Shown: positions 1-64,000 of the stretch, piece by piece
Position numbering within the stretch: position 1 is the first letter of the stretch
Layout of the letters: every line of letters starts with the position of its first letter
Assembly (NCBI GenBank): GCA_002189035.1
Contig: NEEC01000008.1
Location: 992,001-1,056,000, forward strand
Source of the DNA: Utricularia gibba
Lineage: Eukaryota > Plantae > Magnoliophyta
Direction of reading: 5' to 3'
Length of the DNA stretch: 64,000 nt
Position numbers and translations under genes: made by a program
The notes under the pieces: model-generated
Seen by the model: the letters and a program-made list of their open reading frames with translations, nothing else
The model's database searches: none
What the model was told of the DNA's origin: nothing

Positions 1-1533
1 GTTCTGCAGGTATGCCATCTTTGTCAGGATAAAGAAGAAAAGCCAGCTTGTTCTGTTTGTGGAACTCTTAAGAACCTGTGGATCTGTTTGATCTGTGGTT
101 TTGTTGGTTGTGGAAGGTGACTCTCTCCCTCCCTTTCTTTCTCATCCGGTGGCTGCTGGTGCCTTGCTTGAGGCATTTTTTTGTTATTCTCTGTCTGATT
201 TAACACTTGCTTTATCTAGATATGAAAAAGGCCATGCTAGTGAACACTGGAGGTATAAGAAACATAATTTTTCTCTTGAACTGGAAAAACAAGAAATCTG
301 GGACTATGCTGGAGATAAATATGTTCATCGGCTGTATCATTCAAAATCTGGAGGAAAATTAGGCGTTACAAATTTAAGGTGCAGCTCGCACAAGGAGTGT
401 GCGGCATGTGCATGCAATGAAGAGGAAGGATTGGATAATGCTCTTTTTATCAGTAAAATTGAAGGGGTACCTATTTTAAAAAAATGTTTTGTTTCTGCAA
501 TACCTTTCCATAAAATTCGTCTAAAGTTCCTCTTTATTTTTTAGCTGATATTCGATATCTATCTTTCTTGTCTTTTGACTAGGATCAGCTGTAGCTTTAT
601 ATTTGATTCCTTTTGGGTTCAGAGTTGCTGATGTTGATAACAGTATTGTGAATACCTATTTTTACATGATCTGGTTTCCAGATTCTTGACGAATACAACC
701 GTCTCCTTACAAGTCAGCTGGATATACAAAGACAAGTAAGCGCAACTCCAATAGTGTTGATATTGTATGCTGACTTGGCGGGAAATAACCGGAAAAACAC
801 GTTCAAAACTAAGATTACAGTTGCTTTTTCAGTTGTAAAAAGCCTTGATAGCAATCCTTTTTGCAGCACTATCAAATGTTGCTTGCCGAAGCCAATAGTG
901 ATAAGGACATCTCAATAGAGAAAGCAGTTGAGAAAGCTGTATTCTCAAAAACACATGATCTTGCGTCCAAGTTAGAAGAACTCTCTGAAGAAAAGAACGC
1001 TGCTATGATTGTATGTAGCATTGTTTCACTTTCTGAATTTGCTCATTTTCAGTGTCACGTCCAACCATGTGCATTTGTAATATATTTTCTCTGTTGTGTT
1101 CCAGCGGAATGAAGATCTTATGAAGCAGCAAGAGTTGCTCCAAACTAAGTTCAAAGAAGCTGAAGAGAGGTGACTTTTTTCATAAAATTCATTCATTATG
1201 TTCTCTCAAAACTTCAGGCTTACTATCTATTTATGCATCAATAGGGAAAGGGTTCTTGAGAGTACGCGGGATGAAAAGATTTCAGATTTACGAGAGCAGG
1301 TACGTAACCACTGAAGCATATCTCAGTTTATCCTTGTGTTGAAAGGATGCTGAACACTCCTATACCTTGCATAGATAAGAGACATGAAGGTTTATATTGA
1401 AACCCAACAAATGCTGATTAGGGGATCAGAATCAGGTGAAATTAGAGGGGGGACTATTCTATCAGTTGGATCAACCATGCCTGGCTCTAGCAACCCAAAG
1501 AGACGAATAAACACTGGGCGTCACAGAAAATAA
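1..1533 (+). CDS. BRIZ: BRAP2-type RING / ZnF-UBP protein (BRIZ-like), 3' part, 5'-truncated by the window; exons approx. 220-466, 682-735, 866-1010, 1106-1170, 1244-1298, 1375-1533
   Basis: ZnF-UBP segment GHASEHW...EKQEIWDYAGDKYVHRL, then coiled-coil exons ILDEYNRLLTSQLDIQRQ and IRDMKVYIE; GT-AG sites join in frame; TAA at 1531-1533. BRIZ1 versus BRIZ2 not resolved. Confidence 0.88.
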
Positions 1534-1616
1534 GGTTTGAGATCATAGTTATGCGGTTCGATCTTTGCTTTCATCTCTAATAGTTTTGGCAGTATTTGTA
1601 TGTAAGCCACTTGTAC

Positions 1617-2330
1617 TCATGCAGTTGCACAAGAATCAGCTACGTCTTCTGACCCAGGGCCTGCTTCACTTTTGGGGGATGAATTAGAAATGTGTGCAGT
1701 TTTGTAGTACTGCACTTGATCCTGGATTTTCCAGAACGAGCTGAATGAATCATCAGACGTCATAACAGTTCATTTTTATGCAACTAACTCAAATTCACCA
1801 GTATGCAACATGTCAAAAACTTGGATCTCCCTCCTCCCCATGATCTTGTATACGTCTTCCAAGGCATTGATTCCAGTGGTGTCTATGTCCACCACACCTG
1901 AAGCATTGGAAGAGAAGTCAAGAAGGATACCGAGATGGAGTAGCTCATAATTGGAGAAGACTATACAACAACGCTTCATCCATGCCAATGGTACTTTTCG
2001 CCCTTGCAAAACCATGATACCTACATGCAATTTCTAGGATGACATACTGAATCCTCTCTGTTAATTGTTCTCCTTCATCGGCTAAATGCCTCTGTGAATT
2101 GGTATCAGGATCCTCCCTTATACTCTAACGATCCTCTCTGGTTGTGTAGGATCCCGCCCAATGCTCCTATACATACACATCAGGATCCTCTCTGATACCC
2201 TAGTGAATTGAGTTGGCTACCATCAAATCTTCCATATGTGACTCTTAACCGTTATATCATTGAGTCTGACCACAGCTGAAACGACGGCAGATGAAAAGGT
2301 TGCATTCGGGAAAGAGTGATCACTTCTGAG
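1617..2330 (-). pseudogene. Decayed 3' fragment of a sulfate transporter (SULTR, STAS domain)
   Basis: Spliced translation DEGEQLTERIQYVILEIA|CVVDIDTTGINALEDVYKIMGRREIQ|LVLENPG matches the SULTR STAS region. Introns 2024-1898 and 1820-1741 are GT-AG. The last exon is frameshifted (KLH and VADSC lie in other frames) and no transmembrane-domain exons were found upstream. The upstream boundary is approximate. Confidence 0.8.
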
Positions 2331-2644
2331 GTTAGGATATCAACAGCATGAATCCTCAAAGACAGTTCTATGGCTGATTTCTGTTATAAAAAAACAGGTA
2401 AGATTTCCAGGTACGTTTCTACTGAGAAGGATGACGTACATATTCCTGAGAATAAAGGGCTGGCTGCAAAGGTGAAAAAAGTGCCAGAAGACTTTCTATC
2501 CAAAAAGGAGCTCAAAATTCTTGCAGGAAGCAAAAGAGAAAAAAGTTGGACTCCAGAATCCTCCCATGGAGCCCCTCTTTATAAATGTGAGTTCATCCTC
2601 TTCCTGCACCTGCACAGGTCCATAGTTGGAACAAGTCCTCTGGA

Positions 2645-3028
2645 ATGGCTCGATACTACAACTCATACTACCATGAGTACCTTCAGTACCTGTCTCTGCC
2701 CGTCCACTTCGTCTTCCTCCTGGCCATAATCTTCCTCTTCCTCATCTTCACCTGGTACCTCAACTATGACTTCATGTTTGGGGACTTGATGGATCAGCTG
2801 AAGCTGAGCCTCATGGTGTTCCCGGTGGTCCTCCTCCTCACTGTCCACTGGCTGGCGGAGAGCCGGGAGAGGTTCCCCTTCGCCGTGTCGTTGCCGGAGA
2901 GGGACTCGCTCCACCGGATCGGAGCTTCGCCTTTTGGGGTTGCCATTTTGCTAGTCTTTCTCATGTTCATGATATCCCACCACAGCTCCTTTCATGAGCG
3001 ATGGTATCCCCTGTTCAGGAAACGGTGA
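2645..3028 (+). CDS. Intronless plant-specific small membrane protein (127 aa, At5g19875/At2g31940-like)
   Basis: MARYYNSYY..., three hydrophobic segments, family-like motif LHRIGASPFGVAILLVFLMFMISHHSSFHERWYP; TATA-like TTTATAAAT near 2578. Confidence 0.8.
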   Translation: MARYYNSYYHEYLQYLSLPVHFVFLLAIIFLFLIFTWYLNYDFMFGDLMDQLKLSLMVFPVVLLLTVHWLAESRERFPFAVSLPERDSLHRIGASPFGVAILLVFLMFMISHHSSFHERWYPLFRKR

Positions 3029-3245
3029 AGCACACACAACCACAACCCCCCTGTCTCTGCTGCTATACCTTCAACCGACCACTTACTGCATGTCTGAATC
3101 TGGCTTGATTAGTGAAACTCGTGAAGGGAAAGAGTTTCGGAATGTACCGTTGTAAGTGTTTTACAAACTATGGATATATATTGAAAAACACATTTGTTAA
3201 ATAGTTATTGTTCAACATTTTTGGAAGGAAGTGTAGGATAACTAA

Positions 3246-3511
3246 GGGCATATTTGATAGGATAGATTAGTATTCAAAAGTTTGAATTATTATTGTTTAT
3301 ATAAACTTTTGTTAATATTAATAGTAGTTGGTAGATTTTCTTAGTAACGTATTTGCTAAATTCAAATAAAGAATGAGTTTTTTAATTTCTTTATGGAAAT
3401 GTTTTGAAAATGTTCTTGAAATCATGAGAATTATTAAATCATATTTACCAAACATTCTAGTTTATTAACACCAAATAATTTAGACTCTTTTTTATTCTAT
3501 CAAACATGCCC
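3246..3511. mobile_element. Tourist-like (PIF/Harbinger) MITE, 266 bp
   Basis: TIRs GGGCATATTTGATAG (3246-3260) and CTATCAAACATGCCC (3497-3511), 14/15 complementary; TAA target-site duplication at 3243-3245 and 3512-3514; AT-rich interior. Confidence 0.85.
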
Positions 3512-4089
3512 TAATAGTATATAGGTTGCATCATTTATTTCATAATTTATACTTAATTTATAAGTAGAATTTATTAGATAAACATAATTCAAATAATTAA
3601 TTATAGTCTACATAGCTTATTATTTATCCATGAAGAAATAAATGTGTTTTGTTTTCGTTCAGATTTGTGTACTTGAGGTGAGATCATTTGTTGTATAAGT
3701 TGATGGTTTATTTTAATAAGTATGACAAAGATAATTTATAAAATAAGTTAAGTTTTAAATAAAAATGTAGGTAAATTTAAAAATAGTAAAAGTTTGATTA
3801 AAAATTACAAATAAATAATAATAATCGAATAGTCTATAATGAGTAATTTTAAATTCTATTTTAAAATATAAGTTAAAAAATAAATCATACATACTACATT
3901 CTAAAAGCGGTGTATTTAAGTAAAAGAATCGATTTTATATTATTATATATTTGTTTTATTTTTAAAATAATAGAATGTAAAATTGAAATTTCTTGTGTGT
4001 AAAATGAATGATATTATATACAAGTAAACTAAATCCTAATATTTGACATCAAAATTAGATCAAGACGTATGATGAATGATGGCACAAAT

Positions 4090-4700
4090 GTAATTAAAAA
4101 CCCTAAATTTTACGAGCATTCACTAATGTTTGGCTAAATGACATTATTGGTTACTATAAACAACGTTTTAATTTCCATTATTTCAAAATCATTCATAATT
4201 GTTTCCTACTATTTGAAAATTACACAAAACAATATTCACTCTTTATACAAATTGTACAATTAATACTCAATTAAAAACCCTATTTTTTCCTAATTAAATT
4301 CTACTCTTTTCGATCGACATCCGACCACTACCGATCATTGCCGACCGCCGTCCACCACCCACGCTTGGCACCTAACGTGGGAGGTGGGTAATGGTCAAGG
4401 GCGCTACTGTGCTACCGGCAGCGATCGACAGTCGATCGAAAAAAATAAAAATAAAAATTAATTTTATTAAATTATGAAACAATGAAGATTAAATATATTT
4501 AATTTGTAAATGTTGGGATCAATTATAATTGATATTTAAAATAATTGAAATAAAAAATTAGAGACTAATTATCCGGTATCTCAAAATGTGGTGACTAAAT
4601 AAATCTACATTTTACATCAAAATATGAAGATTAAATATTTCAATATAGACTAATTATGTCATTTTCATTAAAAGTAGTGATAAGGTATGCAATCAAGTAC
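4090..4700. mobile_element. Degenerate foldback / long-TIR element with a GC-rich hairpin core
   Basis: Perfect inverted pair TTTTCGATCGAC (4307-4318) / GTCGATCGAAAA (4431-4442). Outer arms AAATGACATTATTGGT (4136-4151) and ACTAATTATGTCATTT (4649-4664) match 13/16. Ends and TSD not resolved. Confidence 0.45.
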
Positions 4701-4885
4701 CCGTAATTAAATGGAATAAGAGTACAGGTTTTTATGAACCTTCTATTGATTACATATAATAAAAGAAACCTATTTAAATAGACTAGTATGAATATTTTTT
4801 GATTTCAGAACGAATAATATCATACAATATATTGAGTCATTGTGTGACTAAATACATAAAAGATTGGATTAGTGTGTAATTTAAG

Positions 4886-5172
4886 GTCGTTTGATAACAA
4901 AGTATTAATATATTTAAATATAGTATAATTGAGTATATATATATATATATATATATTCAGTTTTATATATAAAAATAAAAATTTAAGTATATAAGTAATA
5001 TATATAATTAATACTTTTTTCTATTTGTATATATCATTCATATACTAAAAAAATGAGTATACTAATAGTATAATAATAAGAAATTGATATATACATATAT
5101 AATATTTAATCAAACAATTATATATGTAAACTTAAGTATAAATGTTGTATATTATCTTATCAAATAAGTCGT
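4886..5172. mobile_element. Possible decayed Tourist-like MITE containing a (TA)n tract
   Basis: Left end TAA|GGTCGTTTGATAA, right end TTATCAAATAAG (only partly complementary); (TA)n at about 4934-4955. Confidence 0.35.
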
Positions 5173-5433
5173 TTGTGTGAGGGTGAGGCTGGTGAAAAAT
5201 GGAGGTGAGAGAACCCGTAAAGAAGAGAGTTGCCATTTGTGACTGACTAGGGCCTAAGGATGGAGCGGAAGTCTGGTATGTGATCGTGATCCCATTACGC
5301 TTTATCCCGTTTCGATTCTCACCGCTTCACCGTCACATCGTCCTTGATATCGACACCTCCAGCTCCAGGGGGCTGCCTCATGCAATTGCAGATTCCCCAA
5401 CTTGCGCTACTCTATCCCGATTAGGCGCCCTTA

Positions 5434-7407
5434 ATGTTGCTCGGAGGGGGGAAAATTTCCGCATGCAATGCTGCCGCAAACGCCGCCGTCAATGGGAATT
5501 CCCGTTTCTCCGGGCTGATTAGTCGCTGCCCGTCGAATTACTACGCCTGGGATCGGAGGACCCAGTTCTTTCCGATTCAGTCGGTACTCACTGGCGAGCA
5601 GATGACCAAGACCCAGAAGCTTACTTCGCAGCCGACCCTTGCTGACCGGCTTCGGCTCGGGAGTTTGGCTGAGGATGGACTGTCTTATACGGAGAAGTTC
5701 ATAGTGAGGTGCTATGAGGTTGGGATCAACAAGACTGCCACTGTTGAGACAATCGCTAATCTTTTGCAGGTGCGTGGTTAGAGAGCTGGATCTGAATTTA
5801 TTTGTGTATTGGTGGTTTCTGTATATGGTTTTCGTGGATTGCATAGCTTGTGTCTTCCTGTTTCTTCTTCTGCATGGTGGTGTTGTTTTCCAAACGGATG
5901 CTACTTATTTTGTGAATTGGGTACAAGGTCTTTCTTCTTTCTCTGTTCCTACTGCTCCTGATACGAGATGCTCCATATATCTGGATTTTTCCATTGTTAT
6001 ACGTGGGATTTTCACTCATCGTTGAGGCTAAAGTGGCCGTGGAATTGAAGTGTCTAATACATGGGACATCTGCGTTTCTGATTGGTGTGGACAGGAAGTT
6101 GGTTGCAACCATGCCCAAAGTGTTGGTTTCTCAACTGATGGATTCGCCACCACGCTCACTATGAGGAAGTTGAATCTCATATGGGTGACTGCTCGTCTTC
6201 ACATCGAAATCTATAGATACCCTGCCTGGTGATGTAGTTTGAAATGGCATCAATTGTTGCACACTTGAGTTGCTGAGTTTAACTGGGGATTTGAAAACAG
6301 GAGTGATGTGGTTGAGATTGAGACTTGGTGCCAAACTGAGGGAAAGATCGGCACTCGGCGAGACTGGATTATCAAGGACTATGCCACTGATGAAGTCATT
6401 GGGAGAGCAACAAGGTAAACCCGACACCATACCTGTATGTTGATCATCTGTCTTTCCCTAACTGACGAGGGGTGAAAATGGATACATGGATTCATATTTG
6501 ACTGCGTGGGTTTCCAGTGCTACCTTCAGTTCAACTGAAAATCATATTTGACTGTTTGGTGTCTTGCGGTTTTTCAACTGTAAATGCAGCTTCCCTTTTG
6601 TGTAATCTGCAACATTTTTTTTTTTTTTTTTGGCAGTAAGTGGGTGATGATGAACCAAAACACCAGGCGGCTCCACAAAGTTTCTGATGAAGTACGCAAT
6701 GAACTTCTGCTTTACTGCCCAAAAGAACTAAGGTGAATGACTTTCTCAAGTACCATGATGAACACAGTGTATCCATCATGATTCTCTATGGTTTCCAGAC
6801 TATCGTTTCCGGAAGAGAACAACAATAGCATCAAGAAAATTGCTAAACTGGCGGACCCTTCTGGGTTTTACAAGCCTGGACTCGTGGTACATGTACATAG
6901 TTTATCATTACACATTCATGTTTTTCTGATTCTGATGTTATAGCAATCGACTGCCTCAGCCTAGACGAGCCGATCTCGACATGAACCACCATGTAAACAA
7001 TGTCACCTACATTGGATGGGTTCTGGAGGTTGGTTCTCTTCTTGGTTAGACTCTGCTGCACACTCCCACTTTCTTCATTTATCTTCCATTGCCTTCACCT
7101 TGTTGATTGACAAACAACTGATCTGATGCAACAACAGAGCATGCCACAGGAGATGATAGACAGCCATGAACTGCAAACCATAACTTTGGACTACCGCCGT
7201 GAATGCCAGCACGATGATATCGTCGACTCCCTTACAACCCCGGAGTCGATCATCGACCACGCACCCGGCGAGCTCATCGGAACAAATGGTGCTCCCCGGG
7301 ACGACGAAAAGGGGTGCCTCAAGTTTCTGCATTTGCTGAGATTATCAGGTGATGGTTCTGAAATAAACAGGGGGCGCACAGAGTGGCGAAGGAAGCATCT
7401 GAAGTAA
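5434..7407 (+). CDS. FATA: Plastid acyl-ACP thioesterase A (7 exons)
   Basis: LADRLRLGSLAEDGLSYTEKFIVRCYEVGINKTATVETIANLLQ|EVGCNHAQSVGFSTDGFATT, catalytic-region DMNHHVNNVTYIGWVLE and LDYRRECQHDD; GT-AG junctions keep the frame. Confidence 0.97.
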
Positions 7408-7491
7408 AGTAGTTACGAGGTTAACTCTTTTTAACCGAGTGTTCGGCTTCAGCTCAATTTTAAAGCTTGCTTATTTACTGCTGTAATTTCA

Positions 7492-8168
7492 TGATATACA
7501 TCTTTTTGCATTTTTTGTTTGCAAAATACATCTTCTTGTATTAAGTTAGTAAAATACATCAGTTTACTAAATCGACTGCAATTGCTGTTGGCTCTGTCGC
7601 ATTTGGAATGAAGTCCGCCAAGTTCATCCTCATTCACCCGCCGGTCCATAAATCTGGCCCCACCATTGCCGCCTAGCACCACGCGGTGCTGAAGGTTATC
7701 ATCTTCTTCTTCGGCCTGGCTTTTTGTTTAAGCCAGACCTGCGGCGACGTCCGTCGTACGAGATGATTCGTCGCTTCCTGGATCTGTTGCCCATGCCCTT
7801 TTATACTATGCGTCGTAGAATTTTACCGCTGTCAGTAACCGTATGTCCGCTTCGGAAGTGAGGTACACCGCCGAAGTTCTCCGGCGACGCCCGCCGCCGT
7901 GCAATCTACTGGTTTTTGGGCTGACCCACGAAATGTTCCTCTTAAGTTCTCTCAACTTAGGGGCCATAGAGGCACCCGTCAATCGAAGTCTACGATGTGC
8001 ATTACTTGACGAAATTGAGCCAACTCCGAGATTTGATTCAGCATTACAAGGCGGAGATCAGCGGCGAGTGTCGACCGGTGCAGAATATTAATCTAAAATG
8101 ATGTATTTTCCTAACTCAATACAAAAGGATGTATTTTGCAAATCAAAAATACATAAAGATGTATTTCA
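7492..8168. mobile_element. Pack-MULE-like element: 75-bp inverted repeats around a captured gene fragment
   Basis: 7492-7566 aligns to the reverse complement of 8094-8168 with 10 mismatches in 75 nt by hand count; each arm has three (A/T)ATACATC sub-repeats. Candidate direct repeats: GTAATTTCAT (7483-7492 / 8179-8188) and TACTGCTGTAATTT (7476-7489 / 8217-8230). Confidence 0.75.
7608..8086 (+). pseudogene. Decayed N-terminal half of an IRX15/IRX15L-like DUF579 gene, inside the inverted repeats
   Basis: MKSAKFILIHPPVHK...; AHALLYYAS*NFT..RMSASEVRYTAEVLRRRPPPCNLLVFGLTHE; HPSIEVYDVHYLTK...ECRPVQN. Stops at 7674-7676 and 7816-7818, frameshifts, an internal deletion of the GRTVF region, and truncation at the right repeat. 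Confidence 0.88.
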
Positions 8169-8471
8169 CTAATTGTTCGTAATTTCATCGTGGTGGCCTT
8201 TCCGTACAATTCTATCTACTGCTGTAATTTTTGTTGTGTGGATTTCTTGTGCTACGAGATTAACGATTTGGTAATTATCTCGCCGACGGGTAAATGGTAA
8301 AAAAAAAAAAAAAAACTGTATGGGGGATATAAAAGCTGATGGTTTTTTATTTGAATGGTCTATTTAGGGCTATTTCTGTTTCTTTCTGGGAAGCCCAAAC
8401 TGAAGGCTGTGTGTGTCTGTGTGTAAGCACCGGTCGCCGTTGAAGGAAGATTTGATTTTAGGGACGCGAGG

Positions 8472-8786
8472 ATGACCGGAAAAGCTAAGCCAAAGAAGCA
8501 TACGGCGAAGGAAATCGCGGCGAAGGTGGATGCCGCCACCACCAATCGCGGGGGAGGTAAGGCTGGGCTCGCGGATCGTTCCGGTCAGGATAAGGGGGGA
8601 CACGCGAAGCTTGAGTGTCCGCTTTGCAAGGTAACGGCTCCTGATTTGAAATCTATGCAGATCCATCACGAGGCTCGTCATCCGAAGATCCCATTTGACG
8701 AGACTAAGCTGAATAATCTTCACGCCACTGCTGTACCCGAAACATCCAAGCCTAAACCTGGGATCCGTGGAAGCTTCAAGAAGTGA
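8472..8786 (+). CDS. MBS1: METHYLENE BLUE SENSITIVITY-like small C2H2 zinc-finger protein (104 aa)
   Basis: MTGKAKPKKHTAKEIAAKVDAATTNRGGGKAGLADR...ECPLCKVTAPDLKSMQIHHEARHP...KPKPGIRGSFKK. MBS1 versus MBS2 not resolved. Confidence 0.93.
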   Translation: MTGKAKPKKHTAKEIAAKVDAATTNRGGGKAGLADRSGQDKGGHAKLECPLCKVTAPDLKSMQIHHEARHPKIPFDETKLNNLHATAVPETSKPKPGIRGSFKK

Positions 8787-9684
8787 AATCAAAATTTCTG
8801 CTTGCTTGGGTCGTGTCCCTGGCATATTGATGAAAACCTTGAAAATCAAGTGTTGGTATCCTGTAAAATAGATCCTTTTGGTCATATTTCTGACTTTCCC
8901 TATATCTCTGAATCTGTAGCGTCTGGCCCTTGATTTGTGGCTTCCTGTGCTTTGTTAAGCCTGACCGACATGCTGCAATGCTTAATATATTCTGCCTCCC
9001 ATGCGGTGTTTCAATATCCTGAGGTCTCCCCAACTGCATCAGCACATGTCCTTAGAAAACTTTGTTTTATGACTTGGGAGCATGGGAATTTTTTCTGCGA
9101 ATCCATGCTGATGGATTCTTGACTTTATCTGCAGCTGAAGGAGTTCCTATGTGTTCGGAGGGAGAATCAAGAATTCCTTTTGTGTTATGTTGTGTGCTCC
9201 ATCTATCTCAGTTATTACGTAGGCACCCCTATCTTTGAGATCACTTTTGGTATTTATGTGCCCTACGTTGTTTCTAAAAACCGTGTCTGGTTGCTGCATG
9301 AAGCTGATTTAGATAGAACATGCAGCAGCTGCTGCTACATTTGTTGCCTAAATAAACCAGGGCTCTCTTTTTTGGAACATTGAACCTTCGCTTCATCTCT
9401 GTTCAAAGTTTACAGTCACAGTCTCCATTCCTTTGTTAGGTATTAGATTACTTGTTCATGTGATTTAAGTTCCCTCCCAAGGGGCACAGGCACATAATAA
9501 AGGGGAAGGGAGCAGTCCCAAAATGCAATCCTCTTGAATCTAGTAGAGTATTTATTTTTGATAGTGATCATCAGCAAATCCATAGAGTTGATAGCATCAT
9601 TTTTCAACCAAGTATCAAAAAGCAGCAACATCAATATATATCCATGGAACGAGAACAGCATTCAGACAGCATCAATGTATTCGT

Positions 9685-12555
9685 TCACTCCTCCTCCTCG
9701 GCCTCTTCCAGCCATTTCACAAACGGCTCCATTGCCTTGACAAACATTTGCCTGCAGAAAATTCAATTTCAATACAAAGGCTTTCAGTATGGCAAGGGTG
9801 TAGGGGCGACTGAAAACCTACCGGCCCTTTGGGTTTGTTCCTTTCAGGAACCAGTGACGAATGGTATCTTCAGCAAGAACATCTTGGTCATACAGCGACC
9901 TTATTATTTCAGGGAACAGTTTCATCAGCTTAGCATCTTCATAGCACTGAACCTGAACCTTGTAGATCAGTTCAAGCTCAAGCTTTCCACTGGTGGAGAA
10001 AGTATTCAGCAACCCTGCCCAAGTTTTTACCTGAAACAAAAAAAACAAAAACAAGGTTGCTGAAGATTTCAACTGTGATGACGGCAGCCAGGGGACAAAA
10101 TGAATATGATACCTGGCGCAGAGCCAAATTCGCGTTTTGCTGCTGATTCTTTCCAGACCACTGAACAGCATCCATCAGGATATCCCAAAGAATACGGATT
10201 ACCTCAATATCTGGAAGTTTGGCATCTTTCACATGCTGTTTGACAGTCTCAATGACTTCAGATACATCAGTTTCTTCGGCGATCAGGCTTGTTAGGGTAG
10301 TCTTCATTTCTTTCAGTCTGACATCAAATATCTTCTTCTCATTGTATTCCACCAATGCAGTGAGCCCTTCCTTTCTGAGAGATCAAAGATAAACCATATG
10401 TGAAAAAAGCTATAAAGTACTAGCCTTGGGGGAAGAGACATGAAATAATTAATGAATCTTTCAGTGAACAATGACACTAAAGCCCTCATATAGACGAAGA
10501 TAGTCCTTGGTTAAGAAGATGGTGGCCATTAGTTTTCTAATGGTAGTATCCCAAAAGCTTAAAAAGTTGACCAAAAACAGATGAACACATTTTAACAGCT
10601 TTTTTATATAGACATAAATTATCGCAAGGCATTTAAATGAATATGCAGACTCTGCAATTCCTTAGAGCCTAGAAGCAGTAAATTGCATACCACCACAGTA
10701 AGACGTAAACCAAGAACAAAACATAAATATGCTTGAAACATCTAAACAAGGCGTGTTAAGTAATTTCAGGAGAAAAATATGAGTATCTTGATAACATGCG
10801 AAACAACAAAACAAACAGCAGGTATAAGGCAGCATATGTAACCCGTAGAGTAAGCACAGAAACAGACAGCAAAAAAATGAACAAGGTGAAACTGGATGCC
10901 AAACTATAGTTAAATCATCAAGGCCCATTTAAACATGGAGAAACGTATGAGATTAGGCAACTTACTTAAAATGTTCCGCAAAAGCTTCAGGCGTCCGCTT
11001 TGCAGATGGGAAAAGGTCCAAGAGATTCTCTTCTATCTTCCCACGCTTTAAGATTGCAATTAGGTCATCAAGACTATTATCTACCAAATATTCCTTGAAG
11101 AAATCAGTTATAAATGTAAGAACTAGCCCCTTGGCAATAAGGTTATCTTTGAGAAGTGGTTGGAAAACAGTCTCTGGCGGGAGACCAGACAGCTTCTGAG
11201 AAAAGGCCAGAGCAGTGAAGACAGCAAGCTTCTTCCTTTCATCATCCTGGAAGAGCTCCAAAGACTGCAAGAATCTTTGCATAGCATTTTCAAGATTTTT
11301 AATAAGAAATGGCCTCCTCCGCAAGATCTTCTGTATGTACAGAACATGTGGCAAAATTGCCTCACGCTTAGGCTCACAATCAATTATTGAGTAAGGATGA
11401 CTATCCCCCTCATCAGGTTTCACTGTGCCAGGTTGGGTGCGCGCCCCTCTGAAGACAACCTGCATTCAACAAGCGAGGAGTTTAACATTATAACTTTGCA
11501 GTTTTTATGTTATGAATTGGTGATCCAGATTTACACCTAATCAAATGTTCTATGGATTACAAGGTGTGAAGCTGAAAAATTTTCTATGGGGTAAAAGAGG
11601 GAGTTCATAGTAGCAGGATAAATTTAAACTTACTTCAAAAAAGGTATCACCGTATCTTGAGAAATTGAGCTCAGACGACTCTAAGCATTTAGTTACAAGT
11701 TCCTAAGAGTATCAACAGGGAAAGAAACTGAATCATCTCAAGGGATTTAATCAATTATCAAGAAACGAACTTAACATTAGAACATAGGAATTAATCAAGA
11801 AAAGTATGACAATGACAAGTACAGGAAAATCTACCAGATCACCAGAATTATCCAAATAAATCTGAACCACTGCATCCGAAAAAGATGCGGGGTCCAAAGG
11901 AGCAGTGATATTCCGTTTGCGGGACTTGATCCGCGTGCCCCTGAGACAATAAAGGTGCAATATTAATACTATTCAGAATGAAAGCTTAGCACACCCAAAA
12001 ATGATTAGCCATGGTACAGATACACAGCTGACTACTCAATTCAAGGTAGCTCTTCCCGTTAATCAACTATGGAAGCACTCCGAGGAGTGGCCCAAAATTT
12101 TGAGAATGACAATCATACTTAACCATTCCAGAGATTACGTGATAAGTTTACCAAAGACGGACTCCATTGAGAGCAAAGATTTGAAAAAACATCAGTGCTT
12201 TGAAAACTTACCCAAGTGTGGGTTTCTCCTTCGAGCTGCTGCACAGCGTAATATGAAACGCAGAAAAAAGAAACAAGATCAGCCCACATACCAGCTCACA
12301 AAGCATGAAGAAAAAAGCGTGTCTCCGAGCAGAAAGATACAGAATGCAAAATTCGTGACAAGCGCAAGATATACGAAATGACTAACTCCATAATATATAT
12401 CAAAACCCATAGCAAAACAAAAACAATACGCGGAAAAGCAGAACAACGACAAAACACGCCCACATCATAGCAGAGTACGGGATCTGAAATGAAACAACCT
12501 CGAACCCAAGGAACGCCACAAATTATCAAAAAAACATGGAAGCTGTTCACCTCAT
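9685..12555 (-). CDS. BZW: BZW / eIF5-mimic (5MP) W2-domain translation regulator
   Basis: ATGAG micro-exon (12555-12551), 24-nt exon SSKEKPTLG (12235-12212), then GTRIKSRKRNITAPLDP, YIQKILRRRPFLIKNLEN, W2 domain SLYDQDVLAEDTIRHW and final KWLEEAEEEE*; TGA at 9687-9685. Confidence 0.95.
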
Positions 12556-13310
12556 AAACCAGATCTAAACGAATCAAGAAGAATAAAGAAAGGAAGGACA
12601 AAGGCGTCTCCCTTCCTCGCGCAAATGTTGCAGGGATGACGATGGGGAGCACTGCGGAGGAAATGGCGAAAATTGTAAAGAGGAAGGTACAACAATCGAA
12701 GCACAAGGTCCTCCAACTTTATTCCGTTTCGGGTGCCTGATATTTTTGGGGGTTTACTTTTCTAAATGCCATTTAATTATTTTGGTATACGGAGTAAAAA
12801 CGTACCTTTACGTAGTCAAATCGCCTTCCATTCCGATGTATTAGAAAAGTAATTATACTTCTTTTAGTATGTGACAAAAATAAATATGTAAAAAAATTGG
12901 TATTACTGTGTGAAAGAGAAATTAGGTTAAATAATCTTCTAAATAACCCATTAAAAGGGTGACCGTACACAAAAACATTAATTATATTTGATATTCTAGG
13001 TTCTGACATAATTTTTTGAAAAATATTTTCTAATCATTTTCAAAAAAAATTAAAAAATAGAATTTTTCAATTTACTAAAATTGTTAAGTATTTTTTAAAT
13101 TTAAATTCTTAGAAATAAAAATACTTTATGTTTAATAACAAAAATACTTTTATTTACTCCAAACAAAATCTTGATTTTATAAATAAATTGAGGATGAATA
13201 TATTTATAAATGATCCTGAGAGGTCTCATGAGTAATAAAAATTCCATAAAAAAAAAATGGCAAGCAAATACACCAAACCACGTGGACGGATGGGATTGGA
13301 TGGGATGGGT

Positions 13311-16300
13311 TCAGTTGCCTCCCTTCTGCTTCAAAGTGATCTTGTCACCCAAGCTGAGGGCGATGCCCTGAGTCTTGCTCCTTATTCTGATGTATCCACT
13401 CAGTTTGGAGTCCGCCTGCTTCTCCACGCTCACATTCACCAACGCATCCTCCCCGAACACACTCTTGGCGTACAAGTTCGCCGCCAAGAACCCGCATTCG
13501 CCTTCCAGGGCGGACCTAAAAGAACACACAAGAAACACAGTGAACACCTACCTGATAATAATAATAGTGGACAACTCATCTGGATGGATGGACTTACGGA
13601 GCAGTCAGGCATCTCATGTTTGTGGACTTGATTATATGATCAAGGAACTCCTTTTCGTCCGTGATGGTCGTATTGATGGCAACCTGGAATCGTACACAAC
13701 TTCAAGGCCAGTTCATAGATATAATACAGTCACAGAGAGAAGAGACTACCTTGTTTTCCCATTCAAACTCCGCCCACATGGTTCGGAAGGCGGCATCAGT
13801 GCACACAGCGGGAGATATGTAGTCCATGATATCAATATGGATGTCATTCAGCACAATGACATTCCGCTCCAGCACGTTCGAGGTTTCATAAACAATGTTG
13901 CCAAAGATAACTCCAGTTTCAGTGGATGACACCTTGATGTTTGCCTTTATTTGCTTGCTTGACTCTGGGGCGATGGTATAATTCTGAGGCCGTTCTACAA
14001 GTTTGAGGTCACCCATAGTTGCCAACTCCAGACACAAATTCTGGAGGGTTTCCTTTGTTCGATTAATGATCGTGACATCAAGGAGAATATCATAGTGATG
14101 GACGGTCACATAAGCTTCCGCATACACAGGGTCACTGAACCCTGTGAGTTGAATGATACGATTCAGCTTATTCGCCTCATCCGCATCCTTGGTAAATTCC
14201 CCAGTGGCACGTTTAAGATCATCTTGGACCTGATCTTCAAGCTCCAATTGGCTCATTCCCTGATGACACACGAACAAAGCCCACTGATTAACAGTGTAAG
14301 ACAAGAATTTTATTTTCAGGCTTGACAAAAAAACAAGGAAAGCTACTTTTAACCTTTCTGCTTTTTAAGTGACAGAAGTCTATGAGGTCATCTGGCTGTG
14401 AGTGAGGAACTTGCGTCTTTGCATTGATTTCTTCTGTTTCACGGGCCTTTTTGTCATAAAGCATCTTAACAAAACTCTCACGACAAGAAGCCAACCAGAT
14501 TGACCTTATTGCATCGCCCGTGTTGCATAGCAACCTTACGCAGATAACAATCCGGTCACGAGAATCATTATCTATTGGGTGAGAGAGAACTGATGATTGG
14601 CCCAGCTGCAGCATTGCAACCAAAATTAGTACTACATCAGTGGATGCCTTGTTCACCTCAGTTTTCAGCGGTTGAACCTCCTCCAACCTTAGAATGAGTT
14701 TCGTTAAGGTGCATGCAATAACTGCTCCAAGAAAGAAATCTCCAGCAAGGAGAAGGGACCTCAAGTTCCCTACAGTCAGTGATCCCTGAAGTACAGTTGG
14801 AGAGGAAAACGCATTTTCAGAGGCAGCACTTTGAGTTGCGTAAGTTCCATCAGCAAGAATAGCTGGTCTCCGAGATGAAACAGAAACTGTGCTTGCCTCC
14901 TGACTCTTCTTAGATGGATCAGTAGATTCTTCTTCTTCAGAAACAGAAAAGAAGGGCATATCTCCAAGACATTGTTTTATGGTTGTGATGCCACTCTCAA
15001 TTTCAGATAGTGATAGACAGTACTCTCCAATGATCCACAGAGCACAAGTGCAAACTCTAGCTGCCCGAATCTGATAAAATGTATCCAAAAGCCTAGTGAT
15101 AATAGAGACCCTCAACTTTGGGTTGGTCTCTATTATCTCTCTGACAAAAACGATGACGTCAATTGCAGACGCTACATTGTTGTCTCCCAAGAAGTCCATC
15201 AACAAGTGGACAACTGTGCTAGCTACTTCTGGATACTTGACAGCACATGAATGAATAGCTTGAATGAGCATTTGGCGGTACTCGCCATTTTTTTCGAGCT
15301 CCCCACTTTGAGTTTTCACAACTTCCTTCCTAAGAGTTGAAACCACCTCAGAGACATTGCGTGGTGTGATGAGTTCCAGAACAATATCAAGTGTTTTCTT
15401 GCGAATATCAAGGTTTGGACTTGACAGCGCCCTCAAAACATCCATTATCATATCCACCATTGTCTCCCTGTGAGAAGCTTTTAGCTCATTCAAGCGATCA
15501 AGCACAATGAGTTTGACGTTGTTGTCACTTTGTGAGATAAGAAGCTGGCAATATGTAGTCGCAGCAGCTTTAACGGCCGTGGGAGCAGAAGACAAGGAAA
15601 CAAGTGTTCCGGCACATTCATAAATCACAGCAGCAGAGGGAGCATTTAGTAAGGATATAATGATTTTGATGTATCTCCCTTTCTCATCCTTCTTCATTCT
15701 ACATACTTTTCGTATCAGGTCCAATACAACCATCTGAAATAACTCCCCCCAATCTAAGACACGGTCAATGTTGCTCAAAAGGTAATTAACAGCACGGTCC
15801 TGAGCACAGTTGAAAAGCATGAGAAAAGCATTTCTTCTAGCTGACGGATCCTGCTCCACAGAGAGGAACTTCTCAATGGTTTCTGGAGCATCTGCCAGTA
15901 GTTGCTCACCTTGAGGCAGCTTGTAAATTGACATCACGGCAAGAATGGCATTTCTCCTAACATAAGGAACTCGATGTTCCAAGTTTGCAATAATAGAAGG
16001 AATCAAGGGTTCAATGATCTCCACTTCATTCAGCCGGCAAAGGAACCTTAGAGTGACACCACGAATATATTCATTTGGGTGCTGCAGATTATTCCTCAGA
16101 TTTTGGCAGATTAAAATCATTTCTGGAAGCACGCGACCTTTCCCATCAGTTTTATCAATTATCTCCAAATAGAGTAGCAACAGTTTCTGAACCGTATGGT
16201 CCTCGGACGGTAAAACATATCTGACAATGGTGATGAATAGTTGTGGGAGCGTCTCATCATTCAACATCAGCATAATTGCATTTTTCATGGCTTCAATCTT

Positions 16301-16405
16301 AGCGGGAACATCATTGCCTTGAAGAGCTTCCTTGATCTCATTAGCCAGTGCTGGGGTACCCTTGTCAAAGTGCACCAACAGCGAGCAATACTTCTCCATT
16401 TTCAC
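13311..16405 (-). CDS. COPB: Coatomer subunit beta (4 coding exons; probable 5' UTR intron about 16445-16900)
   Basis: [95 protein letters not shown]. Confidence 0.97.
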
Positions 16406-19070
16406 CCGTTATCTAATTTGCCTCTTTGATGATCGACTGAGCACCTGGAAGATCTGAAGAAAGACTTGTAAAACAAATCACTTCGAAACACACATGTCAT
16501 AAAAACACCCGACAAGTAAAAAGATTAAAACATGAGGGAGCAAAAATGGGCCATTAGTTCAAAACAGCACTTCAAAAAATGCACTACAGCTACGGAATAA
16601 CCACATGACAATGCTACATTTCAACAAATCTGTAAAACCCCAAACTCGTGTATAATGATCTATGAGTTAAAATGCTGTGCAGAATGAACCCCTGCGATCC
16701 CGATCCACAGCGCATCATAATAACAAAATACCAACCGAACCCAACGCCGAAAAAAAGGCCACACAGAGAAACTAGCGGATCCCTGCGTGAAATTAGTCAG
16801 CTGGAGGTAGGTAGTTCTACAAGCAACTCCGATCCAGAAAGAAACGGATCGATATTCATCATCCCAATATAACACGCAAATCAATCAAGACAGGAGAACT
16901 GAAATCAAACAAGCTTGAAGAAGAATCCAAGCGCAACACCTAAACAGAACTCCCAAACTCACCAAAAGCATTCAATTTCTTCACCTCCTGAACCAGATCT
17001 AAACCAAAACTCAACTGCCTGCTTCTATCGTTGCCGGAGACTCGTAGGCTCGACAACCATTTGGGCCTATTTATTGGGCCCAAACAACACTAGATTTGAC
17101 TTTTGTGTGACTAAAATATTTATGCATGTAATAAAATAATTTTAGAAAATTGATTTTACTTATGGTCGGACATCTCGAAACCCAAAAAATATAACATTAT
17201 AAAAATTAAATAATATTACATAAAAAAATGAATCATAATAAATAATATTAGAAATGAATAGATAGTAACATTATTGAAATTAATAATTCAATAAAGTCAA
17301 ACAAATATAAAGTACACGAGAAATAAATATAGATCAATTAAGAAAATATTAGGCTCAATTATTTACTTGTGATCTATATTTTATTATATACTTAATTATT
17401 TCATATTCAAACCTCAATATGTGATTGTTTGCTTTAATAAACATATATTCTATTAGAAAATACACGAAAAAATGATAATATTTCATATAGATCACGAAAT
17501 AGGAATGAAGATCACCTTATTTTTGTATGACTATTAGATGATAAAAGTACAAGAGCTCGGTGTCTACTAAAAATGAAAAAAGAAGAAGAGGAGAGGGATC
17601 ATTGGCACCAAAATGATGGATAGTCAACATATCTACTCAAAAGTGTAGAGTGAGTCTCCAAAAGGCCTGAGAACCTAGCGCGTGCAGTCCACATAACAAG
17701 GCTGAAGTCTTACAAAAGAGCATTTCCGGAGTTATCAGGGCTGTCTAATTCCGGCGGGTCTCACGCCCACTCAGAAGAGCATTTCCGGCGGCCGGCGATC
17801 GAAACACTCCCTCCTTAGTTACCCAATTGGCAAGACTCCCGGCTATCCTGAAGCCCGATCTCCAGTACACACGATTACTGTGCGAAAAAACAAAGCCCAA
17901 AAAAGGAACAGGAAGCATGGGGCCGGAAAGGAGGGGTATCAACCAATGGATCATGCTCTGCAGGTGGAGCTCCAAAGGGAAATGATTATACTTCACTATT
18001 CAGAATTAATACCAAGAAGAAGGGGCCAAGGAGGAGAGGCAGCAGTTACTCCAGTGCACAGAAACTCAGGGCCCATCTGCTTCCCAACCACATGGTCAAA
18101 CCAAGATTATTTTCCACACTCCCCAGCCCAACCGCATCTCCATCCCCTAAATTAACCATCAAATTATGATAAAATTACAATAACAACACATCAAGTTTCA
18201 ACTAATATAAAAAATTTAATTCTCAAATTTCGATCAATATAAAAAAATACACATCATATTGTTAAAATAATTAATTCACAACATCGTAAAGCTAACAAAA
18301 TTTCATGTTAGTAATCTTTTCATTCACGTATGAAATTGGATAAATTGAATGATACCTCCATTAGAATTGCAATGTTCATATCTCATATAATTCAAAATAA
18401 TGATGCTTATGTCATATTAACATCCAAGATGATTTAAATTGACAATAATTATACCATGTCTTATATGACATATTGCTATAACAACATTAAAACCAAAATC
18501 AAGTAATTTTAATAATATTAGAGTATGGATATGTAATTTTATGAATTTGAAGGTAAATTGTTTTAAAAAATAAATTAAGAGTTTATGATACAACTTTGAA
18601 AATTAAAGATTAAAATTTTTATACTCACTGTAATTTAGAATGCCATTATCAAACTCCAACCGTAAAAATTAATAATTCACTCATACATGTGATGAAAACT
18701 ATGTCTCTTATTTGGTTGGCGTAATCCTTAATGTACACGTGATTTATAAAATCGTGTTTGTCAAAATTATTATTCTACTTGAATTTTATTAATCAGATTA
18801 GTTTTTGTTCTTTTTTGAGTAAGTTATTAAATAGATTAGCAATCCATTTATATCATTTTAAATCATCGAATATATTAATTTTTCGTACCTGTGTGCATTC
18901 ACATATAATATGATATATAAAAGTTAGGCACCAAAAAGAGACTTTTCATTATGATAATATAATATATTTATTATAATTTAATCGTGTCGCGGTGTCGCGA
19001 TGACCAAATAACCCTCGATGTTGACCGGGCGGTGTCCGAATATTGTATTTTTTATTGGAACAAAAATGAT

Positions 19071-19300
19071 GAATAATAGGAAAGGTCATGTCAAGACAGC
19101 AGACAACTCGCTCTCAAATCTCTGCGCTCTGAAATTCTGCAAGTGGTCATATTATGCTTTTTTCTGCTTTCGCCCCTCTTCCCCATCATTAATAATTCCA
19201 CTTCTCACCCCACGTCTTTCCAAAATACCCCATCTAGTCCCCCCCTATATTTACTGTTTCTCTATATAGCTTGGGATCCCACATCACTGTGATAGCTTTC
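19071..19300 (+). promoter_or_regulatory. Putative AS2 core promoter: TATA-like TCTATATAG (19261-19269) and an upstream GAATAA (KANADI-box-like) at 19071
   Basis: TATA-like motif precedes a CT-rich leader. GAATAA matches the KANADI consensus GNATA(A/T), but a 6-mer is weak evidence. Confidence 0.4.
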
Positions 19301-20065
19301 ATTCCCTCTGGTTCTTTGTTTTTGTTCCTTTCTCCCGTTTCCATAGCCACAGCTCTTGGGGAATTTCCTCCGCCTTCGTCTCCACCACATTTTCTGTAAA
19401 ACAATTTTTTTAAAAAACCACCCCAACCCCATCTGTTTTTTCTTCATCTGGAGCGCCACCGCTATCATTTTTACATGATTGATTGAGGGCAGAGAACACG
19501 GCATACGTTCTTGAAAGGAAGACGGAATTGGGTTCTTTGTATTAATCAGGTGCAGAAACTGAGGTGGCTGGGGGCGTAATCGATTCTCTCAAGGTTAGAG
19601 CTTTTGAAGGTTTAGGGGTGGGGGCCTGTGTGAGTTTAATGGCATGTTCTTCATTGGAATGGGATGCAGAAGTTGGGTTTGCAGTTTTAGGGTTTTTGAT
19701 AAGTCAAGATTCAATTTTTATGTTGGTGGGTTTTGGACATTTGGATCGGAAAGGTGATGGAACTGGGGAACTTCGTTTTCCTTAAGGCTGTCAACTGATT
19801 TGATCGAGTATTGTCTACTGTCTGAAAGGCTACCACTTCTTTTCAGGATCATTCTCTCAGGTCCCAGAAGCTTTATTTAATTCTTCCTAACAGAAACCAG
19901 CAGCACTGCCGCGCCCTTTGGTTAGTAGAACAAAGTGGACGTTCTTCTTCTTCTGCTTATTTGACTTCAGATCCACTCTCTTTCAGGGAGAAAATAACCT
20001 ACAGCGAAAAGTGCGTTTTCTTACCGCTGCTGCCAATTATGTCTGTGTCTGCAGTTTTCCTCGAC

Positions 20066-20638
20066 ATGGCTAATGCTACGACATCGCCGTGTGCTGCGTG
20101 CAAGTTTCTCCGGCGAAAGTGTCTCCCGGAGTGCGTATTCGCGCCCTACTTTCCACCGGACCAACCCCAGAAATTCGCCAACGTTCACAAAGTGTTCGGC
20201 GCCAGCAACGTCACGAAGCTTCTGAACGACCTGCAGCCTCACCAACGGGAGGACGCGGTGAATTCCCTCGCCTATGAGGCCGATATGCGGCTTAGGGACC
20301 CCGTTTACGGCTGCGTCGGAGTCATCTCCCTCCTCCAGCACCAACTCCGGCAACTTCAAATCGATCTGAGCTGCGCGAAATCGGAGCTATCAAAGTACAA
20401 GAGCTTGACAATCTCCGGCCACGGCCTACTCGCGGCGGCAGCGGCACAAGGAATCAACCACCACTTCCAACACCAACTTTTCCCGGTTAATCAGCAGCAA
20501 GTACTCAGAGGCTTCGATCACGGAACAAACGCGTTCGAAACCGGAGGACTTCTGTCGATGAACGTCTCCGCCAATATCGGGCAGCTAGCATCCCTGGCAG
20601 CGGACGGACGCCGGACTCCCGTCGATCCATCGTCCTAG
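20066..20638 (+). CDS. AS2: LOB-domain transcription factor ASYMMETRIC LEAVES 2 (LBD6); coding region intronless, 5' UTR spliced
   Basis: SPCAACKFLRRKC.PECVFAPYFPPDQPQKFANVHKVFGASNVTKLL, YEADMRLRDPVYGCVGVISLLQHQLRQLQIDLSCAKSELSKY and C-terminal PVDPS are AS2-type; TCTGCAG acceptor at 20054 lies just before the ATG. Confidence 0.93.
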   Translation: MANATTSPCAACKFLRRKCLPECVFAPYFPPDQPQKFANVHKVFGASNVTKLLNDLQPHQREDAVNSLAYEADMRLRDPVYGCVGVISLLQHQLRQLQIDLSCAKSELSKYKSLTISGHGLLAAAAAQGINHHFQHQLFPVNQQQVLRGFDHGTNAFETGGLLSMNVSANIGQLASLAADGRRTPVDPSS

Positions 20639-22845
20639 GGTTTCCTGTCACTAGTTTGGGTTGAATCCATTTTGCTTGAATTAGCACAAAAAAAAAAAAA
20701 AAAGACTAGCAGTTTGATTTGAATATCTTTATGTCATCATTTTCGCTGCTACCCTATTTTATATTCCCTTATTGTACTTTATAATTATTCACAATATTAA
20801 TATAATATTAAAATATAGCTGTTACTCTTATTTAATAACCATTTAAAATACATTTTCAAAAACGTTTTATTGATCAATACAGTCATTTCATAAATATATT
20901 ATTCAATATGCATATGCATATAATTTTGATAATTACATAGTTAAAAACATAGTTGCAGTCTGGTTGACTTGTGCCCTAATTTTTCACTTTCTAAATGTAT
21001 TATTTTTTCGTAATTTACTAAATTGATTTTATTTAATTTTGGGATACTTTAATCTATTACCGTTTTATAGCAAAATTAAAAATTTACATTATGTAATGAA
21101 CTTCAGAAGTTATTAAATTTATATTTTACTGTTAATACAAAATACAAAATTTATTATATGATTATCATCTTAAAATTGATTCTATTTTATATATTAATTT
21201 AATAATAATATTAAATTAGCCCCATATTTATCAAATTTAAATCATTCATCAATTAAAATAAGTTATGGGAATGGGTGGAGAGCAGGAGGAGCAGCAGACA
21301 CAATTAAATGGGGTTAATGATGCTCCTCATTTATTGAAATGCGGTCGTCATCGTATCATTTTATACCCGTTTTCTTACATCTCGGATTCCGATTTTTCAT
21401 CAGATGTCAAATTCAGTGAAACCCGGATTTATTTCTATTTTCTTCTTCTTTTTAATTTGGTAGTTAATGAACTTCAGTACACGGCAACATTTTAAATTCT
21501 TCAGAATTAAATTAAATATGGTTGATCTTAATTTCCCTTAAAATTAAAAATTTAATTAATATTTGAATTTGTTGGGTAAAAAATGAGATTTTTTTTATGA
21601 TAGTGGAAAAATACTATATTTTAGGGTAGTAGAAATTGTAAAATGAGTTTGCGTTTTTTATATTGAAATAAACATAACACAGTTAAGAATTTAGGAACAA
21701 CAAGAAGATTTATCTAGAATTAAGTAGTGTTTTGGAAAATTTTTTAGTGTTATTTTTAATTTTGGAAAAATAAATATTGAATTACAAATTTATGGAAAAA
21801 GATAAAAATAAATGGTAAAAAAATATTTTTAGGAATGTGATGTCAAAAATAGAAATAGATTTTTTATTATCTAAACTTATGTTTCATTTTTAAGTAATCT
21901 TCAAAGCTATTTTTATCAAAAACAAAAACATAAATATTAACTGTTAACAATAGAAAATTTTAGACAATACATTTGTAGTTTGAAACAATTTTTACAAAAT
22001 TGTATAGAGTGAAAAATGTTCATGGGGATTTGGGAGGTGAGGTGGCAAGTAATGATGAGATGGGATGAGACATAAATGCCCTTGACAGTGGGGCGGGCGT
22101 CTCCCTCTGATCTGATCATCATCCCCGTCTTCCTTCATGGGTATTCGTGTCCGGTTGATTCCTCCAGACCCGCAATCCCAATTCTTATCGCCCCCTCTCC
22201 AGTAACTCTACATTATTACCGTGGGTAAAACACACGCATTACTGGGTATGGTCAAAGAGATGGGTGCATTATTGTTGGTGCCAGAATAATGATGCCGCCG
22301 GGTCAATGGCGACAATCTCGTCTCGTGGTGTCTGAGCACCGAGCCGACCGGGATCCAGATTGGGGAGGGGGAGGAACACCCAGCCCAGCCCCGGCCTGCC
22401 GGTGGCCATAAAGAAACGGGTGAAAGGGGCGGGGATTATCCCGACAGGAGCACGCCTAACGAAGCGCTGATGGCAAAAGGGAAAGAAGGAAGGGGAAGCA
22501 TTTATTTCGGGTTGTCCGTCTGAGCCCTGCCTGCAATTGCATCCCCCCTAATTGCGATCCCACCCACCCAGCCCCGGCCCTCTTCCCTTTCTGTCGCATA
22601 GCAGCAATTGCGAATTGCAATGCTGGTTAGGGTTACCGGCCCGCAGTGAAGGAAGGTGCGGGCGAGCGAGCAATGCATCATCGGCGCCGTTGAGACTTCA
22701 AAATGGGGCTGCCGGAGATGGATGGATGATGCAGCATTATTGAACATTGGGTCGCCGCCATGCCTTTTGCCTTGGTCGCATTTACTCGATAGCGCCAACA
22801 CTCTACGCTTCTTCCCCCACACCATTTATGAACCCCAGTCTCAAA

Positions 22846-22877
22846 TGTAAATGTAAATGTAAATGCAAATGTAAATT
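22846..22877. repeat. (AAATGT)n hexamer microsatellite, about 5 units
   Basis: caaatgtaaatgtaaatgtaaatgcaaatgtaaat read directly. Confidence 0.85.
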
Positions 22878-23341
22878 AAAGTTACTGTAATGTAAAAAAA
22901 TATTGTTTTTTATAAAAAATTGAGGGGTCATTTTCTCTCTCCTCATCTTGAAACGCAACTGCAAGCACCACAACATGCCTTTTGTTTCCCTCTCCTTTAT
23001 CTCTCTACTCTGTGGACACTGCAGCAACACTGTTTGTATTGTCCCAAGTGCGAGCGTGCGTGCACACGCGGCGCGTGTATGGGTACGACCCGACCCGAAT
23101 GTATGTGTACGGAGGGGGGGGTCAAAGGGGGCGGGGAGGGGGTAAGACCATCGGAATTATGGTGGGGATGGTCCCATAAAGCAATTTCTCTTCTCGGAAT
23201 TAGTGATGTCATTAATTGTCCTTCATGCCTTGGAGTTGCGCTGTGGATGTAATTTTCCTTTTTGGTAACATATTTATGTACCCAGGTCACCTGTCTCTTA
23301 TGTCACAAAAACAGTATACAACACATACACTAATGCAAAAT

Positions 23342-23512
23342 GAACCGAACCGAACCGAACAGAACCGGTGGGGTGTCGGTTCAACCGCCAAAACTCCGGT
23401 TTAACCCGGCAATATATTTATTAATTAATGCGTTGTAGTAAAACAATATCAACTCTGCTCCCGATCCATCTAATAATAATAATAATAATAATATTGTTAT
23501 TATTATTATTTG
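23342..23512. repeat. GAACC pentamer run with inverted GGTTC copies, plus an (AAT)n/(TTA)n inverted microsatellite at about 23470-23511
   Basis: gaaccgaaccgaaccgaacagaaccgg...cggttc; taataataataataataataatattgttattattattatt. Confidence 0.7.
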
Positions 23513-24049
23513 TTTAATTGCCAGTGGAGTAAATTGGGGAAGCCCAATAATCTGGATATTGGGCCTTTGGAGTAGGAATGTGGGTTGGTCTTGGGCTGAG
23601 GAGTACGGATGGCCCCGAAGAAACTTGGACATCAGAATTAGTCTGATGGGCTTCTGAGGGCATATGGCAGTGTCGGCGCCAAATGCCTAAAGTTGCAGCG
23701 TATGCTGTTGTTGATGGCGGGAAATGGAAAATGATGCCTTTCGTATTCCCGGTAGTTTTTAGCTTCCGAGAGCCTGATCCACAGTTGTATGAAGGCGGAG
23801 AAGTTTGACCCAGCGACGCCGTGGGTTGGAGGAGGTTATCAAGAAGATCCAAGGGGAAAAATCACTCTTGTTTTTGCGTTTGCTTCTCGAGTTCTGTGGT
23901 GGGTTAGGTTGCCTGTGCTTCATTTCTGATTTCCGTTGCTCTTTCAGTCGTCTACATTCGCGCATTCTTGATTTGAAGATAACCCACTTGCTGATAGTTC
24001 AGCATTGTTGAGTTTTATTGGAGGAAAGATCGGCTTTTTTGCAAGCGAA

Positions 24050-27000
24050 ATGACGGAGGTGGAACCCATGATAATTGAAGTGTCGGAAGATAGTTTCCAT
24101 TCAATCGATACCACTGACAAGGAGAAGAAGAAGCTGCTCAAGAGGAAAAGGGAGCGCAGCCTGAACGCACTAAGCCCTGAGGAAAAGGGTGCTAAAATCT
24201 GTACATTCCAGGATGAAATCAACAGTCTCGTCAAATTTTACAAGGACCTGATATGCGAAAAAATTGAGGGAATGAAGGAGAATGTAGAGACTTCCCCTTC
24301 TTTGAATTGTATCGTTGCACGTTTAATGGAAGAAAGTGAACTTCCATTGTCAAAGATCGTGGATTGGATATTTGAGAAGCTCAAGGGCATGAATGCAAAT
24401 GGCGGCAGTGTTACAATGTCTTCTGTGAAGAGTGTTGTTCTCTCAATTGGGCAGAGGATACGCTATGGCGTTCCTTGTGAAGAAGCTGATATTTTGGAAG
24501 ATGATGCCGAGCGTGCTCTGTGGTGCTGGGAGGTACATCAGATTGATAATTGATGATTAGCTTTGATCCGTTCACATAAGACCTGCTAGTTCATGCATTG
24601 TAGAACCAGTGTCTTATCAGTTTCTTTCATCTGCTTATGTGCCTCAGCTCGCATAATATGTTTCCTGCATAATGTCATTTTCACACGTTGCTTCTCTTCA
24701 TTACAGACAAGAGACTTGAAGTTGCTTCCAAGTTTAGCGCGTGTTTCTGTGAAAGTCCGGCGTACTGTAAGGAAACAGATCCACGAAAGGATATCTGCTG
24801 TTATGGGTATGTCTGGTTCTTCACATCCTCGTGGTGCATTGATACTTTTCATACCTATGGTGACGTTTGATTGTTTCAGTAATGATAAATGCGCTGGAAA
24901 AGGCTGACACCTCTCACACTTCTCAACCTGAGTTGACAAGAGCTGCACAGAAATTGAGTAAAGTTTTAGGCGAGCCTGAAATCCGGTTGCTAATGAGGAA
25001 CCTCTTGCAGAAAACTGAAGCTGATGAGTACGTATTTCTATCAAGTTGGTCATGTTGATGCTCTTTGAAACCATTCTTAGTCAGATGTTCATTATGAAGT
25101 GGTGAGAAGGAAGTGAAAACAGAAGGGAAGCTTTTAATCAAGCAAATGGAGAAGAATAAACGAGAACTGGAGAAAGAAAAAAAGAGGATGGACAAGGAAC
25201 TTCAGAAAGAAAAGATTATAACTGTATGCTTTGTTTTACCATGCAATCAGCTACATATAGTGTAGCATTGTGTTAAATTGTACTTCAGCTTACTTGAAGT
25301 TTTTTAATATATAAAGTCTTTGACTTCTCACTTTCATTTGATGCAGGAAAAGGAGCTAAAGAGATTGCAGGATGAGGCTGAAAAAGAAGAAAGACGACGT
25401 GAGAAAGAAGAAAACATCATGCAGAAACAGCTGAAAAAACAGAGAGAAGAGTCTGAGAAACAACAAAAACGCAGAGAGAAAGAAGAAGCTATCTCAAGAA
25501 AGCAGCTTGATCTCAAAAAGCAAGCCTCGGTCATGGAAAGGTTTCTAAAAAGAAAAAGAACTGATTCAGCTTCTCCGGATGCGGATCATATGAAAAGCGC
25601 CCAATCTGAACCATCTTCAGAGACGAGTGAAAAAATAGCTGGACCAGTTACTGTTGCAATGGACACTCTTCTGGCTAAAAGAGGTCAAGTTCAGTCAGAA
25701 GATCTATGGAAGTAAGCTCTTGCTTTTGCGGCTTTCTACGCGTAGGTGTCAGTAAATATATTAATCATTCTCTTTTGTAGATCGCATTTGAGTGCTTGGC
25801 ACTCCTTAAGAAGACATTGCACCAGAAAAGCACGCTGGGGCCTCCGACAGAGGCCCAAGACTGAGCTTGTGAAGGAACTCAAGCTCTCTACTTACAAAGA
25901 GCCAACTCCTAATGATGGCTTAGCCATAGACAAGATTTTGGATGGATGGGCTGATCTCGGTTCAGTTGATAGTTTATCTTCAATGGACGACGCCAATAAC
26001 ACCCCTTGTAGTAAAAAGAAAAGATTTCTGGCCAAGCAGTTGCTGCAATTCGACAAGAGTAATCGGCCTGCATTTTATGGTATTTGGCGGCAAAAAAGGT
26101 GAGCATTTCTACTGGTGAGGAAATTCTGCAGTGCTATACGAATTGTTATTCTGATTATGCTTCACCTTATGTTCAGTCAAACCGTTGGTGCGCGTCATCC
26201 ACTTGTTAAAGACCCAGATATAGACTACGAAATAGATAGTGATGAGGAATGGGAAGAGGTAGAAAATCTCTTTCTATATATAATGCCACCCATTCATTTC
26301 TGATGCTAAATAACTTGTTCATGCAGGATGAACCAGGTGAAAGTCTATCAGATTGTGATGATGACGAAGATGGGAGTGCGGAAGAAAATACAGAAGAGGA
26401 ATCTGAAAGTGATGATGGATATATCGTCCCTCATGGATATCTCTCAGAAGATGAGGTAGTTGCTTTGTACTACGGCATTACAATGTGTAACTTGGTGACA
26501 TGAATCTTGTGGTTCTTCAAGGCTCACTTTTTTTTTTTTTTTGAATCCTTCAAGTATGAAAATGCTCTTAGTTCTTCTTAATTCTCAGAGAACTGCGCTC
26601 AGATAGTGCACATAACAGTTTTTAATTTATTCTTTATGCGATCACAGGGTGTGAAAGATACTGAGGATGGAGATGATTCAATTCGGGTAGAAAGCAATAT
26701 GCCAAGTCCAATGATTGAACAGATCAGTGACCTGCTACGACAACAGAAATATCTTAGTAATTTGACTGAGCATGCCCTGAAAAAAAATCAGGCATTGTTC
26801 ATCTTGAATCTTAACCATGAAAAAACCACACTGTTGCCTGCTGATGAGCTACTTGGTAAGGAGAAGCTTGAAAGAATGTGCCTCCAAGCACTCTCCATCC
26901 GCCCATTTTGTGGTACCGGTAATGCAGATATATCAGTACCTGAGGAAATGATGGATGACTTCCAATCTTGTAGCTCGCAGAGCACCCCACGTCTTGCATC

Positions 27001-27636
27001 TGCTACCGCTATTCTGGATTCCAGCATACCCAAGATTGTAAGCGAGTGAAGTTACTGCAGACCATTGCTCAGTTTGTGGTATCTTCTATATGTTGTCATG
27101 GTTTCTGTTGTTTGATTCTTAGGTATCGGTCATTGAGTCATGCCCACATAGTATTGTTAGGATAGTGGAGTTGCTGCAAACCGAATTCCCCAGTATCGCT
27201 AAATCCCAGTTGAGGAATAAAGTGCGGGAAGTGTCTGAGTTCGTTGATAACCGTTGGCAGGTACTTGTTCTCCTTTTGCTATGCTCTGGAACTCAATGCT
27301 GTTGGATAATATCTGATTCATCTGTGATGAACGCGTTTCAGGTCAAGACAGAAATCACTGCAACATCAATTTCACCAGGTACACAAGATGCTTTCATCTT
27401 GATTTGTTTTGATTTCCAAATGAATAGCACTCTTTAGGATTCATTTGTGAAAATGTACAGAAAACTTCAAGGGAAAGGCAAAGAGCATGTCTACCTTTTT
27501 GAAAAGATGCGTGCCGCCATCGGCCGAACTCCCTGAAACATCTCCTCTTCAACCATCAAAGAATGATGAAGCATTCATGCACAAGCAAGATGTACCACAG
27601 CTGTTATTTTCGAATGATCACCATAACTCGGAATGA
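24050..27636 (+). CDS. FAS1: Chromatin assembly factor 1 subunit p150 FASCIATA1 (about 12 exons)
   Basis: KLLKRKRE, KER coiled-coil exons, KQLLQFDKSNRPAFYGIW, DPDIDYEIDSDEEWEE|DEPGESLSDC, KSQLRNKVREVSEFVDNRWQ|VK and final KSMSTFLKRCVPP; junctions traced in frame; TGA at 27634-27636. Confidence 0.95.
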
Positions 27637-28069
27637 TCTCTTTCTACATATTAGGAGGCAATAGTGTTCCATTTCATTCGGAGGTTTCTTTCAGTTGGGA
27701 TACCTGGTAAAATGTAAATGCGTGGACAGCAGTGGCTGGGGAGCTTTTCCTGAGTAGAAATGGAAACTTTGTAATCCTGATTTGAAACACGATGAATGCA
27801 CTATAGAATTAGCATTTCAGCTACTATGCTTGTTTATTCCCAATGCCACAGGCATACAGGGGTAAAAATCGAGTAACATGATCCAGCAGTTACAGTTTCT
27901 TAGCTTGTAGATTTAAAGATCTTAGTAGGAACTCAAAATGCAATAGCTTTTGGGGCTCGATCACTGCCCTATAGGATAAGCATTTCAGCTTTTAAGTACT
28001 GTGCTTGGTTGCTCCTGGTGCCACAGGCAAGTAAAAATCTGGTCTCATGTTTCAGCACTTAACAGTTTC

Positions 28070-29623
<1,554 letters not shown>

Positions 29624-30463
29624 TTCGCTTCCCAACACTCAGCAACAAATTCAGTAAAATAGAAACCCAGCTCCTGTTCAGAACACCCAAGATGCGTAAG
29701 CAGCGTGCAGCCACAAGAAACGAAGATCCACCCAACTACCGTTACCGTACCACGAGTACACAACCAACAATTCCCGAGAATCCAAGCTGGTTTCTTTTTA
29801 ACGTCGGCACCCACAACACCCTGTTTTTCTCCAAGTGTCGGCGCAGGAGGTGACACTTGGATAGATTGTGTCCATTTACTGTGTAGATTCGTAATTTAAA
29901 AAATTATAGGTGAAGGATAATTTTAATTTCATATTATTTAAAGTATATTCAATTATTTTAAACATACTAAAATAAAAAAAATATTCATACCAATTATCAT
30001 GCTTTTTAAAATAACAGTTAAAAGAAAACATTTTTTTCGGAGGAAATAGTAAATTAACTATATTCAATATAATTAATATATGATATAAAAAATTATTAAT
30101 ATATTACTATTATTTTTCATCAAAAATTTTATAATTAACATGTACTATTTTTGATACTGCATCCAAAAAAACTATCATTTTTACTTTGGGCAGCATGATT
30201 TAAAGGGAGGATGGTTCCAGCATCTGACTATGGATACATGCTTCAATATCAATCATCGTCTTCCTCACCACCACAACCACAAGGCAGAAAGGGAACACAA
30301 CAAAAAAAATGCTGAAAAATACATCTTTGACAGTCAAGTTGTGCAAAAGCTGATGATGAATGAGTTGAGTGTCTTGTCTTACCTCTGGAACTGTCCGACA
30401 GTTTATTGTTCTTGCAACAACTGCAGCTTGTCCAAGAACATCTGAGTGTGTGTCTACCGTTGG

Positions 30464-32880
30464 CTAATTGGATGATACAGCCTCGATGGCGCTGCCCAAA
30501 GGCCATGCAGCCTCCACTTCGTGGTTCCCATATTTGACCCTTTTCACCAGTGTGATCTCTTGCCATGGATCAAGGCCTGGGAGCACCAGAGTTGATGGAA
30601 TGAGCCGGCTGAGTATGTTTGGAAAGGGAAGTTGTGGCTACGTACCAAAACCATCAACGAGGAGGGTGAATTGGTAGACCAGGTCCATGCATAAGTATGG
30701 AAGGTTGTCTGGTTCTACATGGGGATATGCAGATTTGCCTTCCGAAATGGTTGTTTGACAGGCACGTTTGGCTGCATCCTCGAAATCGGCAGGGTGGACT
30801 TTGGCAACAGATAGACTGGGATGAACGAAGCCAGCCTGAAGTGGAAATCATACAAGTTATGTGTCTGCAACATGGGAGTTTTGCTTTTCAGGAATATTAC
30901 TTACCTCTGCAGCTCTGTCAAAGAAGAAGGAAGCAACGAAAAGGTTCTTCTGGCCATCTCCTCCACCACCATTCCACACACCTCCAAAAGTACATTTCAT
31001 GTGGGTGCATGCTGATTCATTGATTTTCAGAGCCCTTGTCGCTGCTTCTCTACATTTTTGGAGGCTAGCACCTGATGGCAAAGCTGAGACTTTGAAAACA
31101 TCTTGGCCGTATCTGTAAGAACCTTGATGACAAAAGATATTAGTCAGAACATTTAACTTCAAAAATTGCAGAGAAATATACCTCTACCATAGGGGAATTG
31201 AACAAAAAGGTGAAAGCAATTTTCAACAACCTAGGGGCTGAAAAACTTCCAAATCTTAAGGATGAGAAATGAAGCAGTTTAGAATAAATACATTATGCAT
31301 ACCATCATAGCCTGCCAGTATACATGGATTGCCAACATCTTTGCTAGTTTTTAAAATCTCAGCTCGAGCAGCCAATAAACCATAATGCAGGTAACTGTAA
31401 TCGACAAACATAATACAACATAAAAAGGGAGAATATATGATGCTCATACAGAAGGGCATCACATTAGCTTTGCACAAATTATTGAAATTGCTCATAAATG
31501 CTGAAACCTCGTGCTACCTATGAACGTAAAGATGATAATTGGTTCCCATAAGATGCATTTTCTGCACATAAGATTCCTCTGCACCACTTGACTTTGGAGC
31601 TTTTGCCGCATCTGACTCGGAGATAGCATAAGCCATTTGAACTGAACCACCCCCAAGATCAACCACTCCAACAGTGTTCACGTATGCTTTGCCCAAATTT
31701 CTAAGCAGATAATTAATTGTCACCTGCAAAGATGCAAGTTATAAGAATTAAATGAAGTCGATGACTAACCCTTCATGTATCAGACTACGAACAAGCATGT
31801 GAAAAATATTAGCTTACCCACTGATAAGCACCTTCCTGATTACCATCCAAAACTGTGACCCCATCAGGCGACGACCTCAGCTTGCTTTTGCTCTTCAAAT
31901 ATTGCCTCACCTTTGAGTATAGAGAAAATTTAGATTGAAAAATCGAGTTGCAAAAGGAGTGCAATTCTTTAAGTCATTACAGCATCAAGGATCCTGTCGG
32001 ATGCACCACCTTGCAATTGCCTTAAGCCAGCAGTAGCCTGCCAAAAATCAGAATTTAAATCATATTGTACAGAAAGGAGGCCTCTTTTCCATGTAAAAAG
32101 AATACCTACCCCAACTTTGACCGGCGTCATGGATCGCAGGTCTACGGGAACCACAGCTTCTGCTTTTTCAAGAAGAGGAGAAAGAGAATTCGCAGCAGCC
32201 TCAGGGTTTTCTGCGTATCGGCTCAGACCGGGTTTCGTCTGCAAACCGAAAGATTCATCATCTAAGGCATTACATCGTTTTGAAATCATTATGCAAAAGA
32301 GGAACACATCCGGCTACTGCAATCCTTAAGTTTACTCCAGCCAAGAGGACGGAATCGGAAAATGGAGGCACTGAAGTGCAAGAACACAAAACATAGAGAG
32401 TCAACAGATTCGTTTACACTGGGATCGAAATTTCTCACTACAACTGGGAAATCCATATCAGTGCCATACTGCTCAGCAGCTGTACGGTTGTTTTTTATTC
32501 AAAGTAAATACAGTAGTTAACCAATCAAACCACAAGCAGCAGATCGCGGATGGCCAACATACAATCCAATAAACAAATCATACCTGTAGAAAAAGCTCGA
32601 GATCCTGACCCATGGGAACAAGATCGAGTTTCCAGTTGAAGCAAAAAACATGAACCCTACTTCCAGAACTACCCGCATCGAAGATAACCGCGTACCGCAT
32701 ACCCGAAAATCCCGGCGACAGACGACGACTCAATTCGGAGTGAAAACCCGCTGGCATGAGAAAAAGCACGGTGGATATGAGCAGGAGCGGAACAAAGACC
32801 AACATTATGACACCACGCCATTTCTTGAACTTTTCGGGGAACGACTCTTGCGGGCGATTCCGCTTCAGAGTCTTCTCCAT
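30464..32880 (-). CDS. APY: Apyrase (GDA1/CD39 NTPDase, APY1/APY2-like) with N-terminal membrane anchor (9 exons)
   Basis: ACR motifs [49 protein letters not shown] and final [15 protein letters not shown]; junctions in frame. Confidence 0.96.
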
Positions 32881-33730
32881 CTGCCCCTGCTGCTTCGCCT
32901 CCGAAAGCTCCGTGGCCGATGGAGATCGGTACCTGATCTGTACGTTTCCACCGACCGGCTTCAGTGGCGGCGCTTCTTCTACGTGCTCCAGCTCTTCCGA
33001 TCGTCTTTTCCCCTCCGATCACCCCTCAGTAATTTACCAACAAATAAATTGACCTCCACTGCACACAAACAAACAACCCAAAAATGAAACCTTTGACACT
33101 CTGGGTCACAAAAGTAAATCATATATAGTTTATTGTACCCACGATTAAAAACCAATATTACAAACACACCCCAACCTTTGTTACAATTTACTAAGTATGC
33201 TCGTTTATTATTCGAAAATTCCCACAAAGTTTCTTAAATTGACATTCTGATCCAATTTCTACTTTCGCCTTCACAAATTGGGCCAATAGCCAAATAACCG
33301 AAATTATCAGAAGTCAATGGGTTAGGCGCAGGGGCGGGGAAGCCCAAAACGACGCCGCATGGAGACAAATCTGGCAAAATGCTCTCTCTACTCACCTCCG
33401 GTGCATATTCCACATTCCGGCGGTGTCAAACGCCGCCATAGCCACCGCCGCCACACAGGTTTCACGGGGAACCATAAAGTTTCCTTACAGAGGTGTTTTC
33501 AGCGAATGGTAATGCGCGGGAGACACTGAAACAAGCAGTAATTTTGATGGAAGAAAACAAGTCAGGAGCAGGGCTGTCTCTGCGCTGCAATCCATCAAAA
33601 ACATACCAAATCAACTGGCACAAAAAGGTAACTGTAATATCAAGGTCACCCCAACTGAGGCCTGATAGTTATGGAATAAAGAAGCTGCACTTTTCCTCAG
33701 CAGCAGCATTGATGATGGCATCGATCATAT

Positions 33731-35534
33731 TCACTTCACAGTCACGATCTTGATGATGGACGCGGTGCCAATTCTGTGTATGGCCACCACTGCATCACCT
33801 GCCTTGCAAAGTCCCTTTGTCTTGGCATGCTGAAGAGCAAACTCTAGAGCTTCTTCTGTCGACTCCTCGTGGGAGGCTCTGGCTGAGCCGGCGCAGAGAA
33901 CCGGGATCAGCCCTCTGAATATGAGACTGTGCCTGGCTGGGGACTCATCGCTGCAAGACCAGTCAAATGAATCCGACTTGATTTCGGGAACAACCACGGA
34001 GAGAATGGGGAGTCCAGGCCTGTATTTAGCCACCAGTTTAGCAGTGCTTCCACCCCTTGTGAGGACTAGGATAAGAGCAGCCTTGGCAGAGTTGGCTGTT
34101 CGGACAGCAGAGGAAGCCAGACTTTCAAGTGGGCTCATTGGCACAGGTGCGTTTATCATTATCCGCTTGAAAACATCACCGTAGTCGATGGTACTTTCAG
34201 CCTCCATACAGATCTTTGCCATCGTGCGGACTGCGAGCTCAGGATAAGCTCCTGCCGCTGTTTCCCCACTGAGCATAACACAGTCTGTTCCATCGAGAAC
34301 GGCATTCGCAACATCTGTAGCTTCTGCTCGAGTTGGCCTGGGAGACTTGATCATGGACTCCAACATCTGTGTTGCAGTGACCACAGGCTTTCCTTGGATG
34401 TTACACTTGTATATCATCACCTTCTGAGCTAAGAATATCTTCTCAATAGGGATTTCCATTCCCAGATCACCTCGAGCAACCATGAAGGCGTCAGAGTTAG
34501 CTAAAATATCATCAAAATTTGCCACACCTTCTTGATTTTCAACCTGTCAATCGAATAGCCAAGCAACAAAAGGGATATGACTTAGCAGTGCTAATATGCA
34601 AAGCAGCCAAGACACCATACACACATCAGTCCCATGCCGGTCTCCATATTGAGGATCTCGATATGACTAAGGGACAGTTGAAACTAACCTTTGACATAAG
34701 AAGAATGTTCTTAGCATGTGTGCCCAGCACCTTCCGAACTTGCACCAAGTCCGAACCTTTCCTAACAAAGGATAGAGCAATCATGTCGATTTTATTAGGA
34801 ACTCCCCACTTCAAGATATCTTCCTTGTCTTTTTCAGTCAATGTAGGGAGATCAACCACAACCCCGGGAAGATTGACATTCTTTCTCTCCCCAAGAACTG
34901 CTGTGTTCTCACACCTGCATCTTACCAGACCTTTTTCCTTGTCACATTCCAAGACCTTGAAAGAGATTGTGCCATCAGCACAAAGAATAACACTCCCAGG
35001 TTTCACATCCTCAGGCAACTTCTTGTAACTCATGCAGATCATGTTAGTATCGCCCTTGATGGAGTAATCGGTGGATATCATGATCTCATTCCCTTGTTTC
35101 AACTGAATCGGTTTCGCATCCTTCAAGAAACCAGTTCTAATCTCCGGACCCTGAGACAAAAACAATAGACACGGCGATGATCTAAAATAAGAACCCACTG
35201 TCACCATCAACAACCAAAAAAAATACCCAAAAAAAGCAAATCTAGAAAAGGAAAAACGACACAGATCGGAGGAAATCGAAAAGGGGAAAGGAGATATTGC
35301 CTTCGTATCAAGCATGACGGCGCAAAGTATTCCGGTATTCTCCATCGCGCGGCGGAGATTATCAAGGGTTTCCTGGTGGTACTCGTGCGAACCATGGGAG
35401 AAATTGAATCTTGCCACGTTCATACCAGCGCGAAGAAGCTTCTCCGCCATGGGGACAGAGCGCGACGCTGGACCCAGCGTGCACACGATCTTCGTCTTAG
35501 GGCGGAGCTGGATGAAGGCATCGTGATTCTCCAT
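33731..35534 (-). CDS. Cytosolic pyruvate kinase (3 exons; first intron GC-AG)
   Basis: RPKTKIVCTLGPASRSVPM, VARFNFSHG, MLDTK|GPEIRTG, MVARGDLGMEIPIEKIFLAQK, SPRPTRAEATDVANAVLDG. Confidence 0.97.
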
Positions 35535-37167
35535 ATCGCTCCAAAGATGCGAAACTGCCGATCCTTCTCCTACGATGGTGAGTGAATAAACGTAAGCCTC
35601 CCGTCCACGCCCCACGCACGTATCTATATATATGCGATATTCTTGAAAAGTATCTTCCGGTCCCCCGGCGTCCGGCTTCAAAAAACAAGCTATGGGCCGT
35701 GCCGTTGTTTAACCACTAGGGCGCCACCGTTTTCCCCTCCTCCGTACCATTTTCTAGAACCCATTTAACAAGGCCCAAATAAACCATTACCCGGCCCATG
35801 GACCTCCTGCAGTCCTCTTATTGGGCCCACTTTTCAGCCCATATAATGAGTCTGGATCAAAAGGCCTATTAACAAAAATTCAATTCTAATTACTCAATTT
35901 ATTATACAATGCTTATTTCAAAAAATAATTCTAATAAAGAAGGAGTTGGAATTTTTAAATTTCTAAAAAATAAAAAATACTTATATATAGTAACATAAGC
36001 AGAAATTTTCTAAATATAACGTAATCCAAAGACCTTGTTCTATTTTATTAGTTTGTTGAAATAATTTTATTTATTTTTTAAAAATTTAATCTTTAGCTGT
36101 AAAATCAGAAAATTCATATTCTACGATAACTTCAGAAATTATTAAATTTCTTGAATTTCTGTTTCAAAAATTAAATGAATGATTAATTAGAAAAAAAAAA
36201 TACTTATTCACTTTTTATATATTACAAAAATATATTTATGTTATAACATTAAATTATATAATAATTTAGTATATTTTATTTTATTAAATTTTATAATATA
36301 ATTTATTTTATCCCATAAAATAGTTTTATAATCTCAAATTGAATTACATAATTTGAAATACAGTTTTAAATTACAGAACATATCACAATTCTTCACCTAT
36401 AATTTAAAATTGACCCCTTAATTATCGAATCAAACTAGTTAATCGGTATTTCAAATTTACCAAATTCAATTCATTGAATCAAATAATCATATACAATTCA
36501 ATATTTTTCTACTGCAAGACACAATTTAAATAAATATGACACAAAATTAAAATATAATACATATATTGATCTGTCAAACTCAATCTTGACAAATTCAAAC
36601 AGGGTTCATTAGTGTCCCAATTTTAAAATTGGTTCATGAAACAATGATATGGATAAAAGAGATTATTTAAGTGTAATCGCCCTTTCCAGTCCAATTTTGA
36701 CTGTAGAATCAGCACATGCCGTACAAGGCATATTCACATGTCTTTCTCGTGCCATTTATATTTATATTTATTATTATTAAAAAAATTATTAAACATCAGA
36801 TAAATGATTCAATTCAATTGTAATATTCAATTAAAAAATATGTTTAATCCGTTTTTAAAATATGGCGTCTGTTTTTTTGTTATTATTATATTAAAGAAAA
36901 CAACATTATTATTATTAATTTTTTTATTTAAATATAACGAGCACGTTTTTTTGTTTTGAGTCAAGGGAGGGGTCTTGGGTGACGTGGACGTTGACCAGGA
37001 AAAATCATTATGGACTAGTAGTTGACGTGCTCCTCTTTGTTTATCCAATCCGAGCTTATCCTTTTGTTTCTGGGAGATATAAATATGGGAGCTTGGGGAG
37101 GAGGAGGATATCGGCAATCACCTTCCTTCTAACGCACGCCAAAGAATCCTCATTCCACGAGCACACG

Positions 37168-38766
37168 ATGCGGTCCTTCGGCAACTCCAAATCGACGAAG
37201 GCGAATCTCGTCACGATTCTGAGCATAGACGGCGGCGGCATACGAGGAATCATACCGGCGACCATCCTTGAGTTCCTCGAGAAACAGCTCCAGCTGCTGG
37301 ACGGAGAAGACGCGCGACTGGCGGATTATTTCGATGTGATCAGCGGGACGAGCACCGGCGGTCTCATCGCGGCGATGATCTCGGCTCCTGATAGCAACGA
37401 TCGGCCTCTGTATGCTGCTAAGGATATCACGCCTTTCTATCTGGAGCATGGCCCTAAGATCTTTCCTCAAGTGAGGTAGGTTCTCTGCCCTAGGTCACAA
37501 TAGAGGAGCCTCGCTCTGTTGCTGCGGTTACTTTATCTTATTATTGTGTGTTTATGCAGTCCGGCAATCGGTTTGGTGAAATGGATGGTTGGTCCCAAGT
37601 ACGACGGCAAATACCTCCATTCGATTGTGAAGAAGAACTTGGGGACGACGAAGTTGAATCGCACCTTAACGAATGTGGTGATTCCCGCCTTCGACATCAA
37701 GAGGTTGGAGCCAACAATCTTTACCACATTTGAGGTTAGCAAGCAGACCAAAGACACTCTACACCATTTTTGTGCTTCTGAGTTCCAAGCCATTATATCT
37801 ATTGTTCGTGTTCACGTAGGCAAAGAAAAACACAACCATCAACGCCTATCTTTCCGATATATGCATATCGACATCGGCGGCGCCCACCTATTTTCCGGCT
37901 CACTATTTCCGCAACGACGATGATCAGGGGAACACCCGTGAGTTCCATCTCGTAGATGGTGGCGTTGCTGCAAACAATCCGGTAGGTTCATCCACCCAAC
38001 CAACTATCTTTTGCAGGTTTATTGATAATTATCTGATTTATCTTATGCCCTCTGAAGGCGCTGGTTGCGATCACCGAAGTTTCGGAGCAGATCATGAACG
38101 CGAACCCGAAGTTTTCCCACGTCCAACCCATGGAGCTGACGCGATTCTTGGTGATATCCATCGGCACGGGCCAATCAAAGCCTGATCACAGCAGCTACAA
38201 CATGAATGCAGAGAGTGCAGCGAAGTGGGGCGTTCTGCCGTGGCTTGTAAGAGGGGGATCCTCACCAATTTTTGATGTATTCAGCCAAGCAAGTGCGCAC
38301 ATGATTGACATTCACATCGCTGGAGTCTTCCAAGCATTCCATTCAGAGCAAAACTACCTTAGGATCCAAGTAAGTTAACCACGAGAAACTAGATAGATCC
38401 TGGATCAGTTGACGACTTCGATGAACACTCACTCAACGATTTTGCAGGATGACAGCCTAGTTGGTGATGAAGCATCTGTGGATGTTGCAACCATGAAGAA
38501 TATGAACAGGTTGGTTGAGATTGGGAAAAACCTACTGAAGAAACCCGTGTCAGCAGTCAATAGGGACACTGGCCTGTTTCAGCCAATTGAGAATCAAGGC
38601 ACAAACGAGGACGCTCTGATCAGGTGACCCCCTGCTTTCTTTAGTTAGTAAACCAGGCACTAGGGAGACTGGTTCCCTTTTCAAAACTAACCATTAATGC
38701 ACTTTTTTTACCACCAGATTGGCAAAATTACTCTCTGATGAGAAGAAGACAAGAACGTCAACTTAA
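37168..38766 (+). CDS. Patatin-like phospholipase (pPLA-II type), no signal peptide (6 exons)
   Basis: [11 protein letters not shown], catalytic [13 protein letters not shown], catalytic [18 protein letters not shown]; TATA GATATAAATA near 37076; TGACG and W-box (TTGACC) motifs at 36980-37030. Confidence 0.95.
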
Positions 38767-39103
38767 CATTCCAAGGGCTGCAGGATCAGGAGCTCTCCCT
38801 ACAAAGAAAAGTGCATACTACAGCTTGAACTCATCATGTTTATTGTTTATTCGTTGTAACTTGCAGATTCAATTTGAAATAAACTCGTTGCTTTTACGTT
38901 GTGTATCCCACTCCCAACCCACAGATTTACACGGTTACAGTTTGGTTCGGGGTTTCGGGTTAAGGGTCACACAAGAAACTAGTTTCTCATGCATTTCAAA
39001 GCACTGCCCTTCACAACTACATTACATGGACGTACAATGAAAGCCAATTGCCACGAGACAGAGACAAGCAGCAGCAAATAGAGGATTGGGGAAAGGGCTA
39101 AAC

Positions 39104-40316
39104 TTACATGTCCCTGAGCTTGGATGAACATGTCTCCCCCACTGATACAGAAGCCAGGGAGGAGGCCCAGCCACGGGCGTTTCTTGCACCTTTGTGGAAG
39201 CTCTGATTCTTCAGTAATCTCAGCCTTCTCCAGATTCTTTTAACATCTATGAGGTGCAGTAGGTGCTCCACTATCCGCCTTGGCTCGCCGAAGATCCCGA
39301 GATTTAGGTGAGGAATGTAAGTGGCCCATAGTGCCAGTAAACAAGATGCACTCTCTGGGAAGAAGTAGTTATGGATCTTCAAAGTGATGAACATCATAGA
39401 AAGTAATAAACAAGGGTCCCTCAAGAACGTGTCTTTCGAGCAAGTTGCTCTCTGTAGCCGATGCATGTCTTGTTCAGTCTCGGATTCAACTGATGCTTCA
39501 TCCACTACGGGATCAAGCCCTGGAAGACAAGAGGGCATTCAGGAAAACGCACGTATAGATATACAAAAAACAGGAAATGAATCTTCAAGAGCATGTGTCA
39601 CCTGTAATTCTTTTATAAAAGCTCACAAGGGAATGCACATCTTTTACCCCAATGTATCGACTTTTTTTCGTCTGGTTCATAATCAACAGCGACGGCACAC
39701 TGTGTACCCCATTGATGGAGAAAACGCTGCAGAGAATCCACACACACGAATTTTACTTATGTCTAAGAAATGATTCTCACAAAAACAAATGACCCAAAAA
39801 CGCTTCACTAATATTTTCCATGGTACAACTACTTATATCATTTGGAGAACGAAAAAAGTCACCTTGGTGTTGCGGAAGATTGCTCTACCATCAAGTGCTT
39901 GATCTGGGGATACAAGAAACTAAGATTCCAAAACTTCGAAACCAAGATGTTGGAAAACGGACACCAATCAGCATAAAACAGAACGGCGATAAACTCATTC
40001 TTTCCGATGGAGCGAATAGCCTTCTCTAAAGAATCTCCATCCACCTACAGCCCCCACTAATACGTCAATACGGAAAGAAAGCAAGCAGACCTCAACCTCC
40101 AGCAATAAAACAATAAAGGGAAAAGAGCACCTGAACTGGCAAATGAGCGGGAGGATATGAAAGTGGGCACTGGGAACTGAGATCAAGGAGAAAGCTTCTG
40201 AATTCACAGCTGCAAATCGAGGCCGACGTAACCAACGGGACCGCCGATATTGTCGATTCTGTTAAAACGCATACCACCAACAAGAAATACAAATATATTC
40301 CTAGGAAAGCCTTCAT
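39104..40316 (-). CDS. APRL: 5'-adenylylsulfate reductase-like thioredoxin-fold membrane protein (APRL5/7-like; 4 exons)
   Basis: Signal-peptide-like N-terminus, AVLFYADWCPFS (CxxS), IKHLMVEQSSATPSVFS, C-terminal FHKGARNARGWASSLASVSVGE. Confidence 0.92.
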
Positions 40317-40979
40317 TTATAACAATCGCATAAAAAATATCCTCAAATTCGCCGCGAAATCCCGGTTCTTCAACAAGATACACCTAAACATCAAGAATTG
40401 AGAAAATGAATCATCAGGAAGAAGAATAAAAATGAGAGCCTTTGAATTTCAGGAGATTCACAGACCTGCGTCGTCGTCGTCGTCGTCTTCCCTCGTCGCT
40501 CTACCGCTCCCCAGATTCGTGAAATCGGAAACTAATCTCTTCATAAAAAAAAAAAAAAAAAAATCTTGTGCGTTTATAATATTTTAACATATATTTTATT
40601 TATTTTGCTTTTTCTGATGTGACAGGTAATAGTAAATAATATTTTAATTATGAATTTGATAATATTTATTATTTATCATATTAAATATCTTCAAAATTTT
40701 ATTATTTAAATATGAATTATATTGATATATAAACTATTTTAAGTGAATATATTGTCAGAAAAATATTATTATACTTTCTGCTTCAAAAAAATTATTTTTT
40801 ATTCGCAGAGCATTTTTGTTAATATGAATACTTTAATAATTTTTTATATACAATAAATTACAAATTTTTTATTAATATATAACAACTAATTCTTACAAAG
40901 CATATTTTGGAAAAACGTTCTTAATAAAATAGAAATTGAAATTATATTAAAAGTAAAAAAACACTTCTGAATCTTTTTT

Positions 40980-41560
40980 GTAAGAAAAGTTTTTCATATT
41001 TAATGAAAAATAATTATTAAATACTTTTATAAATAAAACTCTATTCTTTAAATCAAATATTTTAATTTTATTAAATATATATATATATATAACCTAATTA
41101 TTTTTGTATGATATTATTATTTTTAAACAATTAATCCTTATTATTTTATGTTTTTTTAAAAAGATTTTCACATAATTAGAGAAAATAATTTTGTATAAAT
41201 TATCATTCTACTCCGTTAATAAGGTTAGTATTCATCTAATGTATTTCCACAAATTATTTTCAAATAATACTATAATCTTTAAATCAAATATTTTAGTTTT
41301 ATTAAATATTTATATATATATACAACACATACTTATTTTTGTTAGATATTGTATGTTTCATGAAATCAACATTTACGATTTTATATTCTTTTACTTTAAG
41401 TAAAAATTTTTATATAAGATTAAAGAAAATCATTTTATATAAATTATTCTTTTATCTCATTTGTAATCAATGTAGAATTTGAGTAAGATGTTTTCACAAA
41501 TTAATTTCAAATACCTCTAATTTTCGAATAAATTATAATATCCTATCAAATAAATCCCGA
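40980..41560. repeat. Degenerate AT-rich tandem repeat with a unit of about 230-240 bp, possibly inside an old MITE
   Basis: TCTTTAAATCAAATATTTTA recurs at about 41046 and 41277; similar AAAA.TTTT.A.A...GAAAAT.ATTTT blocks at about 41159 and 41402; Tourist-like CCTATCAAATAAATCC near 41542. Confidence 0.5.
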
Positions 41561-41713
41561 CAATTCAAAAAAAAAAAAAAAAGAAAGACAAGTGGAAAAG
41601 CGATGCTATCAGGATACAACCCATAGACGATTTCATAAGGCTTTGGGGACTTGTTCACTACCTCACTGCAAACAGCATATCATTGGCTGCTCCCAGAGTA
41701 CACAGAAACACCA

Positions 41714-42298
41714 TTAGTCGGTTGCATTTGTCCAAAATGGAGGAGGATCAACGCCTACACATTCACTGAATATAACCGAATCTGCAGCAACTTCCAGCCC
41801 AATATGAGTCACATGCTTTACATCAGTCGGGTATCCGATATCCATACTGCACCCTTCTTCTTCTGATTCCTCTTCTCTGTATACTGAAACAAATGCCACG
41901 GATCTCACCCTGCTTCCCACTGAATGCCAAAATGCAGCTGAAAAGAAAAAAGGTAGTAATTTGCAGTGCGTACCAAGTAGGTGGGAGACATTTGTGATGC
42001 TTTTAACCAGCAGCTTCTGGAGCCTCCTAACCACCATTATGCTTGATGGGTTCTTCCATGGTTTTGCAGTGGTGTCCCCCACCTCACGCTTGCAGTCCCC
42101 TTTTGGTGCTGTTGACAAAATTTGATGACAAATAGATAATTGCACACAGGATCTTTTTGTAATCTGTGATACAAGAAGAGGATACATACTTGTGGTGGAT
42201 CTTCTGAGTTGGTGGTGATTGGTTGCTGCTGCAATGCTTGGCTCGCAGATGCAGCCCATTGTGAATGGAAGGAATGCAGCCCGCTCCATTTTCCTCAT
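41714..42298 (-). CDS. RIC4: CRIB-domain ROP effector, RIC4/RIC2-like (3 exons)
   Basis: MRKMERAAFLPFTMGCICEPS N-terminus; CRIB motif MDIGYPTDVKHVTHIG; GT-AG junctions in frame. Confidence 0.85.
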   Translation of the reverse strand: MRKMERAAFLPFTMGCICEPSIAAATNHHQLRRSTTSMYPLLVSQITKRSCVQLSICHQILSTAPKGDCKREVGDTTAKPWKNPSSIMVVRRLQKLLVKSITNVSHLLGTHCKLLPFFFSAAFWHSVGSRVRSVAFVSVYREEESEEEGCSMDIGYPTDVKHVTHIGLEVAADSVIFSECVGVDPPPFWTNATD

Positions 42299-43247
42299 CT
42301 TTGGAGTATAGGGGTGGCTGCTGAGTGCTGATGCATAAATATAGTGTAACAAGCAGTACAAAAATTGGTATGTGTTCATGAATGAATGTTCACTTTGCTG
42401 CAAGAGCTTCTCTCTCTGGTAGTTGTAATGCTAAGGTGGGGCTCCCTTTGAGAAGCAGACAACCAACCTGTGAAACCTTACATCTACCAACTTACAAGTG
42501 AGTCTCTACTGCATTCCTGCCGCGGAAAATGTCTCCCCACAAGATTTGTGACACCCGTCTTTGCCTAGGGGGCTTCACAATCACATCATTGTGAGACAAA
42601 AATGAGGTTACAAACTCGTTTCCTGAGGATTTTTATTGCATTTTTCACATCATAATTGGGAGAATGCTTCCTTCATGCTATGTACTGATGGCATTCCACG
42701 TGCTTCACCAAACTGTTTGGGCTGTGCAAGCAACGTTACCACTAAAGCACAGAAAGAAAGTAGCCGCTGCATAAATAATTTCAGAGCATGCAACATGTAG
42801 TTTCCTAATTGTTTTAAAAAAGCAAACAAACGAACTTAAATGATGGACACTCATGTGACCAATTTCAAGGGCCGCTGGTTGGAATGCTACGGAGCATGTT
42901 GGTATATGGCAACCTTTCAAATCTTCAACCGAAAGGGCAATCCAAGATAAGATCGATAACAGCAGTGTTCGATACCACGTAGAGTAGCCTAAATTAAACT
43001 GACAAATCACATGGCATATTCCACAGTGTGCAAACTTGAAAATAGTATCAAAGTGGAGAACATCGTTCTTTCTCCAAGTTTTCTACATTCAGTAGTTAAA
43101 TACTGTGAAATAATAGAATTTGTGATGCTCACGTGAGTGAAACAAAATGAAAGATGCAAGATGCCAAGCATAAGCTAAACGCTGAACGATAATATGCTCT
43201 CCTTTTCTCTGGTAGTTATTGCTACAATTGAGTCTAGTGAACTCAAC

Positions 43248-45259
43248 TTACAGTGGAGGGTAGAAGTAGGAGGACAGCGAAAAGCCCAGGAAAAGCAAAC
43301 CTCCAACTGTGGCAACCGTTCTCTGTGAAATCTTGGATGCCAGCATGCTTCCACCAACCACAGCAATTGATGTGCAGATGGAGTGTCCAATGGCTGCCCC
43401 AACCGCAACCCCGATTGCATTCTTGTGTGTCGCCAGCTACATGACACCGAGTCGATCAACCAAATACAACTGATTCTTGGTCTCCAAACAGCTTGAAGAG
43501 TGCAAGCATGAATGGAAACTGGAAAACACCGATAAAGATGACTGCAGTCTTACAGCAATTGTTGCTATCTGGCTTCGATCCCCCCATTCAGCTAAGAACG
43601 TCAGGATAAACGACTGTACAAATGCAAGAAAGTAATAAAGACAATAAAGCTCTATGCAGAACTCCGAGGATGAAATGGTTTTTGGATATTGCAGGGAAGA
43701 ATTAACTTGAACAAAAATAATCAAGCCTCTATGACAGTTACAAGGACATACCTCTAAGAAGATTGGCGTACAGAATCTCGAAAAGATGCGCCTGACTGCT
43801 GATTTTCCTTGCCCAGATTCAAGTTTTTCTTCCACCTGTAACATTACAGGAGCTGAAAATGATTTGGAAAAGGTGGGCAGCAACTCGACCATTTCAGCAT
43901 GGACATTGGCTATGCATTTGGACTATATCAAGAGTTTCTTCCACCTGTCTGTTAACGACGACTGACCCTTACGTCAATTAGATTAAAAAGAATCACTTCT
44001 TAAACAGTGGCCCGAGTTACCACTCATGATCATGAAATTATGCATAGTTTTACAATGTTATTGCTTTTATAAAACACGAAAATGTAAACATGAGATCACT
44101 ACGCAGATGAAAAACATACTTCCTCTATCTCTTTCTTCTGAGAAGATTTAGGGTCTGATCTCCATGCAATGTAAAGTAGTCGGAGGCCAAAAAATGCATA
44201 AAGAACTGCATAAGAATCACTAATTTCAATAAAATAAGGGAAAGTATGAGAACTTGGATTCCTAAGCAAACAAATGTTGCAAACTGAGTATAGGCAACCA
44301 TTGGCAATATGCAAATCAAGGAACTTTTCGCTGATAAAGATTAAGTGAAGAAAAAACCTGTAGCTGCACTATTCGTATGCTTCCTTGATATCAAATTCGG
44401 AACAATCCTACCAAGACCAGTTGAAAGTATCTGGGTGCAATTTTTTTCAAGCAGAAGCCAAGTCACAAATGATTTCCACACAAAAATTCACCGGCAGGAG
44501 ATAACAGAGTAATAACAGCTACACAGGAGCAGAATTTTCTCTTTTTTTATAACACACTGAACGTATGCAGGCCCTCATTCAAGTGACCTGTTGGAAAATT
44601 CAACTTACCGTCATTACAAACAAAGCACTCAGCGCACCAGATAAAACAATTGACTTGGGATGACGCATAGCCATAAGAGCAGCAATGATAAAAGTTTCAT
44701 CTCCAATCTAGCACATTAACCACCATAAAAGGTAACAGCTTCAGATAAATGAAGTTATGAACATTATGCCACCAACTTTACCTCTCGCAAAAGAAGGTAA
44801 TGGAAAGGCATAAATTCACTCGAAATCATTGCGTACCTCACTAACAATAATCATGGACAGACTTGCAAAAAAGGCATCAAAGATCCCAAGGCCCGAGTCC
44901 AAATGAACGCCAAGAGTAAGAGAAGCAGCATCTTTTTCATCCTTTACAACGCTACCCTTAATTTTTCCAACAAGTATCTGCACCCAGCTAAAAACTCTGC
45001 TCAAGCGTTGCACAACCAAAATATGAGAATAAAAGCCAAAAAGTCACTAACTTTACTACGCCGACTCAGACTCCCCATCGATCCACGTGATTCCTGCCCA
45101 TCAGATTCCCAATCCAGCTCAAAATAGTACAAAAACCAATAAGAACAAAAAAAAGGTTACCTGGGCGGAAATTCGGTGGAATGTGGAAATCATCAGCAGC
45201 ACGAAGACAAAGATACAGACATTGTTCCTGGAAAACGGGTTCGACGAGCAAACCGCCAT
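43248..45259 (-). CDS. BICAT3: GDT1/UPF0016 Golgi Ca2+/Mn2+ transporter (BICAT3/PML3-like)
   Basis: Signal-peptide exon MAVCSSN...RISAQ; SE|IGDETFIIAALMAMRHP, YAFFGLRLLYIAW, LAEWGDRSQIATIA, C-terminal FYPPL*. Confidence 0.93.
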
Positions 45260-46406
45260 GGGAGGCTCTCCCGATGTTGAGCAAATTAACTAGATCGGCG
45301 AATCGCCGCTGATTCCTCCAATCCTTTCCACAACTCGGAGATCTGCAACCACACCAAGCGGGAGCTTCCCAATCCCAACCACCGTCGATCTACCCTCTAC
45401 AGACACTGTGCCGCGTCATTCATCCACCCTCCCATCTTCTTTTTTTTTTTTTTTTTTTCGTTTTTCGTTTTTATTTTCTTTTAAAATTTCCATAATTTCA
45501 CGAAAACAAAATATATTCCGATTAGACCGGGTTCCATCATTCAGCCGGTTCTTTTGACTGAACCGGCATTTTTTGGTTCTCTTCCAAGAATATTAACGTT
45601 TTGAGCAGAGGTATCAAACAGCGAACACTCCCTCCCCCGGAGGTGATGGCCATCTCGAATGCCAACAGATGCAACATAGGACGCCCTTATGGTCGGAAAC
45701 ATCTCGCATATGGAAGTCGACGGCGAGCCGATGACGAAACGGAGATGAGGTTTTACATCTCCACATACATTTCTGTTTCAGAGATCAAAGGAATGCAAAA
45801 GCAGATGAGAATCATACCAGATTTTGAATCCTTGTCATGATCCTCGTGCTTGCTATCGGATGGATCACCCGGGCAGCAAAACTAACAAGAGATGAATCAT
45901 TTCAACTTAGAAGGTACGCCTGAGATGTATAAAAGCTTAACCTGTGGGCCTCACTTTCCTGTGGATTCCTAGCAGCAGTGCTACTGCAGAAAATGGTATT
46001 GGGTATGATAGTGTGTGTCATAGAACCGTGATGACAGTAACAGGAATGTGCAAAACAAAGCCAGGCTGCAGCACAACCAGGATCCATAACAAGAATCATG
46101 GATACCTTCAAGGTGAGTGAATATCTTCCCTAGAGATAATGTCATGAGGATCATGGCATAGAATATGAAACAAAAGGGTGAATTGGCCTTTATTGGTCCT
46201 CCAGAAAAATTCTGAGGCTTATACAATTCAACAGGTTTAGGCAAATCAATCATTCTGCTGAACTGCATGCATGTCCAGGAGAATGGATTGCCACTGAAGT
46301 TAATCATATATACAAATGCAGCCAGTGAATTCACATGATGCAGCTACTTATTTCTCTTCCAAAAATATATAAAATACAACTTAATAGCTTTTTGGAGCAT
46401 ATTGTA

Positions 46407-49400
46407 TCATGCTGAGTGAATGTTACTATCACCGGAGGGTTTTTGTCTTGCCTCAGACAACGAGAGGCGCCGGTTACTTGTGGAGCCGGCCTCTACAAGT
46501 GTGTCTGGGGAGAAACTTACTGCAACTGTTCCTAGGGATGATGCCAAAAAGTTACGGGCAGTCGAAGAGTCAGTTGATGAAGTAGTAGGATCGTATGCAA
46601 CGATCCTCATGGGGTGGTCAAATTTGCAACTTGGACCGAACTTGCAGATTCCATAACGGGAGTAGAAAACACATAGCGGCTGCCCCTAAAACAAGTTGTA
46701 AACAAAGTATGCATGTTGAACAGAAGACCTGAATAAGCTAATCCTCAGATGTTGAACTTATATGAAATGCGAAAGCATGGCAGGATGATCAACAATTCAT
46801 TAACTCAATAACCCAAAATGCCAACTCTTAAAGACCTGATGATGTATCACCCTTCCCACCAAACCATTAAGATTTAATCAAAAAATGAGTATGGGAAGAA
46901 TTTCAAGAGATTTACCGGCCGTAGCGGAAGTCCAATTGGACTTAGCAAACAATCAGGAGCAGGGATGGTTCTGTCTCTAGGATGATGAAACTTACATACC
47001 GCACCAAATTTACAGTCTCCAGTCTTCATGTAGAACTGGCACTCTGGCTGACCGGGCCTCTCAGGAAATACATTTTCTCCTTGATATCCGTAATATCCCA
47101 CAGGTACAGAACCAGCATGTATATGGGGACCAGGAATCCTTCCTTCATCTTGGTTTGAAGCACCCTCATTTTGGATGTTCCCTGATGTGGGGTGCTGGTG
47201 ATCTGAGGATAGAACTGAACCAAGCTGACCCTGGAAAGACCCATGGCCTAAGGAAATCTCAACTTTATATACCATATTTGTACAAGTAACTTAAATGCCA
47301 AAAAAAAAAAAAACGCAACACTTTCAGACTAACCAGATGAAATTTTCTTACAAGGAATATCTTGTAGCAGGCTAATGACCACAAATTGAAACCTCATTTA
47401 CTATTAATTAATCTGGCAAAACCAAAAACTTTGATCAAGTTGCCCAAAATAAAATCTAGATAAACATAAGAAAAACCAAGAATATATTCACATAAATGTG
47501 CATAATGACTGCCGTTCTGTTCACGAAATATCTTTTTCTATCCTAAAGCTCAAAACCGTATAAAGGCGACAAGATGTCAAAACACTGATAATCCATTTTC
47601 CAGTTCTTCAAATAAGTACACTATTCCAGATGAAAAACATGCTATTGAGAAAGAAAAGTGAGGAAGTAAAGCAAGGAAAGAAATGGAAAAAAATGACAAG
47701 AATTATTACACTGTATGTATTCCAGGTTGGGACTGAGAGTACTCCGGGAAGCATAACAAGTGGGCCATTTGAAGGGCTTTGCCACCTAGGACTAGGAAGA
47801 TAGGAAGCTCTTGACAACGAATATGGAACTTGGCCAGTTGGAGAATGCATGGTAGGATATACAGTAGAACCTCGTACAGGAACCATCATGTTAGATGGTT
47901 GAGGATGGTTGAATTTACAAGTGCTTCCAAATTTACAGGTACCGTGTCTCATGTAATATGCACATTCTTTCTCATTCTGCACAAAATGCAAGGAAAATAA
48001 ACATCAGTTCCCAAAAACTTACAAAAATGTGAAAGATTCATGCCTGTGCTTATGGACAATGCAAAGTTGTCACATGAAAAAAGCATTCAAGACGAAGTAT
48101 AATGTAGCTGCTTGCAATAAGGCAGAAATGAGCCAACCGGGCGAAGTGGGAATCCGAAGACATTCAAAGCAACCCTCTCAGTAATCCAAGCTTTATCCCG
48201 AGGATGATGAAACTTGCATGTGGCACCAAATTTGCAAGTCCCAGTTTTTATGTAATACTACAAAGTAAATCAATATATGGAATGTGATTAGTGACCAAGG
48301 CGAAAAGAAAGTGAGCCAAGGAACACAGATCTTCGTTTACAATAAAATCAAGAATTGAAAACTACACATAAGCGATCTGAATCCAAAACTAATTATAATG
48401 TATCATCGAAACATTGGAAAAAAGGAGGACCATAGAGCAGATGTCCTGAACATCTAGAAATTGAGGAGAAAAGCTTAATCTGGTGAGAGTTTCAAGAATA
48501 CAGATGAGAAAATGCTTTACTGCACCTGACATTCAGGTTGCCCAATCCTTTCTGGAAAGTCACCATTCATTTGTGCCATTGCAATAGCCTACACTCATTT
48601 ATAGGAAATTATGGTATAACAATGCATAAAATTATTGGAAAGTGTTAAAAAAACCATATCATGGATGCATAGAAGTAAGTACCCATGAATGGCATACAGA
48701 CATGCCGTATTTTCAATTCACTTTTTTTTAGCATACTCAAGAAATTAAATGCTCCATGCAATCTTATTGCAGACCAAGAAATCATCCATAGCACTTCAGA
48801 TGAAAGCTAGTTACGTTAGCCATAAGCAACATCACAAGGACATTTGGATGATGACAAGACGTTCAATAACCATTAAACGCAAATGCATACCAATTTCCTG
48901 TCTGGGGGTGGTTAAATCGGCATGTGGCCCCATACCTGCACATGCCTGTTTGGATGTAGTATGAACAATCTGGTTCACCTTCACGGATTGGATAGTGTCC
49001 GAAGCTGGTCTGTGCTGTTGACCTTGAATCCACTTCCCAAGGTGCATCTGAGGATATAGTTTTAGTGCTTTTAATCAAAATTTGGGAACCCATAAAAAGA
49101 TTGTTAAGTAGACTCAGTCAACTTAATTTAAGCACTGAAAACATGAAAAGCGAAAATTTAAGACAAAACTTTCAACGCGCACTTTGATAAGGGATGAATG
49201 TTCATACAGAAATCCCAGATCAGGAAAACAAATTTCAAACAAATGATTCACAAATCAGGAACAGAGTGATCGAACACACTAAAATGTAAATGTTACACAC
49301 CAAGTGCACTGATCTCAAACACAATCAACAAATTTTATGCTCTGACACCTCCAACCTCCTATGCCAACCCGAAACACTCAATTAATGTTCCCAAAAGAGC

Positions 49401-49730
49401 GCCATCCTCACCCACTCTAAAACAAAAAAAAAAAAAAATTAAGTTGCCCTGTTCTCATTTTCGTGCGATGTTACTAGTTTTACTGTTCAACCGCCTTAAA
49501 CCTCAAATACAATCTACTCAACAGTGTCCTAAGGTTATTTTTCTTTACCAACAACACCAAACCTAGAAATGAAGAAAACAGAAATAGGCATATCGCCCCA
49601 AGTCATATCAGACACAATCACACACACACAATAAAGAATACAAGGAAAAAATTGAACCTTGGCGCTGTGGGTATAATTGGATGGAGGGGGATACGGCAGA
49701 GGAATGGGCGGTTGCCAACACTCGCGACAT
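46407..49730 (-). CDS. ZFN1: Five-finger CCCH zinc-finger protein (ZFN1/ZFN3-like) with a 1-nt frameshift after finger 1 as written
   Basis: [88 protein letters not shown]; exon 2 is 1 nt short at 48904-48908. Start codon tentative. Confidence 0.9.
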
Positions 49731-50741
49731 GAGAGTTCAAAACCCACATGAGACGTTGCTATCCAATCCCAGTAAACAAAAGTTTTCAGAGCTCCATGAG
49801 CCGTTAGGCCCGAGGACAGCGACGGCGATTGGAGCTGAAGAATGGAAGAAAAATTCCTCCGTGAAGATGACAAAGAAGGGAAGCAGAAGAATAAAGTGTG
49901 CGCGAGAAAGAGAGAGAGAGACAGGCAGAAGAAAGAAAGGGTGGTGGTGGTGGTGGGGAGAAATAATGGCGATTTCTGATTTTCTTCCCTCCACAGAAAG
50001 AGAACAGACGTGATAGAAAGCAATTAAATATTAAACAATAATAAATACATAAATAAATGAACTCATTTTTTTATTTCAATAAATAAACCCCAAAATAATT
50101 GAATTTTATTATATAAAATAATAATAATAATAATAATATATTTAACTAATAATTGAAATTTCAATTATTTTATTAGAAACATTTTCCGAAAATGATTTTG
50201 ATACAATTTAACTTTTCCATTTTTAATTTAAACAGAAATTATTGCGTCCATTTAAAAATACAAACGCAACACAAAAACTTACCGCCGTCAAACATGACTG
50301 TAAAAATGGCGGCTAGTACGGAGGTCAGAAACCAGGAACGGAAACGGCCAAGTCCCCGGTGGGAAAATCCTGTTTCTCTGAATTTGAATGAATCTACGAG
50401 CTTTTTCTCAGGTGATTCCAGGGATGAGGTCGTCGGTCGAAACGATGGTTTTTTTTTTCTTCGCCGGCGGTTTGCTTCTCCGATGGGCGAAGACCCACCT
50501 CACTTAATAGAAATGTGGGTACTGAGAAGTGAGAAACCGCCATTGTCGACTGTAGGATGGGATTGTTGTTGCCGTTGTCGTAAACAATGGTGCTTCCTTC
50601 CTTCCTTCCCTTTTAATAGAAAACGTAGCCTGCGGTGGAAATTGGGGGAAGGCGAGAACGCCTCTCCTTAAACGCGACGCTCGTGTTCGCCGACCATACG
50701 TACAGGGGAAAGAAGGGAGATCCCGGAGGTGCTTTGTTCCA

Positions 50742-51406
50742 ATGGACGTTTTGGGAGTTCTGCGAATTCGGGTCCGGCGAGGGATCGGCTTGGCCGTGAG
50801 GGACACCATGAGCAGCGACCCTTACTGTGTCATCAAATGCGGCTTCCAGGTGCAATTCTGCACATCCTTCTTCTTCCACCATGCCCCTTTGGCTGAATCT
50901 GAATCCGAATCTGAATCCTTTTTTCTCTGCGCAGAAGGTGAAGACGAAGGTGGTTAGAGGCAACATCAACCCTGTCTGGAATGAGGTTCTCACCATCTAC
51001 GTCAAGAATGTGCATGACCCCATCCTTCTGGCAAGTGCTCCCTTCCCTTCTTCATGATCATGCCTCAAGGCATAACCAGCAGGGTCTGTGATGCGTGGTG
51101 CTGCAGTATGTATACGACAAGGACACCTTCACGGAGGATGATGGAATGGGAGAAGCAAGGATCAACATGAAGCCGCTGCTGGAGTGCGTGAGGATGGGGC
51201 TCAAGGGGCTGCCCAATGGAACCACAGTAGACAGGGTTCAGCCCACCAACGAGAACTGTCTCGCGGAGGAAAGCGCTATTGTGTGGAACCACGGAGGGAC
51301 GATGACGCAAGACATGCTGCTGAAGCTGAGGAACGTGGAGTGTGGCCGAGTGGAGATCCAGCTCGAGTGGGTTGAGATTCCTGGCTGCAGAGGTCTCCAG
51401 GGTTGA
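50742..51406 (+). CDS. CAR: C2-domain ABA-related (CAR-like) protein (3 exons; second intron GC-AG)
   Basis: LGVLRIRVRRGIGLAVRDTMSSDPY, NPVWNEVLT, VYDKDTFTEDDGMGEA, LRNVECGRVEIQLEW. Confidence 0.94.
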
Positions 51407-52470
51407 TAAATCACGTTATGGAAAGATAAGAAGAGCACCCTTTATCCATTCATTGTCTTTTGTTTTCAAAAATGATGTCATCTCAAAGTAGATATCACAC
51501 GAGGTTGGATTACTTGCCAGAAGGCACCTTTAGTTTCAGAAGGATATCAGGCGTTGACCATGAGTAGGTACTTACTCCATTGATGGGATCTCGAGGAACC
51601 TCTCTCATGATCACAAATGGCGCCCACAGCAGCACTCTGATCATGGCCACAGCATCATCAATTCATCATCACCGGAAACACAAGGTGGGTGGGTATCAGA
51701 ACATGTAAAAAAAAAAAAATGCGAGTCCCTGGAAAAAAAGATGAAAACGAACATGAAGTGCAAGTACATCTCAATGAGATTCCCAAGTGAATCAAAGTCT
51801 CAAATCCAATCTGTTTCCTCATTGTCTATTTTCACAGCCAAAGCTGGTTTCTGTAATCTGTTTCAGTTCCTTTTTGTATCGAAAAAATCATGAAAAATAT
51901 CAGCACAGTTTCTTTACATACCGTAGCTAAAATTCCTGAGGATAAGACCCGCCAAACTAAGGAAATTGCTTTTCGCATATACCTGCAAGAAAGATGACAG
52001 AATGAGAACCCTTCTCAGCTGCTGAAGTGCAAATTCATGGCTTTTCACTGACGAACCTCATTTCTTGAATTGGAATTGTTGTGGGTGTCTTTATGTGAAC
52101 ATAAAAAGGAAAAAGAACGGTGATTGGGTGGACGAGAAGAGGATGAACGAGGCAAAGAAGCCTCGGGCATTTGGAGGTTCAAGGACCAGTTCATTCCAGT
52201 TCTCCCATGTTTTCTTCTGCAGAACGAGGTGGAGTTTTATCCAACGAATCCCTTTAACAAAGAAACTGAATCTTAGATTTCATTCAAAGATGAGGAAAGA
52301 AGATGAAATTTTTCATAACCAACTCCTGAGTTCATCAGAAACCTAAAATCGTGACAGCACAAATTTAAACATGTTGACTAAACAGAGACGCTAGCAATCC
52401 TGGAACACAACATTTGTCGAAACCTAACATTTCTAAAATTTGTAGCACATATCCATGTAACCTTGATGGA

Positions 52471-54577
52471 CTAAACTCTGGCCCTTTTGTTGCTGCACGT
52501 AGGGCATTTGTATTGCTTGATGTGTTCAGCTTTTGCGGGGGTAATCTTCACGCATTTTCCATGGAACCATCTTTCACAAACATCGCAGCATATCCAGAAT
52601 TCGTCAGTTGCATAATTGTCACCACAGGCCCCGCATAGTGTACCCCTTGTTCATCTTCATCTTCCTCGTCCTCTTCCTCACCACCACTCTCGTCCTCATC
52701 CTTTGCTGCAGACATCTTACTTGCTTTGGACTCGGCATCGAATTGCCGAGATGGCTAAGGAATAAGAGAGTCATGAAACCAAGACTCCAGGAGCAGTCAA
52801 AGAATTCCTAAACGCCCAGATACTTACCATTCTGCTATTGGATTTGCTCTTACTGCCGTTATTTGGGGCAGAACCTTGCTCTTTTTTCTGTTTGGCTGAA
52901 CCAGACACAACTTCAAACACAGTAGGTAGTTCATTAATCATTTGGAAGAGTCTCTTCCTGCAAACACAACATTCACACATTGTTAGAGACGCGTGATGTT
53001 TGTTTCATCCTACAAGATAACCAGATATATGATCAGTTCTGGTTATCATCAAGGGAATATATTTGGCCTAAGAGACATCAACGGCATAGTCTTGTGGATG
53101 CTTTTACAGAAAATACCTATCGGCTTTTCCAAATCCAAAACGAGCACCAAAGTAGAAAGCCACGGAAAGAAGCCATGAATCACTGTGAACTGCAACGAGA
53201 GACAACCAGTCTTTTACTTGCATTCCATCTCGAGCAAAATTTATTCCGAGAGCAGGCTCGGGCAGTTCAGGAGGCACTTCTTCAACAGGAAGGTTGACTT
53301 CCCATGTCTCATTTGGAAGTGCATACAGACAAAGGTTCTCCTTATCTGCAAAAAATACAAGAAGGCACTAACATGGTGAAACGAAGGAGCTAACCCAACT
53401 TTTGAGATGGAAGGCTTTGAATGCAAAGACGAGTCTCAAGGACTGGGGTATTGATTGCAAAAACGTACCAAATTTCTAGCCACCATATCAAAAGACATAC
53501 CAAGAAATACTGAATCGTATTTTCTGTTTTTACACTCTAAACAGACGCCCAAAGATAAATGCAGGGCTTTTTAAAAATCCGAACAGGAAAATCTCATAAT
53601 GCCAATCACAAGAAACGGAAAAAAAAAACCCAGAAGTAACGAGAAACATATGCTTTTGAATAAAAGTAATTGCCTGATTCTTTTCTGTATGGCATACTAT
53701 CTCCTCTTACGGTAAAGATTCAAATATTATTTTTTGTTCTTGAAAAAAAAAAAGGCATATGATAATTGGGATGTCACTCAACTGCATCAGGAAGTGACGA
53801 AACCTGGCTGAATCTTAAAAGGGAATAAACAGAACCGCAGCTGAACGAAACACACAACACGAGGAGGTGTTTGGAACACATACAAAACCAAAACACGGGG
53901 GACAAGTTAAACTGATCAAGTGCATCTGGAGGCTAAAGATGGGAAGGAAGAAGATGAGGGACTAGGAAATACAGGCCTGAAAACACTGCAAGAAACTTGC
54001 AAGTCAACGCTTGGAAGGCGTTAAGAAAAAAGAAAAAAATACTCTCAATTCGGAAGTATCGAATTTTTTTTTAAAAAAATCTTATGAATATTTGAATCAT
54101 TAGTGGTCCAGCCGCACCATGCTCTTAGAGTATCATATTTGAACTATAGGACTCATCCGAAAAACCAAAAATATGCGAAGCATGTAGAAGACCTATCCTA
54201 CAAAGGTTCTATAACCCAATAAAAGAGACAAGAGACCAACTCACCAGGATCACACTGCTTGTAGAATTTGTCTACGTCTGCAAAAAAGGGGAAAAGAATA
54301 GACTTTATCACTACAGGGAACAACTCCAAAAACAAATAAGAATCAGAAACAACTCGTTTCAAAGCATACGCGAAGTCGCCCAAATAAAATAAAATCTTGG
54401 AAATAGCAAAACACGAACCAGACAATACCGGAAACAAAACAAAACAAAGAAACCTTATCTTGAAAATCAAGGTGAAATACCAGTGGTTAAAGCTTTGATG
54501 AGACCAGCTCTACGCCCTTTGAAATCATTGAAGACTTCATCAACAGTTTTCGGCACATCGTGCGGAGTCCCCTCCAT
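52471..54577 (-). CDS. AL: ALFIN-LIKE PHD-finger protein (AL6/AL7-like) with a 1-nt frameshift just before the PHD finger as written
   Basis: PAL domain [50 protein letters not shown]; the [52 protein letters not shown] is intact but in a shifted frame from about 52643. Confidence 0.92.
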
Positions 54578-55318
54578 TAATCTTTTCGACACCAATTCCC
54601 CGTCCCCTCCCCAACCCAAATGCCTAAAACCCTTCTTCCCGCCGACACTTCAACTAGACCGAGTGACGTGGAAACTCAGATATTGAGACGAACCAGAAAC
54701 TACGGAGGGCAATGGCGAAAAAGGAGGAAAACCCAGACAAATCAGAAACCTAGAGGGAGAAGGGGCATTTGACCAAAAAACGAGGGTTTTATTTTTTTTA
54801 ATACCAATTTTTCAGGTTATTTTATTCCGACGTTATCAGCCAGATGACGTGGCGCCATATGATACGCCAGAGAAAACCTCCAGCCGCTAGTTACACCTGA
54901 TGCCTACTTGAGTTAAATAATTTTGTTATTAAATACAAATAAATTTTGTTTTAAAAGATTAAAAATTAAAAGTATTTTTTATTTCACTTTAAAAGATTGA
55001 AGACCCTTGGGTATGTCTTCCTCAATTTGCTTCTGGAGATTCCGGTCACCGGCCTCTTTGCAGTAACTCGCAGTTGAAGTAATAAGGGTGGAATCTTTGA
55101 TATCCACCTGGATGAATACCTTTCTGAAAGCAAAGGTGTAGTTTTGAAGACAGGATGACGAGTTTTTCATGCAAAGCAGAGCTCTACAGGCAGCAAGGAA
55201 CACACTTCCATATGTCCACAGTAGGTTTATCATCCCTGTCCATGAGAAATGTAGTGTGGTCTGGTTTCATGGGGTTGACAAGACTCAGTTCGGCAAGCTC
55301 TTCACCGGCTTCCGGCGG

Positions 55319-55997
55319 CTATTTTTTACCGTTTGTTGGTTGCTCATTGTTGGATTTGAATCGGGAACCCCATTTGAGGAGGAGTTGTTCGACATCGGCA
55401 TCCATTCTGGTTCCCACGCCTCCCCAGACGAGCATGTGCGCTAGGTCCCCGATCGACGATCCGCTAACTTCGTGCACTTCCCTGAACCCTAGTCTTCTGT
55501 AAAATCTCACCAGCTGCGAGGGAGAAACTCGTCGCTTTGATTCATCTCTACGGAGCGTCAACGTGCGAATTCGTGAATCGTAGTCGTACCTTGGAATGGT
55601 AGACTTCGGAATCGTTGATTGCTAGGAGCTCGGCCTTCGTGCACCCACAATCGAAGCCGTACCTAATCGCCACCGCGCCGATGAACAATCCAATCCCGAA
55701 TATGGAACGCTCCATCGTGAGTGTTTCCCTCCGCAGCTTAATCGTGTCCAGGTGCAGAATCTTCCCTTCCGACCAGTAGCGGATCATCCCCTCCGCGCGA
55801 CCGAGCTCTCCCCCCGTGGTCGAGTTTTGAGCCGTGATTCGAAAAAATGGGCCTAGTTTATGTAACTGAAGGCTGAGATTCTGCGATTTGGAGGCGGCGA
55901 TGATGTCCGGTATTGTGGGGAGCGATTCCTTCGAAACTGGACGGCCTGATTCGCGTAAACTGGTGGGCAATTTGACGGAAGACGAATTCAGAATCAT
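55319..55997 (-). CDS. Conserved uncharacterised, probably plastid-targeted protein with a possible GNAT-like fold (2 exons)
   Basis: KLGPFFRITA, LGRAEG, ILHLDTIKL, FGIGLFIGAVAIRYGFDCGC.KAELLAIND..YHSK|LVRFYRRLGF, HMLVWGGVGTRMDA; intron 55589-55514. The fold assignment is inference from the FYxRLGF ending. Confidence 0.75.
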
Positions 55998-56735
55998 GAT
56001 TCGGGGTTCCCAGGAAACTGGGGGTTGCTGATGGGTTTTGGCAGAAGCACGTACCCCATTCCCGATGCGATGAGATTTGCGCGAGCCTCCACCGCCCGAA
56101 GAAATCAGCGTGTCCAAATGTCCGCCACGACGGAGAAGAAGACCAATCACCAATTCCACATCGCGGAAATTGGCCCATCCCTCCGGCCCACTCAGCTACA
56201 GTGAGTCCTTGGCGCCCATCTATATCTTCCTCCTCCCATTCCTCCTTTGAATGGTGGACGCCGTTCCATCACTACGCCATCGTAGTCGTCTTCCCAGGAA
56301 CTCATGTGACACCCCTTGCCCGCCTTCCTCAGTGGATCAGTGAATGCGCCGCCCACTCTCATGCTGTAGATCCACATAGGGATGGATGCGTCACTCCAAC
56401 CCCCACTTCGACCCGTGATGACGGTAATTGGTCTAAGAGCTACTACCGGCGCCCGGCAGACAACTGGAGGAAAAGGACTGGTAGGTGGGGTGGGGGCAGG
56501 CGGCGGGACGGGACGATCATTTTTTTGTTTTATTTTGTAATTAATTATAGAGCTTTTGTAGGATTAAACCTATGCCGGCATTTTCTTCCATTGCTCTCCC
56601 TGTCGCCGTTGTTTTCAACGTCGTGGAACGGGACTGCATATACAGCAACTGAAGCTCGAGGCAAGGAGCGCAGAAATCGCACTAGTAGTACGGTTTCGGA
56701 GGAGGAGGAGGGTATTGTTTCGTTTCTAGAAGGAG

Positions 56736-58642
<1,907 letters not shown>

Positions 58643-58987
58643 ACGATCCATCGCTGCTGCTTTCCTTCGGCCAGGTTTGTTTGTTTCTTCGTTCTGTTTC
58701 ACTCTTCGATTTAACCTTTTAAGCCGTTTATATTTGTTATAGTTTAATATACTCTGAAAAAATGATTTAAACTTTGTTAGTATTATTTGAATTTAATTTA
58801 TTACATTATTTTATTACCACCAAGCGCACCACTGCTTTAATAAAGCGGAACTGTCACATGGGCACTAGAATGATTTGATTAATGACGGAGAGGCGAATTC
58901 GAAGACTTCTTCCGATCAAATCTCCGTTGGAGTGAGAATACGGGGCGCCTGCCGCCGTTCCTTGCGGTGGCTGTGCTACGAACGATA

Positions 58988-59791
58988 ATGACCTCCAGGC
59001 ACGTTGCTGAGGATCATCGTCATTACCCACCGCCGCCGCCGTCGTCGTCCTCCGCATCTTTCCGAGGATGCTGCTGCTGCCTATTTCTCCTGTTTTCGTT
59101 CCTTGCACTCCTCGTCCTCGCCGCGGTCCTGGTCGTGATTCTCGTTGTGAAACCTCGTAAACCTGAATTTGAGCTCCAGCAGGTAAGCGTCCAATATATG
59201 GGGATAAACCCTACCGCAGCATCCTCCGCCACCGTATCCCTGGTAATCCACATGGTCTTCGTCGCGACCAACGACAACAAGGTCGGGATCCAATACGGCG
59301 AGTCTCGATTCACGGCGATGTACCGCGGCATTCCCCTCGGCCGCGGCTCCATCGCCGGATTCTACCAGCCGGCGCACAGCGTCCGCCGCATCGAGACGAC
59401 GATTTCCGTCGATCGCGTGAATCTACTGCAGGCGGAGGCAGCGGACATGGTGAGAGACGCCTCTTTGAATGACCGGGTTGAGTTCCGGGTCCTCGGCGAT
59501 GTCGGAGCCAAGATCCGGATCCTCGGCGTGACATCCCCAGGCGTAGAGGTTAGTCGAAAAATTAATTAATTAAACCTCTCCACACCTGTTCCCTAAATTG
59601 TCGGCAACTGCTTCCCATACGTCCGCTGCTGCTTTCTTCCTTCTAGAAGGCGGGGCTCCGGTCGATCGGTTTTGTGACAATCCGGTAGTATAAAATGGAT
59701 GCAGGTCTCCGTGGATTGCTCGATCGCGATCAGTCCTACGAAGCAGGCTCTGGTAAACAAGCAATGCGGCTTCGACGGCCTCACCTTATGA
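58988..59791 (+). CDS. LEA_2 / NDR1-HIN1-like single-pass membrane protein (2 exons)
   Basis: SFRGCCCCLFLLFSFLALLVLA transmembrane segment, NDNKVGIQYG, YRGIPLG, DASLNDRVE; exon 2 VSVDCSIAISP...GFDGLTL* (59705-59791). Confidence 0.9.
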
Positions 59792-59962
59792 CATTCACCT
59801 ACGAATAGGGACGAGCCCGGCCGGTGCTTCCGTATTTGCGTGCTAGAGATAGAAATCGTCTTGTCTTCTTCAGATACATTGTTTTGCTTCAATAGCACAA
59901 GTTCAGTGCAGAGTCTGCAGGTCACCCTTGTTTGGAAAAGCAATGGAGAAAGCATTCCATTC

Positions 59963-62413
59963 TCAAGAACTGTGAAGGGAACTCATGATCGCTTTCCTCA
60001 GCTGCTGTGCTTCGGCAAGAACTGATTCCCTGTCGAAAACGGCGGAAACCACAGCAACTCCCTCAAGATTCGGGGCACCTAGCTGCATAACATCAGATGC
60101 GTTCGAAAGGCCGATGCCCCCGATCGCCACAACGGGTAACTTGGAAGTGAGGCATACTTGTCTAAGGCCATCCAATCCAATGGTTGTGTTGTTCTCTTTG
60201 GTGTTGGTTGGATAGACACCGCCGCAGCCGATGTAATCAGCACCATCGAGCCATGCTTTATGAGCTTGATCCGGAGTTTTGCACGAGACACCGATGATCT
60301 TATCAGGGCCAAGGAGTGCTCTAACAACATGAGCCGGCATATCAGACTGGCCAACATGTACTCCATCAGCATCACAAGCTATGGCAATGTCGATGCGATC
60401 ATTAATCAGGAGAGGAACATCGTGTCGACGGCATACTTCCAGGCATGTTCTTGCTGCTTCGAGAAAATCCTTTGTGTCCGCATCTTTCTCTCTGTATGAC
60501 ACAGGCATTCATCAACACCCTTTTATGAAGAATAATACATGGTGATACCAAATGAAAGCCGCGGATTTCACAGAAACCTGAGCTGAACAATAGTTGCACC
60601 TCCAGTGATGGCAGATTCCACAGCATCACCAATGCAGCGACCCCACTTTTTGTTTATCCTTGAGTCTGTGACAACGTAAAAGAGAAGATCGCTCGGACGG
60701 AAGAAGCGGCCAGGATGTGATTGCTTAAGCTTCATCAGATGGTCGAAGGGGCCTTGATTTCCTCCTCCGATATGAATGTCGCTGCTATAATCCAGGGCGG
60801 TTCGGATGTAGCGCTTGGCTATCTGGGAAGACATCAGCTGTTAGAGTTGCTAAAATCTAAGTTTCTAAATCAGCAAGCATCAAGGAGTACACCCCATACC
60901 GTGACTGCAGACAACACTGAGGAGCCTTTCGCCAGTTCAGCAGCTATTAAGGATGCTAAGCTGCATCCAGTTCCATGAGTGTTCTGAGTTTGCACTCGAG
61001 ATGACCTGAACTCGTAGAAATCCTTACCTAGTGCACCAATTCCTCTGCTTAAACAAAGCACTTTTGATTTGTAACCATTCTGTAAGGTTCACTTCTTACC
61101 ATCAAAAAGAACATCCACTGCATCTGCAACCTCCGGAAGATCTCCACCTTTAACAAGAACATTTCTGAAAGGCACAAAATCAAATAGCATCATTTGCACA
61201 CATTCCAAATGCACCTAAAGCACTACAAACAGCCACTACTATGGTCTACCCAGTCGACTGAATGAACTTTGATCCATAGCATCCAGTATTACCAGAATCT
61301 GCTAAGAGCTAGAAGACACAATTCATAGGCAGTGAAACTATTACCGGGAGCCCATTTGATGGATAGATTTTGCCGCATCACGCATCTCACTGACTGTTTC
61401 AATGGGAGCCTCACCGAGCAGAAGAGAGGCTTCTTTCAAGTTTGGTGTCACTATGTCAGCCAAAGGAAGAAGCCTTTCCCTGAGTTTGATATCAGAAAAA
61501 AAAAAAAAAAAAAAAAAAAAAACAGGAAGAGTCACTTATTAATTCTCATAAACTGCTTCCATCGTACATCTGAGTAATAGCACTGGCAGATCAATACTTT
61601 CCATATGCCATTCCCAGAATGTTATTGACAATAGTACCGCGCAAAGTAAATTAATACATATGAAGCACATACCTAAAACTACTGAGGATCTCGGAACCAG
61701 CTAATACATGACCACTGGTGGACACCATTACGGGATCAACAACCAAAGCTGCCTTCTCAGGATTGCAATCATCAACGAAGGGAATGCAGTGTGATGCTCA
61801 AGAAGACAACAGATGAAAAAGACAACACAGGTACCTTGAGGTTGGTACTCTCTAATGTTTTCACATAGGACCTGGACTATGCCAGGAGAAGGAAGCATAC
61901 CCGTTTTCACCTGATAAAATAACAGAAACCACTATCATTACCTTTCATTCACAATGATGGCCCTTATCGGTAAAAATCGACAGTTTGGAAATTTAAACTC
62001 ACAACATCAGGCTGCATATCAGAAAGCACCGACTTCAACTGGTCATCCACGAAAGCATCTGAGACAACACTCACCCCCTACGAAGCCATCACCACATATC
62101 CCAGTTTAACACATTCTCCTCGAATGAAAAACAAATCGTTTTTAATCTTCTGTAGCAAACAACGACAGGGCACCTGAACGCCAAGAGTATTCTGAGCAGT
62201 AACGGCGGTAATAACAGTGGAACAATATACTCCACGGGCAGCGCATGCCTTAAGGTCAGCCTGAATTCCGGCGCCGGCGCCTGAATCCGATCCGGCCACG
62301 GTTAGAACGTGAGGGACGCGTACTCTGCGCATCACATCTGATGAAATACGCTCAGTTTTCTGCATATCTCCTAGGCTAAGAATCCTCGCAGTGTAAATCC
62401 CAGTTTCCGCCAT
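59963..62413 (-). CDS. TH1: Bifunctional thiamine biosynthesis enzyme (HMP-P kinase / thiamine-phosphate synthase)
   Basis: [89 protein letters not shown]; junctions traced in frame. Confidence 0.97.
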
Positions 62414-62707
62414 CGCCAAACGATACTCGCCAGGGAGGAAGAAGAAGATTCACTTCGCTGTCTGTCAGCGTCAGCTGAGTCGGCTCATTAGCCTTGAAAC
62501 ACTGTAGCTAACTGCAGTTGTTAATGGGCCTACTTTTGGAGGTATAATGGGCTTGAGCGTACCTTTTAAAGGCATGATGGGCCTGTAAGTGGGAGTTGAA
62601 ATTCGAACTGAAGGAGAGGGAAGAAGCATAACTTTCGAGGGAAATCTCAAATCAATCGATCGCCAGAAGAGAAAACGTTTTGCGCTCGTGTTTGATTCTC
62701 GTAGAAC
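62414..62707. promoter_or_regulatory. Compact (about 295 bp ATG to ATG) divergent promoter region shared by TH1 and MND1
   Basis: Head-to-head starts; three site-II motifs TGGGCY at about 62525, 62549 and 62578. Confidence 0.6.
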
Positions 62708-64000
62708 ATGGAGAAGAAAAAGGAGGTGAGTAAGATCCAGGTTTTAGAACATGTTTACGTCTCATTCTCAGCCGGTGAATGAAATGTGTTTGCTACACTC
62801 GGTTTACTCTCATGCTCTAGGCTTTGCAGTTCGGCTGAAAATGTGCTTAGTAAGTTCTGAAAATTGGTTTCCGGAACTTAGATGTTTCATTGAGATGTCT
62901 GTTACAGATTTTATCTAGAATTCGATGTTTGAAGTTCTGTTGTTTTTTCATCGTACCTCGGATTTCCTCAGTCCAGTGTTTTTGTCTTATTGACAGTCTA
63001 AGAAGAGAGGTCTCAGTTTGGATGAAAAGCGTGAGAAGATGCTTCAAATATTCTACGATACTCAGGATTTCTTCCTTGTAAGCATGTTGGGTTTGTTGGT
63101 GAAGGTTTTTATTCTGGGGAACAACTTGTTGTTCGTTAAGTTGCCATTGAAAAAAAAAACTTGTTGTTCGTTGAGATACACTACCGAGATATGATTATGT
63201 GTTTCACTTGCCATTGAAACTGTTTCTTTTTTTTTTTTTTCTTTTCTTTTAGCTAAAGGAGCTTGAGAAGTCAGGTCCTAAGAAAGGGGTAATAAGCCAG
63301 TCTGTAAAAGATGTAATCCAGAGTTTGGTTGATGATGACCTTGTTTCCAAAGACAAAATCGGAACGTCGGTGAGTTATGCCTAAGTAATGTTTTCCCTTG
63401 CTTAGAGAGACTGTTTTGTACACAGCTTTGCACACTTCATTAAACTTTGAAATTTCAGGTTTACTTTTGGAGCCTCCCCAGTTGTGCTGGTAACCAGGTG
63501 AGTTGGTGGTTTATGTCATATACAGGAAAAGGAATGGAACATAATTGCATATTTCGTTCTTCAGCTGAGAAACATACACAGGAAGCTAAGCTCTGATATC
63601 GAAAGTAGTAAAAGGCGATATACTGAACTTGTAGATCAGTGCAATGCTCTTAAGAAGGGCCGGGAGGAATCTGTAAGCAAGTTGTGGTCGAAACTCTTAC
63701 CATGATCTAACTGCAGTTTTTCTAATGTTTGTAGTGTTTTTCATTAGGAGGAACGAGATGCAGCCCTTGATGAGCTTAAAACTATCGAGGAAAAATATAA
63801 GAAGCTGAAGGTATAGTGCCACAAATCTTCATGAGATTGCCATTTTTTCATATTCATTGCCAAAGTACATTTTTCAGGCCGAACTCACTCAATACGCGGA
63901 CAACGATCCAGCTACCGTTGATGCAATGAGTTAAACGCCCCTCATCCTCACATTGACTTGCGATATCTAAGTTTCAGAGCTTAGTACTTTTCTATAACCA
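62708..64000 (+). CDS. MND1: Meiotic nuclear division protein 1, 5' part (3'-truncated by the window; last visible exon ends at 63929)
   Basis: SKKRGLSLDEKREKMLQIFYDTQDFFL|LKELEK.GPKKGVISQSVKDVIQSLVDDDLVSKDKIGTS|VYFWSLPSCAGNQ, YADNDPATVDAM. First exon ATGGAGAAGAAAAAGGAG|GTGAGT is tentative. Confidence 0.93.

Follow-up and report, generated by a model that had tools for sequence, protein, structure and literature searches.

A probable Mutator-like, Pack-type transposon carrying an IRX15-like gene fragment between a thioesterase gene and an MBS1-like gene of Utricularia gibba

Gene setting and structure of the element

The element lies in a 64-kb stretch of Utricularia gibba DNA (64,000 nt, hereafter the window), in the spacer between two genes of the plus strand. 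On its left is the last exon (7136-7407, stop codon 7405-7407) of a FATA-like acyl-ACP thioesterase gene (PF20791), and on its right an MBS1-like zinc-finger gene (8472-8786, hereafter MBS). Two inverted-repeat arms (7492-7566 on the plus strand, 8094-8168 on the minus strand) enclose a piece of IRX15-like coding sequence, hereafter the cargo, which is on the plus strand as are both genes. The left arm begins 85 nt after the thioesterase stop. RNA contigs of MBS (X7 record 27) start near 8378, which leaves about 200 bp between the element and this transcript.

The surroundings are gene-dense, with a large coatomer-beta/adaptin exon (14288-16405, minus strand), a LOB-domain gene (19961-20638, plus strand), pyruvate kinase exons (33731-35681, minus strand) and a LEA_2 gene (58967-59569, plus strand). 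A Pfam scan of 13 long ORFs of the window found no transposase. Antisense to MBS runs a 171-aa ORF (8370-8885, minus strand), almost certainly spurious, that could mislead an ORF track. The best database matches of the MBS protein reach only 89 % identity, Vitis, monocots and Lamiales being about equally close. The last thioesterase exon and the element also lie between the two halves of a 20-nt inverted pair (95 %); it consists of a T17 run within the thioesterase gene (6612-6631) and an A17 run upstream of MBS (8300-8319), i.e. probably just two homopolymers.

The arms, found by repeat search and direct comparison, are 75 nt long and 87 % complementary (65 of 75 positions), and the similarity between them ends sharply at the outer and inner edges of both. 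Each is built of three sub-repeats of about 28-30 nt with one ATACATC motif apiece, starting at 7496, 7526 and 7554 in the left arm and found as the complement at 8100, 8128 and 8158 in the right arm; the repeats, their ten mismatches and the motifs reported by the first-pass annotation were thus recovered in full. A 20-nt core of the arm has matches in the window only inside the element, with none expected by shuffling. Both arms are poor in GC (0.23), whilst the 527 nt that they enclose reach 0.52; in the host spacer to the left and right, GC is 0.36-0.40. When 7480-8185 was folded as RNA, the two arms paired as one long stem (z = -6.1). Two scans of metagenome contigs with the arm pattern returned no match and then three, which were rejected as chance because each covers a single sub-repeat of 25-32 nt only.

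IRX15 and IRX15-L (DUF579, Pfam PF21729) are xylan-synthesis genes. The PF21729 profile (IRX15_IRX15L_GXM) matches the cargo twice, at 7843-8088 (E-value 1.9e-8, above the curated cut-off, profile positions 2-36) and at 7976-8088 (E-value 1.9e-5, profile positions 57-90 of 189). A tblastn analysis with 120 IRX15-type proteins of rosids, collected with a Brassica IRX15 protein as query, resolved the cargo into three IRX15 pieces in three reading frames. The first piece (7608-7724, plus strand) holds the start codon and the N-terminal/transmembrane part (MKSAKFILIHPP..., about residues 1-39), interrupted by a TAG stop at 7674. The second (7765-7956, plus strand, in another frame) reads ...ALLYYAS*...PPCNLLVFGLTHE...SLN and corresponds to about residues 67-128 of the 309-aa IRX15-like protein P0105, with a TAG stop at 7816. 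The third (7970-8086, plus strand, in the third frame) reads RHPSIEVYDV...ECRPVQN and corresponds to about residues 149-187.

Between the second and third pieces, at 7957-7969 (plus strand), about 20 codons are absent; a donor-like DNA contig apparently has some 51 additional letters there, as reckoned from coordinates (joint 7963>7968). The decay that had been proposed for this DUF579 fragment, i.e. two stops, frameshifts and an internal deletion, is therefore borne out. The same holds for its limits, the ATG standing 42 nt inward of the left arm and the ECRPVQN end being recovered by tblastn 7 nt short of the right arm. Two short stretches join the cargo to the arms: a 41-nt leader (7567-7607, plus strand) of lower contig depth, which may be parental 5' UTR, and a 7-nt filler (8087-8093, plus strand). 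In one sister contig, about 80 nt next to the left arm are missing (joint 7560>7683).

In its alignment to IRX15/IRX15-L genes, the cargo spans the N-terminal anchor and the domain's first half, including PPCNLLVFGLTHE and ECRPVQN. Unlike these genes, it covers the profile only in part (positions 2-36 and 57-90 of 189) and has two stops, three frames and a deletion, and hence is no gene. Read at the sequence level, the cargo is the front (5'/N-terminal) half of an IRX15-like gene, dead and encoding nothing. No family besides PF21729 and the IRX15 pieces, and no transposase, was found within 7608-8086.

The 120 rosid proteins are about 45-55 % identical to the cargo, and the donor protein is not among them. 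When the 82-aa ORF of the cargo was used in an exhaustive search of representative proteins, a single true IRX15 match was obtained (a Brassica protein, 48 % identity); a search for short relatives of this ORF gave no candidates, and an exact-protein lookup of the ORF and of the MBS protein found no record.

Sister copies and parental genes

Contigs from public runs of the same organism, of DNA (X2 and X3) and of RNA (X17 and X7), were aligned to positions 6900-9100 at a likeness of at least 80 %, which yielded 93 aligned contigs of all identity classes. In X2, the depth is about 42 in the single-copy flanks, 461 in the left arm, 85-611 in the bins of the cargo and 529 in the right arm; these values are summed assembler word depths and indicate a rough level, not a true copy count. 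At roughly ten times the single-copy depth, they point to a family of about ten copies. Because the depths of arms and cargo are similar, most elements with these arms carry the IRX15 cargo.

One contig joins 7526 to 8132, i.e. left arm to right arm, and some contigs share only the outer part of the arm before becoming different (loose end at 7534). Such contigs may stem from arms-only (MITE-like) relatives or from relatives with other cargo.

Contigs part from the element at 7492/7496 (left) or 8169/8174 (right), and the flanks into which they pass differ from one another (agreement 0.62-0.78). For instance, an 845-nt sister contig (X3 record 19) follows 7492-7908 with 13 differences and then runs into foreign flank. 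The element has thus been mobile, other copies with different flanks being seen. The junctions of the present copy were found in a second individual, since two X2 contigs (records 9 and 14) cross both of its ends with 2-4 differences.

Two sister contigs, X3 record 20 (about three times the single-copy depth) and X7 record 26 (which extends into the right arm), span 7963-7968 without extra letters. The internal deletion is therefore common to the copies and predates their amplification, which implies that an ancestor made the capture and that the unit was amplified afterwards. We infer a single capture followed by amplification; on this comparison the present copy did not itself capture the fragment and would descend from the family member that did. 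By contrast, most contigs have one extra G after 7959, so that the frame change at this place is confined to the present copy or a few others at most in the minority. The present copy and one of its sisters share about 97 % identity, whereas the two arms of the present copy are only 87 % alike; most of the arm mismatch was hence already in the master element and gives no date for the insertion.

The parental genes are seen past 8086. Three X2 contigs (agreement 0.99), one slightly different X3 contig and an 835-nt X17 RNA contig continue there in frame with LLFSDCKLAI, which is the normal continuation of an IRX15 protein after ECRPVQN (compare P0003). Before 7968, the letters of the X17 contig encode ...SAYLVSRLEE, resembling the IRX15 protein segment of that place. 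At least two intact IRX15-like genes thus exist elsewhere in the genome, and at least one is apparently expressed. DNA and RNA contigs agree at the capture breakpoint (8086/8087), so this breakpoint is not an exon edge.

Of 119 nt compared with the cargo, 13 differ in the X17 RNA contig; in a DNA contig of single-copy depth (X2 record 12), 17 of 190 do, which puts the parental contigs at about 89-91 % identity. The divergence from the donor, which the first-pass annotation proposed to estimate, is thus seen in these contigs as an identity of about 90 %. The central claim of that annotation, a transduplicated IRX15-like piece bounded by terminal inverted repeats (TIRs), is likewise upheld, arms and cargo being multi-copy with unrelated flanks and intact parental genes lying elsewhere.

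The RNA contigs over the cargo have 5-17 differences each, and their source is consequently not the present copy but its sisters or the parental genes; their depths are low and DNA carry-over is possible. The left arm, in turn, is part of a neighbour's transcript. One X7 RNA contig (record 24), spliced from 7026 to 7136 at GT..AG, shows no difference up to 7536, where it ends inside the arm, and at least one form of thioesterase mRNA therefore includes part of it. Read-through from the thioesterase gene, suggested beforehand, is accordingly seen into the left arm up to 7536 but not further. The thioesterase contigs of X17 stop at 7381/7406, which, beside the X7 contig, seemingly reflects alternative 3' ends.

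All four runs contain a second thioesterase-MBS pair with exons about 87 % identical to those studied here (38 differences in 284 nt over 7123-7406, and 54-55 in about 385 nt over 8466-8855). This paralogous block is duplicated, as would fit an old duplication of the whole genome or of a segment. In one X2 contig of the block, the counterparts of 7406 and 8466 are joined and its genes are apparently about 490 nt apart, reckoned from coordinates; an IRX15 gene would not fit between them. The spacer of the block shows less than 80 % similarity to the present one and so cannot be used as an empty site.

These data bear on whether an IRX15-like gene simply decayed in place, with inverted repeats that are unrelated or due to chance. 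The damaged reading frame agrees with such decay, and nothing more does. Against it stand the multiple copies of arms plus cargo in foreign flanks, the parting of the parental genes from the cargo exactly at 8086/8087, beside the arm, the paralogous spacer of apparently only about 490 nt, and a match between the arms that is far beyond chance. We thus regard an in-situ pseudogene, to which single-copy arms and an IRX15 gene in place would have pointed, as ruled out, with a residual probability that is practically negligible.

Flank repeats and element ends

On either side of the element stands a perfect 10-nt repeat, GTAATTTCAT. Its left copy (7483-7492) abuts the arm and shares its last base with the first base of the arm, and its right copy (8179-8188, GTAATTTTAT in the X2 individual) lies 10 nt beyond the right arm, behind a spacer CTAATTGTTC (8169-8178). 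Repeats of at least 10 nt occur in 0.13 % of random flank pairs of the window, and the decamer is a candidate target-site duplication (TSD) of 8-10 nt.

A second, 18-nt direct repeat, TAT[T/C]TACTGCTGTAATTT, links 7472-7489 to 8213-8230 at 17 of 18 positions (chance 0.06 %), its left copy overlapping the left decamer. Weak similarity continues past both 18-nt copies. Taking this repeat as the primary TSD would give an element of 7490-8212, in which 44 nt outside the right arm are not repeat sequence. We set this reading aside since an older local duplication (about 45 nt) of the host spacer, predating the insertion, would be the simpler account; the element would then have inserted into the first unit of this duplication with a TSD of 8-10 nt. 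Of the earlier proposal that the 10-bp and 14-bp flanks represent a TSD, it stands that the repeats are real and unlikely by chance, while the assignment is weakened by the displacement of the right decamer by 10 nt and by the second repeat nearby.

Four sister contigs remain aligned to 8174, so that part of 8169-8178 is probably element sequence. The arms of some sister copies extend about 10-11 nt outward (left ...GCTGAGTTGG, right CAACTCAGC...), with no clear left counterpart in the present copy, and the termini given here are therefore provisional.

The untidiness of these flank repeats, i.e. the displaced decamer together with the 18-mer, could be read as the product of templated repair, and one sister right flank restarts with an arm-like GCAAAATACAT motif. 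Both observations would fit a spread by other means than transposition, be it within a larger repeat, by segmental duplication or as filler DNA of double-strand-break repair, the arms not being working ends. We consider this highly improbable, because sister contigs cease to match at both arm ends or a few nt from them, the flanks beyond disagree, and the size, the inverted arms and the sub-repeats are those of a mobile element.

The termini also bear on the superfamily. The end bases of the decamer may belong to the element, which would hide an 8-nt TSD (TAATTTCA) of the length found with hAT elements, and termini of the form GGCTGAGTTGG, seen in sisters, bear a loose resemblance to Tourist-type ends. 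A cargo-carrying TIR transposon of the hAT or PIF/Harbinger superfamily is nonetheless rather unlikely. With 75-86 nt, the arms are longer than is usual for hAT, and the ends (TGATA..., or GGCTGAG... in sisters) are unlike the hAT terminal motif, which they do not show. Moreover, no 3-nt TAA/TTA duplication occurs at either candidate end.

Class of the element and its meaning

The reading that we hold with good confidence is that of a Pack-type DNA transposon, non-autonomous and moving by cut-and-paste, which carries an IRX15 fragment and is most likely Mutator-like. The Mutator-like assignment is favoured by the arm length, the GC-poor flank repeat of 8-11 nt, the GC-rich cargo and a transcript start that follows about 200 nt further on; membership of the Mutator superfamily is likely though unproven.

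The history of the element would be as follows. The AT-rich 75-nt arms, whose units of about 28-30 nt are the presumed transposase-binding sites, would flank the GC-rich cargo, which an ancestral element would have acquired in one capture from an IRX15-like (DUF579) gene, taking its 5' half, with an internal deletion of about 51 nt. The unit of arms plus cargo would then have been mobilised in trans to give roughly ten copies. One of these, the present copy, would have inserted into the AT-rich spacer, 85 nt past the FATA stop and with the MBS transcript starting about 200 nt further on, and further private damage would have accumulated after insertion.

The closest known class is that of the Pack-MULEs of rice, maize, Arabidopsis and lotus. 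Like these, the element has inverted arms around a non-transposon gene fragment and no transposase, GC-rich cargo in an AT-rich setting, a short GC-poor flank repeat, a position near a gene 5' end, a parental gene retained elsewhere and several copies with the same cargo. An AT-rich flanking repeat, GC-rich cargo and a position just upstream of a gene are traits of Pack-MULEs (PMC5861414). It differs from them in that its arms consist of three short sub-repeats and measure 75-86 nt, and in that its TSD is not clean. Many MULE TIRs are longer than this. The label Pack-MULE-like is thus borne out for the TIRs, the host-gene cargo, the parental gene and the mobility, whereas the kinship with Mutator is plausible only and the TSD ambiguous.

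Pack-TIR elements of other superfamilies (Pack-hAT, Pack-CACTA), surveyed in PMC8277862, are likewise TIR transposons with captured host sequence, but the arm length and the flank repeat of 9-10 nt point here more to Mutator. With MITEs and foldback non-autonomous elements, the present one shares its size (<800 bp), AT-rich inverted arms with sub-repeats, multiple copies, proximity to genes and hairpin RNA. In contrast to these, three quarters of it are host coding sequence and its copies number about ten, not hundreds.

Capture of gene fragments by Mutator-like and other TIR elements has long been established, with thousands of cases in rice. The phenomenon is thus ordinary, a Pack-type TIR transposon copy being an established class. 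The lotus genome holds 1,447 Pack-MULEs together with lineage-specific duplication (PMC4053705), hAT elements being its most abundant DNA transposons (PMC4053705, PMC9804982). Our literature search found no paper linking Pack-MULEs with IRX15, and the IRX15-carrying transposon family is probably undescribed as such.

A further question is whether the unit was kept and spread for a function, either as a portable GC-rich 5' module upstream of genes or as a source of small RNAs tuning the parental IRX15-like genes, which we judge very unlikely. If the small-RNA version were true, hairpin transcripts made by read-through (e.g. from the thioesterase gene) would tune the parental genes and thereby xylan synthesis. 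As the cargo has no inverted partner here, read-through RNA gives double-stranded arms and not double-stranded IRX15 sequence. Neither siRNA production nor any service of the present copy to the plant is shown by the data here.

For annotation, the 82-aa ORF and the DUF579 match should be masked as transposon cargo, as should those of the roughly ten sister copies, with no gene call. The visible effect at this locus is on the neighbouring gene, one isoform of the thioesterase mRNA ending inside or beyond the left arm, so that a transposon arm serves as part of its 3' UTR. More broadly, the family is a clean example of a captured gene fragment amplified after its capture, since the copies share the deletion.
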